64,000 bases of DNA from Thecamonas trahens ATCC 50062 (Eukaryota; Protista; Apusomonadida): the NCBI RefSeq assembly GCF_000142905.1, contig NW_013657611.1, positions 70,946 through 134,945 on the forward strand, read 5' to 3'. The notes beneath the pieces were generated by a model. That model had not been told where the DNA came from and did no database searches. It worked only from the letters and a program-made list of their open reading frames with translations. The position numbers and the translations under genes are program-made. This document shows positions 1-64,000 of this stretch, one piece after another. Within the stretch, counting starts at the first letter, position 1. The number at the start of each line of letters is the position of its first letter.

Positions 1-2739
1 GTCGGCAGCCACAGGATCGATCGCGTTGGCCGGCGCGCCGGCGACAGTCATGACAAAGACCTCGGACACGTCGATGAGCTCCAGACTCACGGGCGCGGTC
101 GAGATCATCGCGCCGCTGCGGCTCCAAACCGCATTGATCGAACCAAATCCGGCCACAACATCCCACACCGACTCGCCAAACACCGACGCCCACAGCCGGT
201 CGTACGAGCCGACCGGCTCTGTCGCGTTGACCAGCTCGGGCATGTCAAGTCGGGACGCAAGGTCCAGCGGGCGGGACGCCGTCGCGTTGACGCGCGATGG
301 AGTTGCCTCGAGATGGCAGAGCCACTCAATGTTGACGCATTCCGAATCGCTCGCCATCGGCCCAAAGTCGTCGTCGTCGTCGTCGACGCAAACCTGTTCT
401 GTCGAGCATGTCATACCCATTGCGCTTGTCGGGTCCACACTCGCCGCTGCCCCATCCACTAGCGCGTTGCGCATCTCGGCTAGAACCGCCGTCCACCGCA
501 CTTCACCCGGTCGTGGATTCGCTGCCACGTAGCTGTCGGTGACGGCAAAGACTGGCCAGCCAAACACGACACTGCTCGGCAAGAGTGGGCTCGACTCTTG
601 GGAAAGCCGGACGAGCTCGTGGGTGAGCTCGAGCCAGTGCCCGAGCACCACGTCGCAGTCGCCGCTGCTCACTGACGCCGGATTGAACGACGCAAGCGTG
701 TCCATCGCTGCTCGGACCGATGACGTGATCAACGGATTGAGTGTAGGAGCTAGAGCAGCAATCACATCGACGTGCTCCGGCGGGACGCAGACCCGCGTCG
801 CCCGCGCCAGCAGCTTCTCAGGCGTCACCAACTGCGTCGGCTTGGAGAGCCCGTTGCGAACGCCGACCGCCGTCAGGCCGTCGACAAGCAACGGCGCAGT
901 CGCCGCCGCCGGCTTGGTCGCCAACGCCGAGCTCAGCTCTGACGCGAGGCCAAAGACAACGTCGGCGTCGGTCCGCAGCCCAAACCCGCCGACCACCACC
1001 ATCGTCGGCTGGCCGAGGACTGCCCGGGCCAGCGCTGCACACATTTTGGCTCCACCGGCATGCACAACCCCGGACGTGTTCGACATCGCGCTGCCGATAT
1101 CGTTAGTCACCAGATGGCAGACTAGGTGACCGCGCGCTCGGATGCGATGGACCGCAAAGGCGTCAACCACTCCGTTGACAGGTACCCGTCCTGAAAAGGC
1201 ATCAAACGTGGCAGCAACTTCAGACGGTGTCCTTTGTGGCGATGCAGAGTGCGCGGCCACAGGCAGCTGGTCCGGCACGCTGGGCGTCGGCGATGGCGCA
1301 GCGCCCAAAGTGTCGTGGCCGCTGCCGAGCTGCAGTTCCCCGCCAATCATGACTCCGCCGAGAAAGGCAGTGACCAGCAAGAGCACGCCTGCCAGCACCA
1401 GTGGCAGGATCACAAGCCGTTGCCGCCGTGGCTTGGTCTCGTTCTTGGGCACCTTGACGGCATCAAATGTCTGGGTTGCCTGATGTGGCTCCGGCTCCGG
1501 CTCCGGCCGCTGCGGCGACGACCGGCCGGCTGCCACCACCCCAAGCCGCAGCACGCCATCATGCCTGCCGGGCGCCGCGAGTGAGAGTGCCGCCAACGGA
1601 ATGCTGTCCATGCCACCGCTGTTGTACGGCATGTTCTTCGATGTCCAGCTTTGCAGCTCTGATGATGCGCCGACATCATCTAGCTCGATGCAGTCCGAGC
1701 TGACGTCCGAGCACGTTGCGGTGACTGACGGCGACGACGCAGGCGACTGCGCCTCCAGCACCGTCTGAACCCGTTCCAAGAATCCGAGTGCAGCTGCGTG
1801 CGGAAGCGGTGGCTTCGCCACGGTCGTCAGCCACAGGTACGCCGCAAACCCGGCATTGGGCGCCAGCCCTACCAAGTCGCTACCGGCGAGCCCGTGAATC
1901 GCGTGCAGCTCGCCAAGGACAAGCGACGACACTGGATGACCGCCGACAACCGCGGCAACCGTGGCATCTCGGACGCCATCCACGGCGAGCTCCGGCAGCT
2001 CATCTCCTATCGAGACCGAGGCCAGGAGCGCAGCAAGGAGCATCGGCTTATCGAGCACAGCCTCGAGAACACAGATGCCAAACGCGGCGCCGGGAGTGAC
2101 CAGCAGCGGCCAGCCGCGCCGCTCGACCGCCGCGCCAACCGCAGCCACCGCCGTCGAGTTCAGCTTCTCGGCCGCCCACACCAGCGCAACTGCAAGATCA
2201 GCCGCGAGTGGCAAATCCAGTGACTCATCCGCGAGTGTCGACGGGAGATAGGCTCCGATGGCATGTGCAAGCTGAGGCGTCGAGCCAATGAGCTTGACGT
2301 GTGCAAGCTCGATCGTAGCACCCGTCCCAAGCGCATACTGGTGGAGAAACGGTGAGCCCGAGCCGGAGGACCACGAGCCCGGCGACGGCGCCGCAGTCGA
2401 GGTCGATGATGACCTTCGCTCGTGGTCGATGAGCAAGTGTCGCCGTCTTCGCGAGTGCGAGGTTGAGTCGTCCGATCCATCCGAGCTATGCGAGCCTGAG
2501 CCCGATGCTCGAGTCGTCCGTGTCCGCTTGCCACGTGCCACGTGCCAAAAGACCGAAAACGTGCGAGAATTGGACGCCAGCGTCGTCCCATCGGTCAGCA
2601 CCGCAGTGATGGTGACCGGAATGTCGGCCGCGACGCGGGGAGCGCGAGACCGAGCGCAACTTGGGACACCTCGCCGACGTGCGACGCAAACCGTCGGGCC
2701 TGCTCGATCACCACAGACTGCGGAAGGAGGACCAGGACG
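1..2739 (-). CDS. Single-pass membrane protein with C-terminal AapJ/BztA-like amino-acid-binding domain (3' end beyond window; probably joined to the 2650-4018 segments through frameshifts)
   Basis: Manual translation shows a stop-free minus-strand frame from 2739 to the window edge, absent from the ORF track because it has no stop in the window. Hydrophobic helix LVILPLVLAGVLLLVTAFLGGVMIG at about 1345-1415, then HRIRARGHLVC, MCAALARAVLG, RPGEVRWTAVL, PVGSYDRLWASVFG and INAVWSRSGAMISTAP, matching AapJ-family landmarks in order. Confidence 0.7.
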
Positions 2740-4018
2740 TCAATCGACGAGGTGCGGACGACCACAGAAGATGTTGGATCCGCTTCTAGCTCGAACCGAT
2801 GGGTGCCAAAGATGAGCTCGACTGAGCCGACTCTAGCCGAGTGGAGGCCAGTGAACGATGTCGAGACATGCAGCGGCGCGCGCCGATGGCCCACCCCGCC
2901 ACAGACAACCCGCCACTGGCGAGCGTGCACATGTCTGGCTGTACCGTCGCAATCCGCAGTCGTGGTGGAGGAACGAGCGAGTTGCTCAGCTGCGGCGCGT
3001 ATTGCGAGACCAGCGCATGCTGCATCGACGCCGCCAGCAACCCGTCGCCCGGCAACCCAAAGGCATCAGTAGACATGCCAAGCACGTCGTTGAGTGACCA
3101 GTCCATCTGGATCGTTGACAGGAGCGCAGGATCCAGAGATAACCCTGACATCGGCGCCAGCGCCGCCGCGGCGCCTACCGCTGGCCCGGCATGAGCCTGG
3201 GGGAGCCGGATGCGTGCGCGATCGAGCCGGACAATCGAATCCGAGTCACGGGAAACCGACCGGAGTGAGACCCAGGCCCCAAAGTCGGAGCAGTGGATGC
3301 GAGCACCGGCGACGGTGCCAGGAGCAAGCGTCGACATTCCGACTGTCTGCCCGAGGTCAGCGATGAGCGCCTCGAGCGAAGAGAACGACGCCAGGTTGCC
3401 GCGCCACATGTGCCATCCGTCGTCCTCGAGGTCGACTGCGCCAAGCGCGACAAGGACCACGTGATCGCCGGCCTCCGACAGATTCGGTGGCGAGACCGTC
3501 TCGGTCATGCTCGACGAACCTGGCGTCGACGCCGCGTGCGCCTCGGCAGCCGACGGGCCCGGGCCGGGCGAGCTTGCAGGCGACGGCTCTTCGATCCACT
3601 TGGACGCGAGGACGGTGTTGGAGAAGACGGCAAAGACATCTGACTCGGCAACTAGCCGCACGTCTGGCGCCACTACGGCGTCCAAGACCAACCGGACGTC
3701 ATCGAGCGTGCCACGGATGACACCAAGCGAGGCACGTGCCGCCGACAAATCGATGATACCCTTGGAGAGAACAAGGGTGCCATCGCAGACCGCAATCCTG
3801 AGCTTGCGCAGTGCAAAGCGACGGCCCGAGATGAAGACCGAGACGGCAGAAGCTGGAGGTGGCTCGATCGTCGACTGGCCAGAGGCGCTGGTCAGCTGTG
3901 GTGGAAGGTCGACAAGCGCTCGCCAGCGTGAGGCAATGACGCAGCCCGGATGCATGGTGCCTCGGGTGGCGAAGCGTATGCGGCCACGCACCACCCGATT
4001 ACCAGCTACAGCACTCAT
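2650..4018 (-). CDS. Hypothetical protein; likely N-terminal part of the gene above, broken by two frameshifts
   Basis: 443-aa ORF 2786-4117 (first ATG at 4018). The protein-like path switches to ORF 2595-2930 at a GC dinucleotide run (about 2876-2884), then to the 1-2739 frame at a 4-base run (about 2637-2640). Confidence 0.5.
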
Positions 4019-4561
4019 AACTGAGTTCTCCGAAGCTACACACGCACACACACCTTGCCTGTCCCTGGCCCCTTGGCTGGTTTCAGAAAGGTGTGCCCAC
4101 CCGGGCCAATCTGCCAACTATGCCCGCGTACGGTGTCCAATCTTGCAAGCGCGTGCAAAGAACTCGGGTCACGGTGGAGGCCGCTGCCGGCGCAATCCAT
4201 ACCACGCTGTACAGGGTGGCCCACAGGCTACACCTTTTGCTTCATTTGGGGGGGAGGGGGGGGGGGGGGGGGGGGAAGGGTAAACATACCAGGAGGATGG
4301 AGTGTAGTTAATGGAGTCACGCCCTCGCATGTGAGCGACGACTCCAGATCACCGCCGTCATCGGTGGTGGCTAGCGCCAACCACGTGGGGTGAGCGGTTC
4401 CGCACTGCGGAACTCGATTGTGCCTTTTCGCACGGTAGTCCTCGCGCCGCATGTGCGGCGAGGTTGGCTGATGTGGAGATTGTGCGAGGGATAGTGTGGA
4501 TGGCGTCAGTCATTGCCATACGGATTCGGGCTTGTGTCGATCGCGATTCGGACATGGCCGC

Positions 4562-5551
4562 CTACGACGGCGACGACGACGGCTTGCGGGCGACAAAAGA
4601 CGAGAGCGGGCGACCGTCCGAGATGGCGACCGCCGAGTCGTCCCAGATCTCCCAGCCAGCAAAAGCAGCAGCAAGCTCGCCATCGCGGAGGAGAAACTTC
4701 TCCCGCTTCGGCTTGCCCCACGCTTTGCAGGCCCATGTAAAGGTGTGGACGATGACAAAGCCGCCGGGCGCTACTGCGTCAGCGACCCAGGCCCACAGCG
4801 GGCGATACAGGTATCGCGCCATGACGACAATGTCCAACGATGCGTTGCTGCCGCCAATTTCGGCGACCACGCGCTCGAGCTCGGCGCTGGCCTCGGCGAT
4901 CGGAACTTCCTCTAACTCGACCAGCGTGGCAGTGGTCTTATGGGCGACGCCGTGCTGGTCAGCGAGGACCGCCACGTTGGCCATGTGACGCTCCTGGTGG
5001 TCGACGCCGATGCTGACATCGATTCCATCGTCCAGTGCCATAAAGACGACATCGCGCCCGGCGCCGCACGCTACGTCCAGCGCCACGCTCGTCCGCGTCC
5101 CATCGCGGCTGGCAGCCAGCGCAGCTACCATCGCCGGATAGTGCTTGGCGAGGACAGGGCACGGCTCCCACATCCGGGCCGAGCCCTGGACGCCGGTAAC
5201 CATGCGGGCACCGATGCCCATCGCCGCCACCACCGCATCCAACGTCGCTACCACCACTAGCGGATACCATGGCGCGAGACGATCGACAATGGCGCCGGCG
5301 CCGATCACCACATCCTCCGGCGAGCCGTCCGGCGGAAGGATGACGCCGATGACCGTGTCTCGCGGAGGCAAAACATGCGCTAGCACATCGTACTCGTTCC
5401 ATGGGACGCATGCTGCAATGGACAGGTGCCCAGTCTCGTACGCAGCTCGACTGCGGAGGTCGACCACGCGGACCGCGTCTTTGGTCGACCACTCGCACAG
5501 CGCTCGCGTGGCGGCCTCGGACACCTCGCCGCGGGGCGCAGACTCACCCAT
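4562..5551 (-). CDS. Rhodanese-like domain fused to a class I SAM-dependent methyltransferase (TehB-like)
   Basis: N-terminal VVDLRSRAAYETGHL rhodanese signature; methyltransferase motif I ALDVACGAGRD; DIVVMARYL; APGGFVIVHTF. Confidence 0.8.
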   Translation of the reverse strand: MGESAPRGEVSEAATRALCEWSTKDAVRVVDLRSRAAYETGHLSIAACVPWNEYDVLAHVLPPRDTVIGVILPPDGSPEDVVIGAGAIVDRLAPWYPLVVVATLDAVVAAMGIGARMVTGVQGSARMWEPCPVLAKHYPAMVAALAASRDGTRTSVALDVACGAGRDVVFMALDDGIDVSIGVDHQERHMANVAVLADQHGVAHKTTATLVELEEVPIAEASAELERVVAEIGGSNASLDIVVMARYLYRPLWAWVADAVAPGGFVIVHTFTWACKAWGKPKREKFLLRDGELAAAFAGWEIWDDSAVAISDGRPLSSFVARKPSSSPS

Positions 5552-5809
5552 GCGTGAGCTCTCGCCCGGGCTTGTGCTGCCGCAGCAGCTCGAGGGAACT
5601 GACGTCGCCAGGATGGGCTGGAGTTGGCCAAGTGAGAGCCGTCTTGACGTGAGAGGTTGTAGAAGTGGGGCGGAGGCGGGATCCGCTAGGTGGGGCCGGA
5701 CCGATGGAGGAGTGGGAACTTAGCCGATCATCGCCACACACAGCCGTAGGCTGTGTGTATATGTGTGTGTGTGTGTGGGGGGGGGGGGGGTCGTTTGTGT
5801 AGCATAGGA

Positions 5810-6592
5810 TCAGCTGCGGTTGAGACGAGCCTGACGAAGCGCCTCCATCCGCTCGGCCATGGCCTTTTGCTTCTCCTGCATCTGCGAGGCATAGCGGGCT
5901 CGGACCGAGGCGGCTTCTTGGTTGGCGACAAAGTGTCCGCGGCGTAGGATCTCTTCATGACGTCCGCACACACTAGATTTGGGTGGTGTCGGTGTAGGCG
6001 TAGGCATTGAAGGCGTCGGCGCCGGTGCTGGCGCGGGCGTGGGTGCAGCAGTAGGTGTAGGGGCGGCAGGCGCGGGTGCAGGCGCGGTGGCGAATCGCGA
6101 AGACTTCAGTGTCTCCAGCAGTGCCTCGCGCTCGGCGCCCAGGCGGGCTAGCATCTCATCCAAAGTCTCCGACTCGGCTGGCTTGGGCGAGGTGGATGGA
6201 GCCGGGTGGGATCGGTCGCCCTGCTTCCGAGGATCAAACCGCATGGTCGGCGGCGAGAAGGCAGCCTGCGCCTTGCGAGCAGCGGCAAGCTCGCGCTCGA
6301 GAGCAGCCTTCTTGGCAGCCATCTCGGCGTCAAGCCGCGCCCGGCGGAGCGCAGCCTCGCGATCAGCAGCAGCGCGGCGCGCCATGGCGTAGATCATTCG
6401 CTGCTGGGCGTCATACTGACTGCGAAGCTGCTCATCCGAGAGAACAGAAAAGGCTTCTTGCAGCAGAGTAAATGCCTCATGGCTCCCGCCCTTGTCAGGA
6501 TGGAGCGTCTTGGCCTTGGCCTTGTATGCCGTCCGAATGTCCGCAGCCGCTGCATCTTGCGCCACGCCCAGTACCGCGTAGTAGCTTGTCAT
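5810..6592 (-). CDS. DnaJ (J-domain) protein with coiled coil and Pro/Ala-rich linker
   Basis: YYAVLGV...IRTAYK...LHPDKGG...FTLLQEAFSVLSDEQLRSQYD. Confidence 0.9.
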   Translation of the reverse strand: MTSYYAVLGVAQDAAAADIRTAYKAKAKTLHPDKGGSHEAFTLLQEAFSVLSDEQLRSQYDAQQRMIYAMARRAAADREAALRRARLDAEMAAKKAALERELAAARKAQAAFSPPTMRFDPRKQGDRSHPAPSTSPKPAESETLDEMLARLGAEREALLETLKSSRFATAPAPAPAAPTPTAAPTPAPAPAPTPSMPTPTPTPPKSSVCGRHEEILRRGHFVANQEAASVRARYASQMQEKQKAMAERMEALRQARLNRS

Positions 6593-7072
6593 CTGCCCCT
6601 CTCCCTCCTCTCGCCCCAGATAACCGCCTCAACCACTACAGACGAGGTAGCGACGTGTGTGTATGAGAGAGAGTGAGAGAGCGAGTGTATGTGTTTGTGT
6701 GGTTGTGTGTGTACGCTTGCTGCCCGTGATGTCAGTCGAACACTGGCCACAATGGAATGATCAAAAGCCATGCCAAGCACACCATTAGCGAGGCGAATCC
6801 CATGCCCCAACGATTATCATGCACTCATGCACAACACGATCATCCCAGACCCAGATCCCAAATCCCCCCCCTCCCCCCCCCCCCCCCCCGCCGCCCATCT
6901 TCCCCTCCTCCTCCCTCCCCCGTCGAGCAGGAGTTTGGTTTGGTTGACTCACGCCATGCCCCACGAAGGACACTCGTCAGACACGACTGACCTTTTTACC
7001 TGAAGATTGGGCAACACTTTGCTCGGCAGGCACTGGGCTTGACTGGCGTGGTGTGTGTAGCGAGGGTGTGGG

Positions 7073-10000
7073 GTGAGCATGATGAGCACAACAATACTGG
7101 CTACCTTTTCCACCACAGCCCTCTTGGCTACTCTCCTCTTTCCACATCTTAGCCAAGTCGTCGCTTTGGCCTCGGCTGCTGTGGTGGCTCTGCTTGCTGC
7201 CGTCGTCTTTCCGCGACTGACGTCGTCAGCCAAGTCATTGCCGAACCTCGACACAAGGTCACGGTCGGCTTTGGGAGGCAGTTCTGTGCCAGCGACAGGT
7301 CCTTCTGCTGCAGACACTCGGTCCTCCTCGCAAGGCTCAGTCTCCTTTCGTACGCCTGTAGGCACTGCCTCTCACTCGCCTGCCGCGTCGGTGACCGGAC
7401 TCTCGGTGGCCGTCACGGCCCAGGCCGCATCAGACGCCGCCGATGCTGTGTATGGTGGCTCTGGGAGGCGGAGAAGGCGGAAAAGGCGGAAGGGCGATGG
7501 CGACGGTGATGCTGCCGACGGCGCCAAGGCTAAGGCCCGCGAGAAGGTCAAGGTCCGCAAGAAAATCCGCAAGCGGGTGCTGGCTGCAAACCAGGAGCAA
7601 GCTGTAGGCAAGGCCAAGGCCGCGGGACCCGAAGAGATTGAGGTTGATCCCAAGGACTTTTACTCGCCGTACGAGCTCCCGCTCAAGGTGACGAACTTGT
7701 ACGGCACGCCGCGGCACATCGAGCCCAACACCCACTTTTCGATCCCGTACGCCAACGAGCTGTTTGAGGGCCACGTCTCGCTGGTCTTCCGTGGCGAGCC
7801 GCGCGATCCACACTTTGACTCGATCTACGACTCGTGGAAGACAGTGTTTGAGATCCAGCTGCAGGGCAAGCTCAAGGTCAAGACGAGGTCGACGCTGTAC
7901 ATGGGCATCGAAGCCATGGGTCCGGTCTCGATCGGCATCATCGGCCGCGCGCTGGGCAAGATCCTTCTCAAGCTCATTCGGTCACAGACACGCGGCATGG
8001 ACGGCACGTTCAACGAGGGCGACGACCTCCGACCGCACATCTGCTTTCCCATGGCTATGTTTGCCGACCGCTTTGTGTGGACGCCCGAGGGCGAAACGCC
8101 ACCTGCCATCGGCCAGTACCTTGACTGCGAGGACGACGAGTCGGCCAAGGCCCGTAAAAAGGCCGCAACCATGGACGACCGCTACGGGCCCGACTCGGGC
8201 ATCCTCACCATGTCGTTCCGCTCGCCGCGCCTCGACATGGTCAACTGGAAGATCATCGACATCCCGGGCATGAAGGACATCAACTTTGCGCCATACCTCG
8301 CCGGCCTCGGCCTGCAGATTGTCGCCTACGACATGCCTCCCGACTGGACCGGCATTCACCTTGACTCGGCCAAACAGTACTACTTTTGCTTTACCATCGA
8401 GAACACTGGGACTGGCGTCCGTGCCCGCAAGTCATACCCGGCGTCGGTCCCGCCCGAGTATCTTTACCACCCGGGCGATCCACGCCTCGACGCCGCCCTC
8501 GCCTCGCCACGCGATTCCGAGTACGAGTACGAGTACGTCGAGACGTACGAGTACGATGAATTTGCTCGCGATGAGGACGAGCCTGGCTCAGGCTCGGGCT
8601 CGTCGTCGTTCTGGTCGTCAGGCGGCGGTGGGTCGCCGCATCGGTCTGCTCGCCGCCAGGCTGCCGACGACGACGACGACGATGATGATGATGATGACCT
8701 CGACGCCGACATGGACGACCCGTTTGAGGCATCGCTCTTCTCACCGGAGCTCACCACTACGCTCAAGACTCCGGGGGCGCGGTACTCGTCGATTTCGGTT
8801 CCTGCTCTCATCGAGTACTACCCGCACAACAAGCGGCGGGTGCTGTATGTGGTGCACGCAGTGCCGGCGGCATCGTCATCGGCGTCGGCGACTGCCCTTG
8901 CTAGCCCGCCGCCGCCGCTCACGCTCCCGATGTACTCGCCGCCACCATCAATTGCGATCTCGCCAGAGTCGGAAACTGGGCGAATGACCTATGCGTCGGC
9001 GTCCGACTCGTCAGATGCCGGCGCCAGCTCGGGGTCGGGCCACGCCGACCCACCAACGCCATCGCGGCCGACGCTGCCGTACGTCCGCGGGCGGTCAGGC
9101 TCGGCCGGCTCGCGGTCGGAAAGGGCGACAGGCGCTGGCGGTGCCGACGCTGCGTCGTCGGCCGACTCGTTCTCCAACTCCTCGGCTTGGACCGAGGTGG
9201 AGGAGATTGGCGAGGCCGCCGTACCGATCCGCAGCCAGGCGGACCCCGAAGGCCTGCGGGTCTCGCGGTCGGCGCGGTCGTTGACCTCGCTCAAGCGTGG
9301 CAGCAAGCGATCGTCATCGGGCTCGCGGTCGCAGTCACGGTCGCGGTCGCGGTCGCGGTCGCGGTCCGGCTCGAACTCGTCGCGATTGCCACCAACGACG
9401 CTTTCGGCCCGGCGGACCGAGACTTCGGGCTCCGAGTACTCATCGGGCTCGTGCAGCTCCAAGTACGAGGCACGCCGGGCAGTGGCGCGGGCGCCGCGGC
9501 GGCGGTCAGGCGAGAAAGGTCGGCGAGCTTCAGGCGGACCTTCGCGGTTTGTCGGCGTCTCGCTCTCACCGCTCGCCGGCGAGTACAATCGGTTCTCGGC
9601 CGTGGCTCCAGCAGTCTCGGGCGTCCGCCGCGTCCTGCGGACATACTCGGACATCCGCGACCTCGAGGCGCACTTTCGGTCGCACTCGATCTCGCGCAAG
9701 GGCCTCAAGAACCCTAAGGTTCGGCGGTACTCGCGGCTTGCCAAGGAGCGGTCGGCGCTTGACGCCTTTCTCTCCAACGTGGCGAGTGCGCGGTCGCCGG
9801 CGGCGCAGCAGCTACTTGCGCTCTTTCTCACCGACACGGTCTCGGGTGACGCGCGGTTCTTCCTCTCGGGCGCGCATGAGCGCGACGCGGCCGACCTCTC
9901 GACCCAAGTCAAGTTCCACACCTCGGCTGTCCGCGCACTAGACGAGACGTACTGGCGCGAGGAGACGGCGCTGCTGTACTCGGACAACCTCTCGTTTTGT

Positions 10001-11230
10001 CAGTTTAAGCGCAAAGCGCGGCTGCACAAGAGGCAGAGAGTGCAAGAGGAGGTGACTGCCATCATTGCGCTTGACGACGTGCTCTCTGTCGGCCCGCTGG
10101 AGGACTCGAACACTCCGTTTGACGGCTTTGTCTTTGTCAAGATTGTGACACTCGAGCGAGTCCACTACGTGTGCGTGGCGTCGGAGGAGGTGGCGGCGGC
10201 GTTTGTGGCCGCCATCTCGGCGGCGTGCCATAAGCTGCGGGCGTCGCGGCGGGCGCTGTCATCGGCAGTGACGCAAGTCCGAGCGTCAAGCGCAGGCAGC
10301 CAGCAGGCGGTGTACGTTTACAGTGTGCCGCGGTTCAAGTCGCGGCTGCTGCTCAATGGCCGGCGGCTGCTGTTCAATCCATTTGCGCCGTCGATGGCGT
10401 CGGCCGTTGCCCCATGGGAGGTTATCGGCGAGCTGCTGCGTGAGGGCACCATGCTCCGTGGGAGCGACGTGCACTCGGTCAAGGTCAACGCCTTTCTCGA
10501 CGCCACTGTCGAGCTGAAGCGGCTGCGGATGGACGAGCAGGTGTGGAACCACAACCAAAAGGTGGCGTTCTTCCTCAATGCCTTCCATCTCCTTGTCGTC
10601 CATGCGCTCATCGTCCTCGGGACACCGTCGTCCAAGAAGGAGGCGCGCCAGCTCTACACCGACTACTCGTACCAGCTCGGCGAGTACGTGCTCTCGGCGG
10701 CTGAGATCGAGCACGCCATTCTCCGGGCGCCGGCGACCAAGCACCCGGCGCGGCTGCAGAAGACCCGGGCACGGGTCTCCAAGCTCAAAAAGCTGCGGTC
10801 AAAGGACCCCGTGCCGCGGTTCGAGGAATCTGATCCGCGGGCTAAGTTTGTGCTCGACCGCGTCGACTGGCGCCTCAACTTTGCCATCATCTCGGGCTCG
10901 CTTGGCTCGGTCATGACCTTCCCGGTCTACCATCCGGACCACGTCGACTCGCAGCTCAACTCGGCGACCTCGGCGTACCTCAATGCGTTCACTTCGGTCT
11001 CGGAGACAACCGCCGTCGTCACCCTTCCCAACCAGTGCGCCAAGCTCATCCCGCACCTTGGCGCCACCCACCTTGCAGTCCTCCGCCGCCTCGAGCCGTT
11101 CTACCGTGGCTCGCTCGCCGCCGCCCTCCAGCGCGTCCTCGACTCTCGCGACAAGAACGTCTCGATTCATTTTGCCGAGCCCGAAAAGGGCGAGAAGCTA
11201 AGGTTCCACGCCGCGTTCTCCATCGCCTAG
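7073..11230 (+). CDS. Large multidomain protein: N-terminal hydrophobic segment, DUF1769-like, low-complexity linker, PH-like, DUF547
   Basis: 1385-aa ORF (ATG at 7079/7082). NELFEGHVSLVFR...FEIQLQGKLK resembles DUF1769; KVAFFLNAFHLLVVHA...IEHAILR...DWRLNFAI...VDSQL resembles DUF547. Confidence 0.7.
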   Translation: MSMMSTTILATFSTTALLATLLFPHLSQVVALASAAVVALLAAVVFPRLTSSAKSLPNLDTRSRSALGGSSVPATGPSAADTRSSSQGSVSFRTPVGTASHSPAASVTGLSVAVTAQAASDAADAVYGGSGRRRRRKRRKGDGDGDAADGAKAKAREKVKVRKKIRKRVLAANQEQAVGKAKAAGPEEIEVDPKDFYSPYELPLKVTNLYGTPRHIEPNTHFSIPYANELFEGHVSLVFRGEPRDPHFDSIYDSWKTVFEIQLQGKLKVKTRSTLYMGIEAMGPVSIGIIGRALGKILLKLIRSQTRGMDGTFNEGDDLRPHICFPMAMFADRFVWTPEGETPPAIGQYLDCEDDESAKARKKAATMDDRYGPDSGILTMSFRSPRLDMVNWKIIDIPGMKDINFAPYLAGLGLQIVAYDMPPDWTGIHLDSAKQYYFCFTIENTGTGVRARKSYPASVPPEYLYHPGDPRLDAALASPRDSEYEYEYVETYEYDEFARDEDEPGSGSGSSSFWSSGGGGSPHRSARRQAADDDDDDDDDDDLDADMDDPFEASLFSPELTTTLKTPGARYSSISVPALIEYYPHNKRRVLYVVHAVPAASSSASATALASPPPPLTLPMYSPPPSIAISPESETGRMTYASASDSSDAGASSGSGHADPPTPSRPTLPYVRGRSGSAGSRSERATGAGGADAASSADSFSNSSAWTEVEEIGEAAVPIRSQADPEGLRVSRSARSLTSLKRGSKRSSSGSRSQSRSRSRSRSRSGSNSSRLPPTTLSARRTETSGSEYSSGSCSSKYEARRAVARAPRRRSGEKGRRASGGPSRFVGVSLSPLAGEYNRFSAVAPAVSGVRRVLRTYSDIRDLEAHFRSHSISRKGLKNPKVRRYSRLAKERSALDAFLSNVASARSPAAQQLLALFLTDTVSGDARFFLSGAHERDAADLSTQVKFHTSAVRALDETYWREETALLYSDNLSFCQFKRKARLHKRQRVQEEVTAIIALDDVLSVGPLEDSNTPFDGFVFVKIVTLERVHYVCVASEEVAAAFVAAISAACHKLRASRRALSSAVTQVRASSAGSQQAVYVYSVPRFKSRLLLNGRRLLFNPFAPSMASAVAPWEVIGELLREGTMLRGSDVHSVKVNAFLDATVELKRLRMDEQVWNHNQKVAFFLNAFHLLVVHALIVLGTPSSKKEARQLYTDYSYQLGEYVLSAAEIEHAILRAPATKHPARLQKTRARVSKLKKLRSKDPVPRFEESDPRAKFVLDRVDWRLNFAIISGSLGSVMTFPVYHPDHVDSQLNSATSAYLNAFTSVSETTAVVTLPNQCAKLIPHLGATHLAVLRRLEPFYRGSLAAALQRVLDSRDKNVSIHFAEPEKGEKLRFHAAFSIA

Positions 11231-11356
11231 CGGGGCCAAGTTCTTTCCTGCTCCTACTCATCTCCTTTCCCATCCCCTTTGCTGCCCCTATCAAAGACAT
11301 ACTCGCGTTGCTCCTTCCGCAGCACTTGTCTCCGGCAGACGTTTGTGATCGGCATC

Positions 11357-12130
11357 ATGTCGGCAGCGATAAGCGTCAAGTCGCGCTTCGGGAGCAATGC
11401 CGAGGCCACACACCCGCCGATTGTGCACTTTACCCGGTACTACGCCCACGCCCGCGATCGGTCGCAGCGGAGCTCCGAGCGCCAGTTTCCGGGCGTGCAT
11501 AACGCGCTGCTCTCCACCGTGTCGCCCGATGGCTTTCCGGACGCGCGGACCGTCTCACTCCACGAGTACTCTGACGATGGCTTTGTCTTTTGCACCGCCC
11601 GTGGCTCGCCCAAAGCCCGTCAGCTTCTCGCGAGCGGGACGGCGGCACTGACGTTCCTTTGGCCGCCGTCGCAATCGCAGGTGAGGATTATGGGCCGGGT
11701 GACCGAGCAATCGCGCGAGGCGACGCTCGCGCTGTTTGACGCGTGCACGCCCCGCGAGCAGGCCTACTACGTCCGTACCGGCAGCGGCGGCCAGTTCGGC
11801 CAGTCTCAAGTCGTGGCGGTGGTGGAAGATTGCCATGATGCCCAACAGGCGGTCGATGACGCCGGCCCCGAGTATGCCCTACCGGACGGTTGGACTTCGT
11901 TTATCCTCCTCCCGCACGTAGTCGAGTTCCTCTGCCTCGCGCAGGCCTCGCGCATGCGGTACATCCATGTTGAGCGGTGTCGTGAGTCCGGACCGGTCCA
12001 TGTCCTCCATACCCTCCCGCTCGAGGCCGGTGGGGAAGAAGAGGCCGACGCGGGCGAGGGCGAGGGCGAGCTGGCGAGGGGCGGACGCGATGCCGGGCAT
12101 GGATGGTACCGGCAGGATCTGGCCATGTGA
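11357..12130 (+). CDS. Pyridoxamine 5'-phosphate oxidase family protein (PdxH-like, divergent)
   Basis: LSTVSPDGFPDARTVSL...GFVFCT...SPKARQL...AALTFLWP...QVRIMGRV; P-x-x-W and P-x-x-VEF near the C-terminus. Confidence 0.8.
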   Translation: MSAAISVKSRFGSNAEATHPPIVHFTRYYAHARDRSQRSSERQFPGVHNALLSTVSPDGFPDARTVSLHEYSDDGFVFCTARGSPKARQLLASGTAALTFLWPPSQSQVRIMGRVTEQSREATLALFDACTPREQAYYVRTGSGGQFGQSQVVAVVEDCHDAQQAVDDAGPEYALPDGWTSFILLPHVVEFLCLAQASRMRYIHVERCRESGPVHVLHTLPLEAGGEEEADAGEGEGELARGGRDAGHGWYRQDLAM

Positions 12131-12175
12131 ACGAAGCGGTGTCATGTTACTGGCTCACAGGAGTACAGGTGTTAG

Positions 12176-13169
12176 TTACGGGACCGACGAGTACGACGTG
12201 CCCGACGAGGTAACCTGACGGATCTTGTCGTAGGTAAAGGCACAGCCGTCCTTGATGAGGCCCGGGATCGAGGCCCAGAACGACTTGTGCGGAAGGAGGC
12301 CGACGACGCCGCGCTCGCCCTTCTTGTACTGCCAGGCCATGCCGGCAATGAGGTAAACAACAGAGAGGACGAGGGCGATGATGAGGATGATGGAGCCAAG
12401 GGAGAGGCCCGACTTTTGGCCGGCGAGCCGCCGTTACCGCCAGCATTGGGGCACGCGTTGGCGTGCTTTGCCGAGAACGAGTAGACGCACGCGGCGTAGC
12501 CATCGTAGCTGAACTTGAGGTCACCGGTGACAGAGCGATCACAGGTGAGGGTCAGCTTTGCCTGGTTGCCCGAGGGGAGGCAATCACTATCTGTGACGCC
12601 GCCCATAGTAAGGATAAAGCCTTCGTCGGAGGAGCTGGAGAGCGATGAGAAGGAGTACTTTTCGGCACCAAGGATCTTGTTCTCGCTGGCGCCTGGGCCC
12701 CATTCCTGGCACACGGTGATGTCCGACTGACCGCTGCACACCGACGAGGAGAGGGGCTCACAGATGGCGATGTCGTACGTGTACTGTGCGTCCGAGAACA
12801 CATACCCCTTACCACTAAGCACACACACACATACACATGGGTATGTAACCATGAGTCATCTCCACATACCCTCCTTCCCCACCCCCCCCCTTGCCCCGTG
12901 CCGTGGCCAGGTCACGTGAGCCCGTGATGGCCCTCGCACCAGCCATCACACAGGTCACCACCACCATCACCACCATCACTGCCAGTAACAACAGCAGCAG
13001 CAGAAGTAGTATCACACACACACACACACACACACTCGCTTGTTTTGGGAACATACCCGTTGCGAAAGAGGTTAGCGTTGTATGGGGCAAAGCTAGGGCA
13101 CTCGGCATGGGCTACACTGGCTGCAGCAAGTAGGAGCAGGACGGCGGCAAAGGCCAGCTCCCGCGACAT
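12176..13169 (-). CDS. Mannose-6-phosphate receptor / Atg27-like type I membrane protein (one intron, one frameshift)
   Basis: Signal peptide MSRELAFAAVLLLLAAASVAHA in exon 1; GT-AG intron at about 13054-12816; Cys-rich MRH domain (YDIAICEPL, LTLTCD, CVYSFSAKHANAC). After a frameshift at the A4 run (about 12414-12417): TM GLSLGSIILIALVLSVVYLIAGMAW, then PHKSFWASIPGLIKDGCAFT and a YSSV tail. Confidence 0.85.
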
Positions 13170-13254
13170 GATGGCACCTGCTGGCGTTGAGTGGTGGTCG
13201 CTGAGAGGGGGCATGGTGGGGTGGATGTTTGACTGGCTAACCTCGGGTTGGCAG

Positions 13255-14586
13255 CTACACCTGCGCAGCAAGGTAGTCGCGGACAAGCTGCTTGTGGACG
13301 TCCTTGACGACCATGTACTCGGACATGAGAGTGTCGACGGTGTCGGGCGCGGCGCGGGCGCGGGCGGCGGCGACGACGGCGGCAGCACGAGCGCCGGACC
13401 GGCAGTGGACAAGGACCGGCTTGGGGGCGGCGTCAAAGGCGGCAACGGCGGCGGTGAGGTCGGCGACTGTCGGGCCCGACGGCGGGATGGGCGCGGCGGC
13501 AAACGAGAGGCCTGCGGCGGCAACGGCCTCGCCCTCGTTCTCCAGGTGGCCGTCCTCGTTGGCGGCGGCAACGTCGACGATCGAGGCGACCAGCCCCTTG
13601 TCGGCGAGATATGTCAGGTCGTCAGTGGAAAGCCACGGGCCGACGAGAACATCGTTGTCGATGATGCGGAACTTGCCCTGGCGAGCCACAAATTCGTCGA
13701 TGCTGCCAAAGAGGTTGATCGGCATCTTGAGGTAGCGGACGCCGTTGACCTCGGCCTCGGGCAGCTTGCCGGCGCGGACGTTGAGCTGGATGGACGGCAC
13801 AAAGAGGCGCGGGAGCGAGAGCGTGGCGTCACGCTCGGCGCGCCAGTTCACAAACTGCTCCTCGTCCGTCCCCAAGGCAACGTGCTTGTTCGACGCCTTC
13901 TGCGCACCGATGGTCGACTCGAAGACGTAGTCGGATCGGTCGCCGGGCGCGTAGTCGTGGCAGGTGAACAGGCGGGTCTCGTCCGGGAGAGCAAACAGCT
14001 TTTGGACCGAGTTCCAGAGGACCTCAGACGAGCCACCAGGAAAGTCGCAGCGAGCGGTGCCCATGTCGGGCATGAAGATAGTGTCGCCGACAAAGACAGC
14101 GTCGCCCGGCAGGTAGTACGAGACGCACGCCGGGGTATGGCCCGGAGTGGAGAGGACGTTGACCTCGAGCGAGCCGATGGCAAACGTCTCGCCCTCCTTG
14201 AACAGCTTGTCAAAGTCGCGGCCGTCCGGAATGAGATCGCCCCAGTTGAAGACGGTCTTGAAGATGGACTGGACGGTCTTGATGTGCTCGCCAATGCCAG
14301 TCGTCCCGCCGACCTTTGACTGAACATAGCGCGAGGCCGAGATGTGATCAGCATGAGCATGGGTATCCAGAACCCACTCACAACGCAGTTCGCGCTCGTT
14401 GATGACAGCAATGATCTTGTCGACCTCAGTCGTCGAAGTCACGCCGGAAACAGCATTATACTCGAGGACGGAATCAATGACAGCACATGCTGACGTAGTC
14501 TCGTCAATGACAAGGTACTGCGCCGTGTGGGAGTCCGGCTCATGGAAGACAATGACTGTCGCCTTGTTCTCGTTGGTTGCACTCAT
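13255..14586 (-). CDS. Persulfide dioxygenase (ETHE1/Blh MBL fold) fused to a C-terminal DUF442 sulfurtransferase-like domain
   Basis: LDTHAHADHIS, TPGHTPAC, GDTIFMPDMGTARCDFPGG, CHDY, IQLNVRAGKLP...NGVRYLKMPIN; C-terminal PKPVLVHCRSGARA. Confidence 0.9.
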   Translation of the reverse strand: MSATNENKATVIVFHEPDSHTAQYLVIDETTSACAVIDSVLEYNAVSGVTSTTEVDKIIAVINERELRCEWVLDTHAHADHISASRYVQSKVGGTTGIGEHIKTVQSIFKTVFNWGDLIPDGRDFDKLFKEGETFAIGSLEVNVLSTPGHTPACVSYYLPGDAVFVGDTIFMPDMGTARCDFPGGSSEVLWNSVQKLFALPDETRLFTCHDYAPGDRSDYVFESTIGAQKASNKHVALGTDEEQFVNWRAERDATLSLPRLFVPSIQLNVRAGKLPEAEVNGVRYLKMPINLFGSIDEFVARQGKFRIIDNDVLVGPWLSTDDLTYLADKGLVASIVDVAAANEDGHLENEGEAVAAAGLSFAAAPIPPSGPTVADLTAAVAAFDAAPKPVLVHCRSGARAAAVVAAARARAAPDTVDTLMSEYMVVKDVHKQLVRDYLAAQV

Positions 14587-14886
14587 GTTATACAGCAGGT
14601 ATATGAAGTGTGGCAAGACAGAGAGACAGAGAGAGACAGAGAGAGAGAGAGAGAGATAGGTAAGGGTGACGAAACGCTATTCGTTAGTTTGTTCGTTGGC
14701 TGTGTGTGTGTTTGGCCGCAATGGCCGCAGCCCAATCCCCACCCCCCATGGATTTGGCTAAGGTTTTTATGTCTCAATCTCTAAATTGCGGCAGAGGGTT
14801 ATCGTGATTGGCCTCATCAAATCGAGGTGATTTGGGTAGGTGAGGGTCAAGGGTGCAAGGAAGGAGGTGGATATGTATGTTGATTG

Positions 14887-16632
14887 TTAGGCGACAGCGA
14901 GCTCGAAGCGACAGTTGGGACACGAGGGCTTGGAGGAGAGCCAGGGGTGGACGCAGTCCTTGTGGAACACGTGGTCGCAAGGGAGGATGCAGACGGTGTC
15001 GCCGGTGGCAAGGTCATCGATGCAGATCGAGCATGTTCGCGTGCCGAGAGAAAGGTCGGGCTGGTAGGTGGCGAGCGGGAGGAGTGCCAACTGGTCGGGC
15101 GTGAGGCCGACGGGCTGCGGCGGTGGAGCAGGGCTCGGCTCGGGCATCCGGCCAAACATGGCGACGAGCTGCGGCGGGAGAGTGATAGAGATCGAGCTCG
15201 AAGCGCCGAGCGCGTTGAGGCCGTTGACGATGCGGACCATTTCAGTGTAGAGCCGATGGTGCGTGACAAGCTGCTGGACAAGGACAAGCTCGTCGTAGAA
15301 CGACCTCGACTCGGGCGCGGTCGCCGCGGCCGACAACTCGCTCTCGGCGTTGAGCAACTGGCCAAAGACCCGCTCGAGCTGCAGTCGCAACGGGAGAAAG
15401 GCCTCCTGGACTCGAGTCTGCTGGTGGGCAACCACGGCATCGGCGTCAACTTGGTCGTCGTCTGACGAGTCCGAGATGCTGATGGAGAGATCAAAGGCAG
15501 AGCGGGTCGGCGACGGCGGCGGCGACGGCGACGAGGACGACGAGGACGACGACGGGATGTTGGACCAGGGTGCCATAGACCGACGCAGCACATCATCGGC
15601 CGACGCCGCCAAGGCGTCAGGCATGTGGCTGCCGGTGGCAGTCCGTCCGCTCGTGCGCTGCCGGCGGTCCAGACGTCGCCGGTAGCGAGCGATCTCGAGC
15701 GGCGGCGGTGCCGCCAACGACGACGACGACGACGACGACGATGAGAGTGATGATAGCGATGACGACGAGTCCAGAAGCGTGTCGAGGAACGAGAGCCGCG
15801 GCTCGTGCTCATCATCCGAGTCGGACTGGCGAGTGCCGCTGCGAGTGCGAGCGCGGCCGAAGGCTTGGCTGGGAGTGGGTCTGCGCGGGACCGCGGGCGT
15901 CTCTGGCACCCGCTCGCGGGCCTCGAGTCGCTGCGCTGACGCGCTGGCCTCGGCGAGCATGTTGGTCAGTGAGCTCGAATGCTGCATGGACGGCTGGGGA
16001 GCGTCTGCTCGCGCCGGCGGTTGGCGGCGACGTGAGCGATGGCTGCGGCGCGACGGGACCGAGCGAGGAGGCTGCTCCGACGGCAAGGGCGACGACGACG
16101 ACGGAGCGGGCTGGCGGATCCGCCTCGCACGCTCACGCAGTCGCTCCTCGACTCGAGCCTCAACCCGGGCCTCGCGGGCCGCCACCAGCCTCGCGTTGCG
16201 CTGGGCGACGGCATCTGCAGCGCGAGTTGACGCCCGCAGCGTCTCGATCGACGAAGACGACGACGGGGGAGGCGGCTGTGGCTGCGGCTGCGGGCCGCTC
16301 CGCGACCGATGCGCGCTCCGTGAAGGAATGGCCGGCGAGCGAGCACGGGTCGGTGGTGATGGCGAGGATGGGGCCAACAGACTTGCGCGATCTGTGGTCG
16401 ACCGTGAACGGAGGAGTGTGCGGTCTGGTCGAGACCTGTGGTGAAGCGGCCGAGCCTGGCCCCCGTACGACGAGTTGAGCCTGGACAGCGAGGACAACGA
16501 CGACATGGGAGTGCCTTGCTGCTGGGGTGATTCAGGAGCCATCCTTGGCGCTGTCCGTGGCGCGCCCAATGAACGCGCAGAGCGCAGCTGGGGAGGTGGG
16601 GTGCGGCCGTGGTGTTCGCTGGCTGTTGTCAT
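14887..16632 (-). CDS. RING-H2 E3 ubiquitin ligase with long disordered N-terminus
   Basis: C-terminal CSICIDDL...LPCDHVFHKDCVHPWL...SCPNCR; first plausible ATG at 16632. Confidence 0.85.
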   Translation of the reverse strand: MTTASEHHGRTPPPQLRSARSLGAPRTAPRMAPESPQQQGTPMSSLSSLSRLNSSYGGQARPLHHRSRPDRTLLRSRSTTDRASLLAPSSPSPPTRARSPAIPSRSAHRSRSGPQPQPQPPPPSSSSSIETLRASTRAADAVAQRNARLVAAREARVEARVEERLRERARRIRQPAPSSSSPLPSEQPPRSVPSRRSHRSRRRQPPARADAPQPSMQHSSSLTNMLAEASASAQRLEARERVPETPAVPRRPTPSQAFGRARTRSGTRQSDSDDEHEPRLSFLDTLLDSSSSLSSLSSSSSSSSSLAAPPPLEIARYRRRLDRRQRTSGRTATGSHMPDALAASADDVLRRSMAPWSNIPSSSSSSSSPSPPPSPTRSAFDLSISISDSSDDDQVDADAVVAHQQTRVQEAFLPLRLQLERVFGQLLNAESELSAAATAPESRSFYDELVLVQQLVTHHRLYTEMVRIVNGLNALGASSSISITLPPQLVAMFGRMPEPSPAPPPQPVGLTPDQLALLPLATYQPDLSLGTRTCSICIDDLATGDTVCILPCDHVFHKDCVHPWLSSKPSCPNCRFELAVA

Positions 16633-16838
16633 GCGTCGAGGAGGGGGACGAGGGCCACGGGTATGGTGTGCACGGGCATGGGTATGTGTTCGCTGGGGAG
16701 CTCCCGACGTGGAACTGGACCTGAACAACAACTGCACCGGAGTCCGAGTCCGCGCACTTGCGTTAAGCGCATGCCGGCTCGGGTGCGGCATATGGGCGGA
16801 GGAGGCGTGGGGAGAGGGGAGAATCTTCCCTTGTCCCA

Positions 16839-16994
16839 CACCACCATCGATTGTTTGTTGTTCCAATAGTCGTAGCCCACCCACCGACTGCCACTCACCA
16901 CCACCATCGATTGTTTGTTGTTCCAATAGTCGTAGCCCACCCACCGACTGCCACTCACCACCACCATCGATTGTTTGTTGTTCCAATAGTCGTA
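16839..16994. repeat. Perfect 60-bp tandem repeat, about 2.6 copies
   Basis: Unit ccaccatcgattgtttgttgttccaatagtcgtagcccacccaccgactgccactcacca at 16841 and 16901, partial copy at 16961. Confidence 0.95.
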
Positions 16995-17040
16995 ATCGTC
17001 CACACCCCTCCCTCGCCCCCTCCCCCCCCCCCACACACAC

Positions 17041-18764
17041 ATGTCCCAAATCAACACCGCGTTTGTGCTGGACGCATGCGTGGTCGACGTTCCGGTGTTA
17101 GACAGAGCAGTCTTCCGCCAATGGCTAGCAGGCCGCTCAGGTAGGCCCACCTTCCCCCCCCTCCCCCCCCTCCCACCCACCCCCTCCCACCCCCTCCTCA
17201 CCCTCACCCTCTCCACACAGTGGCAGAAGCTACCAACGCACGGATGGAAGAGCTGCGAGTCAATGCGCAAACTGGACGGGGATTTGTGCTTGCCGATGTG
17301 AGGGATCAGTTCCGGTCGTTCAAGGTGCTGCAGCCGTACCTGGCCAAGCCGCAGCATCTGGCCATGCAGATGATGCTTACGGTGTCTGTGGCGGACACGC
17401 GGTGGCTGTTGGAGGAGTACTACTCGTTTGATGGTCCGGTATTCAGAGAAGTGGTCGGAAAGAAGCTCTCGTCTAAGACTCGCCGCGATCTGGATGATGT
17501 GGCCGAGCGGAGCCACGTCGAGCTAGTCTCCTGCCAACGACAGTTTGACAACCTCCGCACCATCTTTATCACCTGCGAGCAGTTTCTCCAACACGCGGCC
17601 GAGAACTCTGACAAGCCGTTTGTTCTCGCCCACTCGTACACTGTCGGAGATCTCCGCCGCGCTCCACACGTCCACAGTGAGTCCAACACTCCGCTGGGAT
17701 CACCGTCTTCGCCGCTCCACACCCGCTCGCTCGGCAACGCAGCGCAGTTTGATGCCGCCGTTGCGTCACGGACCTCGTCGTGGGCCTCACGCGGAAGCCC
17801 TTCGCCGACTGCTGCCGCCGCCGTCGATGCCTTTGGCCCGCCGACTCAGCGCGCGTCGGCCGGCGACCTCGCACATCGTCCGCTGTCGGGCGAGATGGGC
17901 CCGCCGCCACCGCACACGACGCGATCGGCCGGCGCCTCGCAGAACAACTCGCTCGAGCTGCTCCAGCTTCCGCAGTACGGCGGTGGAGGAGCCGGCGATG
18001 ACGGCGGGTCGTCCGGGCGGGTCACGCCCGACGCCGCCGAGCCGTCGCCGGCCATGGCGGGCACTGATGGCACCTCGTGGCAGCTCGCCTTTGCACCGGG
18101 CACCTCGCTCAACGCTGTTGTCGCCACAACCTTTGTCATTCCGCCGTCGCTCGCCGATCGCTACGTCCGCGCCCTCGTCATTGTGGGCAACCGCATCGAG
18201 GTCTCCAAGAAGCGGCTAGCCTTTCTCCGCTACGGCGACCTCGACGCAGTTGCGGCCATCATTGCTGAACAGTGGATCCAGCCGTCGGCCTCGTCGTCAT
18301 CATCCGGCATGCAAACCTGGCGCCTCGACGCCCGCTTTGCCGACGCTCTCCGCGACGTCAAGTCGCTGCTGCAAGACCGCGAGGTGCTCGACACCTACCG
18401 GCGGCTCGCTCTCTCGCGGCTCGCCACCTCGCCAGGCTTCTCGGACCAGGTCCTTGCCGCCATCAAAGCCAAGCTCAAGGAGCTCCTCCGCTCGCTCATC
18501 TCCATCGGTGGCGGGCTCTGTCAACCCAAGGAGTTCCGCGACGTCCTCCTTGATCTCTTTGACGGCCCTGTCGAGCTCTTTGCCGCGGCCTCGGTCTCAG
18601 TTGATCAGGTCCACCACGTCTTTACCGTCCTCCAGCAGACCTTTTCCGGTCTCGACGAGCTCCAAGTCCGCAATCGCCGCTCGTTCCTCATGCCCTGGCG
18701 CCGCTACCTCGCCGGCGCCCGTGACATCACCACCTTTCTCCTCCGCCGCTACCCCACGAGCTAG
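17041..18764 (+). CDS. FIBP: Acidic FGF intracellular binding protein (intron 17141-17220)
   Basis: Exon 1 ends VLDRAVFRQWLAGRS; phase-1 GT-AG intron; LLEEYYSFDGPVFREVVGKKLSSKTRRDLDDVA...SCQRQFDNL matches the FIBP core. Confidence 0.9.
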
Positions 18765-19069
18765 TCGCTCCGCGCCTCGCCCCTCTCCGTCCGCCCACGA
18801 CCAATACTTAACACATGCCCTTGCAACTGTTGTTGTCTCCCCCAAATGCAGTCACTACTTTCCGACATCGCCCGCCTCATCGCGCATGACATGCCCGCCT
18901 GTCAACCCAACCCGCCCGCCCTCCCACCGCTGATTGCCCTCTCACGCGCGAAGTCGCACTCGTCTCCCAAACCCTCCTCCCAACACACACACTACACACT
19001 ACACACTACACACCACACACCACACCACACCACACCACCACCAACATCTCCACCAGCATCTCCACACAC

Positions 19070-20667
19070 ATGGACGTCTCCCTCCAGGGCCTGTCCCTGC
19101 GGCGACTGCGCATTCCCTCGGACGTGCTCCCGCTGGTCTCCCCAGCACCCACCGCACAGCCACTGTGGTCGACAGGCACAGCCACGCCCCCACCACCACC
19201 ACCACCACCACCTCTACCACTACCGCTACCACTGCTACCGCTACTCCGACAGGAAACCCGCTGTCGCTCAGTCTGACCCCGTCTGGCACGCCGAACACTC
19301 CGGCCAAGCCGCCTTCCGTCGACCCGTTCTCCCCGCTGCAGACCCGGTCATCAAGGAAGCGGAAACGGTCTGCCGAGGAATCCGCCGCATTGGGCAGTCC
19401 CAAGTGCTCTGCACGGGCGTCGGCGGTGGGTGCTAGCTCGGCGAGGAGATTGATGGGCGATATCACTTCGCTCGACGTGTCATACAACTCGCTAACCAAC
19501 CTGCCGTCGCAGCTGGTCAATCTCTCGGCGCTGGCCGCGCTCGACGCGTCCAACAACAGGATTGGTCTTCGTGGAACGTCGTTGCCAGACGCGCTGAGCG
19601 GCCTGCGCAACCTCACCCGCCTCGATCTTTCGTGGAACCGGCTGACAAAGCTCGCGCCGGTGCTGGGCGCGCTTCCGGCGTTGACCTACCTCAACCTGGC
19701 TGACAATCGGCTTCAGGAAGTGTCGGACTCGCTCGGAGGCCTCGCGAGCACGCTGCGGACTCTCAACATTGACGGCAACGAGGAGATTGGCAAGTTTCCG
19801 CCCGTCATTTCCAAGCTCACTTCGCTCACCGAGCTGTACATGGATGCAACGTCGCTGTCCAAGATTCCTGGCACCCTCTCGCGGCTGACCAAGCTCCATT
19901 CGCTCACGCTCGCCGACAACAAGCTCGGCCCGGGCTCGTGTGCCGCAAGCCTCTCCAACCTGGTCTCGCTCCACAACCTAGTCCTTGACTCGAACAGCCT
20001 CCGCGCGGTGCCGTCGTTTGTCTCGGCGCTGCCCCAGCTGGCGTGGCTCTCGCTGCGCTCCAACCCCATCGCCTCGCTTGCGCCGCTGGTCCGTGTCACC
20101 TCGCTCGCCGAGCTCGACGTTCAAGACACCCACATCGAGACGCTTCCGGCACGCTTTGCCTCGCTGCCATCGCTGACCTACATCGGCGCCGACTCGACCG
20201 AGCTCTGCGAGCTGCCGCCGGCGCTGGACGCCGCCATGACCTCGGGCCGCCTCGCCATTGGCCTGCCGTACCACATGCGGCCGACCGACCCGCCGGCAGC
20301 GGTCTCACCTATGACTTCGCGCGCCTTTCGGCTCCGGCATCGCCACAACGCACGTGCACCCAAGAGCCCGCCTAAGCCGCGCGCGCCGTCGCCGCCCATC
20401 GATCGCACCATCTCATTTGCAGAGCCCGCCTCCATCGCCTCTGTTTGCTACTTTGACCGCTCCGAGACGCCTTCGATGATCGGCCGCTCGTCCTGCCCGC
20501 GCGTCCGCATCACTGAACCGGCTCCGCCGGCCCTCAACCTCTCTGCCGACAACGGAAGCGGCGCTGATGATGGCCAACCCGCAGCTGCAGGCGTGGAGGA
20601 CCACGACGCCAGCTCGTCGTCGGCCGCCTCGCTCTCGCTCGACTCGCCGACGCGTTTTAAACCCTAA
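19070..20667 (+). CDS. Leucine-rich repeat protein (start uncertain; probable 5' frameshift)
   Basis: About 11 LxxLxLxxN repeats from 19460 to 20230. ORF 18934-20667 has no early ATG; the ATG at 19070 (MDVSLQGLSLRRL) is in another frame. Confidence 0.8.
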
Positions 20668-21191
20668 CGGTACGGTCGTTCGGACCCGTTGTTGCGCGTC
20701 TTGAAGTGAATTACTTGATGATGCTTGACTTCCAGGTCACCGGCCGACGCTGCGCGACGCCTGCTTGGCCTGCGGCTTGAGGTGGAAGGCGCACCCGCAC
20801 GTGATGGCGGCTGACACGTAGACGCCCGCCCGAAGGAAGCCCGACCTGGGAGCATGGGCGAGGCACGCGATGTGCCGTACGGTGCCGATCCGGAGGACCG
20901 GCGGGCGCGGACGGTGCGGAGCTTGTCATTGACGACCCCGAAGACCGGGAACGAGAGCATGACAGAGTTGAACACAGTGGCCGGACGGGAAAGCGCGAGG
21001 ACGTCTTGCGATGGGCGAGCTTGCCGGTCAAGTCCGCGCCGTCGCGCAAGCGGAAGCGCACCTCTGCAGCGGCTGCTCGTCATCACCACTTTCCCCAACA
21101 AGCCGCTCTGCGACGCGACTGCCTCGCCTTCCGGAAGCTTCATGGTAAGCGATCGCGGCCGCGGACCATTTGCGCCGCGTGCAGCGTCCAT
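20664..21191 (-). CDS. Hypothetical basic protein
   Basis: 175-aa ATG ORF filling the gap between two genes; its stop overlaps the LRR stop; no recognisable domain. Confidence 0.4.
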   Translation of the reverse strand: MDAARGANGPRPRSLTMKLPEGEAVASQSGLLGKVVMTSSRCRGALPLARRRGLDRQARPSQDVLALSRPATVFNSVMLSFPVFGVVNDKLRTVRARRSSGSAPYGTSRASPMLPGRASFGRASTCQPPSRAGAPSTSSRRPSRRRAASAGDLEVKHHQVIHFKTRNNGSERPYR

Positions 21192-21382
21192 CTCTGCATC
21201 GCCGACTGTGGTCTGTTGTGGCAGCCATTAACACATTGTACTACTCTTTTACCACGGTCGATGGACGTTGCGACCTCTGTGGAGCGTCGCGGAGCGCGGC
21301 TTGCGCGATGGACAAGTGTGTCCATTCCGTACCGTAAAGGGCTAAGTGGTCCAACCGTAGCCGCGTCTTTGTGCTGCGGCGC

Positions 21383-23092
21383 TTAGCCCGAGGCCGACGA
21401 CGAGTCAACAAACGACGCCGAGCGCCCGACGCCGCCAGAGAGCACGTGTCGCGACGACCGGTGCCGTGCCAACAGCGAGGCCTGCGGCGAGGTTGCAGCG
21501 AGCTCGCCCGAGCCGCTGTCCGAGCCAAAGTCCGACGAGTCGCGGAGCTCAAGGTCCGAATTTGACGACCACAGCGCAGCGGCGTCCGACTTGAGGCGCG
21601 CGTGGCCGCCGAGCGCGTCCCCGGTTCCGCCGACGTAGTGGTACCGCGACGCGAGGAGCGTGTGGATGCCGGTCATGACAACGAGGAGGACGGCAAAGAT
21701 GAGGAACTCGAGCGCCTGCGAGGAGACCAGCTGCGACTCGGCCATAACGATGACGACGACGTTGCCAGCGGCGACGGTGAGGAGCCATGCAGACTGCATG
21801 ATCGACTTCATCGAGGCCGGCGCCTGCGAGTACGCAAACGAGAGGCCAGTGACCGAGAACATGATTTCGCCGATGGTGAGGACCACGTACTGCGGGACCT
21901 GCCACCACATCGAGACGCACTGGTCCTGATGACAGCCTCCCACCGCCGACGTCTTGGCCTCGTGCAGCTCCTCGAGCTGCGTTGTCGACAGCGCGGCGCA
22001 GCAGCTCGAGTCGATCGAGGTCTGGACAAGGGCAGCGATGCCAAACGAGATGGCGCAGACAAACATACCGACGCCGATGCGGCGGAGCGGCGTAAAGTTG
22101 ATTCCCATCCGGCGGACGGCTGGGTACACCACGTACTCAAAGACGGGGATAAAGACGAGGATGAAGAGCGCGTTAAGCGCCTGCATCTGGTCGGCCTTGA
22201 GATACCCATGTCCGTTCATCCGCAGCGCCATCAGCGTCCACCGCGACGACTGCTGGTCAAAGAGCGACCAGAAAATGGGCAGCGGGAGGAAGATGACAAG
22301 GACCCGGAGCGCCGCGCGGACGTCGGCCACCTTGGCCGCGCCGTGGCGGGCAACCGCCGGTGCGAGCCACCCGTGCTCAAGCGTCGAGCCGCCAGAGCCG
22401 GAGAGCTTGGCGCCAAGTGCAATGCGGACGACCGAAAAGAACATGCCAAGCACGTTGTCGCCGGGCGGGATGCGCACGTACTTGGAGATGCCGGCAAGGA
22501 AGATGCCGAGCGCCACAATCATGAGCGCGGCCGGCACGCCAAAGGCGAGCGGGTAGCAGTCCGGATGGCCAAAGCACGAGACGTCGTCGCGGAGAATGGG
22601 CGTAACAATCATCGACAAGACCGAGCCGGTGTTGATACAAAAGTAGAAGAGCGAGAAAAAGGTCTCGAGGAGGCCAGACTGGGCGTCGGAGAACTGATCG
22701 CCGCCAAACGACGAGACGCACGGCTTGATGCCGCCGGTGCCCATAGCAACCAAGAAGAGGCCGGTCATGACGCCCCACCAGTGCGGCGGATGGCCGGTAG
22801 CACCCGGAATGGCTGTAGCGGCAATGACAATGCATCCGATGCAGTACACGACCGAGAAGCGGAAGATGGTGGTGAACTTGCCCCATCGCGAGTCGGACAG
22901 CATGCCGCCGAGCAGCGGCGACATGTACGCCACGGCGATAAAGGTATGCGTCACCGCCGTCGCCCGATGTTCCGAAAACCCAATATATCCCACAAGATAC
23001 ACCGCCAGAATCGCCCGCAGCGCATAGTAGCAGTACCGCTCGACCAGCTCGTTGCCCAGAATGTGTGGCACCGCTGCCGGCCACCTGCCCAT
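21383..23092 (-). CDS. Proton-dependent oligopeptide transporter (POT/PTR, SLC15-like)
   Basis: GNELVERYCYY (ExxERxxYY motif), GTGGIKPCVSSFGGDQF, FYFCINTGS, WQVPQY, FAYSQAPASMKS. Confidence 0.95.
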   Translation of the reverse strand: MGRWPAAVPHILGNELVERYCYYALRAILAVYLVGYIGFSEHRATAVTHTFIAVAYMSPLLGGMLSDSRWGKFTTIFRFSVVYCIGCIVIAATAIPGATGHPPHWWGVMTGLFLVAMGTGGIKPCVSSFGGDQFSDAQSGLLETFFSLFYFCINTGSVLSMIVTPILRDDVSCFGHPDCYPLAFGVPAALMIVALGIFLAGISKYVRIPPGDNVLGMFFSVVRIALGAKLSGSGGSTLEHGWLAPAVARHGAAKVADVRAALRVLVIFLPLPIFWSLFDQQSSRWTLMALRMNGHGYLKADQMQALNALFILVFIPVFEYVVYPAVRRMGINFTPLRRIGVGMFVCAISFGIAALVQTSIDSSCCAALSTTQLEELHEAKTSAVGGCHQDQCVSMWWQVPQYVVLTIGEIMFSVTGLSFAYSQAPASMKSIMQSAWLLTVAAGNVVVIVMAESQLVSSQALEFLIFAVLLVVMTGIHTLLASRYHYVGGTGDALGGHARLKSDAAALWSSNSDLELRDSSDFGSDSGSGELAATSPQASLLARHRSSRHVLSGGVGRSASFVDSSSASG

Positions 23093-23523
23093 GATCACCG
23101 AGAGGACGAGGGGGAGGAGGGGGAGGAGGGGGAGGAGAGGGAGGAAGGGAGGAAGGGGGGGAGGACAGGGAGGAGGAGGAGGAGGAGGAGGAGGGGGTCG
23201 TGGAGTGGTGAGGAGAGACCTGGCGGTGGCCGTGGCCGTGGTTGTGGCGGGCGAAGGGGTGCCAAAAGGCTGTCTGTCATTGGACGGTGTGTGGTTTGCC
23301 CAGAGGTCGTGTTCTTGGAGAGGCCGCAATTCGGTCGGTGAGGGGGCATCGAGTCACGGACGTCACAGATGACCACAGGCCACAGGCTGTGCTACTGCCA
23401 CTGCCACTGCCACTGCACCCTCCTCCACCTGCACTTACGATACTTACGATACTTACGACACTTACGACTCTCGCTCGTCTACAAACCCCACTCTCCGCAC
23501 ACACATACACACACATACGCAGT

Positions 23524-24630
23524 ATGGCTAGCTCGGCTGGCGAGCGCCTCATCGACGACCACACCGAGGCAGAGGAGGCGTATGCAGAGGCGGTCGAGGC
23601 ATCGGTGGTCGGCCTCGCCCAGTTCCTTGCTCAGTATCCGCTGTCAGTGGTCAAGGTGCTGGTGCAGCTCGCACCGCAGAGCAAGGATGGTGGAGGCGGG
23701 CTGATGCTCGCCGCCCAGCACACGGCAGAGTTGATGAAGCATCTGTGGGCGGTCGGTGGCCTCGCTGGTCTCTGGCACGGCCTCAGTGTCTCGCTCGGCT
23801 ACGTCATGGTGTACATCAATGCCAATCAGGCCGTCCTTGCCGGTCTCAACACTCTCTTTCCCACCGATGCCGCCTGGGTCCTTGCCCACTCACGCCGCGC
23901 CTTTCTGCTGAAGGACGCGCTGCTCTCGAGCGTCTCGGGCCTCGTGGCCACCCTCATCGCCAAGCCGCTCCAGGTCGTCCGCACCCGCATGCTTGCAGCA
24001 CTGCTGCCGCAAGCCCTCCCGCTGGCACTCTCGCCGGCCGCCTCCGCCGCCGCCAGCTCGGGTGTCGCTGCCGCCGCCGCCGCCACCTTTGTCCGCCGCC
24101 AGTCTCTGGCCGCGCTGGCTGCCGCCAGCCGGATCTCTGCCTCTACGGCTGCCGCCGCAATTGCCGCTGACACCGGCTCATGGCCATGTCTTGGGGCGTG
24201 GGCGACTGCCGGGACGATCGTGGCCGAGGCGGGCGCGTCGGGCCTATTCGCCGGACTCCTGCCGTCGCTGGCGGGCGTCCTTGCCCAACAGTTTGCCTAT
24301 GTTGTGGCGCTTGATGCCCTCGACTCGGCATGGTCGTTTCTGGCGCCGTACTTTCGGTCGGCGCAGTGGAACGAGCTGTCTGCGCTCGAGCAGGAGACCG
24401 TGGTGGCCGGTGAGCGCTCGGCCATGGTGCGACTTGTCCACACCATCGGCCTTGTCGCCATGTACCCTTTCGAGGTCATCGCCCGGCGGCAGGCGCTCAC
24501 ATATTCATCACGCTCGCTCATTGCCTCTCCCGAGCTCCGCAAGCGCGACACCCTCGCTACCGCCTGGGCAACCGACGGCTTTTCGCTCCTCCACGGCTTT
24601 GTCTTTTCGCAGATGGCCGGCTGGTACTGA
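23524..24630 (+). CDS. Divergent mitochondrial carrier family protein (MTCH-like)
   Basis: Three carrier repeats YPLSVVKVLVQ, KPLQVVRTRM and YPFEVIARRQ, with GLAGLWHGL and GASGLFAGL. Confidence 0.7.
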   Translation: MASSAGERLIDDHTEAEEAYAEAVEASVVGLAQFLAQYPLSVVKVLVQLAPQSKDGGGGLMLAAQHTAELMKHLWAVGGLAGLWHGLSVSLGYVMVYINANQAVLAGLNTLFPTDAAWVLAHSRRAFLLKDALLSSVSGLVATLIAKPLQVVRTRMLAALLPQALPLALSPAASAAASSGVAAAAAATFVRRQSLAALAAASRISASTAAAAIAADTGSWPCLGAWATAGTIVAEAGASGLFAGLLPSLAGVLAQQFAYVVALDALDSAWSFLAPYFRSAQWNELSALEQETVVAGERSAMVRLVHTIGLVAMYPFEVIARRQALTYSSRSLIASPELRKRDTLATAWATDGFSLLHGFVFSQMAGWY

Positions 24631-24944
24631 TCCGTCACGGACCGAAGCAACCAGACACCACTATATACCACACACACACACACACGCACACGCACACGCA
24701 CACGCACACACACATGATCACATGATCACATGCTTACATGCTCACCCTCGACGATTTTCACCCATATCGTCAGAATCATATCCCTCCCCTGCCCAAACCG
24801 CCCCACCGCCCCACCGCCCCGCCCCACCGGCCCGCCGCCCCCCCATTCGCGCGCGCGCCAACTCGTCCGCCACCGCCACGCCAGACCCTCCTGCACTCAA
24901 CCCCTCCGCCCACCCACCCACCACCCGCCCACCCACCCACCACC

Positions 24945-26828
24945 ATGTCCATGTCCCTCTCTATGGACTCGTCCGGAATGGACATGACCTTTGAACTCGA
25001 GGGCGGGGCGAGCATTGCCGACGCCGACCCGTCGTCTCCACCTCGCCTGGCCAACACCTCGCGGTTTGGTCTCCCAGACCTCCATACCGTCGACATCCCT
25101 GCTCTCCGTGCCGAACTCCGGGCAGGGGTGAGGGACCTCACACAACGTGCTCTCTTCCAGTCTGCAAAGTGGTACGTTCTCCTTCCCCCCTCCCTCCCCC
25201 CCCCCCTCCCCCTCGCGCCCTACTCACGCTCACCTTTGGCTCTCGCACACAGGGCCGCCGAGAACTTGCTCGGACTACCGCCTGAGGATGAGGCTGGGGA
25301 GATGTCATCGCTGGAAGCTAGTAGCGGCATGGGTCGGGCTGAGGACGAGGTCGTGCCGTCGGCAGGCGAGGCCGATGTCATTGCTATGGCCAGGGTCTAC
25401 TTTGAGATGCGCGAGTATCGGCGGGTGGCCCACACGCTCCACGAGGCGCAGAGCGATCTGGGCAAGTTTATGCGGTGGTACGCCACGTATCTGGCTGGCG
25501 AGAAGCGGATGGAGGAGGATGCGCTGGAGCTTGTGGGGCCAATGGCCGAGGCGCCCGGGAGCAACGGTGAGCTCCGCAGCCTGGCTAAGGAGCTGGAGAG
25601 CGAGTATCAGGCCTCGAGCCTCGATGGCTACGGCATGTACCTGTACGGGCTTGTGCTGAAGCAGCTTGACGCGCAAGCGCGGGCACTGTCGATGCTTGTG
25701 GCGGCGGTCAACGCGCGCCCGCTGCTGTGGGCGGCATGGACCGAGATTGCAGGCCTCTGCACCGACGCGGTGATGGCGGCCGAGCTGCCGCTGCCGGACC
25801 ACTGGGCCAAGACCATGTTTGTGGCGCACCTGCACCTCGAGCTGCAGCAAAACGCCGAGTCGCTCACGCTGTGGGAGGAGCTCGGCGAGCTGTTTGTCGA
25901 GTCAGACCACGTGGTGGCGCAAGCTGCGCTCGCCAACTACAACCTGCGCGAGTTTGGCGTCTCGGGCGATCTGTTCGAGGCCCTTCTCGAGCGCGACCCG
26001 TACCGCCTCGAACACATGGACACGTACTCGAACATTCTGTACGTCAAGGAGGAGGCCGCCAAGCTGTCGCGGCTAGCACACAGCGCGTCGCAGACCGAAA
26101 AGTACCGCCCGGAGACCTGCTGCATCATCGGCAACTACTACTCGCTCAAGTCGCAGCACGAAAAGGCGGTGACCTACTTCCGCCGCGCGCTTAAGCTCAA
26201 CTCGCGGTTCCTCTCGGCGTGGACGCTGATGGGCCACGAATACGTCGAGATGAAGAACACGCCGGCGGCGATCGAGGCCTACCGCCGCGCGGTGGACATT
26301 TCGCCGCGCGACTACCGTGCGTGGTACGGGCTCGGCCAGACGTACGAGATCCTCTCCATGCCGTTCTATGCCCTCTACTACTACCGCAAGGCCACCACGC
26401 TGCGACCTTACGACGCTCGCATGTGGTGTGCAATGGCCAACTGCTTTGAGAACCTCGATCGTGTCCCAGAGGCCATCAAGTGCTACGAACGCGCCCAGTC
26501 AAACTCGGATCGCGACGGCATCGCCCTCTCCCGCCTCGCCGACCTCTACGACGGGCTTGGAGACTCTGCCAAGGCCGCGTTCTACTTTGAGCGGAACCTC
26601 GCCCGCCTCGAGAAGGAAGGCGCCGCCGGGCCGGCCATGGTCAAGGCCCTCATCTACCTCGCCGTCTACTACAAGAACACCGGCGATTTTGCCCAGGCCG
26701 AGCTCTTCTGCTCGCGGCTGCATGACTTTGGCGGTCGCGAGAAGGAAGAGGCCAAGGCCCTGCTCCGCGAGATCCGCGCCGCGCACCGCCCGCTCATCCC
26801 ATCCACGCCCAACACCTCGAACCCGTGA
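24945..26828 (+). CDS. CDC23: Anaphase-promoting complex subunit 8 (81-nt in-frame intron 25172-25252)
   Basis: Spliced SAKWAAE; KYRPETCCIIGNYYSLKSQHEKAVTYFRRALKLN, AWTLMGHEYVEMKNT, DYRAWYGLGQTYE TPR motifs. Confidence 0.95.
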   Translation: MSMSLSMDSSGMDMTFELEGGASIADADPSSPPRLANTSRFGLPDLHTVDIPALRAELRAGVRDLTQRALFQSAKWYVLLPPSLPPPLPLAPYSRSPLALAHRAAENLLGLPPEDEAGEMSSLEASSGMGRAEDEVVPSAGEADVIAMARVYFEMREYRRVAHTLHEAQSDLGKFMRWYATYLAGEKRMEEDALELVGPMAEAPGSNGELRSLAKELESEYQASSLDGYGMYLYGLVLKQLDAQARALSMLVAAVNARPLLWAAWTEIAGLCTDAVMAAELPLPDHWAKTMFVAHLHLELQQNAESLTLWEELGELFVESDHVVAQAALANYNLREFGVSGDLFEALLERDPYRLEHMDTYSNILYVKEEAAKLSRLAHSASQTEKYRPETCCIIGNYYSLKSQHEKAVTYFRRALKLNSRFLSAWTLMGHEYVEMKNTPAAIEAYRRAVDISPRDYRAWYGLGQTYEILSMPFYALYYYRKATTLRPYDARMWCAMANCFENLDRVPEAIKCYERAQSNSDRDGIALSRLADLYDGLGDSAKAAFYFERNLARLEKEGAAGPAMVKALIYLAVYYKNTGDFAQAELFCSRLHDFGGREKEEAKALLREIRAAHRPLIPSTPNTSNP

Positions 26829-26970
26829 GTTTGGGACACGGGCTAACCAATAACAGTTGAGACAACGTGACGCAGCCACGCAGCCGCCCAGCCCAACAGC
26901 CCAACACATCCGCCCAACCGCTTCCCCACCCGACGATTGCCACGTCAGGCAGTCGGGACACAGGGAGAGG

Positions 26971-27012
26971 CAATCCGGCAATCGGGCAATCGGGACATCG
27001 GGCAATCAGGCA
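26971..27012. repeat. Imperfect 8-bp tandem repeat (caatcggg), about 5 copies
   Basis: caatccgg caatcggg caatcggg acatcggg caatcagg upstream of DNAI2. Confidence 0.8.
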
Positions 27013-27230
27013 GTCAACTGTGGCCCATCGCCCGTCGCCCGCCCGTCGCCCCCATTCGCCAGACGGCCGTTGGCGCCGAATACCCATCACAGCCGCAGCT
27101 CCCCCACCCGACGACCCGCCGCCCCGCCTCGGCCACGCGCCAAGCGCCACCACCTCACCACCACTACCACCACCACCGCCACACATACCCACACACATAC
27201 ACATACACATACCCAGGCACAGAACCCAGC

Positions 27231-28973
27231 ATGGAGGAGATTGCCGAGGCGTACACGCGGCCGCGGCGCGACTTTGGACGGCCGTGCAATTTTTCGTTGC
27301 GCGAAGCGGCGCTGCTGGTGGACACGTCGACGGGAAGCCGGATCGAGATCCGGCCCGAGGCCGAGCTTGAGGAGGAGTATGTTGTTCGAAACCCAGTGGA
27401 GCGTGCTGTTGAGCGGCGGGATGTCATGTCTGTCCACGAGGTGAACACTGAGCACATCCAGACCGAGTCGCGCGGTGTGCTGCATGTCGAGGGCGGTTGG
27501 CCCAAGGACGTCAACTACATGGAGGCCGGCTCTAAGGAGCGGTACAAGCGCAAGGTGGAGAAGGACGACGACTTTGTGTACCGAGTCAAGGCGCTCGGCG
27601 AGCAGGTCGAGGTGGCCATCATGGAGAACAACGCCATCGACATCTACGAGAACTACTTTGTGGGCGAGGAGGTGGACCACTCGGGCGAGCCGCCGTCAGC
27701 CAAGACGCTCACTGTCTTTCGCGACCCGGCCGAGCTGAAGCGGACAGCGGCAGACGTGGCGTGGCAAGGCGACAACTCGTCCAAGATGGCGATTGCGTAC
27801 TGTGAGCTCCAGTTCCAGGGTATGGTCGAGGGCACCTCCATGTCGTCGTACGTGTGGGACGTAGAGAACCCCACGGCGCCCGAGCTGGAAATTGTGCCGT
27901 CGTCGCCGCTCTGGTGCCTCGAGTACAACCCCAAGGACCCGCACATTCTGCTCGGCGGCTCGCAGAATGGACTCATTGCGTTCTGGGACACGCGCAAGGG
28001 CGCGTCGGCCGCCAACTCGACGTCGTCGGTCGAGCGCTCGCACCGCGACCCGGTGTACTCAGCGCGCTGGATCCAGTCCAAGTCGGCGTCCGAGTGCTTC
28101 TCCTGCTCGACCGACGGCATGGTCCACTGGTGGGACATCCGCAAGCTCGGCGAACCGCTCGACTCGCTCCGGCTCCGCATCCCCAAGGGCGATGGCACTA
28201 TTCTCGGCGGCGTCGTTCTCGACTACGACTTTTCCATGCCCACCAAGTACATGGTCGGAACCGAGCAGGGCGTCATCCTCAACTGCAACAAGAAGGCGCG
28301 CAATCCGAATGACAAGATCCTCCGCACCTTTAACGGCCACCACGGGCCCATCTATGCTCTCCAGCGCAACCCGTTCTTCCCCAAGTTCTTCCTCTCGGTC
28401 GGCGACTGGTCAGCCCGCATTTGGAACGAGGACACGGCGTCGTCGATCATCACCACCAAGTACCACATGTCGTACCTGACCAACGCCGCCTGGTCGCCCA
28501 CACGTGCCGGCGTCTTCCTCACCGCCAAGATGGACGGCACCGTCGACATCTGGGACTACCTGCACAAGCAAAACGACCCTACCCTCTCGCTGCAGGTCTC
28601 CGACTACGATATTCGCGCCCTCGACTTTCACGGCTCGGGCCGCTTTGTCGCCGTCGGCGACGGCGAGGGCACCACCACTCTGCTCCAGCTCTCGCCGGGC
28701 CTCTCCGAGATGCAGAACCAGGAGCGCCAGACCATCGGCGCCATGTTTGAGCGCGAGCAGAAGCGCGAAAAAATGCTCGAGACCCGCGCCCGCGAGCTCA
28801 AGAACCAGTCCAAGATCCAGGCCGAGATGGTCTCGTCGCAGCTCGACGACATCGCAGAAGTCTCTGAGGAGCAGCTCCGCCAGGCCGAGCGCGCCTTTTA
28901 CGACGCCGTCCGCCAGGCCGAAGAGGAGCAGAAGGCGCTTGGCGGCGGCGAGTCGTCGGTCCAGGAGTACTAA
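27231..28973 (+). CDS. DNAI2: Axonemal outer-arm dynein intermediate chain 2 (WD40)
   Basis: YTRPRRDFGRPCNFS N-terminus, HVEGGWPKDVN, ENNAIDIYENYF, HHGPIYALQRNPFFPKFFLSVGDW, WSPTRAGVF. Confidence 0.93.
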   Translation: MEEIAEAYTRPRRDFGRPCNFSLREAALLVDTSTGSRIEIRPEAELEEEYVVRNPVERAVERRDVMSVHEVNTEHIQTESRGVLHVEGGWPKDVNYMEAGSKERYKRKVEKDDDFVYRVKALGEQVEVAIMENNAIDIYENYFVGEEVDHSGEPPSAKTLTVFRDPAELKRTAADVAWQGDNSSKMAIAYCELQFQGMVEGTSMSSYVWDVENPTAPELEIVPSSPLWCLEYNPKDPHILLGGSQNGLIAFWDTRKGASAANSTSSVERSHRDPVYSARWIQSKSASECFSCSTDGMVHWWDIRKLGEPLDSLRLRIPKGDGTILGGVVLDYDFSMPTKYMVGTEQGVILNCNKKARNPNDKILRTFNGHHGPIYALQRNPFFPKFFLSVGDWSARIWNEDTASSIITTKYHMSYLTNAAWSPTRAGVFLTAKMDGTVDIWDYLHKQNDPTLSLQVSDYDIRALDFHGSGRFVAVGDGEGTTTLLQLSPGLSEMQNQERQTIGAMFEREQKREKMLETRARELKNQSKIQAEMVSSQLDDIAEVSEEQLRQAERAFYDAVRQAEEEQKALGGGESSVQEY

Positions 28974-29231
28974 ACGCTTGTCCACCCTTTCTCGCTTTGC
29001 CCATCCTCGGTGGCGCGTACCCTCGCAAGTCGCGCTGCACTGGCCGCACGTCGGACATGTCGGTCGGTCCACCACATCGCGGTAGCGTGGACGCGTGCGA
29101 ACGATCATTTGTTGGTTCTTCGTTCGTTTGCTCGTTCGCTCGTTCATTCGTTCGTTCGTTCGCTCGTTCGTTGGCCCACCCAACGGCTAGCCAGCCACCA
29201 CCCCCCTCCCCCCTACACCCCACACCCCACA

Positions 29232-29266
<35 letters not shown>

Positions 29267-29312
29267 CCGACCAACGTCAGGCGCCACCCACTCGACTGCC
29301 TTTACAGGAGGT

Positions 29313-32201
29313 ATGTCGCGCAGCTATACCACATCCTCACTGGCGCGCGACCTGGCCCGGCTCTCTCCCGTGGAGCTTCGCCAGCTGCTGGTCGACGCCT
29401 GCGCCGCAGACTCGGTCCTCCGTGCCGAGGTCACCCGTTCGGTGGCGGCTCTGCTCTCGGCCAAGTCGCGGACCTCGGGCGGCACAAGCCCGGTCAAGCA
29501 TGTTCAGCCCGACGATTCGCCGCTGGACGACCCGCGCATGTCCCGCCGCCCGCCGTCGGCGGCTGCCTCGCCCGCTGGCCGCCGTCGTCCACCCTCTGCT
29601 GCATCGGCCGCCTCGCCGTCCTCGCGCCCGCGATCGAGGGCGTCGCGGACAAAGTCGCGCAAGACTGGCTCGCCTGAGCGCGGTTCGCCCAAACGGCGCG
29701 GCGGCCTGTTTGACAGGCTCCCGCCCAAGGCTCTCCGCGTCCGCGCCTTCCGCAACGGCTACGACAATGACAAGGACGGCGTGTCGATCGCCGCCAAGTC
29801 GCTCGACCAGCTGCTAACGCTCGCCACGGCCAAGCTCAACCTCAACTCGGCCGCTCGCAGAATTTTCCGCGCCTCGGGTGTCGAAGTCAAGGATATGCCT
29901 GCTCCAGCGCCCGCCGCCGACGCCGACTCTGACGCTGAGACCAGCAGCCCAGCTGAGAGCCGCAGCTATGCCACCTTTAGCGACCTCGCCGCCGACGAGC
30001 CGGTCTTTGTCTCGATGGGCGAAGCATGGGTTGATCCCAAGATGCGGGGTATCCGCCGAACGGTGGTCTCGACCTCGGGCGTCGGCTCGGAGACTTCGCC
30101 ATCGAAGCGGTGGGACCGGTTTACTCCGCCGGCCAAGACCTCGGTTGTGGCCTTTAAGAACGGGAGCCACGAGGACTTTGAGGGCGTCCGCATTCCAGGC
30201 GCTTCGGTTGATGAGCTCCTCATCTCGGCAACCGCCAAGCTCCCACTCACTACCGCAGGCCGCGCGCTCTACCTCGCCGACGGCTCGCGGGTTGTCGACT
30301 CGCTGCCGCCGGGCACGCCTGCTTACGCCTCGCCGTCCCGCGGTCGCGCCTCGGTTACCGCGCTCTCCGGCTCTGGCTCTGACTCTGGCGAGCAGATTCC
30401 TGATGCGAGCGACGACGACGCACACGCAGACGGGGCCAGCGGGTCGGTGGCATCGCCAACGCGGCGGACCCACAAGAAAGGCCGCGAGCCGCTTGTCCTC
30501 TTCTCAGAGCTCGAGTCTGGAACTCACGTGTTTGTTTCGTGTGGCGAGCCGTTCCGGGTGCCTGGCGATCTCAAGCCCATCATCTCACTCATCCGCCCGC
30601 TGCCAGCCGACTCGCGGCTCCTGCCGCGGCCGGCCAAGTACTTTCAAGTCCTGCCAAACGGCAAGCTGCCGAGCAAGTTCCACGCGCCGCGGATCTCGGG
30701 CTTTTCGCTCGAGGAGCTCCTTGCCGCCGCAACCTTCCGGCTCGGCTTTCCGACTCATGCCTCTGCGCTCTTCACCGAGGACGGCGCCGTCGTCGTCGAG
30801 ACTCCGCCGGAGCACCTACTTCGTCTCGAACGACAGGAGCAGGCCGCCATGGCCAAGGTTCGCAAGTCGATGGCCGATGCCGCCTCGGCCGCCAACCAAG
30901 ACGCAGCGTCGGATGGAGGCGCGAGCAAGCGCAAGAGCAAGCGCAAGAGCAAGAGCAAGCGCAAGCGCAAGAGCAAGAACAAGAAAAAGTCGTCGCACTC
31001 GGCTTCCGGCTCGAGCTCCTCCAACTCGGGCTCAGGCTCAGGTTCAGGTTCCAGTTCGGGCTCGGGCTCGGGCTCAGGCTCAGGCCCCAGTTCGGGCTCG
31101 GGCTCGGGTTCAGGTTCAGACTCGGGCTCGAACTCGCACTCGGATACCGGCGGCAGCGACAACGGTAGCACTGCCGGCGACGCCGGCCCTGTTGCGTTTG
31201 AGGACTTTGATGTGGGCGAGGTCCGCCGGCGGTACGTACTGCTCAAGGAACTGCAGTCCGGGACCATGCTTTGGGCATCGCGGGGCGAGCCGTGGCTCCG
31301 ACCCGGCTCGCGCAAGCCACTGACCAAGCGGATCCGTCCGCTGCCGGAGGACTCGCCGCTCATTCCTAAGACTAAGAAACGGCTGATTGTGCTGATGAAC
31401 GGCGAGAACCTGCTGCGGAAGGGCAAGCGCATCTGCGGCAACACGGTCCAGGATATCCTGCACCAGTGCCACGAGCCGCTCGGCATTGCCGGTCAGCCGA
31501 AGCTCCTGTTTCTCGGCGATGGCAAGATTGTGGTTGACGAGTACGACGAGAAGAACCCCGGCCGCATCCCGCGTCCGCCCAAGTCGGTCAACCCGATCGC
31601 CGAAGCAAAGAAGCAGCTCCGCGATGCCGAGCCGATCACGCCTGTCCGCCTCCAGCAGTCGTCGCAGTACGGGCGCGGCGTGCTTGCCGACGCCTCGTGG
31701 CGCGGTCAGCCGCATCTTCGGATCGGAAACTCGCTGCTTCACGCTGCACCGCCGCTCAACTTTGGCATTGTTCGCGGTGGCCGTGAGCGTTGTGTCAAGC
31801 TCGCTGAGCTGGGCGACAAGGCCCTAGTCTGGGTCTCGTGCGGCGAGTCGTTCAAGTCGCTCGTTCCCTCGCAGGACAAGTACAACCCGCATCCCAACGT
31901 GCCGACCATCCGACCGGACTCGCGCCTGTTGACTCGCAAGCGGACGCGGGTCTTTGCCTACAAGAACGGCTGGTTCCACAAGGGAACCGGCCACGCCGTT
32001 GTCGGTGCCACCCTCGATGACCTCCTGAACGAGTGCACCACCGCCCTCTCGATGATCCTACCCGCCACCATCCTCTACACGGAGGACGGCGAGCGCATCA
32101 CCGACATCACCAAGCTCGAGAAGGACCAGATCGTCTTTGCTGCGCACACCCCGCCGTTCCGCCGCACCGACGAGCCGCTCGTCACCAACCCGGGCAAGTA
32201 A
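29313..32201 (+). CDS. Multi-doublecortin (DCX)-like domain protein (DCDC1-like), five repeats
   Basis: Five repeats of the form V-x-A-F/Y-K/R-NG...S-L-D/E-E-L-L...A-T-x-K-L...L-F/Y-x-x-DG...V-F/W-V-S-x-GE. Confidence 0.75.
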
Positions 32202-32227
32202 AGCCTTGGCATCCAGGGCGCGCGTCG

Positions 32228-35200
32228 TCAAGCCTTCAGCTTGTCCGCCACTCGCTCCCATGCCGCCGCTAGCGTCCGCGATGCTGGCGAGAGCAGCGTC
32301 AGGCTCAGCAGCGGAAGAAAGGTCGAGCCGTCGGCCGACGATCGGGGCGCTGCCGCGAGGAGCCGCGCAACCTCATCGATGCTCTGGTCGCCCACAAGCT
32401 CCTGAACTGCCATATCGACCCGTGCAAGGAGCTTCTGGAGGAGTGGTGCGAGGCGCGGCGTGGTCCACGCGCCGGCGAGTGCAGCTAGTGTCTGCGCGGC
32501 GGTGCCGACATCGCAGGCCGCCACTGCAGCCACGATTGCATCGCCAACCACTTCCGCCGTGATGACCACCACTTTGGGGTGCTTGCGGACGCGGACACGC
32601 CGGACCTTCTTGACTTTGACCCGAATGGTACGCTTGCCAGACCGCGGCTGCACAGATGGAGCCGCCCTCGCCACGCTCGGCGTGGTCGGGCCTGGCGGCG
32701 CGTCGGCGAGCGACGCCACAAACCGCAGAATGGGTGGGAGGAGATCGTGCCGCTGTGCGCCAAGGACAGCCTCTAGCACGTTGGCGAACGAGTCAAGCTG
32801 GAGTTCGTCTGGGCTAGCGTCGAGCAAAACAATAAGGAGGTTGACGCCCGAGTCGAGGTCGCCGAGTGCCAGTGCGCGCGCCACGAGCTCTGCCGGCTCG
32901 CCAAAAACCGAGAACATCCACGGCCAGAACGAGATGTCCGACTTGCGGACAACGCCGACGGCAGCAGCCAAAAAGACCTCCTCGCCGAGGTACTCGACAA
33001 ATGCCATCGAAGACTCGAGCAGGTCGTTGGCTTCTGACGCGGTGGCGGCGTGGAGGACTCGCTCGGCGAGGCCGGTCACACCAGCCGAAACTTGGCTGGC
33101 TGTGGCAACACTGCGCGCAAAGGCAAGGAGGGTCGGAAGATCGCTTCCACGCGCAAGGCAGTGCAGAATGTAGTGCGCAACAACTGTGTGACTCCGCAGC
33201 GCCCGCTCATAGCCGTCTGATCCGGCCGACGAGAAAAGCGTCGGGTCAAAAGCAGCGATGGTTCCCGAGGCCGCGTCGAGCGCGAGCGTCGGCGCATACC
33301 GTGAGCTCCACAGGCTCTGCTCCGGTCCGCTACGAGCAAGGTCGGCCATCCACATCGAAAGGGCCGGCGCGCGTCCAAAAGCAGAGTGTGCCGTGTTGAG
33401 CGCAAGGCCGGAGACTCCGCGCGGAGAGGTAGTGAGCACCACCAGGCCAAGGTCCGCCGGCGCCGGCGCGGCCACAAAAGTGCCGACATCGGATGCGATC
33501 CAGACCGGTGCCGACGCTGCGCACCGTGCCGTGTCAAGCGTGACGAGCCCAAGCCGCCCGCGATGGACAAAGAGCAGAGCCGCAGCGTCGTCTCGGTCTG
33601 GAAGCAGGTGAAGCGAGAGTGCGGGTGACGCAGCAACAAGCGAGCCGGTGCCCGCCTCACCAAGCTCGATACGAGACAGAGCAAGGTACGGTGAGTCGCT
33701 CGGTGGCGAGGCACGGACCAGCAGCCGCAGCGAGCCGCTGGCGTCAAGAACAGCAAGCAGGCCGCCCCCGGGCGAGGCAGCGAGGCGGGCGATGCGGGTC
33801 GGGAAGAGAAGCGGCGCCGGAATTGGGGTCGGAACAGCCAGCGGGCTGGTGAGCGAGAATGGAACAACCAAATACGATGCGGCGGCGCGTGAGTAGGCAG
33901 CAACAGCAAACCGCGAGTCGTCGAGCCAGACAACGGCGATGACAGCCAGATCGCGCTCAGTCGCTCGCGAGCCAATGAGGTGCCACTTTGCGGTGCGGAC
34001 ATCGTAGACGGTAAAGCCGGCACCAGCCCAGACAACGCCATGGAGCGCTGACGGCGACCAGGCCCATCCGACAACCGGCGCGTTGTAGTCCTCGAGATAA
34101 GTGGGCGGATATGCGACGCAAGGGTTGAGGAGCAGCGCCGACCGCGGGCCGACGTCTTCTTCGAGCGCCTCCTCGACAAAAGCCTTGTACACCACGAGAC
34201 CAGACTCGGAGACAAGAGTGAGGGCGCGCTCGCGGACGTTGCTTTGCATTAGATCGTACTTGTGAAGCTCGGCGGGCGAGGCAGCGAGGAGAGCAAAGCC
34301 GCGGGCAAACCAGCCGATGCTTGCAGTGTCCGGGGCGAGTGCAGCTGTGCGCGCATCGATGCGGGCCGGCGCTGCCGACGCGTACGACCAGGTGAGCAGA
34401 GCACGGGTGTGGTCGGAGAGGGTGACTGTGATGCCGACAGCATCGCCGCGTGGTGCAGCGACCACAGCACCGCTCACCACCACCGCAGCTGCAGGGTCGT
34501 CGAGGTCAAGGGCGGCAACAAGATCGATAGACGCCAGATGGCGGAGCAAGAGGCCCGCAGAGCTGCGGCGACGGGTGGCAGCAAAAACGCTCAGTGCGCC
34601 TGATGCCGTGAGGACGACGACCGCGCCATGGCGCGGAAGCAGTGCGCCGGCCACGGCGTCGGTCCCGGGTATGCTCGCGGTCTCTACACCAGTAGACGCC
34701 ATGTCGTAGCGGACAACGCGTGCCGAGCCGTAGCTTGTCACCGCCAGCACCCAGAGCGCGTCACGGTCATCGCCATCGTCGGCAGCAGCAAGCGCAGTGA
34801 TTGGCGCGTCGAGCTCGACGACCACGGCTGGCGCGTCGGGATCGCCCTCGAGCAGCTCCCACGGCGTGCAGACAGCTGTCGAGCCTGCTGCAGCAACCAC
34901 TCGGTGGCGGGTAGCGGCCAAGAGCGGTGCGCCGGGGCCCAGATCGGCGCCGTGCGTCTCCGTGATGGCGAGGGCGGCCGGCCCGGCCGATGCGAGTCGG
35001 CAGAGCGCTAGGCGAGGAGGATGGGCATGGACAAAGGCCAGATGTGACCCAGACCAATCGGCAGCCATGGCAGAGAGTGGCGGGAGGGTGTCCGGAGGCG
35101 CAGCAGCCTTTGCCACACATGCCTCTGGCTGTGGCCGTGAGAGCCACTGGACGAGCGAGCCATCAGCGTGAGCCACAAAGCCCGCCGAGGCCGAGAGGGT

Positions 35201-35287
35201 AGTACAAGTGGCAACCACAGGCGAGGTGTTGCTGCTGCGGAGGATCAGTCGTGTCCCTGGTGTTGCCCGTGGGACGTATGTCCACAT
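32228..35287 (-). CDS. RIC1: RIC1-like Rab6 GEF complex subunit
   Basis: 1019-aa ORF with beta-propeller-like N-terminal part; PPTYLEDYNAP, GFTVYDVRTAKWHL and VRKSDISFWPWMFSVFGEPAELVARALALGDLDSGVNLLIVL (RIC1 domain pattern). Confidence 0.75.
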   Translation of the reverse strand: MWTYVPRATPGTRLILRSSNTSPVVATCTTLSASAGFVAHADGSLVQWLSRPQPEACVAKAAAPPDTLPPLSAMAADWSGSHLAFVHAHPPRLALCRLASAGPAALAITETHGADLGPGAPLLAATRHRVVAAAGSTAVCTPWELLEGDPDAPAVVVELDAPITALAAADDGDDRDALWVLAVTSYGSARVVRYDMASTGVETASIPGTDAVAGALLPRHGAVVVLTASGALSVFAATRRRSSAGLLLRHLASIDLVAALDLDDPAAAVVVSGAVVAAPRGDAVGITVTLSDHTRALLTWSYASAAPARIDARTAALAPDTASIGWFARGFALLAASPAELHKYDLMQSNVRERALTLVSESGLVVYKAFVEEALEEDVGPRSALLLNPCVAYPPTYLEDYNAPVVGWAWSPSALHGVVWAGAGFTVYDVRTAKWHLIGSRATERDLAVIAVVWLDDSRFAVAAYSRAAASYLVVPFSLTSPLAVPTPIPAPLLFPTRIARLAASPGGGLLAVLDASGSLRLLVRASPPSDSPYLALSRIELGEAGTGSLVAASPALSLHLLPDRDDAAALLFVHRGRLGLVTLDTARCAASAPVWIASDVGTFVAAPAPADLGLVVLTTSPRGVSGLALNTAHSAFGRAPALSMWMADLARSGPEQSLWSSRYAPTLALDAASGTIAAFDPTLFSSAGSDGYERALRSHTVVAHYILHCLARGSDLPTLLAFARSVATASQVSAGVTGLAERVLHAATASEANDLLESSMAFVEYLGEEVFLAAAVGVVRKSDISFWPWMFSVFGEPAELVARALALGDLDSGVNLLIVLLDASPDELQLDSFANVLEAVLGAQRHDLLPPILRFVASLADAPPGPTTPSVARAAPSVQPRSGKRTIRVKVKKVRRVRVRKHPKVVVITAEVVGDAIVAAVAACDVGTAAQTLAALAGAWTTPRLAPLLQKLLARVDMAVQELVGDQSIDEVARLLAAAPRSSADGSTFLPLLSLTLLSPASRTLAAAWERVADKLKA

Positions 35288-35574
35288 GGCAAGCGAGCCT
35301 GGCGGAGAGTGAGGTGGCGCAAGGTGGTGGTGGCGCGAGTGGTACGACGGTCATTGGCTACTGATGATGATGATGATGATGGTGATGGTGATGGTGATGG
35401 TGATGAGAGTGACGAAGACACAGACGACCGATAGTGGTGTGCCACCCAGAGTATAAGCTGAGAGATGGTGGAAGGGGAAGATGGACAAGCGATGTTATTT
35501 GAGGGGTGTGGGGGAGTGGAAGAGGGGTGGGGGGGGGGGGGGGGGGGAGGGGAGGGCCGGGTCAGACCGGGTCG

Positions 35575-35674
35575 NNNNNNNNNNNNNNNNNNNNNNNNNN
35601 NNNNNNNNNNNNNNNNNNNNNNNNNNNNNNNNNNNNNNNNNNNNNNNNNNNNNNNNNNNNNNNNNNNNNNNNNN
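35575..35674. other. Assembly gap (100 N) flanked by poly-G tracts
   Basis: Run of N. Confidence 0.99.
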
Positions 35675-36347
35675 CGGGTCGAGGTGGGACAGGGGAGGGA
35701 CAGGGGGGGGGGGGGGACGGAGAGGGGGGACGGAATGGAAGCGGGACAGTTCCGAGACATTCGTTTGTCAAAGGTGAGTGCGAGCGGTACCCCCTGTCTC
35801 CAGACAGACTCGAGCATATAACAGGCAGAGGAACAACGACCATGCCTCCGACTGCTATGGGTAAGTGGTAGTGAGGGAGTGAGGGAGATGGAGGGGAGGG
35901 GGCAAGGGCAGGAGGAGGGGGAGGGGGAGGCGGGCGGGCTGACGGTAGGCAGTACGCGTGCCAGCAAGGCGGTTGGATGGATGACCTGCCACGTGTGCCG
36001 CGAGGGTCCGTGGTGATGGCGGCGGGCTGGAAGGAAAGGAAGGAGAGAAACGTGCGGGAAAGTAGATGATGATGATGGAGGATGGTATAGACATGTACAG
36101 GCGGGAGGTGGGGCGTATGGGGGGGAGGAGGGTGCTGTGAGGATGGGTACGAGTAGCATGCGGAAAGTGGGCGAGGCGGCAAATTGGTGTTTTCGCGGGC
36201 AAAAACTCCACGCGATGTGGCAAAGGTTTGAGCCGAGTCCAGGTGAAAAGGGGCATGGGTGACGGACGCGACTCACTGTAGGCAACGACGGATGGGTGGG
36301 ACAATGGGACAGATACGAGTGCTGCGGCTGTGCCGTCTGTGATCACG

Positions 36348-37613
36348 ATGAAGGACGTGGCGCGGCACAACCACAAGGACGACTGCTGGATTGTGATCGA
36401 GGGCAAGGTGTACGATGCTACGCAGTTCCTGGAGGAGCATCCTGGCGGGCGGGTGCTTGCGACGTGGGCCGGGTCTGACGCGACGGAGGCGTTTGAGGCG
36501 TTCCACTCTGAGGAGGCGCAGGACATGCTCTCGTCGTTCTTTGTGGGCCCGCTTGCGGATCCGGCCAAGGTGCCGCTGCTGGAGGACTTTCACAAGCTCA
36601 AGCTGGAGTTTGCGGCGGAAGGGCTGTTCGAGCCGTCATATGCGTACTTTACGTTCAAGGTTCTGTTCAACCTGGGCATGCTCGCGGCGACGGTGTGGGC
36701 GATGTGGGCACTGGGCGGCGGGATGGCGTCGGCGATTGTGGGCGCGGTGAGCGTTGCGGTCTTCTGGCAGCAGTGCGGCTGGCTCTCGCACGACTTTTTG
36801 CACCACCAGGTGTTTGACGACCGGTGGTACGGACATGCGATGGGCTACTTTCTGGGCAACGTCCTTCAGGGCTTCTCTGTCACGTGGTGGGTGCTGAAGC
36901 ACTCGACGCACCATGCGATTCCCAACGTGATGGCCGGTGTTCGTGACGGCGATCCAGACGCGCAGACGATGCCGCTGCTTGCGTGGGCGGACGCGTTCCT
37001 TGAGGGCGAGCTTGAGGACGGTATGCCGCCGTTCCTCATCCGGTACCAGCACATCACGTTCCTGCCGCTGCTCTGTGTGGCGCGCATCTCGTGGGTCATC
37101 CAGTCGCTGCTCACGGCGCTGGGTTCTGACGAGGTCCCGCCGCACCGGCGCACGACCGAAGTCCTCACGCTCGTGGTCCACTACGCGTACTACGCGGCGA
37201 TGGCGTACTTCCTCCTCGACTCGTGGAAGGAGATGATGGTGTTTGTCCTGCTTTCGCAGGCTGTTGCCGGCCTCTGCCTCGGCACCGTCTTTACCATCAA
37301 CCATAACTCGATGGAGATGCTCGACTCGGACGCCATCAACCACACCAACTTTGTGGCCATGCAGTACCGCACGACCCGCAACATCTCGCCGTCGTTCATT
37401 GGTGACTGGTTCACCGGCGGTCTTTCGTACCAGATCGAGCACCACCTGTTCCCGACGCTCCCGCGCCACCGGTTCAAGGCCATTGCGCCGCGGGTTGAGG
37501 CTCTTGCCGCCAAGCACGGCCTCGTCTACCAGCACATTGGCTTCTTTGCTGGCCTCATCGACGTCATCCGCTGCCTGCGCCGCGTGGCGACCAACCACAT
37601 GAAGGCCGACTGA
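36348..37613 (+). CDS. Cytochrome b5-fused front-end fatty acid desaturase (delta-5/6/8 type); start may be 36255
   Basis: HPGG heme motif; His boxes HDFLHH, HSTHH and QIEHH. Confidence 0.95.
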   Translation: MKDVARHNHKDDCWIVIEGKVYDATQFLEEHPGGRVLATWAGSDATEAFEAFHSEEAQDMLSSFFVGPLADPAKVPLLEDFHKLKLEFAAEGLFEPSYAYFTFKVLFNLGMLAATVWAMWALGGGMASAIVGAVSVAVFWQQCGWLSHDFLHHQVFDDRWYGHAMGYFLGNVLQGFSVTWWVLKHSTHHAIPNVMAGVRDGDPDAQTMPLLAWADAFLEGELEDGMPPFLIRYQHITFLPLLCVARISWVIQSLLTALGSDEVPPHRRTTEVLTLVVHYAYYAAMAYFLLDSWKEMMVFVLLSQAVAGLCLGTVFTINHNSMEMLDSDAINHTNFVAMQYRTTRNISPSFIGDWFTGGLSYQIEHHLFPTLPRHRFKAIAPRVEALAAKHGLVYQHIGFFAGLIDVIRCLRRVATNHMKAD

Positions 37614-37801
37614 GGCAAGGCACGCAGCCACAACAAATGCACACATACACACACACGCGTGCGCCGCTGCCCAGCTGGGGTGTGTCGACCCGCGCATCGG
37701 TTCGTTTATCGACAAGCGGATCAGGCCCTCCGAGTCGAAACGACGTGAGAGAGAAGATGAAGGCTGATGAAGGCTGCTCGTGTCGGCGCCAGAGAGTGGC
37801 G

Positions 37802-38577
37802 TCACAACAATGTGCACCACTTTTTGGACGGCGGGCGGGAGGCGGGTCTGTTGTCGACAATGCCGCGGATGACGGTCTCAAAGGCCTCTCGGACGTTGTC
37901 GCCCGACTTGGCGGACGTCTCCATGTACGCGCACCCAAGCTCTTCCGCCTTTGCACGGCCCTCCTCCTCCGATACCTCGCGCTGGTCAGTGAGATCGGCC
38001 TTGTTGCCCACCACCAGCACGGTGACGCCGTCGAGCGAGTCCGACTCGCGGCAGAAACGCAGCTGCTGGATAAAGTCGTCGAGCTCAAGCAGCGAGGCGC
38101 GAGCGGTGAGCGAAAAGACAAAGATAAAGCCATGGCCCTTTTTGAGGTACTGATCTCGAAGGTATGAAAACTGATCTGAGCCTGCCGTGTCGAGGATGTA
38201 CACCACCAGCGACCGTCCGTCCAGCACAATGGTCTTCCTGTACGAGTCCTCGAGCGTCGGCTCGTAGTTGTCCACAAAGTGGCCCGAGTTGTACCGCACC
38301 GTCAGCGCCGACTTGCCCACAGCCACTATCGCCCTCCATCCCGTGAGTGAGTGTGGCTGGGCAGGTGTGTGTGAGCGGGGAGGGGGGGGGGGGGGGGGGG
38401 GGGGGCGGGCATGCCACCTGCCGTCCTTCCGTATCCTCCTGCCACCACCACCCTCCCTACCCCCCTTCCCCGCTTTCCCCGGCCTTCTGCTACCTAGTAC
38501 GTACTTGGGCCCATGACCGCGAGTACGGTCTCCATGGCCGAGGTGAACGATGGACCAATGTCCAGCTCGCCTTCCAT
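37802..38577 (-). CDS. Ras/Rap-family small GTPase paralog A (exons 38577-38505 and 38325-37802)
   Basis: Spliced G1 GPMAVGKS, G2 YEPTLEDSY, G3 DTAGSDQ, G4 NKAD, G5 ETSAK, C-terminal KKWCTLL. Confidence 0.9.
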
Positions 38578-38777
38578 GGTGGGGGTGGGTGGGAGGGTGG
38601 TGGGGGTGGGACGGAGGGGGGTGGAGTGATGGCTTTGCTCGTGCTCGCGGGTGGTTTGGCCGAGCGTTGGGCGAGTTCCATGGGTGCCGAGTCGGGTGCG
38701 CCATTGGGTGCACACGGGGTGCGATCACGCGTGTATGCGAAGAAAAGGGGGGGGGGACAGCTCGCACCTTCTGGGAC

Positions 38778-39679
38778 TCACAAGAGTGTGCACCACTTCT
38801 TGGAGGGCGGCGGGAGGGCGCGGGAGGCGATGACCCGGCGGAGGATGGCCTCGAAGCTCTCGCGGACGTTGGCACCAGTCTTGGCGGAGGTCTCAGCGTA
38901 GTCACAGCCCCATTCGGCAGCCTTGGTCCGGGCCTCCTCGTCGGTGACCTCGCGGGCGTCAGTCAGATCGGCCTTGTTGCCAACAATGGTGACGGCGATG
39001 TCGTCAAGCGACTCGGTCTCGCGACAGAACTTGAGCTGGGTGACAAACTCGTCGAGCTCAAGGAGCGAGGCGCGGTTTGTGAGCGAGAAAACAAGAAAGA
39101 ACCCGGAGCCCTTCTTCATGTACTGGTCGCGGTTGTAGGCAAACTGATCGGTGCCTGCGGTGTCGTAGACGTAAACATCCTGCGCGCGGCCGTCGAGCAC
39201 AATGGTCTTGCGGTACACGTCCTCCAGCGTCGGATCGTACCGCTCCACAAAGTGACCCGAGTGATACATGACTGTCAGGGCCGACTTGCCCACGGCGGCT
39301 ACCACGCAGTAGTTGATGGCCATCCATGAACGAGGGAGGAGGGGTTGATACAAGTGAGTCTTGCTGGGTTGGTGGCGGGGTGGAGTGGCGGTGGAGGAGC
39401 ATGGTCACACCTATATACACAAGCACACATACATACATACATACATACATGCACACATACATACATAAATACATACATGCATACATACATGTATACACTG
39501 TCTGCCACTCTCCTACACACGCCCCTCCCCCCCTCCCCCCGCTCCTCCCGCTAATCCCCTCCCTCCCCCCCTCCCCCCCTCCCCCCCCCCGCCTCCCCCC
39601 CTCCATCAAGACCACACATACCCGGACCCAGCACCACCAACACAGTCTGGTTTCCTTCTCCAAACCCATGCCCTGCCAT
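38778..39679 (-). CDS. Ras/Rap-family small GTPase paralog B (exons 39679-39622 and 39298-38778)
   Basis: Spliced G1 GPAAVGKS, G2 YDPTLEDVY, G3 DTAGTDQ, NKAD, ETSAK, C-terminal KKWCTLL. Confidence 0.9.
39421..39495. repeat. (ATAC)n microsatellite in the intron of Ras paralog B
   Basis: Imperfect catacatacatac run. Confidence 0.9.
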
Positions 39680-40089
39680 GATGGAAAGAGGATGAGAGTG
39701 AGTGTTGGAAGCGAAAGGTGATCCGCTGACAGGTGGTGATGCCATGTGCCAAAGGGGGGGGGGGGGAGGGGCTGGCAGGCAGCGGCAAAAAGCAGGCAGC
39801 TTGCAGGAGGGAGTGCAAGGACGGGGAAGGCGGAGGACAAGCCGGTGACGGCCATGATGGATACGGCTGTGATCGGATGAGCTGATCATCACCACCACCA
39901 TCACCTCCTCCACGGCCACTACATCCATCACTGCCATCCCCACCACTATCCCCCCCACTCCCCCCCCCCCCCCCCCCCCCACCTCCCCCCCTCCTTCCCC
40001 AGCCCCGCCTCCACTGGCGCAATGTATGATGGATGGGCGGTGAGGAGGCCATCCACCGACGACAGACGGTGGCACACCGCTCGCTCGGG

Positions 40090-41226
40090 ATGGGCGACTT
40101 TAAGGACGGACGGAGTGGGGTCGGGTGGCCGGTGGTCTTTGCTGGTGGTATGGTGGTGGGTGCGCTGGCGTCGACCGCTACCTTTGCGTCGTACCTTGCG
40201 TACAAGGCCTACTTTCGGAGGGTCAAGCGACACGAGATTCATCGCTTGCGCTCCGAGCTGGCGGTGATGCAGGCGGCGAACCCGGCGCACACGCTCGATC
40301 TCAAGCTGGCGTCGCGCGGGCGGGCTGTGGAGCGAGCAGACTCTGCGGTGAAGCCACGGATGGAGCAGAGCACTGACGCTCCAGTCTTCTCCATTGTGCT
40401 CACGGGTGGGCCCATGGGCGGCAAGTCGTCGTGCCTCGAGGTCATCACCAAGGCTCTCGCCCTCCGCGGCTACGAGGTGTATGTAGCGCCAGAGATCCCC
40501 ACCCTTCTGCTCAACGGCGGCTGCCGCTACCCCAAGACCGAGGGCGGGCCCATGCTAGAGGCCTTTGAGACGGCGCTGCTGCACCTGCAGTGGCAGCTCG
40601 AGAACTCGTTCTTTAAGATTGCGCTTGCTGCCCGCAAGCCCTCAGTCATCATCTACGACCGCGGCCTGATGGACGTTCGCGCCTTTGTGCCGGACACCAT
40701 GTGGCAGTCCATGCTTACCGCTAACGGCTGGTCCGAGGACGTCTTTATGGGTCGCTACGACTTGGTCATGCACCTCATGTCGGCGGCGTCGGGCCTGCAA
40801 GAGGTCTACGAGGAGGTCTGCTCCTCGCAGCCCAACTCGCGCATTGCCACTATTCCTGCCGCACGCGACCTCGATGCTCGCCTGGTTGCCTGCTGGCAAG
40901 CCCACCCCAAGCACATCGTTGTCCCCAACTACGACGACTTTGAGGTCAAGAAGAATCGCGCCCTCCAGCACGTGCTCGACATGATCCGGACCGCCGAGCA
41001 AATGATGCCTGTGGTCTCGCCCGAGCAACTTGCACCACCGCGCCGCCGTACCACTACACATACGGACTCGCCGCTGGCCTCACCGTCCATCTTTGAGTGG
41101 TCGTTTGAGACCGAGGACGATCCCGCTCGCCGCTCGCCGAGCGATCCGGTCCTCGCCGGTGCCGGCGATGACTCGGCGTCTGACAACGACGACGACGACG
41201 TTGTTGTCGAGCTCGGCGTCTCATAA
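40090..41226 (+). CDS. NadR/Ttd14-type P-loop (AAA_28) protein with N-terminal TM helix
   Basis: IVLTGGPMGGKSS, APEIPTLLLNGG, IIYDRGLMD, RYDLVMHLMSAA, WQAHP. Confidence 0.8.
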   Translation: MGDFKDGRSGVGWPVVFAGGMVVGALASTATFASYLAYKAYFRRVKRHEIHRLRSELAVMQAANPAHTLDLKLASRGRAVERADSAVKPRMEQSTDAPVFSIVLTGGPMGGKSSCLEVITKALALRGYEVYVAPEIPTLLLNGGCRYPKTEGGPMLEAFETALLHLQWQLENSFFKIALAARKPSVIIYDRGLMDVRAFVPDTMWQSMLTANGWSEDVFMGRYDLVMHLMSAASGLQEVYEEVCSSQPNSRIATIPAARDLDARLVACWQAHPKHIVVPNYDDFEVKKNRALQHVLDMIRTAEQMMPVVSPEQLAPPRRRTTTHTDSPLASPSIFEWSFETEDDPARRSPSDPVLAGAGDDSASDNDDDDVVVELGVS

Positions 41227-41469
41227 CGCCACGACTCTGGCATGTGCGTCCTGCTGCGTGGCTAATGGGCAAGTAGTAGGTCGGTGTTTTTGTTGTTGTG
41301 CGGTCGTCCCGGGATGCGGCTCCGACCAAGCCGAGCGGACACGACAAGCGATTCATCGTCTGCCAACGACGACGACAACTTGAGAAGAGGGGGGGGAGGG
41401 GGGAGAGAGAGAGGAAGGAGGACGAGAATGAGAGAGATGTTGTCAGAAACTCTGGACTCTGAAGACTTC

Positions 41470-42390
41470 TCACGCGCTGGAACCGCAAGTCGAGGTGTGC
41501 CCGCCGCTGGCGGTGGGGCTGCCACAGTTGTCCGAGGCTGCGGAGAGCCAAGGCAGCGACGGCGCCGGTCCGTAACGGGCGAGGATAGCGTCGGCATCCT
41601 CGTCGAGGATGGGACTTGTGTAGAAAATCGGCGGTGACGGCAATGCGGCCTGCTTGACAAGTGCCGGGGACGGTGGAAGGTCTGGGTTGACGATCTCGGC
41701 GAGGAGCTCGCCCTTGGTGGTCCGCAGGGCGAGCGGGACCGAGCGCAGCACGTCGGGCTGCGGCGGGAGGCTCTTCTCGGAGTGAATAAACTTACAGCGG
41801 GTACCGTACGGACACATGCCGGTGGTCCAGAACGACTTGCACTCCTGCGTCTTGTACTTGGGATGGCGGACAACCGGGCGGAGCTCGGCGGTGCCGTGTG
41901 CAAACTGGCACCGATCGCCATAACGGCAAGTCCCAGTCTCAGACCAAGCATTGCAGAGCTCAGTCTTGTACTTGGAGCCTTGCAACGCCTCCCGCGACTC
42001 ACCGCGGCGAGCGCTGCCGCGCGACGGCGAGCGCGAGCTCGACGCAGACAGTGAGCCGGATGAGGTCGGCGGTGAGGTCGAGAGCGTCCGCGTCCGCGTC
42101 CGCGGGCGGTGCCTTCCTGAACGTTGACGATTCTTTTGACACGCGGCAAAATTCGAGCCTGACGTTCGTGAACAATGGTTGGCTTTGTCAAGAGAGGAGC
42201 GACGCATGTGCGAGCGACTATCAACAGCAGACAATGATGACGAAGACGATGAGACCGAGGAGATGGACGAGACAGAGCTCTCGTCGTACGACGACGGGCC
42301 GTAGTTGCGGCTCATGCCCGATGCCGTATCCGCTCTGTTCTGCCGCAAGTGGGCGTTGTCGGACGACCGAGGCGGGCGGGGGCCAGTCAT
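41470..42390 (-). CDS. Tandem CCCH zinc-finger mRNA decay factor (TTP/ZFP36 family)
   Basis: KYKTELC-x8-C-x5-C-x3-H and KYKTQEC-x8-C-x5-C-x3-H; a downstream ATG (MSRNYG) is an alternative start. Confidence 0.92.
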
Positions 42391-42764
42391 TGTGAGGCAG
42401 CTCTTGTGGTGCGGAGAGCGGGCGGGTTACAGTGCGACGCGAGCGAGAATAATGCACAACCTAGCTGGTGGTAGATGCAAAAGGCAGGAGAGAGAGTACG
42501 CTTGTGGCCACACTTTGGTATGGGTCGGCGAGTCTTCACGAAGACTAGCTGCGGGAGGAGTGTGGCAAGACTGTCTGGTGTGGTCCAATTGACGCGAGGG
42601 CAGGCTGGACAAAAAAAGTTCCACGCGGCAAGCGGACATCGGGCCGCTATCCGCGCACAAGCGGGGAATTCCACCCAAATTGGCTACGAGGCGACAAAGC
42701 TGGCTGTTGAGCAGAAAGCTACTATGGGAGGAGGAACAGTTCAATGAGGCCACGGCCGAGGTCG

Positions 42765-44084
42765 TCACAGCGGCATGACGCCAAAGCCCGGGACCGGCAT
42801 GCCCGGTGGCGGGAGCGGACCGGGGAGGCCGATGCCCGGCGGCGGCATGCCCGGATAGTGGGCAGCCGAAGGCATGGCGGCGGGCGCGCGCGGTGGCAGC
42901 GTGCCAGACACCGGCATGTTGACGTAGGCATACTGCGGGACGCGCTGAACGACGTACTTGTAGCCAGCCGAGGCCGGGCGCGACTGCTGCGCCGGTGCTG
43001 GCGCCGGCGCCGGCACCTCGACGTCGCGGGTAATGTAGACCGGCTCGGGCTCGGGCACACGCGGCGTGGCGGTGTTGAGCAGGCGGTTGACGGCCTGATT
43101 GCGCTCGTCGTGGGCGGCGCGAACGTGCTGCTTGAGGGCAAGAATTTCCTGGTTCTTGCGGCGCTCGGTCTCGCGGGCCTCCTGGCGAATCTGATGCATC
43201 TCTAGCTGCATCGAGTCGACGGCGTGCTGCTCGGCGAGGCGGGCGCGGCCGTCGACACCGTAGCGAAGCTCGAGCTCGGCTTCCTGGCGCGCGTCGTACT
43301 CGACCTTAAACTGGCGCTCGAGGACGGCGCGGTCGTGCTCCATGCCTGCCAGCCGCGCCTCCATGTCCTTGATCTTGTGGCGCAGGTCGCGGAGCTCCGA
43401 CAGCTCGTCGCGCGAGTACAGCCGCCGCTCGTGCGAGGCGCGCATGGCCTCGAACGACTTGATGGCTGCGTTGAGCGCCTGGCGCTCGCGGCGCATCTGC
43501 CGGTCGAGCTGTTCCATGTTGCTCTGATCGCGAAAGTACACGTTGGCCTCGTGCTTGTAGCGGACGTTCTCGGCCACAAGGCCGCGGAGGTGGTCGTGCG
43601 CGGCAATCATCTCGTGATTGTACCCATCGTGGACCGCCTTGACCTCGTCTTCCAGTGCGTTGCGCTCGGCCACAGCCTTGAGGTACGCCTCGCGCAGGCG
43701 GTCGTACGCGTGCCCGCCGTCGCGGCTCGCGCGAACCCTGGGCTGTGCACGGCGCAGCGCCTCAACTTGCAGCTTGTACACGTCGCGCTCCTTGGCGAGA
43801 ACGTCAACCTCGGCATTGAAGCCCTTGGCTGCTGCCAATGCATGCAGCCGCGCCTCCAGATCCTTCACACGCCGCGTGGCCAGGAACAGCCGGTTGTGCA
43901 GCAGCGCTGGCGGCTGCCCGCTCCCGGGCCCGCCGCCCATCGTTGCCGCACCTCCGCCCATGGCCGTTCCACCACCAGATCCCACCCACGTTCCACCAGC
44001 AGGCACCATGGGCACGCTCCCTGCACTGCCTCCGGTCCGGTAGCCAGCCGAAAGCGGATACTGCGTCGTCAGCACAGACGGCAT
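42765..44084 (-). CDS. Hypothetical coiled-coil protein with Pro-rich tail
   Basis: Long ORF with host-like codon bias and a heptad-rich centre. Confidence 0.7.
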   Translation of the reverse strand: MPSVLTTQYPLSAGYRTGGSAGSVPMVPAGGTWVGSGGGTAMGGGAATMGGGPGSGQPPALLHNRLFLATRRVKDLEARLHALAAAKGFNAEVDVLAKERDVYKLQVEALRRAQPRVRASRDGGHAYDRLREAYLKAVAERNALEDEVKAVHDGYNHEMIAAHDHLRGLVAENVRYKHEANVYFRDQSNMEQLDRQMRRERQALNAAIKSFEAMRASHERRLYSRDELSELRDLRHKIKDMEARLAGMEHDRAVLERQFKVEYDARQEAELELRYGVDGRARLAEQHAVDSMQLEMHQIRQEARETERRKNQEILALKQHVRAAHDERNQAVNRLLNTATPRVPEPEPVYITRDVEVPAPAPAPAQQSRPASAGYKYVVQRVPQYAYVNMPVSGTLPPRAPAAMPSAAHYPGMPPPGIGLPGPLPPPGMPVPGFGVMPL

Positions 44085-44624
44085 AGCTGCGCACAGCCAA
44101 CGGCGAGGATAGAAGGGGGGGGGGGTGAGTGCGAGGGGAGAGGGGGGAGGGGGGGGGAGAAAGCGAGGGGGGGAGAGGGGGGTGGGGTGGGGTGGGGGTG
44201 CGTACTGTTGTTGGCAAACGGCATGCCTCTGCGGATTGCCGCTACTGAGGAGAGAGGGCTGTGGAGAGGAGGAGCAGGGGTGGGGGGGGGAGTAAAGAGG
44301 GGGGGTGGAGGAGGGGGGGTGGCCAACGGCTGCGGTGGGCAACGATGGAAATGATGGTCAAGGACAACGATTGTTGTCAGTGACAGAGTACGACGGTTGG
44401 TTCGAATGTTGGTTGCTTGCTCGCATTCGGATGGTTGCCAATTGGTCGGTTCGTTTGTTGGTTCGTTCATGGGTTTGATGGTGGTTATTGTTGTTGCTGT
44501 TATTAAATTCGTTGCTGTGTTGAAGGGGGGGGGAGGGGCGGGAGTGTTGTGGTCATTTCATTCATTGACCATCGATAAACTCCAAGGACTTCATTCACTC
44601 ACACTCTCCTCTTGACGACACAGA

Positions 44625-45893
44625 ATGGTACGCCACACAGCCGAGTGAGGATGCGTACCCACTACCATGCATATGCTCTGCGCTTGCACACGTTACCTCC
44701 CCACCACCACCCTCCCCCACCCTCCCCACTCCCCCGCAAGTTGCTTCACTATCTGCCTGCCCTCGGCTTGCGCTCTTGCCATGCCCGTCCCCTAGTCGAG
44801 CCGGCACGGATGGCCCTCGCCAGGGCAGTTGCCGGCCCATCACCCCGACCGGTGCCCCCTCCCGCATCTCAGTCTGCCCCGCACCGTCAACGGCGAGCAC
44901 ACCCTCTAGCACACCCTTGTGTATGCTCTGCACATGGCTTGAAGTTGTGGTGTGGGCAGGCGGGGTGAGCAGGAACGGTGGGCCCCGCGGGGCCCTGCAC
45001 CCGTGTCTGCGGCTTGCCAGCGTATTTTCTGTTTGTCTGCGCCGGGTACCCCGCCCATGCGACGGCCTACCGAGTGGCCACGACCTCGCACGAGACCATG
45101 AAGTGGAATCATGGATAGGCATGGCATATACCCAGAGGTAGATCATGGTTGTCACCTCGTGATGGCTGTGGCTGGCGTGTGCGGGCCTCCCAGGGTGCGC
45201 CCGTGTTTTGTCTGATGTTTTAATTTGATGCCTCCGCTTTGGCACCACCACCAGACACCCCCCCCTACTCCCCCAGCGACTCACCCACGGGCCTTGTCCG
45301 CCGCGCAACCACAGTTCACCGCCCAGTCGAAGCTGAAGCTTGCGAAGGACGCGACGCCGTCCGAGCTCGAGCTCGAGCTCGCCAAGAACCTCTTTGAGCT
45401 GGAGATGAAGGACGAGGACCTCCAGGTCGAGCTCCGCGAGGTGCAGATCATTGCCGCGCGCAAGCACGTCATCGATGAGGAGACCGGCAAGGCCGCCATC
45501 ATCATGTTCGTCCCGGTCCCGCAGCTGAAGCACGTCCAGCGCATCCACCAGCACCTCGTGCGTGAGCTCGAGAAGCGCTTCTCCGGCCAGCACATCCTCA
45601 TCGTCGCCCAGCGCCGCATCCTGCCCATCCCGCGCCGCGCCCCGGGTGGCGTCCGCGTCTTCCGCCCGCGCTCGCGTGCCCTCACCACTGTCCACCAGGC
45701 CATCCTTGAGGACATCCTCTTCCCCGCCGTCATCGTCGACCGCCGCACCCGCGTCACCATCGATGGCAAGAAGGTCCGCGTCCTCCTCGAGAAGCAGCAC
45801 GAGACCCTCATCGGCTACAAGCTCAAGACCTTCTCCGCTGTCTACCAGCGCCTCACCGGCCAGGTCGTGTCCTTCGAGTTCCAGGACGCCTAA
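44625..45893 (+). CDS. RPS7: 40S ribosomal protein eS7 (ATG-only first coding exon 44625-44627; intron 44628-45314)
   Basis: LVRELEKRFSGQHILIVAQRRILP, RPRSRALTTVHQAILED, TFSAVYQRLTGQVVSFEF. ATG/gtacgc donor and cacag/TTC acceptor give MFTAQSK; exon 1 placement is inferred. Confidence 0.9.
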
Positions 45894-45946
45894 AAAAACA
45901 CAAACGCTCAACTATCGCCACTCCCTTTTACTGTCATGTCGGCCCG

Positions 45947-47161
45947 CTACCGCTCCACGTCGTGCAGCCCGCCGACGTGCTCCACACGCCGCCGTCCGCA
46001 GACGCTGCAGCCACAGGCGCAGAGCCAGATGAACAGCACAACATACGCCGGAATGAGGACAACGGCAAAGATCTGAATGTGGCCGTCGGCGTAGGCGTTG
46101 AGGAGCGCAACCAGCGTGAGAGCGGCCGCAACCAGCGCCATGACCGTCTATGACCGCATTCGGTCCGATCGCCGCCGCCGCACCCGCACCCGCGGCACAA
46201 ACGCCGGTACGCCCATGACCTCGTGTGCGTTGGAGAGGCGCCGCTGTCGCGGCATCGAAGCGCCAACGGCCCCCGCCCGCCACACACGCGTCTCCGCGCC
46301 AGTCCGCGGCGATTCGAGCGCGTGCCAAGCCTCGTGCGCCACCACTACCGCCGCCACAACATATGCCGGCGCGAAAACAAGCCACCATGGGAGGCTCGGG
46401 ACCGTCCCGTCGCCCTTGAGCGCGAGCAAAACCAAGCTCGTCACTGTAGCCATCGCGCCGTGCGCCGCAGAGTCTGCTACCGCCACCAGATCGCGCCGAG
46501 TAAACGGCGAGGCCACGTTGGCCACAACGTACAAATAGCGCAGCGCAAACACCAGCACCGCGCAGCCCTGCACCATCAGCGGCAGCAGGATCCATCGCAG
46601 CGCAAGACTCTCTTTGAAAAACAGCAGGACCGAGGCGAGCGTCGGCGGGAGACTGAGGCCCGCCGCCGCCATCCCCGCCGCCATGTTCCCCACCCGCCCA
46701 CTCCGCGTGAGTAAGTCAAACAGCAGCGCGCCGAGCACAAACAGCAACGCCCACGGCCAGACGAGCACCATCATCAGTGCGCCCGATGATGCCGAGTGCC
46801 CGATCTCGGTGTAGATGGTCAGCCCGATCGTTGTTGGCACCGCCGCCGCCGCAGTCAGCGCCACTGGCGCATCAGGCGCCATCCGCCACGCCCACCGCCA
46901 GCTCACCCACGGCACCGCATCCTCCCACTCTGGCAGCCCGCGCCGCAAAATTCGTCGCCGCACCGGCCGCAGCAGCGCCCGCAGTCGCCGGCACGTCCCC
47001 GCCAGTGCCAGCACGCTTCGATCGTCGCCCACCGCAGCCGCAATCTGCGCCACCACCGCCGCCGGCATCGCCTCCAAACCCAGGATCAGCCCAGCTCCAG
47101 CCCCAGCCCCAGCCCCAACCCCAACCTCAGCCGCGCTCTGATCGCCATCACTACTGCCCAT
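45947..47161 (-). CDS. F-box plus multi-pass membrane domain (TMEM185-like); in-frame TAG at 46148-46150
   Basis: F-box LEAMPAAVVAQI...LALAGTCRRLR; TM repeats such as LLALKGDGTVPSLPWWLVFAP; two further TM helices in frame after the TAG. An upstream ATG at 47317 is possible. Confidence 0.65.
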
Positions 47162-48202
47162 TCCCGCACCAGGTAACGGAGGCGGGCGGCGACGTGGCTG
47201 CCGGCCCGCTCGGCTCGTCACCCACGCAGGCAGCTGAGGTAGCCGCGCCGGCGGCCGCGGCGGCGGGCTCGCCACCTTGAGCCAGTCCGCCTGCTCCAAC
47301 CGACGTGTTGTCGCCATCCTCGTTCGTGGAGGGGGTTAGCGGAGACGGGTCTTGGGCGACGCCGGCGACAGAGTGTAAAGGGGAAGGAGGAGGGAGGGAC
47401 CACCGGCAGCCGGTTGGTCAAGCCCGGCCGGTTGGCGTGCGGCGCGGTCCGGGGCAGACTTGATTGGCGGCAGCGTGTGATGAGAACAGGCGGTAATGTC
47501 CAGCGCCTACGGTAGCGGCATGATGAGAGTGAGCAGTCATGTCCAGTCCAGAGGAAGGTATGATCATTGCGTCAAGATCTGAGATTAGCCGGCCGGCCGT
47601 GACGAGATGTAGGGCCCGTGGCGGGAGGGGGGGGGGCGGCGGGGGAAGCGAGGCAGGCGGAGCTGGGGGCAGCAGCAGATCAATAGCAATCTCCGAGCTC
47701 TCGGAGAGCCCGCAAGCTACCCGACAATCATCCAAGGCATGTGATGGCGACCGCAGCGCAGCGAGAGTGGTGTGATGGCGATTGGATGACTTGCCTTTGC
47801 CAGCGTATCGGGTGATGTTGACTATGACACCGCCATCGGATTGAACGCAATTTTGATGATCACCCAAATGCAGCACTGTGGCCACAGAGTCGACAGCTGG
47901 CTATCGCAAGCACTATCGCAAGCACTATCGCACCACGGGAGCTGTTGCAGCTTGCAAGTATGTGTGCTACACTCAGAACTCCTTATTCTTCCGTCTTGTC
48001 CCCCCAGTTCCGCTCCAGCCGCGCGAGAGTGCCTACCATCGAGATGGGACTGGCCCGTTTCGTCTCTCCCCAACCCTCCCTAGCCGCAGCCCCAGCCAAG
48101 GCGATTTCCGCTCTGCGTTTCCAAATCTCAACCCCACACTTACGTCGCATCCTCTCGGTTATGCCCCCGCCTTCTGGATCTTGGTATCTCTCGCGTCTGC
48201 GG

Positions 48203-49669
48203 ATGGCGAGGGCTCTTGACCCACATCACTCGACTACGCTAGCCGCAGTGACGATGCGGGACGGCACTAGCCTCGCCACGCTCCCGCCCCCTCTCATCCA
48301 ACATATCGCCGAGTTTTGTCCTATTCCAACCGTTTGCGCTCTTGCAGCGACGTGCACGTCTCTCCGCGCAGCGCTCTATGTCTACACCGGCGCCGAGGTT
48401 GTTCTTGCGCGCACGGCGGCCGTTCTGGCTCTCGTTCCGCCGGCCGGCCTTCCGCCACTGGAGCCCGCCGCGTCCATTGCTGCTGCCGCCGATGTGGTGT
48501 ATGACGAGCCTGGCGCACCGATGTGCGCCATCCATGGCCCATGGCCTGGCGCAAGGCCGGACGAGGATGCCTGTTGCGGCGCCAGCTGCTTCCGCTTGAA
48601 CGGCATCGCCACCGTCGCTGCCGCCACCCTGACCGCTAGCAGTTTTGAGGCCGGCTACATGGCCCGTGGGCAGCCGGTCCTTCTTGACGGCGGCGACGAG
48701 TGGTTTGCACAGGCGCGGCCGGTGCTGACCGAGCTGGGCGCACTCGGGCGGCTGCCTGGCGCTGAGAGCGAAACAGTGTGCGTGGCGAGCTGCGCCCATC
48801 GCGAGTTCACCGACCAACGCCGTGACGAGATGACGCTCGCGGCGTATGCCGAGGAGCTGGAGCAGGTGGACGATGCCGAGATGGCTGCTGCCGCGGCGGC
48901 GGCGGAGGCAGGAGACGCCTGGGCTGCCTTTGATGCCCTTCCGGAGCCGCTACCGGATGTGCGGTACCTCAAGGACTTTCACTACCAAGAGGCCGCTGCC
49001 CGGCGCGCCGGATGGCCGTCTGCGCTCTACTCTCATCCGCCTCATTTTGCCACTGACTGGCTCGGTGCAGGATGTGCTGCCGAAGCGCTGCCGTCTGACT
49101 ACTCGTTTGTCTATGTAGGGCCGTCGGGATCGTGGACCCCGTTCCACACCGATGTCTACCGCTCGTTCTCGTGGTCGGCTAACGTGAGCGGGACCAAGCT
49201 GTGGATTCTTGTGCCGCCTGCGGCCGCACCGCGCCTCCGCGAAGGCATCGGCTCGTCCAACACACTTGTTTACGATCTCCGCGCCGCGCTGGCCGCCGAT
49301 CCCGACCTGCCCGCAGTTGCTCTTGTCCAGCGAAGCGGTCAGGCCCTGTTTGTGCCCTCGGGCTGGGCCCACCAGGTCTTCAACCTCACTCGTGTTGCTT
49401 CTGTCAACTGCAACTGGTTCAACCATGCCAATGTGGCCGACATTGTCCTCTCGCTCGCCCGCGATGCCGTCCTTGTCGCGGCGCAGCTCGCCGATCTCGC
49501 TCCCGATCTCGCCGCCGACGAGTGGCGCGCCCTTGCCGAGCAGCTCCTGCTCGCCCACGCTGGCCTCAACTGGGCCACGTTCCGCGCCATCCTCGACGCT
49601 GTCATCCCGCGCTCGCTACCCGAGCGCATCATCCTTGCTCGCATCCGCCACTACATTCATTTCCCGTGA
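48203..49669 (+). CDS. F-box plus JmjC 2-oxoglutarate/Fe(II) oxygenase, JMJD4-like
   Basis: F-box LATLPPPLIQHIAEF...ALAATC; YLKDFH, DYSFVYVGPSGSWTPFHTDVYRSFSWSANVSGTKLW, FVPSGWAHQVFNL, SVNCNWFN. Confidence 0.85.
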   Translation: MARALDPHHSTTLAAVTMRDGTSLATLPPPLIQHIAEFCPIPTVCALAATCTSLRAALYVYTGAEVVLARTAAVLALVPPAGLPPLEPAASIAAAADVVYDEPGAPMCAIHGPWPGARPDEDACCGASCFRLNGIATVAAATLTASSFEAGYMARGQPVLLDGGDEWFAQARPVLTELGALGRLPGAESETVCVASCAHREFTDQRRDEMTLAAYAEELEQVDDAEMAAAAAAAEAGDAWAAFDALPEPLPDVRYLKDFHYQEAAARRAGWPSALYSHPPHFATDWLGAGCAAEALPSDYSFVYVGPSGSWTPFHTDVYRSFSWSANVSGTKLWILVPPAAAPRLREGIGSSNTLVYDLRAALAADPDLPAVALVQRSGQALFVPSGWAHQVFNLTRVASVNCNWFNHANVADIVLSLARDAVLVAAQLADLAPDLAADEWRALAEQLLLAHAGLNWATFRAILDAVIPRSLPERIILARIRHYIHFP

Positions 49670-50177
49670 TCAGGCTGCTAATCCCCTTCTGTACGCCAAA
49701 CCGCACAAAACCACTCCCGCCCACACTCGGTCTCACGCTCACGCTCACGCTCACGTCCCCCGCTCCCGATCCTGATCACGCTCACGCTCACACTCACGCT
49801 TCCCCCCCCCCTTCCCGAACTCTCCGCCCTCGCCCGCCTCCTCCCCTCCGTTCCTCCCCCCCCCTCCGTTCCTCCCCCTCCTCCGCACTCCCCCCCTCCC
49901 CCTCTCACTTCTCCTTCTCTGCCTCCTTCCCCCCTCCTCCCATTCCCTCCCCCTCCCCTACGCCGCCCCGCCCTGCCCCTCCCCCTTCCCCCGGCCGCCT
50001 GCCGACACGCGCCGGACGAAATTTGGACGGCCGGCGGGCGACAGACAACACAGCCAGCAACAGGCCGAGCCACCCGCACCCCATCCTCTCTCTCCCCCTC
50101 TCTCTCCCCAGCACTAACCAGCAGCACGGCCAGCCCACCAGAGAGTTGGACACCTTTCTGTCGCCGCAGTGGACGAC

Positions 50178-53100
50178 ATGGGCTCCCGTGCCGAGGAGCA
50201 TGTGCTACCAGGCACAGAAGACAGCCGCCACAAAGGCCCAGTGCCAGGAACAGCCGCCATGGCCTCGCCCGTGCCCGCTCCGTCGGCTACGGCGGGGACC
50301 ACTCCGGCGCCGCCTGTTGCTTCCAGTGCTGAAGGCGGGCATAGACAACAGGCTCCACCGGCAGGGACGGGCACACCTGCACGTGCCAAGCCGCCGGCGC
50401 AGAACGCCGGCCAGACGGTGACAGACGCTGCGGGCAGCGGGCTTAGTCAAGGTGCGCCTGCGGGCGAGCATGCGCCGCCGCCGTATGAGGCGGCAGAGAG
50501 TCCCGCGGTGACGGCTGGCGATGGCGACGGTGGTATTGACAATGGCGACGACGACGACAAGGTCGGCGACAGCGTGGCGGAGTCGGGCCCGTCGTTTGCG
50601 GTTGGCTCGATTGTGGCCGGGCGGTTCCAGCGGTACGACGACGTGCTCGGGCAGGGCGCGTTCAAGACGGTCTACCGTGGCTTTGACACCGAGGAAGGGC
50701 TCGAGGTGGCGTGGAACGTGGTCAACACCCAGTCGTTTACCGAGGAGGAGACGATTGCCATTCTCGGCGAGATCGACCTGCTAGGGCGAATGGAGCACTC
50801 GTCAATCATTGACCTGTACGGGTTCTGGCACGACGCCGAGAACGCGTGCGTCGTGTTCATCACTGAGAAAATGTCCGGCTCGCTGGCAGAGTACGTCCGC
50901 AGGCGCAAGCCGTCGCGCAAGGCCATCAAACGGTGGGCCCGGCAGATTCTCGAAGGACTCATCTACCTCCACACCCAGCTTCCGCCCATCATCCACCGCG
51001 ACCTCAAGTGCGACAACATCTTTGTCAACTCGCACCTCGGCAACGTCAAGCTCGGCGACCTCGGCCTCGCCACCGCCATGACCGCGTCCGACCAGGACCA
51101 GGGCATGATCGGCACGCCGGGCTACATGGCGCCCGAGGTGTTCAACCAAAAGTACACTGAGAAGATGGACGTCTACTCATTCGGCATGTCTGTCCTTGAG
51201 ATGGCGACCCAGCAGGTTCCCTACCGCGAGGCGTCATCGCTGATGGCGCTATGGAAGAAGCAAGACGATGGCGAGGCGCCCGAGTCGCTTGCGCTTGTCG
51301 ACGACGACGAGCTCCGCGACTTTATCGCTATCTGCCTCGCCGACGCTGCCCACCGCCCGTCGGCAGCTGAACTGATGCAGGCGCCCTTCCTTGCTGTCCA
51401 CTCGTACGACCGGGTCAACATCTACGCCTACTCGCCGCAGGTCATGGTCCTGGTCAAGTGTGAAGACGGCTCGGTGCCCGAGACCGAGCCCACCATCCTC
51501 CGCCTCCGTGAGCACGAGTCGTCAGCCGCCATCGAGGCCATGCGCGAGCGCGCGTCGGCCCGCTACGCCGCCGAGGCTGCACTGGAGGCCGAGGCCGCGG
51601 CTGCCGCTGCCGCCGCTGCTGCTGCCGCTGCTGCACAAGAGGCCAAGGAGCAGATGCTGCAAAACATTGCCGAAGAGCGCCGTGCGCTCGAGGAAAAGCT
51701 GCGCGCGCTCTCGGAGCGCCAGCGCGCCATCAACGACGAGGCGCCGGCCCAACCGGCCCTGGCCACCCCAACCCCGGACGCAACCCCCGCCACTGTTGAC
51801 GGCGGCGCGCACGAGCCAGCGTCTGAGCAGCAGCCGACATCTGCTGCCGACGCCCGGCAAAGCCCTCCGCCGCAGCCTGTTGCGCCGCTACCGCTCGGTG
51901 AGCCAACGCCCACCAACCCGCCCCCGTATCAGACTGGCATCAGCGGCGGCGGCGGCGCCGGAAGCAACGGGTCGGTTCCGCCGCTCGCGCTGAACGCGCT
52001 CAGGACGCCGTCGTCGCCGGTCGCCTCTGCAGGCGCTGCCACGCCGGGCTCTCCTGAGCTGAACTTTGCTCCCCTACCGGCGACCGGCTCGCCTCCGCGA
52101 GCCAGCCCGCTTGACTCGCCGGTTGCAAAGGCCATGCCCGCAGTTGCGATCGATTCGCGGCTGAAGGCTGGCCGGGACTCGATTGATTCTGGTTCGTACA
52201 TGATCTCCCCGCGCCGGGTTCTCGAGTGGTCGGCCGAGACGCTGCCACAAGTCGTGCTCCGCAACGTTGACGCGGGGCAGACAATGGCCGAGTTTAAGGT
52301 ATCATTCTTTGTTTCTGGCTCCCGCAAGTCTGTCAAGTTTATGTTCGACCTCAATCGCGATACCGCGTTCATGGTGGTCGAGGAGCTGAAGCAAGAGTAC
52401 GCACTCCAGCCTGCCCACGCTAGCCACATCCGTGACGCCATGGAGCGTCACCTCGCACAGGTCAAGCTCGGCTCGCATCCGATTCTCACGCAGCTCGCAC
52501 CCGAGCCGAGCGCCCCGCCCGGTACTGTGGCCGGCGCAATGGTCCCGCGCCCCGTCACGCCCGAAATTGAGTACTCAGACGCGACGCCGTCAAAGCCCGA
52601 GCCAGTGCCGGTGTCTGGCCCGCCTACCCGCGCGCGTGCCAACTCGCACGAGCCGTCGCCGCCGCACTACGCGCCATCGCACGCCGCGGCGTCCATCCCC
52701 ATTCCCACCGGCAGTGGCAGCGCCGCGAGCTCCAACGCGTCGCACTCGTCGCTCTCGGTCGCCTCCTCGCTCCCCACCGGGTGGCTTCCGACCGCCGCCG
52801 GCGCGCCGGGCACGGCTGGCTCCCACTTGCCTCCGGCAACAGCCGGCGATGTGCAGCCGTATGTCTCGCCGATGTATTCGATGCCTCGGGGTGCCCACGC
52901 CCAGGTCGGCACCCTCTTGCCCGGCGCCCACTACGCGCCTCCGCCTGGTAGCAGTCTTGGTCCCAGCCACACTCATGGCCGCGCCCATACCCTCCAGCCG
53001 CTTGACATCGGTGCCATCCGCAATGCCGCTGCCGTCGCCGCGCTCAACCCGGCCGCCGACAGCGGGCCGCACTCGGCCAACGCCGCCATCACCGGCACCA

Positions 53101-53204
53101 CCCAGTACTTTCCTCCCGCCCGCCACGGCTCGCACCCTGCCACTCCCTCTGCCTCGAGTGCCTCGCAACCAGGTGTCCATCAACTTGATCCGCCCTCGCA
53201 ATAA
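50178..53204 (+). CDS. WNK: WNK-family Ser/Thr kinase
   Basis: LGQGAFKTVYRGFDTEEGLEVAWN (Lys in the Gly loop), IIHRDLKCDNIF, GDLGLAT, GTPGYMAPE; later VKFMFDLNRDTA...VVEEL CCT-like domain. Confidence 0.93.
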   Translation: MGSRAEEHVLPGTEDSRHKGPVPGTAAMASPVPAPSATAGTTPAPPVASSAEGGHRQQAPPAGTGTPARAKPPAQNAGQTVTDAAGSGLSQGAPAGEHAPPPYEAAESPAVTAGDGDGGIDNGDDDDKVGDSVAESGPSFAVGSIVAGRFQRYDDVLGQGAFKTVYRGFDTEEGLEVAWNVVNTQSFTEEETIAILGEIDLLGRMEHSSIIDLYGFWHDAENACVVFITEKMSGSLAEYVRRRKPSRKAIKRWARQILEGLIYLHTQLPPIIHRDLKCDNIFVNSHLGNVKLGDLGLATAMTASDQDQGMIGTPGYMAPEVFNQKYTEKMDVYSFGMSVLEMATQQVPYREASSLMALWKKQDDGEAPESLALVDDDELRDFIAICLADAAHRPSAAELMQAPFLAVHSYDRVNIYAYSPQVMVLVKCEDGSVPETEPTILRLREHESSAAIEAMRERASARYAAEAALEAEAAAAAAAAAAAAAAQEAKEQMLQNIAEERRALEEKLRALSERQRAINDEAPAQPALATPTPDATPATVDGGAHEPASEQQPTSAADARQSPPPQPVAPLPLGEPTPTNPPPYQTGISGGGGAGSNGSVPPLALNALRTPSSPVASAGAATPGSPELNFAPLPATGSPPRASPLDSPVAKAMPAVAIDSRLKAGRDSIDSGSYMISPRRVLEWSAETLPQVVLRNVDAGQTMAEFKVSFFVSGSRKSVKFMFDLNRDTAFMVVEELKQEYALQPAHASHIRDAMERHLAQVKLGSHPILTQLAPEPSAPPGTVAGAMVPRPVTPEIEYSDATPSKPEPVPVSGPPTRARANSHEPSPPHYAPSHAAASIPIPTGSGSAASSNASHSSLSVASSLPTGWLPTAAGAPGTAGSHLPPATAGDVQPYVSPMYSMPRGAHAQVGTLLPGAHYAPPPGSSLGPSHTHGRAHTLQPLDIGAIRNAAAVAALNPAADSGPHSANAAITGTTQYFPPARHGSHPATPSASSASQPGVHQLDPPSQ

Positions 53205-53208
53205 ACTA

Positions 53209-53240
<32 letters not shown>

Positions 53241-53388
53241 CCGCGGCGACTGCGTCAAGTCAACCAACCAACCACCCTAGCCGCAGTAGCAACCCCGGTG
53301 CCCAGCCCCAGGCCTAACCGCAACAGTTGTCGCACAAGACAACCCTCTCACTCTGCCGTAACCAACACTTGCCCTCCACGCAGCTACC

Positions 53389-54573
53389 ATGGCAGCCTGG
53401 CCGCCCGAGTCGTCTTTGCCCCCGTTCCCCACTGACGCTGCCGTGGGCGGAGGTGGTGGTGGCTCGTCTGTCGCTGCGCCCGGGACGGCTGCTGCTTTGC
53501 AAGCCCTCGACGCCCGGGCCCAGGCGCTCTGGTCGTCATGGCAAGATGCTGCTGCACCAGCTACGGCACCACCGACTGGGCCGCAGCCAGTTGATGCCTT
53601 CTCGACTGCTGCTGCCCATCCTGCTGCCTCCTCTCGCCTCCATCCGGAGACTGCGCCCGCTCGCGAGCTCGACTCGGTCTCGGAAAGCGTTGACGGGCTG
53701 ATGGCCTCTCTGCGCGGGTATGGCTCGTCTGCAGGCGGCCCGGACAGCTCGGCTCGCCACGGCGCGAACACTAAGGGTGATGCGTCGCCACTGTATGCAA
53801 AGTCGGTCGCCATGCTTCGTGGGATCACCCAGGCACAAGCGCAGGCGCAGGTGCATGGCGGCGACGAGAGTGCTGCGCATGTGGAGCAGGCGTCGCAGCT
53901 GGACGTGGAGATTTCAATGCTACGCGAGGAGATGGAGTCTATCGCAGAGCAGCTGACGACGATGGATGTGAGCCTGGCACCAGCGTCTCCGCCGCCACCG
54001 TCGTCGCCGATGCTGCGCGAGTCAATGCGGCGCCGGCCGCCTGCGCCTGCCATTTCACCGCTGCGGAGCAGCCGCGTGCCGCAGCGGCGATCGCCGTCAC
54101 CGGCCCACTCTGATGATTCGCTGGACATACCCGAGCCGCCACGGATGCAGGGCAGCCGTGGAGGTCGGGCTCACCGGGCTCGACGGGTGGGCCACGGACG
54201 CGGCGGGAGCGAGACAAGCAGCGCGCGTGTGCGGCAGCGTGTGCGGCGGCGGTTGAATACCGGATCGGGCGACGAGGCGGAGCCCGCCGGCGCTGTGGGC
54301 AAGCTCGCGCGGGCAGAGCGCCGGATCCGGCAGCTCGAGTCCGCGCGCAAGCGCGAGGCCTTTGAGATGCAGCAGTTGCGGCGAGAAAACGAGCGGCTGG
54401 CCACCCGGATCGAGCACCTGAGCGCCGACCTGGAAGCCGTGACTCGGCGCGATTCGGAGACCCAGGCTGTGCGCACCTCACTGGCCAAGGCCGAGAAGGT
54501 TGTGTCCTCGCAACGTAACCTCATCGCTACGCTCAAGGGTGAGATTGCACATCTCAAGCGGAGCAAGCGCTGA
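53389..54573 (+). CDS. Hypothetical coiled-coil protein
   Basis: 394-aa ATG ORF with central and C-terminal heptads. Confidence 0.65.
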   Translation: MAAWPPESSLPPFPTDAAVGGGGGGSSVAAPGTAAALQALDARAQALWSSWQDAAAPATAPPTGPQPVDAFSTAAAHPAASSRLHPETAPARELDSVSESVDGLMASLRGYGSSAGGPDSSARHGANTKGDASPLYAKSVAMLRGITQAQAQAQVHGGDESAAHVEQASQLDVEISMLREEMESIAEQLTTMDVSLAPASPPPPSSPMLRESMRRRPPAPAISPLRSSRVPQRRSPSPAHSDDSLDIPEPPRMQGSRGGRAHRARRVGHGRGGSETSSARVRQRVRRRLNTGSGDEAEPAGAVGKLARAERRIRQLESARKREAFEMQQLRRENERLATRIEHLSADLEAVTRRDSETQAVRTSLAKAEKVVSSQRNLIATLKGEIAHLKRSKR

Positions 54574-54616
54574 TCGCGGCGGAAGAACTCGAAACGTGTT
54601 TACGCGGTTGTTGAGG

Positions 54617-55810
54617 CTACTGCCAGACCCAGCCGGCAAAGTGGCCGGTGGTGGGCGACATGATGACGGTGTACTGGGTGAGCGAGTTGAGCACACCGCG
54701 GGTGTGGAACTTGGAGCCCGGAGTCTGCATGATGCCCCAAAGCGAGGTGGCGTTGACGCCGGCCGGCCCGCCAAGAGCCGTCATGGCGGCGGAGGCGACG
54801 GCGCGGCGGTCGTCGCGGGAAGGCGCGGCCTTCCAGTAGTCGTAGTTGGTCTCGAGGACAAACCACGGGGCAGTCCGCCCGTGTGGCATGCAGTAGAGCC
54901 CGTGATCGACGCCGGTGTACGTGCGGGTGATGACGCAGCCCTGGTCGGCGTCGGCGCCGCCAACGATAAAGTAGACCTCGGCGGCGAGCGGGGCAGTGGA
55001 GAGGGCATGGACGGCGGCATCAAACGAAGTTGCTGAAGCGAGGGCAGAGCGGGCAGCGAGAACAACCGACTGCGCACCGTCGTGCTTCATGCGCTCGAGG
55101 TTGCGCAAAATCTCCAGGTATGAGTGCGAGGTCCGCTGGTCGATGGTGACCGAAAAAACATTGTGGGCCATGCCGGTGAGGACGCCCACGTAGCCGACCC
55201 AGGTGATCGACTCGTACTGTACCTTTCCACCCGAGGTGAACTGAGCAATGACAGTGAGATTAGCAAGCGAGAAGCCGTCAAAGGTCCAGTCGAGGTTGCG
55301 CGAGTGCCAGGTGGCGCCTGCGGCGTCGCGCGAGACGATCGAGGTGCACGCCGTAGTGAACTCGTAGAGGAGGTTGAGGGCAACAAGGCGCGAGAATGGC
55401 ATAGCATCTGCGTGACCGGCGGCAACAAGAGCAGCATGGAGTCCCTTCATCTCAGCAGCGTACTCTGCCGGCACGTAATCCTCCAGCGATGCGGCAATGT
55501 CATCGACAGCATCGCCCAGGATCGAGGGCAGGGCCTTGTTCCAGAACTGAACAATGTGACCGAAGCTGTTTTCAAAGCCATGGTTCTTGAGCATGTCCCC
55601 CACGGCTGCCGTCCACCGGTCCTCAGGCGCCAGATCGAGATCGATGGAGATGGTAGGAATGGCCGCAGGAAAGACTGACGCCGCGGTCCATCCCATCCGC
55701 TCCGACGGGAGCACAAACGAGGAAGTGCCTGCCACTGGGACCACCAGGGCGAGGGCGAGGGTGAGGGCGAGGGCGAGGGTGAGGGCACGGGGGAGGGTCA
55801 CGTGGAGCAT
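54617..55810 (-). CDS. Acid ceramidase / NAAA family Ntn hydrolase
   Basis: Signal peptide; IDLDLAPEDRW; YAAEMKG; LNLLYE...ACTSIV nucleophile; HSRNLD; GYVGVLTG; LETNYDYW...DDRR. Confidence 0.93.
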   Translation of the reverse strand: MLHVTLPRALTLALALTLALALVVPVAGTSSFVLPSERMGWTAASVFPAAIPTISIDLDLAPEDRWTAAVGDMLKNHGFENSFGHIVQFWNKALPSILGDAVDDIAASLEDYVPAEYAAEMKGLHAALVAAGHADAMPFSRLVALNLLYEFTTACTSIVSRDAAGATWHSRNLDWTFDGFSLANLTVIAQFTSGGKVQYESITWVGYVGVLTGMAHNVFSVTIDQRTSHSYLEILRNLERMKHDGAQSVVLAARSALASATSFDAAVHALSTAPLAAEVYFIVGGADADQGCVITRTYTGVDHGLYCMPHGRTAPWFVLETNYDYWKAAPSRDDRRAVASAAMTALGGPAGVNATSLWGIMQTPGSKFHTRGVLNSLTQYTVIMSPTTGHFAGWVWQ

Positions 55811-56246
55811 GGCGACGGGAAGAATGGCGATGGCGAGAAGGAGAGTGCAGTGGGCGTGGAGGTCTGGGGTGGATGGGGGGGGGGGTGAGGAATGAGGTGG
55901 GGTGGGGGGAGGGGGGGGGGTAGGAGGGTAGGAGGGTAGGCGTGGAACACGGCGAAAAAACCCCCGCACAACGAGGTCTTGTGCCTTTTTCGAGGGCCAC
56001 CCGTGTCTTTGAGAGAGAGAGAGAGAGAGAGAGTGTGTGTGTGTATGTGAGGGGGGGGGGGGGTGTGTTAGGGCGGGATCGAGGTTACGATCACAGAGCG
56101 GATTGTGCAGCGTGTGGTGTAGCGGCGGCAGCAGTGCGCGCCGTGTCACGGACCGTCGCCAAAGCAAAGGGTGAGAGACAGGGCCTGGTCAAGCGGCGCC
56201 ATCCCTTAAGCGGAGGCAGGCAGGAGCGACGAGGGGAGGAGCTTGG

Positions 56247-56786
56247 TCATCCGTGCTGATAGATAAAGACGTTTGTGGCGCCGATCGAGGCAAAGAGCAG
56301 CGAGCCCATCTCATGGGTGACAAACGAGCCAAAGTTAGATCCGACGATGACATGCCATGCGCCACCGTATTTGTCATCCAGAGTCTCCTTGATCAACTTG
56401 GCCATGTCTCGTTGACCCGATGCCTGTCCATACGGCGTGTGCTTGCGGTAGGCGTCCTTGATAATGCCACCCACCTCTGCCCGTTGCGCCTCGGGCATGT
56501 CAAACGACAGCTCTTCCACCTTCAACGAGCTCTACTCCCGCCATCATCCACACGGATCCACGAGCACAGCCATATACACGTGCACATACAGTAGACCACG
56601 AACATCGCCCCGTCCTCCCCTTGTTAGCCACTTTCCAGACTTGGCGCCCTCCTCCTCCTCTCCCCCCTCCTCCTCCTCTCCCCCCTCCTCCTATCCCTTT
56701 ACCCCCTTCGCCCCTTCGCCCTTCCCCCTCCCCTTCTCCCCTCTCCCCTCCCTCCATACCTTTGAACTCTTGCTCTTGCCCTCCAT
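56247..56786 (-). CDS. Dynein light chain, LC8 family (exons 56786-56760 and 56531-56247)
   Basis: DMAKLIKETLDDKYGGAWHVIVGSNFGSFVTHE; a phase-0 GT-AG intron supplies the start MEGKSKSSK. Confidence 0.88.
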
Positions 56787-56987
56787 CTTCTGCCAACAGA
56801 GACAAGTGACCAACAGGTGGATACAAGTGTCTGCGTGTGGCTGTGGCTGTGGCTGTAGGGGGGGCTGCAGGGGCGTCAGCCACCGGTTGGCACTGTCCAA
56901 GTCCTCCCCCCCCCCCCCCCTCCTTCCACCCAACCACCATTACCGGGCTCACCTTTCTCTCTCTCTCTCCCCCCCCTCTCTCCAACC

Positions 56988-58806
56988 ATGCAGAGGAGAA
57001 AGGGGACTGGTCGGGGTCGAGCTTTGGCTACCGTTACTATGATGTATCTCTCACGTGAGGTCACCGTCCGTGTCCGAAGTGACGGCCTTCGCCTGACCGA
57101 GGACGATGGCTCGGGTGGTGGTGGTGGTGGTGGACATACCATTGTTACCCTCCCTCCGAGTCGCCTCTTGGCTGCTGGTCGCTCCAAGTACTCTAATCGT
57201 GTGGTGGAGATCGCCACTGTCGAGTACGCCCCAGAGCCGTCAGGCTGCTGTGCTGGCTGCTGCTGTTGCTGCTCTCATGGTACTCCCCGTCCCCACCTGT
57301 GGTGGGGGCCTTGATGCTGACTCGGAAGATGACGTTGGCGTTGATGGGCACCATGTAGGCGGCGGATTTGATGGCGCACATCACGACGTCAAGATACGGA
57401 TGCTGCAACTGACGTCGACATCGACCGCCATTGTGGCGAACTTGCTGAATGCACTTGCCGAGATCTTGCCCCCGCCGCCGCAGTCATCGGCACTGGTGTA
57501 CAACCCCGCTTCAGGCAACGGCAAGCTCCACACCAACTTTCTTGCTGGTGCTGCCGACCTTGCACACCTGCAGTCTTTGCAAGTGGAGCTGGTGGAGACC
57601 GAGGCGCCTCAGGACGCGACGAGATGGGCGGCGAGTCTCGACGCCGATGTTGCGTCCAGGTGGGATTACATCGCGGTGGGCGGTGGCGACGGCACACTGT
57701 ACGAAGTCGTGCAGGGTCTCTTTTCGCACCCGCGGTGGAAGGAGCTCGCCAAGATTCCGCTCATCCCGGTCCCGCTCGGCTCGGGCAACGGGCTCGCGCT
57801 CTCTCTGGGCATCTCGTCACCAACCATGGCACTGGTGGCCATGGCACGCGGCCTAGTGAGGCCGCTTGACGCCGCCTCAGTCTGGCTCTCGGCAACCAAG
57901 CGCAGGATCTCGTTCCTCTCGCTCCAGTGGGCCTTCCACGCCGATGTGGACATTGACTCGGAAAAGTGGCGGTGGATGGGCGACACGAGGTTTTCGGTCT
58001 ACGGTGCGCTCCGGTGCATCGCCATCCGCAAGTACCCCGGCTACGTCGTGTACCAAGAGAGCGATGAGGCTGTATCTCCTGAGTTCTGCCACGCTGCTGT
58101 TCGCTGCCCCGGCTGCGAGGCGGAGGCGAACCACTCGTCGGTCTCTTGCTCGGTTAGCGGCGGGCGGTCGTCGGCTTCAGATGATGGCTCGTACTCGAGC
58201 ACGAACTCGTTGCAGGCCGAGACAGAGACGGACTCTTTGTCTTTGTCGTCGTCAGCATCAGCGTCGGTGTCAGCGTCGGCGTCGATCTCGGACGAAATGA
58301 TCGTCCACGGACCGCCGGCGTCGGCCGCTGTCGCGGCCTTGCACTTTGTCTTTGATGAGACGCCTGAGTCAGCATCTCTGGCCGGCCGTGACGACGAGTT
58401 CGCGGTAGCGGCTGGCGTTGATGACTTTGCGGTCGTTTCGGGCGAGCACGTTATGTTCCTCGCAACCAACGTGCCGACCGTGGCCAAGGGAATGGTCTTT
58501 TCACGACACGCGCACGCATCAGACGGTGCGTGGGACCTGACGTTTATGCAGCATGCGAGCCGACTTGGCCTTTTGGGCATGTTCTCGCAGATCGAGGACG
58601 GTTCGTATGCAGATGCCGACAACGTGACGCAAGTCAAGTCGCGGGTCTTTGCCCTCCTTCCCGGCTTGCGCAGCAAGAGCCGCCCGTCGCACGTGGTCAT
58701 CGATGGCGAGCCTGTTCGCTATGGCCCTGTTATTGTCCAAGTCCATCACGCCCTTCTCCGGGTCCGAGTCCCGGACTGGGCAGCCATCCTCTCTGCCAGC
58801 GAATGA
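56988..58806 (+). CDS. Sphingosine kinase-like DAGK-family lipid kinase (5' part frameshifted, start uncertain)
   Basis: VYNPASGNGK, GGGDGTLYEVVQGL, PLGSGNGLA, ADVDIDSEKWRWMGDTRF, DGAWDL, IDGE. Confidence 0.88.
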
Positions 58807-58959
58807 GGGCAAATTGCCACCGATTGCGCACACAGCACACACTCTCAGTTGCTGGTTGACTCGACGGCTCGTAGAGGTGCAAGCGCGAGTGACAGAGACC
58901 GTCATCTAGGGTGTGGCTACTCACCCTGGACTGCCACACTGCTGGAGCCAACAGTGCAG

Positions 58960-59800
58960 TCTTCCAAGTGTGACGACTCGAAGCACGCTGAGCTCGATGA
59001 ACTGTTCGAATCTCTCTCGGGATCAACGTGGACGAACAACGGCGGGTGGGAGGCGAGGGGCCGTGTCGGCAGGCACGTCGTATGCCGACTGCTCGTACTA
59101 CGGCAACACATGAGCGTGAAGTTGCAAAAAAATTGTCGAGTTGCCACAAAATAGTGTTTGGGCCATTGTTCGACAGCCACGCCCAATGCAGGCACTCAGC
59201 CTTTGCCAACCTTGCCAACTTGCGACAGCACGTTCCCTCACCCGCAGTCGCTGCCATCAACCACGACGCAACTCCTTTGCAGTCACAGCTCCCCCCTTTC
59301 CCTTCCCCTTTCCTCCCTCTTTCTTCTACTACTCCCACCCATCGAGAAGAACTACGTCTTCCCCTTCTCCTTCCGTCTTCCTTCCAACCCCTCTCCTCAC
59401 CTCCCCCCCCCCCCCCCCCCTTTGCTGTCGTTCGAGTGGTCCTTCCCGCTCGCGCATCACCAACGAACCCTCCCCTCCCCCCTCCCTCCCTCCCTCCCCT
59501 ACTCTCGCACGCTCTTCTGCTTGCCTTTGTCCTTTCCGGACGCATATATTCCCTCCTCACCCCCCTCGCCCCTTATTCCCCACCCCCTTGTCTCCATTCT
59601 CTTCTCCCCAGCTGGCTCGCCCTACCGCTCAAGTCTTCGGGTAGCACCAACCACTGGCAATTGGCTTCACTTCCTGCGTTTGGTTCGTTTGCTTGTGTCG
59701 TTGACGGCGGGCACAACCAACCAGAGGCAGCTGGAGTCTTTTTGACGCTTCCCTCGAGTCTGAGACTATGTGCATTTACAACAACTCGCTGGCCACATAC
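58960..59800 (+). pseudogene. Degenerate LRR / LRR N-cap remnant
   Basis: ELDELFESLSGSTWTNNGGW, then in a shifted frame DCSYYGNT followed by a stop; later LASLPAFGS...HNQ and ETMCIYNNSL fragments in differing frames. Confidence 0.4.
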
Positions 59801-59806
59801 TCAAGT

Positions 59807-62800
59807 ATGGCCACTCCCGGCAGGCGCAAGAGCCACCGGATGACGTCACTCGACGACCAGGATAGCAGCTGGTGGACGATACTGCTGGTGCTTGCCACGA
59901 TCCTCGTTGTTGCTGTGCCGCCAGTTGGCGGCGATGGTACGGACATCTTGGGCGTGCAGCAAGCACTCGGCGCCGAGACGGTAATGTTTGTGGACGTGGT
60001 CGACTTTACCTGCGAAATGATCCAGTGGCAGGGCCGCGACGAGCTGTACGTGTACCGGCCGTCTGACTCGCTGCTTGTGGCGACACTGCTTTGGACAGGC
60101 GGGGCAGCGGCGTCGTACTCGCCTACCGAGAATGGCGCATTTGAGTTGCGACTCAACGCGGACCAGATCGCCGGTGACGTGTGGGATGTGTCGATCAATG
60201 ACAACTGCGCGTCGTCGCTGGTGGGTGGACGACTTTGGTCCCGCCAGTGGTACTTTGCGGCTGCATCATTTGGTGCGAGCGATGCGACCGATGTGTCTAT
60301 GTGGGCCGTCTTTCTCACCTCGCTCGGCAACAAGCTTGTGGAAACGCGGTTTGAGGGCCTTGCTGGGTATGTGTACGAGCTGGGCGCGACGTCGGACGGG
60401 ATTGCGTCGCATACGCCGGCGTTCAAGTCTGCGCCGCAAACCGGCAACTCGATTGTGCCTGAAATCCCGCTGTATCTCAAGTCGCCGGACCACATTCCGC
60501 TGGCAGACACGCAGCCCACGATCGAGTTTGATGACGTGGTGTATGTGACGGTTGGTTGCGGCGACTTTGGCTCCGAGTGCCCTACGCTTGTGAACGGGCA
60601 AATCCACCCGCGGTTCCGGTTCAACACGGACGCAGGTGGTGGGCGGTACCGGATTGTGTGCGACACAAACGGCGACGGCAACCTCAACATTGTCGACGGG
60701 TCCGACACGGTGCTGTCTGGCGACACGGTCGCCGGAGCCAACGAAGTGCTCTGGGACGGGACGGACTCGTCGGGTGTCACTGTTGCGAACGGGTACTACC
60801 TGTGTGAGGTGTGGGTCTTCCTCGCCGAAATTCACTTTCCCATGATTGACGTGGAGACGATCTACCCTGGCATGCGGATGTTCTCGTACTTCAACAGCGT
60901 GCCTACGCCACAGGTGATGTTCTGGAACGACGAGGACGTGGACGCGCCCATCACGATGCCCAACGGCGAGACCGGGGCGACGACGTCAGGCTGCTGCGGC
61001 ATGGACTCGACTAATGACCCGAACGCTGTGGCCAACGTCAATGCTCGCGCCTGGGGCAACTTTGCGTCTGGCTCCAAGGGCGACCAGGCGATCATCAACA
61101 CGTTCTCGTTTGTAGAGCGATCAGTCTCGGTCCCGCTCAACATTTCTGTTGGCGGCTTGTCTGAGTGCCCGCAGCCTTCGGTTTACATTCTCAACACGAA
61201 CGTGTTGGAGAAGGACACCGGGGCTGTTTCGGTCACTATCGACATTGTGCTCACTTCGGTCATCTCGTCCAATGTTGACATCTCATACGCGACCGTTGAC
61301 GGAACGGCCACGGCAGGGGTAGACTACGTGACGACGGGAGGGACGATCACACTTGTACCGGACAACTACTGCTACTCTGTGACGGTCGACATTACGCCCG
61401 ACACCGAGCTCGAAGTCGACGAGGACTTTTACGTGGACATTGCGTACGCTGGCGCCGGTGCGTCGCCGATTGTCTTTCGACAGGCACGGTCTGTGGTGAC
61501 GATTATCAACGACGACGACAACTGTGGAGTTGTGGAGCCACCGCCGCACGAGTGGCCAGGTCTTGTCATGGAAGTGTACGATGAGGTCCCCGGATCGACA
61601 GTGTTGGACCTGACGCGCTCAAATGCGTACATCACGCAGTCTCCGGGATGCATCGATCCCGACGTGACATCGCTGGAGCAGAACCCCGGGACTGGCAGAT
61701 GCGGCCAGACCCAGATGTCTTCGTACAACTACGGCGTGGCCATCTCGGGCTGGATCCGAGTGGCGCAGACGGACACGTACACGTTTCAGGTTGCTGGCAA
61801 CGATGCAGTCGAGCTGTGGCTTGGAGCCGACGAGGCTTCGCTCATACTAGCGGCGTTCAACACACAACCTAACACAGACGAGAGCTCCTACGGCGAAGCA
61901 GCGTCACAGACGTCGAGTCCGATGGCACTCGCTGCCAATGAGCTGCTCTTTGTGCGCGTGCTGTACAAGGAGGGCGATTTGGAGAGCCCGCCGAATGACT
62001 TTTACTCTGTGGCGTGGTTCGGGACGAGTGTGTCAACGACTGCGGCTCCACTTGCGCACGCTGGCACGTATGGCGAGACCTTTTTCCACAACAGCACGTC
62101 TGCGGTTGGCTTTGAGACTGACGACGCGTGCTGTACGTCACGGATTGTGGAGACCGAGGTCCGGGCATTGCGGACCGATGCTGATCCGTGCTCGGGCCAG
62201 CTTTTCGGCAACGTGACAAACACCATCGACCTGTCGCCGCAGAGCACGGGGACGAGCGTCACGTTTGACATTGCTGAGACCCATGAGCTCGAGTATGTAA
62301 CGGAAGACTTGTTTGCCGATCTGGGGACTGCGGATGTGAGCGGACAAGTGTTCTCCGGCAGGATCCGGCAGCCGATCTCGACCAAGGTTCGAGTGACGGC
62401 TGGCAATGACAATGGGTTTGAACGGGCGAGCGACGGCAATGTTTGGACCAACTGGGGCTTTTTGCTCATGGGCTCCTGGATGATGGCAGTCACGTTTGAC
62501 GATGTGGCTGTGCCTCAAGGAGCGACGATCACCAATGCGTACATCGAGTTGGAAGGCGACAATAATGGCGGACAGGATACCGGGACCGGGGTGATCGTGC
62601 CGATCTGGGCCAACAACGTGGACAACGCTGGCACGATTCCGACCGGCAACTCGGGTATTTCGTCGCTGGCGCCAACGCCGACTAGCGTCAACTGGGTTGA
62701 CGTTCCCGAATTTGTGTACACAGCTCGGTACAAGACGCCGAACATTGGGCCTGTGGTGCAAGATGTTGTGTCTCGCGGCGGGTGGCGGAGTGGCAACTCG

Positions 62801-64000
62801 ATGACAATTATCTTTGGGTTTTCGACAGGGGCGTCGTTCCGGCGCTATGTCGAGTCTGCGTCGGACGCCGAGTCTGCCCCGCTACTTGTTGTCGAGTACC
62901 ACACCGGGTTTACTGGCCCGCGCGAGTATGTGGGTGCGGTGTACATGGGCGACGCGACCGATGGCGGCGTTGGGACTGTGAATGACATGTCTGGCGGGTT
63001 TCGGCTGAGCCTGGACCTTGCCTCGGGCGGGTCGTACACGCTCTCGCTTATGCATTCGCTTGTGGGCAACGCGATCGACGCAAGGAACGAGCGGGTGACG
63101 TCGCTGCTGAGGGTCAACGGAGCGTACGTTGGAAACTCTGTGGGCACCGAGGGTGTGCAGATGCTGGAGGAGCTGACTTCTTCCGGAGTCAGTGCTCCGA
63201 CGACGTCGTCGTTTGTACTCGCACTTCCAGCAGGAAGCAACGTCATCGAGTTCGGTGGCTACCTGTCACGGAGGCGCAACCAGAACGATTTTGCGGTGGC
63301 ACTCTTTGACAACGTGCAGCTCACGACAAACGACTTTGTGTCGTCGTGCGGGACAGCCAATCTCGAGTATAACTACGAGTGGTGGGCGCCGTCATGCTCG
63401 CTCACAGCGCCGTGCTCTACGACGCAGCTGTCGTCGGGACTCTGCGATCCGGTGATCACACTCTTTGCGCAGAACGAAAAGTGCTGCCTCGAGCTCGATG
63501 TCTTGCTCCCGAAGGAGGTACCCGGCGTTCGGCTCAATACCTCTGCAGTGGCGGTGATGGAGCCAGCGTCTGGATTTGTCGACTATGTCCTCGGAATCCA
63601 TCTCGCGTTTGACGGAGAAGTGGACATTGATGTGGCGCTTGCTGTCGTGGCTGGAACGGCCACACCAGGCGTAGACTATGACTTGGTCACCACGAACGTC
63701 TTCTTTCCGGCTGGTACCGAGACCGGAGCCGTTCTTGTGAGGATCTACCAGGACGGCATCTACGAGGGCCACATGGAGGGCGCAGCCGACGAGCTCTTCA
63801 CGGTTGTGATTGTCAACACGACGGCTGGAGCAGCCATTCTCTCGCCATCAGCAACCGAAGTAGGTATTCGGGACACAACGCCACCTCCAAGTCCGCCTCC
63901 GCCGCCGAGCCCACCGCCGCCGAGTCCGCCACCGCCGCCGAGTCCGCCTCCCCCGAGTCCGCCTCCGCCACCGAGTCCTCCTCCGCCGAGTCCGCCTCCG
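59807..64000 (+). CDS. Giant surface/secreted protein (3' end beyond window): FlgD-Ig-like, Calx-beta, PA14, bacterial beta-sandwich module, Calx-beta, Ser-Pro stalk
   Basis: Manual translation gives a stop-free frame of about 1400 codons, not in the ORF track. Signal WWTILLVLATILVVAVPPVGG; VLWDGTDSSGVTVANGYY; YATVDGTATAGVDY...EVDEDFYV; YGVAISGWIRVAQTDTYTFQVAGNDAVELWL; GTATPGVDY...DGIYEG. Confidence 0.88.
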   Translation, partial: MATPGRRKSHRMTSLDDQDSSWWTILLVLATILVVAVPPVGGDGTDILGVQQALGAETVMFVDVVDFTCEMIQWQGRDELYVYRPSDSLLVATLLWTGGAAASYSPTENGAFELRLNADQIAGDVWDVSINDNCASSLVGGRLWSRQWYFAAASFGASDATDVSMWAVFLTSLGNKLVETRFEGLAGYVYELGATSDGIASHTPAFKSAPQTGNSIVPEIPLYLKSPDHIPLADTQPTIEFDDVVYVTVGCGDFGSECPTLVNGQIHPRFRFNTDAGGGRYRIVCDTNGDGNLNIVDGSDTVLSGDTVAGANEVLWDGTDSSGVTVANGYYLCEVWVFLAEIHFPMIDVETIYPGMRMFSYFNSVPTPQVMFWNDEDVDAPITMPNGETGATTSGCCGMDSTNDPNAVANVNARAWGNFASGSKGDQAIINTFSFVERSVSVPLNISVGGLSECPQPSVYILNTNVLEKDTGAVSVTIDIVLTSVISSNVDISYATVDGTATAGVDYVTTGGTITLVPDNYCYSVTVDITPDTELEVDEDFYVDIAYAGAGASPIVFRQARSVVTIINDDDNCGVVEPPPHEWPGLVMEVYDEVPGSTVLDLTRSNAYITQSPGCIDPDVTSLEQNPGTGRCGQTQMSSYNYGVAISGWIRVAQTDTYTFQVAGNDAVELWLGADEASLILAAFNTQPNTDESSYGEAASQTSSPMALAANELLFVRVLYKEGDLESPPNDFYSVAWFGTSVSTTAAPLAHAGTYGETFFHNSTSAVGFETDDACCTSRIVETEVRALRTDADPCSGQLFGNVTNTIDLSPQSTGTSVTFDIAETHELEYVTEDLFADLGTADVSGQVFSGRIRQPISTKVRVTAGNDNGFERASDGNVWTNWGFLLMGSWMMAVTFDDVAVPQGATITNAYIELEGDNNGGQDTGTGVIVPIWANNVDNAGTIPTGNSGISSLAPTPTSVNWVDVPEFVYTARYKTPNIGPVVQDVVSRGGWRSGNSMTIIFGFSTGASFRRYVESASDAESAPLLVVEYHTGFTGPREYVGAVYMGDATDGGVGTVNDMSGGFRLSLDLASGGSYTLSLMHSLVGNAIDARNERVTSLLRVNGAYVGNSVGTEGVQMLEELTSSGVSAPTTSSFVLALPAGSNVIEFGGYLSRRRNQNDFAVALFDNVQLTTNDFVSSCGTANLEYNYEWWAPSCSLTAPCSTTQLSSGLCDPVITLFAQNEKCCLELDVLLPKEVPGVRLNTSAVAVMEPASGFVDYVLGIHLAFDGEVDIDVALAVVAGTATPGVDYDLVTTNVFFPAGTETGAVLVRIYQDGIYEGHMEGAADELFTVVIVNTTAGAAILSPSATEVGIRDTTPPPSPPPPPSPPPPSPPPPPSPPPPSPPPPPSPPPPSPPP
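63881..64000 (+). repeat. Coding SPPP(P) extensin-like repeat
   Basis: Repeated agt/agc ccg cct ccg units encoding PPPSPPPPPSPPPP to the window end. Confidence 0.92.

What the first reader, a model, noticed from the sequence alone, without database searches (positions are those of the whole stretch)
1..1450. Bacterial AapJ/BztA-type solute-binding domain on a eukaryotic single-pass membrane protein
Seen: a hidden minus-strand frame has a long N-terminal region, basic residues, one TM helix, then five motifs collinear with the ABC-type general L-amino-acid-binding protein (IRARGHLVC; CAALARAVLG; RPGEVRW; VGSYDRLW; INAVWSRSGAMISTAP), with a Cys/Asp-rich insert. Known: AapJ/BztA proteins are free periplasmic or lipoprotein partners of bacterial ABC permeases. 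Inference: with no permease in the window and an apparent type II topology, this could be a horizontally acquired ligand-binding module reused as an amino-acid receptor in a bacterivorous protist. This is one of the strongest candidates here for an undescribed system.
Basis: partly seen in the sequence, partly recalled or inferred. Interest (0 to 1): 0.8.

Follow-up and report, generated by a model that had tools for sequence, protein, structure and literature searches.

The report
AapJ-like binding domain in apusomonad membrane protein
A large membrane protein of the bacteria-eating flagellate Thecamonas trahens carries, between two membrane helices, a strongly diverged copy of the bacterial AapJ-type amino-acid-binding domain that has lost the usual ligand-holding residues, so it is a real but modest case of a bacterial binding module reused on a eukaryotic surface protein.

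Summary
The minus-strand frame at window 1-1450 is coding, and all five motifs are there. They belong to a full-length, very diverged AapJ/BztA-type type II periplasmic-binding domain (window 91-1188). Evidence: a three-paralog profile hits PDB 4z9n at E 3.3e-6; hhalign against 54 bacterial AapJ-like proteins gives 99.6% probability and E 1e-24; four cysteines are invariant in all 58 sequences; the alignment-based AlphaFold model (pLDDT 81) matches 4z9n at Z 21.3.

The interpretation needs correcting.
- The genome is Thecamonas trahens.
- The gene is about 1,400 aa and already has a public model as a hypothetical protein (1,361 aa).
- It runs through three reading frames, with two frame breaks.
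- A second membrane helix lies just outside the window, so the protein crosses the membrane twice and is not type II.
- It has two paralogs in this genome and one metagenomic relative.
- The genome has no ABC importer permease.
- The residues that normally anchor an alpha-amino acid are missing, so "amino-acid receptor" is unsupported.
- Diatoms already have annotated membrane-anchored AapJ/YhdW-like proteins, so this is a new variant, not a new kind.

Another first-stage note (s1-743496) flags a solute-binding ectodomain elsewhere in this genome. Function stays inferred.

The parts
1..90 (-). Extracellular stalk after the binding domain. The gene continues outside the window: second membrane helix at window -110..-42, 24-aa tail at -182..-111, TAG stop at -185..-183 (all within L001:1315-1458).
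   Evidence: Frame followed into the flanking DNA. Hydropathy peak of 2.87 at residues 926-956 of the 974-codon frame. Coordinates.
91..1188 (-). Diverged AapJ/BztA-type type II periplasmic-binding domain (366 aa), carrying the five motifs and four invariant cysteines (in RGHLVC, KMCAAL, RVCV at 784-795, DCDV at 649-660).
   Evidence: PDB profile hit to 4z9n at E 3.3e-6. hhalign 99.6%, E 1.1e-24. Invariant cysteines. AF2 pLDDT 80.7. Foldseek E 1.7e-8 and VIA Z 21.3 to 4z9n.
316..414 (-). Cys/Asp-rich insert (MTCSTEQVCVDDDDDD...WLC) in the C-terminal helical part of the domain. All four family members have a Cys-bearing insert here; bacterial relatives do not.
   Evidence: Alignments. This part of the model has low confidence, pLDDT 44-71.
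1189..1338 (-). Pro/Ser/Ala-rich extracellular linker between helix 1 and the binding domain.
   Evidence: Translation. Unstructured in the single-sequence model.
1339..1416 (-). Membrane helix 1 (LVILPLVLAGVLLLVTAFLGGVMIGG), preceded on the N-terminal side by the basic KPRRQR stretch (1417-1434).
   Evidence: Hydropathy peak of 2.92. Coordinates.
1417..2640 (-). Third-frame part of the large N-terminal region, presumed cytoplasmic. It holds a Ser/Arg-rich low-complexity stretch, a helical region and the conserved GVLRLGVVAAG motif (1525-1557).
   Evidence: Homology to paralog C2 residues 634-1427. Alignment A5. No Pfam or PDB match.
2622..2879 (-). Second-frame part of the N-terminal region. 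The frame changes near 2880 (a GCGCGC run) and near 2640 (a CCCC run).
   Evidence: tblastn of C2 residues 450-535. Sequence and three-frame translation.
2882..3955 (-). First-frame part of the N-terminal region. It starts at the public model's ATG (MHPGCVIASRWRA...), with no hydrophobic signal peptide.
   Evidence: tblastn of C2 residues 105-448. Public model P0142 mapped to the window.

Best explanation
This is the 3' half of a Thecamonas trahens gene of about 1,400 codons, one of a three-member, apusomonad-restricted family. Shown: the protein has a roughly 900-aa N-terminal region with no signal peptide and no detectable relatives; a membrane helix preceded by basic residues; a 366-aa extracellular domain that is a strongly diverged homolog of bacterial AapJ/BztA/YhdW-type solute-binding proteins, keeping the family's four cysteines; a second membrane helix; and a 24-aa tail. 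Inferred: both ends are cytoplasmic and the clamshell domain faces outward. The genome has no ABC importer permease, so the domain cannot deliver substrate to a transporter. It most likely acts as a tethered sensing or binding module, and its closure would be passed through the two helices to the large cytoplasmic region, in the way bacterial sensors use periplasmic binding-protein domains. The positions that anchor an alpha-amino acid are gone, so the ligand is probably not a standard amino acid and could be absent altogether. The module ultimately came from bacteria. Whether it entered apusomonads separately from diatoms is unresolved.
For: Coding frame. Paralogs on contigs C2 and C5, homologous over the whole length. 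Homology to AapJ: PDB 4z9n E 3.3e-6, followed by GlnH and PEB1a. In 1.84 billion proteins, about 130 hits at E 5e-11 to 1e-3; those I scanned carry SBP_bac_3. hhalign 99.6%, E 1.1e-24, 304 columns. Four cysteines invariant in 58 sequences. Fold: AF2 pLDDT 80.7, pTM 0.79; Foldseek 83 type II binding proteins at E<=0.001 with 4z9n on top; VIA Z 21.3 over 295 residues against <=15.9 for other type II binding proteins. Topology: exactly two strong hydrophobic segments in all four members, basic residues before helix 1, three N-glycosylation sequons in the ectodomain. No BPD_transp_1 in the genome, while 14 of 14 control genomes score. Eukaryotic host: eight or more tubulin loci; species named. An intact 1,375-aa relative on a metagenome contig, with cluster members from marine samples. 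A 99.5%-identical environmental contig covers the 3' end without indels.
Against: There is no direct evidence of expression, localisation or ligand binding. The window copy has two frame breaks relative to its intact paralog, so it could be a young pseudogene and not an assembly error. The N-terminal region has no recognisable output domain, so the signalling step is pure inference. The AF2 model was built on an alignment made mostly of bacterial AapJ-like sequences, which biases it toward that fold; the single-sequence model failed (pLDDT 38). Pfam SBP_bac_3 does not detect the domain. Loss of the ligand-anchoring residues fits a non-binding structural role equally well.
Confidence: 0.6

Rival explanations
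1. The domain is a genuine amino-acid receptor. It would bind free amino acids released by prey bacteria and signal feeding or chemotaxis.
For: It descends from the general L-amino-acid binding family. The organism eats bacteria (for the species; the feeding habit is from my own knowledge). The scaffold residues of the cleft region are kept: four cysteines, the Gly positions, W232, N352 and the GG motif.
Against: The Arg of the TWT..R motif (R in 34 of 54 bacterial rows) is A/gap/gap/gap in the family, and the whole segment is deleted. The lobe II Asp/Glu (34 of 54) is H/T/P/R. The Arg of RG.N.LW (50 of 54) is G/G/Q/A. Mapping these positions to alpha-carboxylate and alpha-ammonium anchoring rests on the LAO/HisJ paradigm and is my inference.
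Confidence: 0.12
2. The domain no longer binds small molecules. The family would be a structural or adhesive surface glycoprotein, for example for gliding or prey contact, that keeps only the disulfide-stabilised scaffold.
For: Loss of pocket residues. Extra Cys-rich and acidic inserts and N-glycosylation sequons. Fast divergence between paralogs at about 30% identity. No recognisable signalling domain.
Against: The two-helix arrangement with a conserved 900-aa cytoplasmic region is elaborate for a mere anchor. Both lobes and the hinge topology are retained over the full length.
Confidence: 0.2
3. The window copy is a decaying pseudogene or an assembly artefact of no function, and only the paralogs matter.
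For: There are two frame-changing indels, at a GCGCGC run (about 2880) and a CCCC run (about 2640). Homology to the intact paralog runs straight through them. The public model bridges them with implausible 26-29-nt introns. This copy alone has lost the extra Cys pair before RVCV.
Against: There are no in-frame stops in any of the three segments over 4.1 kb, and codon-position GC bias is intact. The C5 paralog shows the same kind of break, and another reader noted such breaks in several genes of this stretch, which points to sequencing error. An environmental contig keeps the 3' frame intact.
Confidence: 0.08

Closest known systems
AapJ/BztA/YhdW general L-amino-acid ABC-transporter solute-binding proteins (Pfam SBP_bac_3 subgroup; solved example PDB 4Z9N from Brucella ovis)
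   Same: Homologous over both lobes and the family-specific C-terminal helical extension. The four family-invariant cysteines are kept. So are the RG..CG, C.A.A.A.L.D, R....RW and N..W..GG motifs.
   Different: Below the Pfam and NCBIfam thresholds. Held between two membrane helices inside a 1,400-aa eukaryotic protein, not secreted or lipid-anchored. No partner permease in the genome. The TWT..RD segment is deleted and the lobe II acid and the RG.N.LW arginine are replaced. There are extra Cys/Asp-rich inserts.
Diatom membrane-anchored tandem AapJ/YhdW-like proteins (Seminavis robusta CAB9529663.1, CAB9530033.1, CAB9505313.1, and unnamed relatives from other sources)
   Same: These are eukaryotic proteins with an N-terminal cytoplasmic-looking region, a membrane helix and then an extracellular AapJ-like domain. 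They have an extra Cys pair in the same loop before the VCV strand. A tree that forces the diatom and Thecamonas groups together is not rejected and scores higher.
   Different: They have one helix and two tandem domains, the second lacking lobe II. They keep the T..R motif. Their N-terminal regions are unrelated acidic stretches. They score far better against bacterial AapJ (1e-47 to 1e-62 for most, against 5e-17 for the window copy). In the free tree the two groups are separate, each at 99% support. No paper describing them was found.
Bacterial sensors with periplasmic type II binding-protein (Venus flytrap) domains: BvgS, EvgS, RmcA, and the GlnH-GlnX-PknG relay
   Same: A type II binding fold is used for sensing and not for transport. 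Their structures are among the fold matches: 4q0c, 3mpk, 9ilw, 7ejg, 6h1u. The ectodomain-between-membrane-segments logic is shared.
   Different: Those proteins have identified kinase or cyclase outputs. Here the cytoplasmic region has no recognisable domain. There is no evidence of common descent of the whole architecture.
Ionotropic glutamate receptor ligand-binding domain (S1S2)
   Same: It is the classic eukaryotic reuse of a type II binding-protein fold, and it appears among the structural matches at Z about 12. Thecamonas itself has several such channel genes.
   Different: In those receptors the two lobes are split by the channel pore and they match Pfam SBP_bac_3. Here the domain is continuous, there is no pore, and it belongs to the AapJ subgroup.

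Membership tests
AapJ/BztA-type solute-binding protein (type II periplasmic-binding fold) | Significant profile-level sequence homology across both lobes | tested here: met
   PDB 4z9n at E 3.3e-6 with a three-sequence profile. hhalign 99.6%, E 1.1e-24, 304 columns. A bacterial HMM scores the window copy 47 bits in one piece, HMM positions 36-345.
AapJ/BztA-type solute-binding protein (type II periplasmic-binding fold) | Two-lobed type II binding fold with the AapJ-specific C-terminal extension | tested here: met
   AF2 pLDDT 80.7. VIA Z 21.3, rmsd 5.6 A, 295 of 324 residues of 4z9n, against <=15.9 for other type II binding proteins. Caveat: the model alignment is mostly bacterial AapJ-like rows.
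AapJ/BztA-type solute-binding protein (type II periplasmic-binding fold) | Four family-invariant cysteines (presumed two disulfides) | tested here: met
   C24, C50, C134 and C178 of the window core are invariant in all 58 aligned sequences. Disulfide pairing itself is inferred.
AapJ/BztA-type solute-binding protein (type II periplasmic-binding fold) | Reaches the curated Pfam SBP_bac_3 or NCBIfam threshold | tested here: not met
   No family at E<=10 in Pfam or NCBIfam.
AapJ/BztA-type solute-binding protein (type II periplasmic-binding fold) | Residues that anchor the alpha-carboxylate and alpha-ammonium groups (Arg of T..R, lobe II Asp/Glu) | tested here: not met
   Arg is A/gap/gap/gap and Asp/Glu is H/T/P/R in the four members. 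The functional assignment of these columns is from the LAO/HisJ paradigm (my own knowledge).
AapJ/BztA-type solute-binding protein (type II periplasmic-binding fold) | Free periplasmic protein or lipoprotein with a signal peptide | tested here: not met
   The domain lies between two hydrophobic helices inside a protein of about 1,400 aa with a hydrophilic N-terminus.
AapJ/BztA-type solute-binding protein (type II periplasmic-binding fold) | Works with an ABC importer permease (AapQ/AapM type, BPD_transp_1) | tested here: not met
   No PF00528 match in the 28.7-Mb genome at E<=0.01, while all 14 control genomes score.
Membrane receptor with an extracellular Venus-flytrap sensor domain | Ectodomain flanked by membrane segments, facing outward | tested here: inconclusive
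   Two hydropathy peaks, basic residues on the N-terminal side of helix 1, sequons and conserved cysteines in the ectodomain. Orientation is inferred, not shown.
Membrane receptor with an extracellular Venus-flytrap sensor domain | Recognisable cytoplasmic output domain | tested here: not met
   No Pfam, PDB-profile, Atlas or word-search relatives for the 900-aa N-terminal region. A weak Atlas lead (0.83) to Ank-plus-SBP proteins came from the whole C5 paralog, not this region, and is below the level to trust.
Membrane receptor with an extracellular Venus-flytrap sensor domain | Ligand binding and signal transmission | not testable with these tools
   Needs purified ectodomain and cell biology.

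The most novel reading that the evidence does not exclude
Apusomonads may have a private receptor class. In it, an AapJ-derived clamshell domain with a rebuilt pocket, for a ligand other than a standard amino acid, would be coupled through two membrane helices to a roughly 900-aa cytoplasmic module of an unknown fold. That would be a signalling architecture with no counterpart in bacteria, animals, fungi or plants.
Probability: 0.25. Interest if true: 0.65.

Novelty: new variant of a known kind. Interest (0 to 1): 0.45.

Why it matters
Type II binding-protein folds were reused several times to build eukaryotic receptors, glutamate receptor channels being the best-known case. This family shows another route, in a lineage near the base of the animal-fungal branch. 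An AapJ-subgroup domain is inserted whole between two membrane helices of a large lineage-specific protein, in a genome with no ABC importer to serve. It gives the hypothetical proteins at this locus, at AMSG_01368 and at the C2 locus a domain assignment that Pfam misses. Together with the diatom proteins, it suggests that membrane-tethered AapJ-like proteins are an overlooked eukaryotic class. The practical value is limited until a ligand or phenotype is known.

Tried and rejected
- Pfam and NCBIfam scans of the whole frame, the paralogs and the upstream ORF found nothing.
- The word-index protein search with the ectodomain was blank and saturated by low-complexity words, so it is uninformative. 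The same tool on the N-terminal 850 aa of P0002 found only itself.
- Single-sequence AlphaFold failed, pLDDT 38.
- The PDB profile search of the N-terminal region gave only low-complexity noise.
The whole C5 paralog gave a 0.83 lead to Ank-plus-SBP proteins, too weak to use. The N-terminal 800 aa of P0142 gave nothing.
- A scan of JGI metagenome contigs for a 25-mer between the two frame breaks found nothing, so independent DNA across the breaks was not obtained.
- The literature searches gave no paper on AapJ- or YhdW-like proteins in Thecamonas or diatoms, and no record of run ERR1711916.
- Type II single-pass topology is rejected because of the second helix.
- Bacterial contamination is rejected. 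The paralogs sit on 650-680-kb contigs of a tubulin-bearing genome, and the gene's N-terminal 900 aa has no bacterial relatives.
- The annotated 26-29-nt introns are rejected as real, because homology to the intact paralog runs through them.

Full report
**What is in the sequence**

On the minus strand, one frame is open from window 2739 down to a TAG stop 185 bases beyond the window start, 974 codons in all. I followed it into the flanking DNA of the same contig. The window is G000:C69:70946-134945. GC by codon position is about 0.68 / 0.51 / 0.74, the pattern expected for a coding frame in this 64% GC genome, and it holds from about window 2100 to past the window start.

- the basic KPRRQR stretch (1417-1434)
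- a hydrophobic helix (1339-1416)
- IRARGHLVC (1117-1143)
- CAALARAVLG (1012-1041)
- RPGEVRW (493-513)
- the Cys/Asp-rich insert (316-414)
- VGSYDRLW (190-213)
- INAVWSRSGAMISTAP (91-138)

Sixty residues after the last motif, outside the window, lies a second strongly hydrophobic helix (window -110..-42), followed by a 24-aa tail. The protein therefore crosses the membrane twice.

Upstream, the gene continues in two other frames. tblastn with an intact paralog aligns window 3961-2882 in one frame, 2879-2622 in a second, and the rest in the third. The frame changes sit at a GCGCGC run near 2880 and a CCCC run near 2640.

The public annotation already has a 1,361-aa model for this locus (P0142). 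It bridges the breaks with modelled introns of 29 and 26 nt. Homology to the intact paralog runs straight through these 'introns', so they are repairs made by the gene predictor. The real cause is single-base-type indels. These are either sequencing errors or very recent mutations, and I could not decide which. The C5 paralog has the same kind of break, and another reader noted such breaks in several genes here.

**Organism and family**

The genome is 28.7 Mb in 131 contigs and has eight or more tubulin loci. The C5 paralog is AMSG_01368 of Thecamonas trahens ATCC 50062.

The genome holds three paralogs, homologous over their whole length:
- this gene
- one on C2, an uninterrupted open frame of 1,441 codons
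- one on C5

A HMMER search of 1.84 billion representative proteins with a profile of the three ectodomains found only three strong hits:
- the C5 paralog
- P0002, an intact 1,375-aa relative on a metagenome contig, whose cluster includes fragments from marine samples
- P0003, a 219-aa fragment from another metagenome assembly, with three residue differences from the window's C-terminal part; its 786-nt contig matches window 515..-242 at 99.5%

The roughly 900-aa N-terminal region has no relatives outside this family. Pfam, a PDB profile search, the Atlas, the word search and a search of the own genome all gave nothing else.

**Is the ectodomain an AapJ-type binding protein?**

By sequence and predicted fold, yes.
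- Pfam and NCBIfam see nothing.
- A profile of just three paralogs raises this to E 3.3e-6, followed by M. tuberculosis GlnH and Campylobacter PEB1a.
- In the big search, about 130 further proteins score E 5e-11 to 1e-3. Most of those I scanned are Pfam SBP_bac_3 proteins of AapJ length or tandem versions.
- Profile against profile (four family members against 54 bacterial hits) gives 99.6% probability, E 1.1e-24, 304 aligned columns covering both lobes and the C-terminal extension.
- The four cysteines invariant in the bacterial set are invariant in the family too.
- An AlphaFold model built on the joint alignment has pLDDT 80.7 and pTM 0.79.
- Foldseek finds 83 type II binding proteins at E<=0.001, with 4z9n on top.
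- VIA-align gives Z 21.3 over 295 residues for 4z9n, against at most 15.9 for other type II binding proteins.

Two caveats apply. The bacterial set was picked by similarity to the family, and the model's alignment is dominated by it.

**What it does not share with AapJ**

- There is no ABC importer permease anywhere in the genome (PF00528; all 14 control genomes score).
- The domain is not free but held between two helices.
- The Arg of the TWT..R motif is present in 34 of 54 bacterial rows but is A or a gap in the family, and the whole segment is deleted.
- The lobe II Asp/Glu (34 of 54) is H/T/P/R in the family.
- The Arg of RG.N.LW (50 of 54) is G/G/Q/A.

In the LAO/HisJ paradigm (my own knowledge) the first two of these positions anchor the alpha-carboxylate and alpha-ammonium groups. 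Binding of standard amino acids is therefore unlikely.

One bacterial protein, P0012, shares the deletion and a PDV(V/Y)FGSLD motif (36% identity over 74 aa with the C5 paralog). It has a lipoprotein-type leader and no permease gene on its short contig. It may mark the closest bacterial group.

**Relation to other eukaryotes**

Among the weaker hits are 830-1,030-aa proteins. Three are from the diatom Seminavis robusta and are annotated as YhdW or extracellular solute-binding protein. They have an N-terminal acidic region, one helix and two AapJ-like domains. AapJ-type domains on eukaryotic membrane proteins are therefore already in the databases, although I found no paper about them.

In a quick maximum-likelihood tree the Thecamonas family (99% support) and the diatom-like clade (99%) are each monophyletic and fall apart. 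However, a tree that forces them together has a log-likelihood 27 units higher, with p-AU 0.805. One eukaryotic origin is therefore not excluded, and long-branch attraction is not excluded either.

**Most likely mechanism**

Shown:
- the domain's identity
- two hydrophobic helices
- no signal peptide
- no permease in the genome
- loss of the pocket residues

Inferred:
- both termini are cytoplasmic and the clamshell faces outward
- it acts as a tethered sensor or binder whose movement is passed to the large cytoplasmic region
- the ligand is not a standard amino acid

Rivals are a true amino-acid receptor (0.12), a non-binding structural or adhesive surface protein (0.20), and a dead copy at this locus (0.08).

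**Verdict**

It is wrong on topology, unsupported on ligand, and overstated on novelty. I rate this a new variant of a known kind, with interest 0.45.

Noticed in passing
L009, L010, L011, L012, L013 and L008 (G000 contigs C6, C56, C41, C51): Thecamonas has at least six genes with Pfam SBP_bac_3 lobes split by channel-like membrane segments (F.PF...LW...SG.VIW..E..YQP). They look like glutamate-receptor-type channels, and two of them are adjacent on C56.
   Followed up: partly
L014 (G000:C1:131852-135160, minus strand): A different gene with a canonical SBP_bac_3 ectodomain, followed by a single C-terminal membrane helix and a tail. It may be the locus of the other first-stage note, s1-743496.
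   Followed up: no
window 2916-2944 and 2659-2684; L017:3855-3883: The public gene models P0142 and AMSG_01368 bridge frame changes with modelled introns of 26-29 nt that cut through sequence conserved in the intact paralog. These are probably predictor repairs of indels. The annotated proteins therefore carry short wrong-frame stretches, for example WRVVCGGVGHRR.
   Followed up: yes
P0014, P0019, P0039, P0105, P0130, P0132 (diatom-like proteins): The second AapJ-like domain of these tandem proteins matches only HMM positions of about 30-138 and 234-346. It lacks most of lobe II, so it is a half-clamshell.
   Followed up: partly
L019:1-34: The first 34 bases of this metagenome contig match the window in inverted orientation, next to the main 758-base match. 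This is probably an assembly artefact at the contig end.
   Followed up: no
L020 (contig of P0012): A bacterial AapJ-like lipoprotein lacks the TWT..RD segment and has no transporter gene on its 3.3-kb contig; its neighbours are an alcohol dehydrogenase and a NUDIX/NrtR regulator. It may be an orphan binding protein, and it is among the nearest bacterial relatives of the Thecamonas family by sequence.
   Followed up: partly
L002 / L016:7365-7994: Many long open frames on the opposite or alternative frames of this GC-rich genome are not genes, for example window 539-1129 (+), which lies antisense to the binding domain. ORF lists here need codon-position checks.
   Followed up: partly
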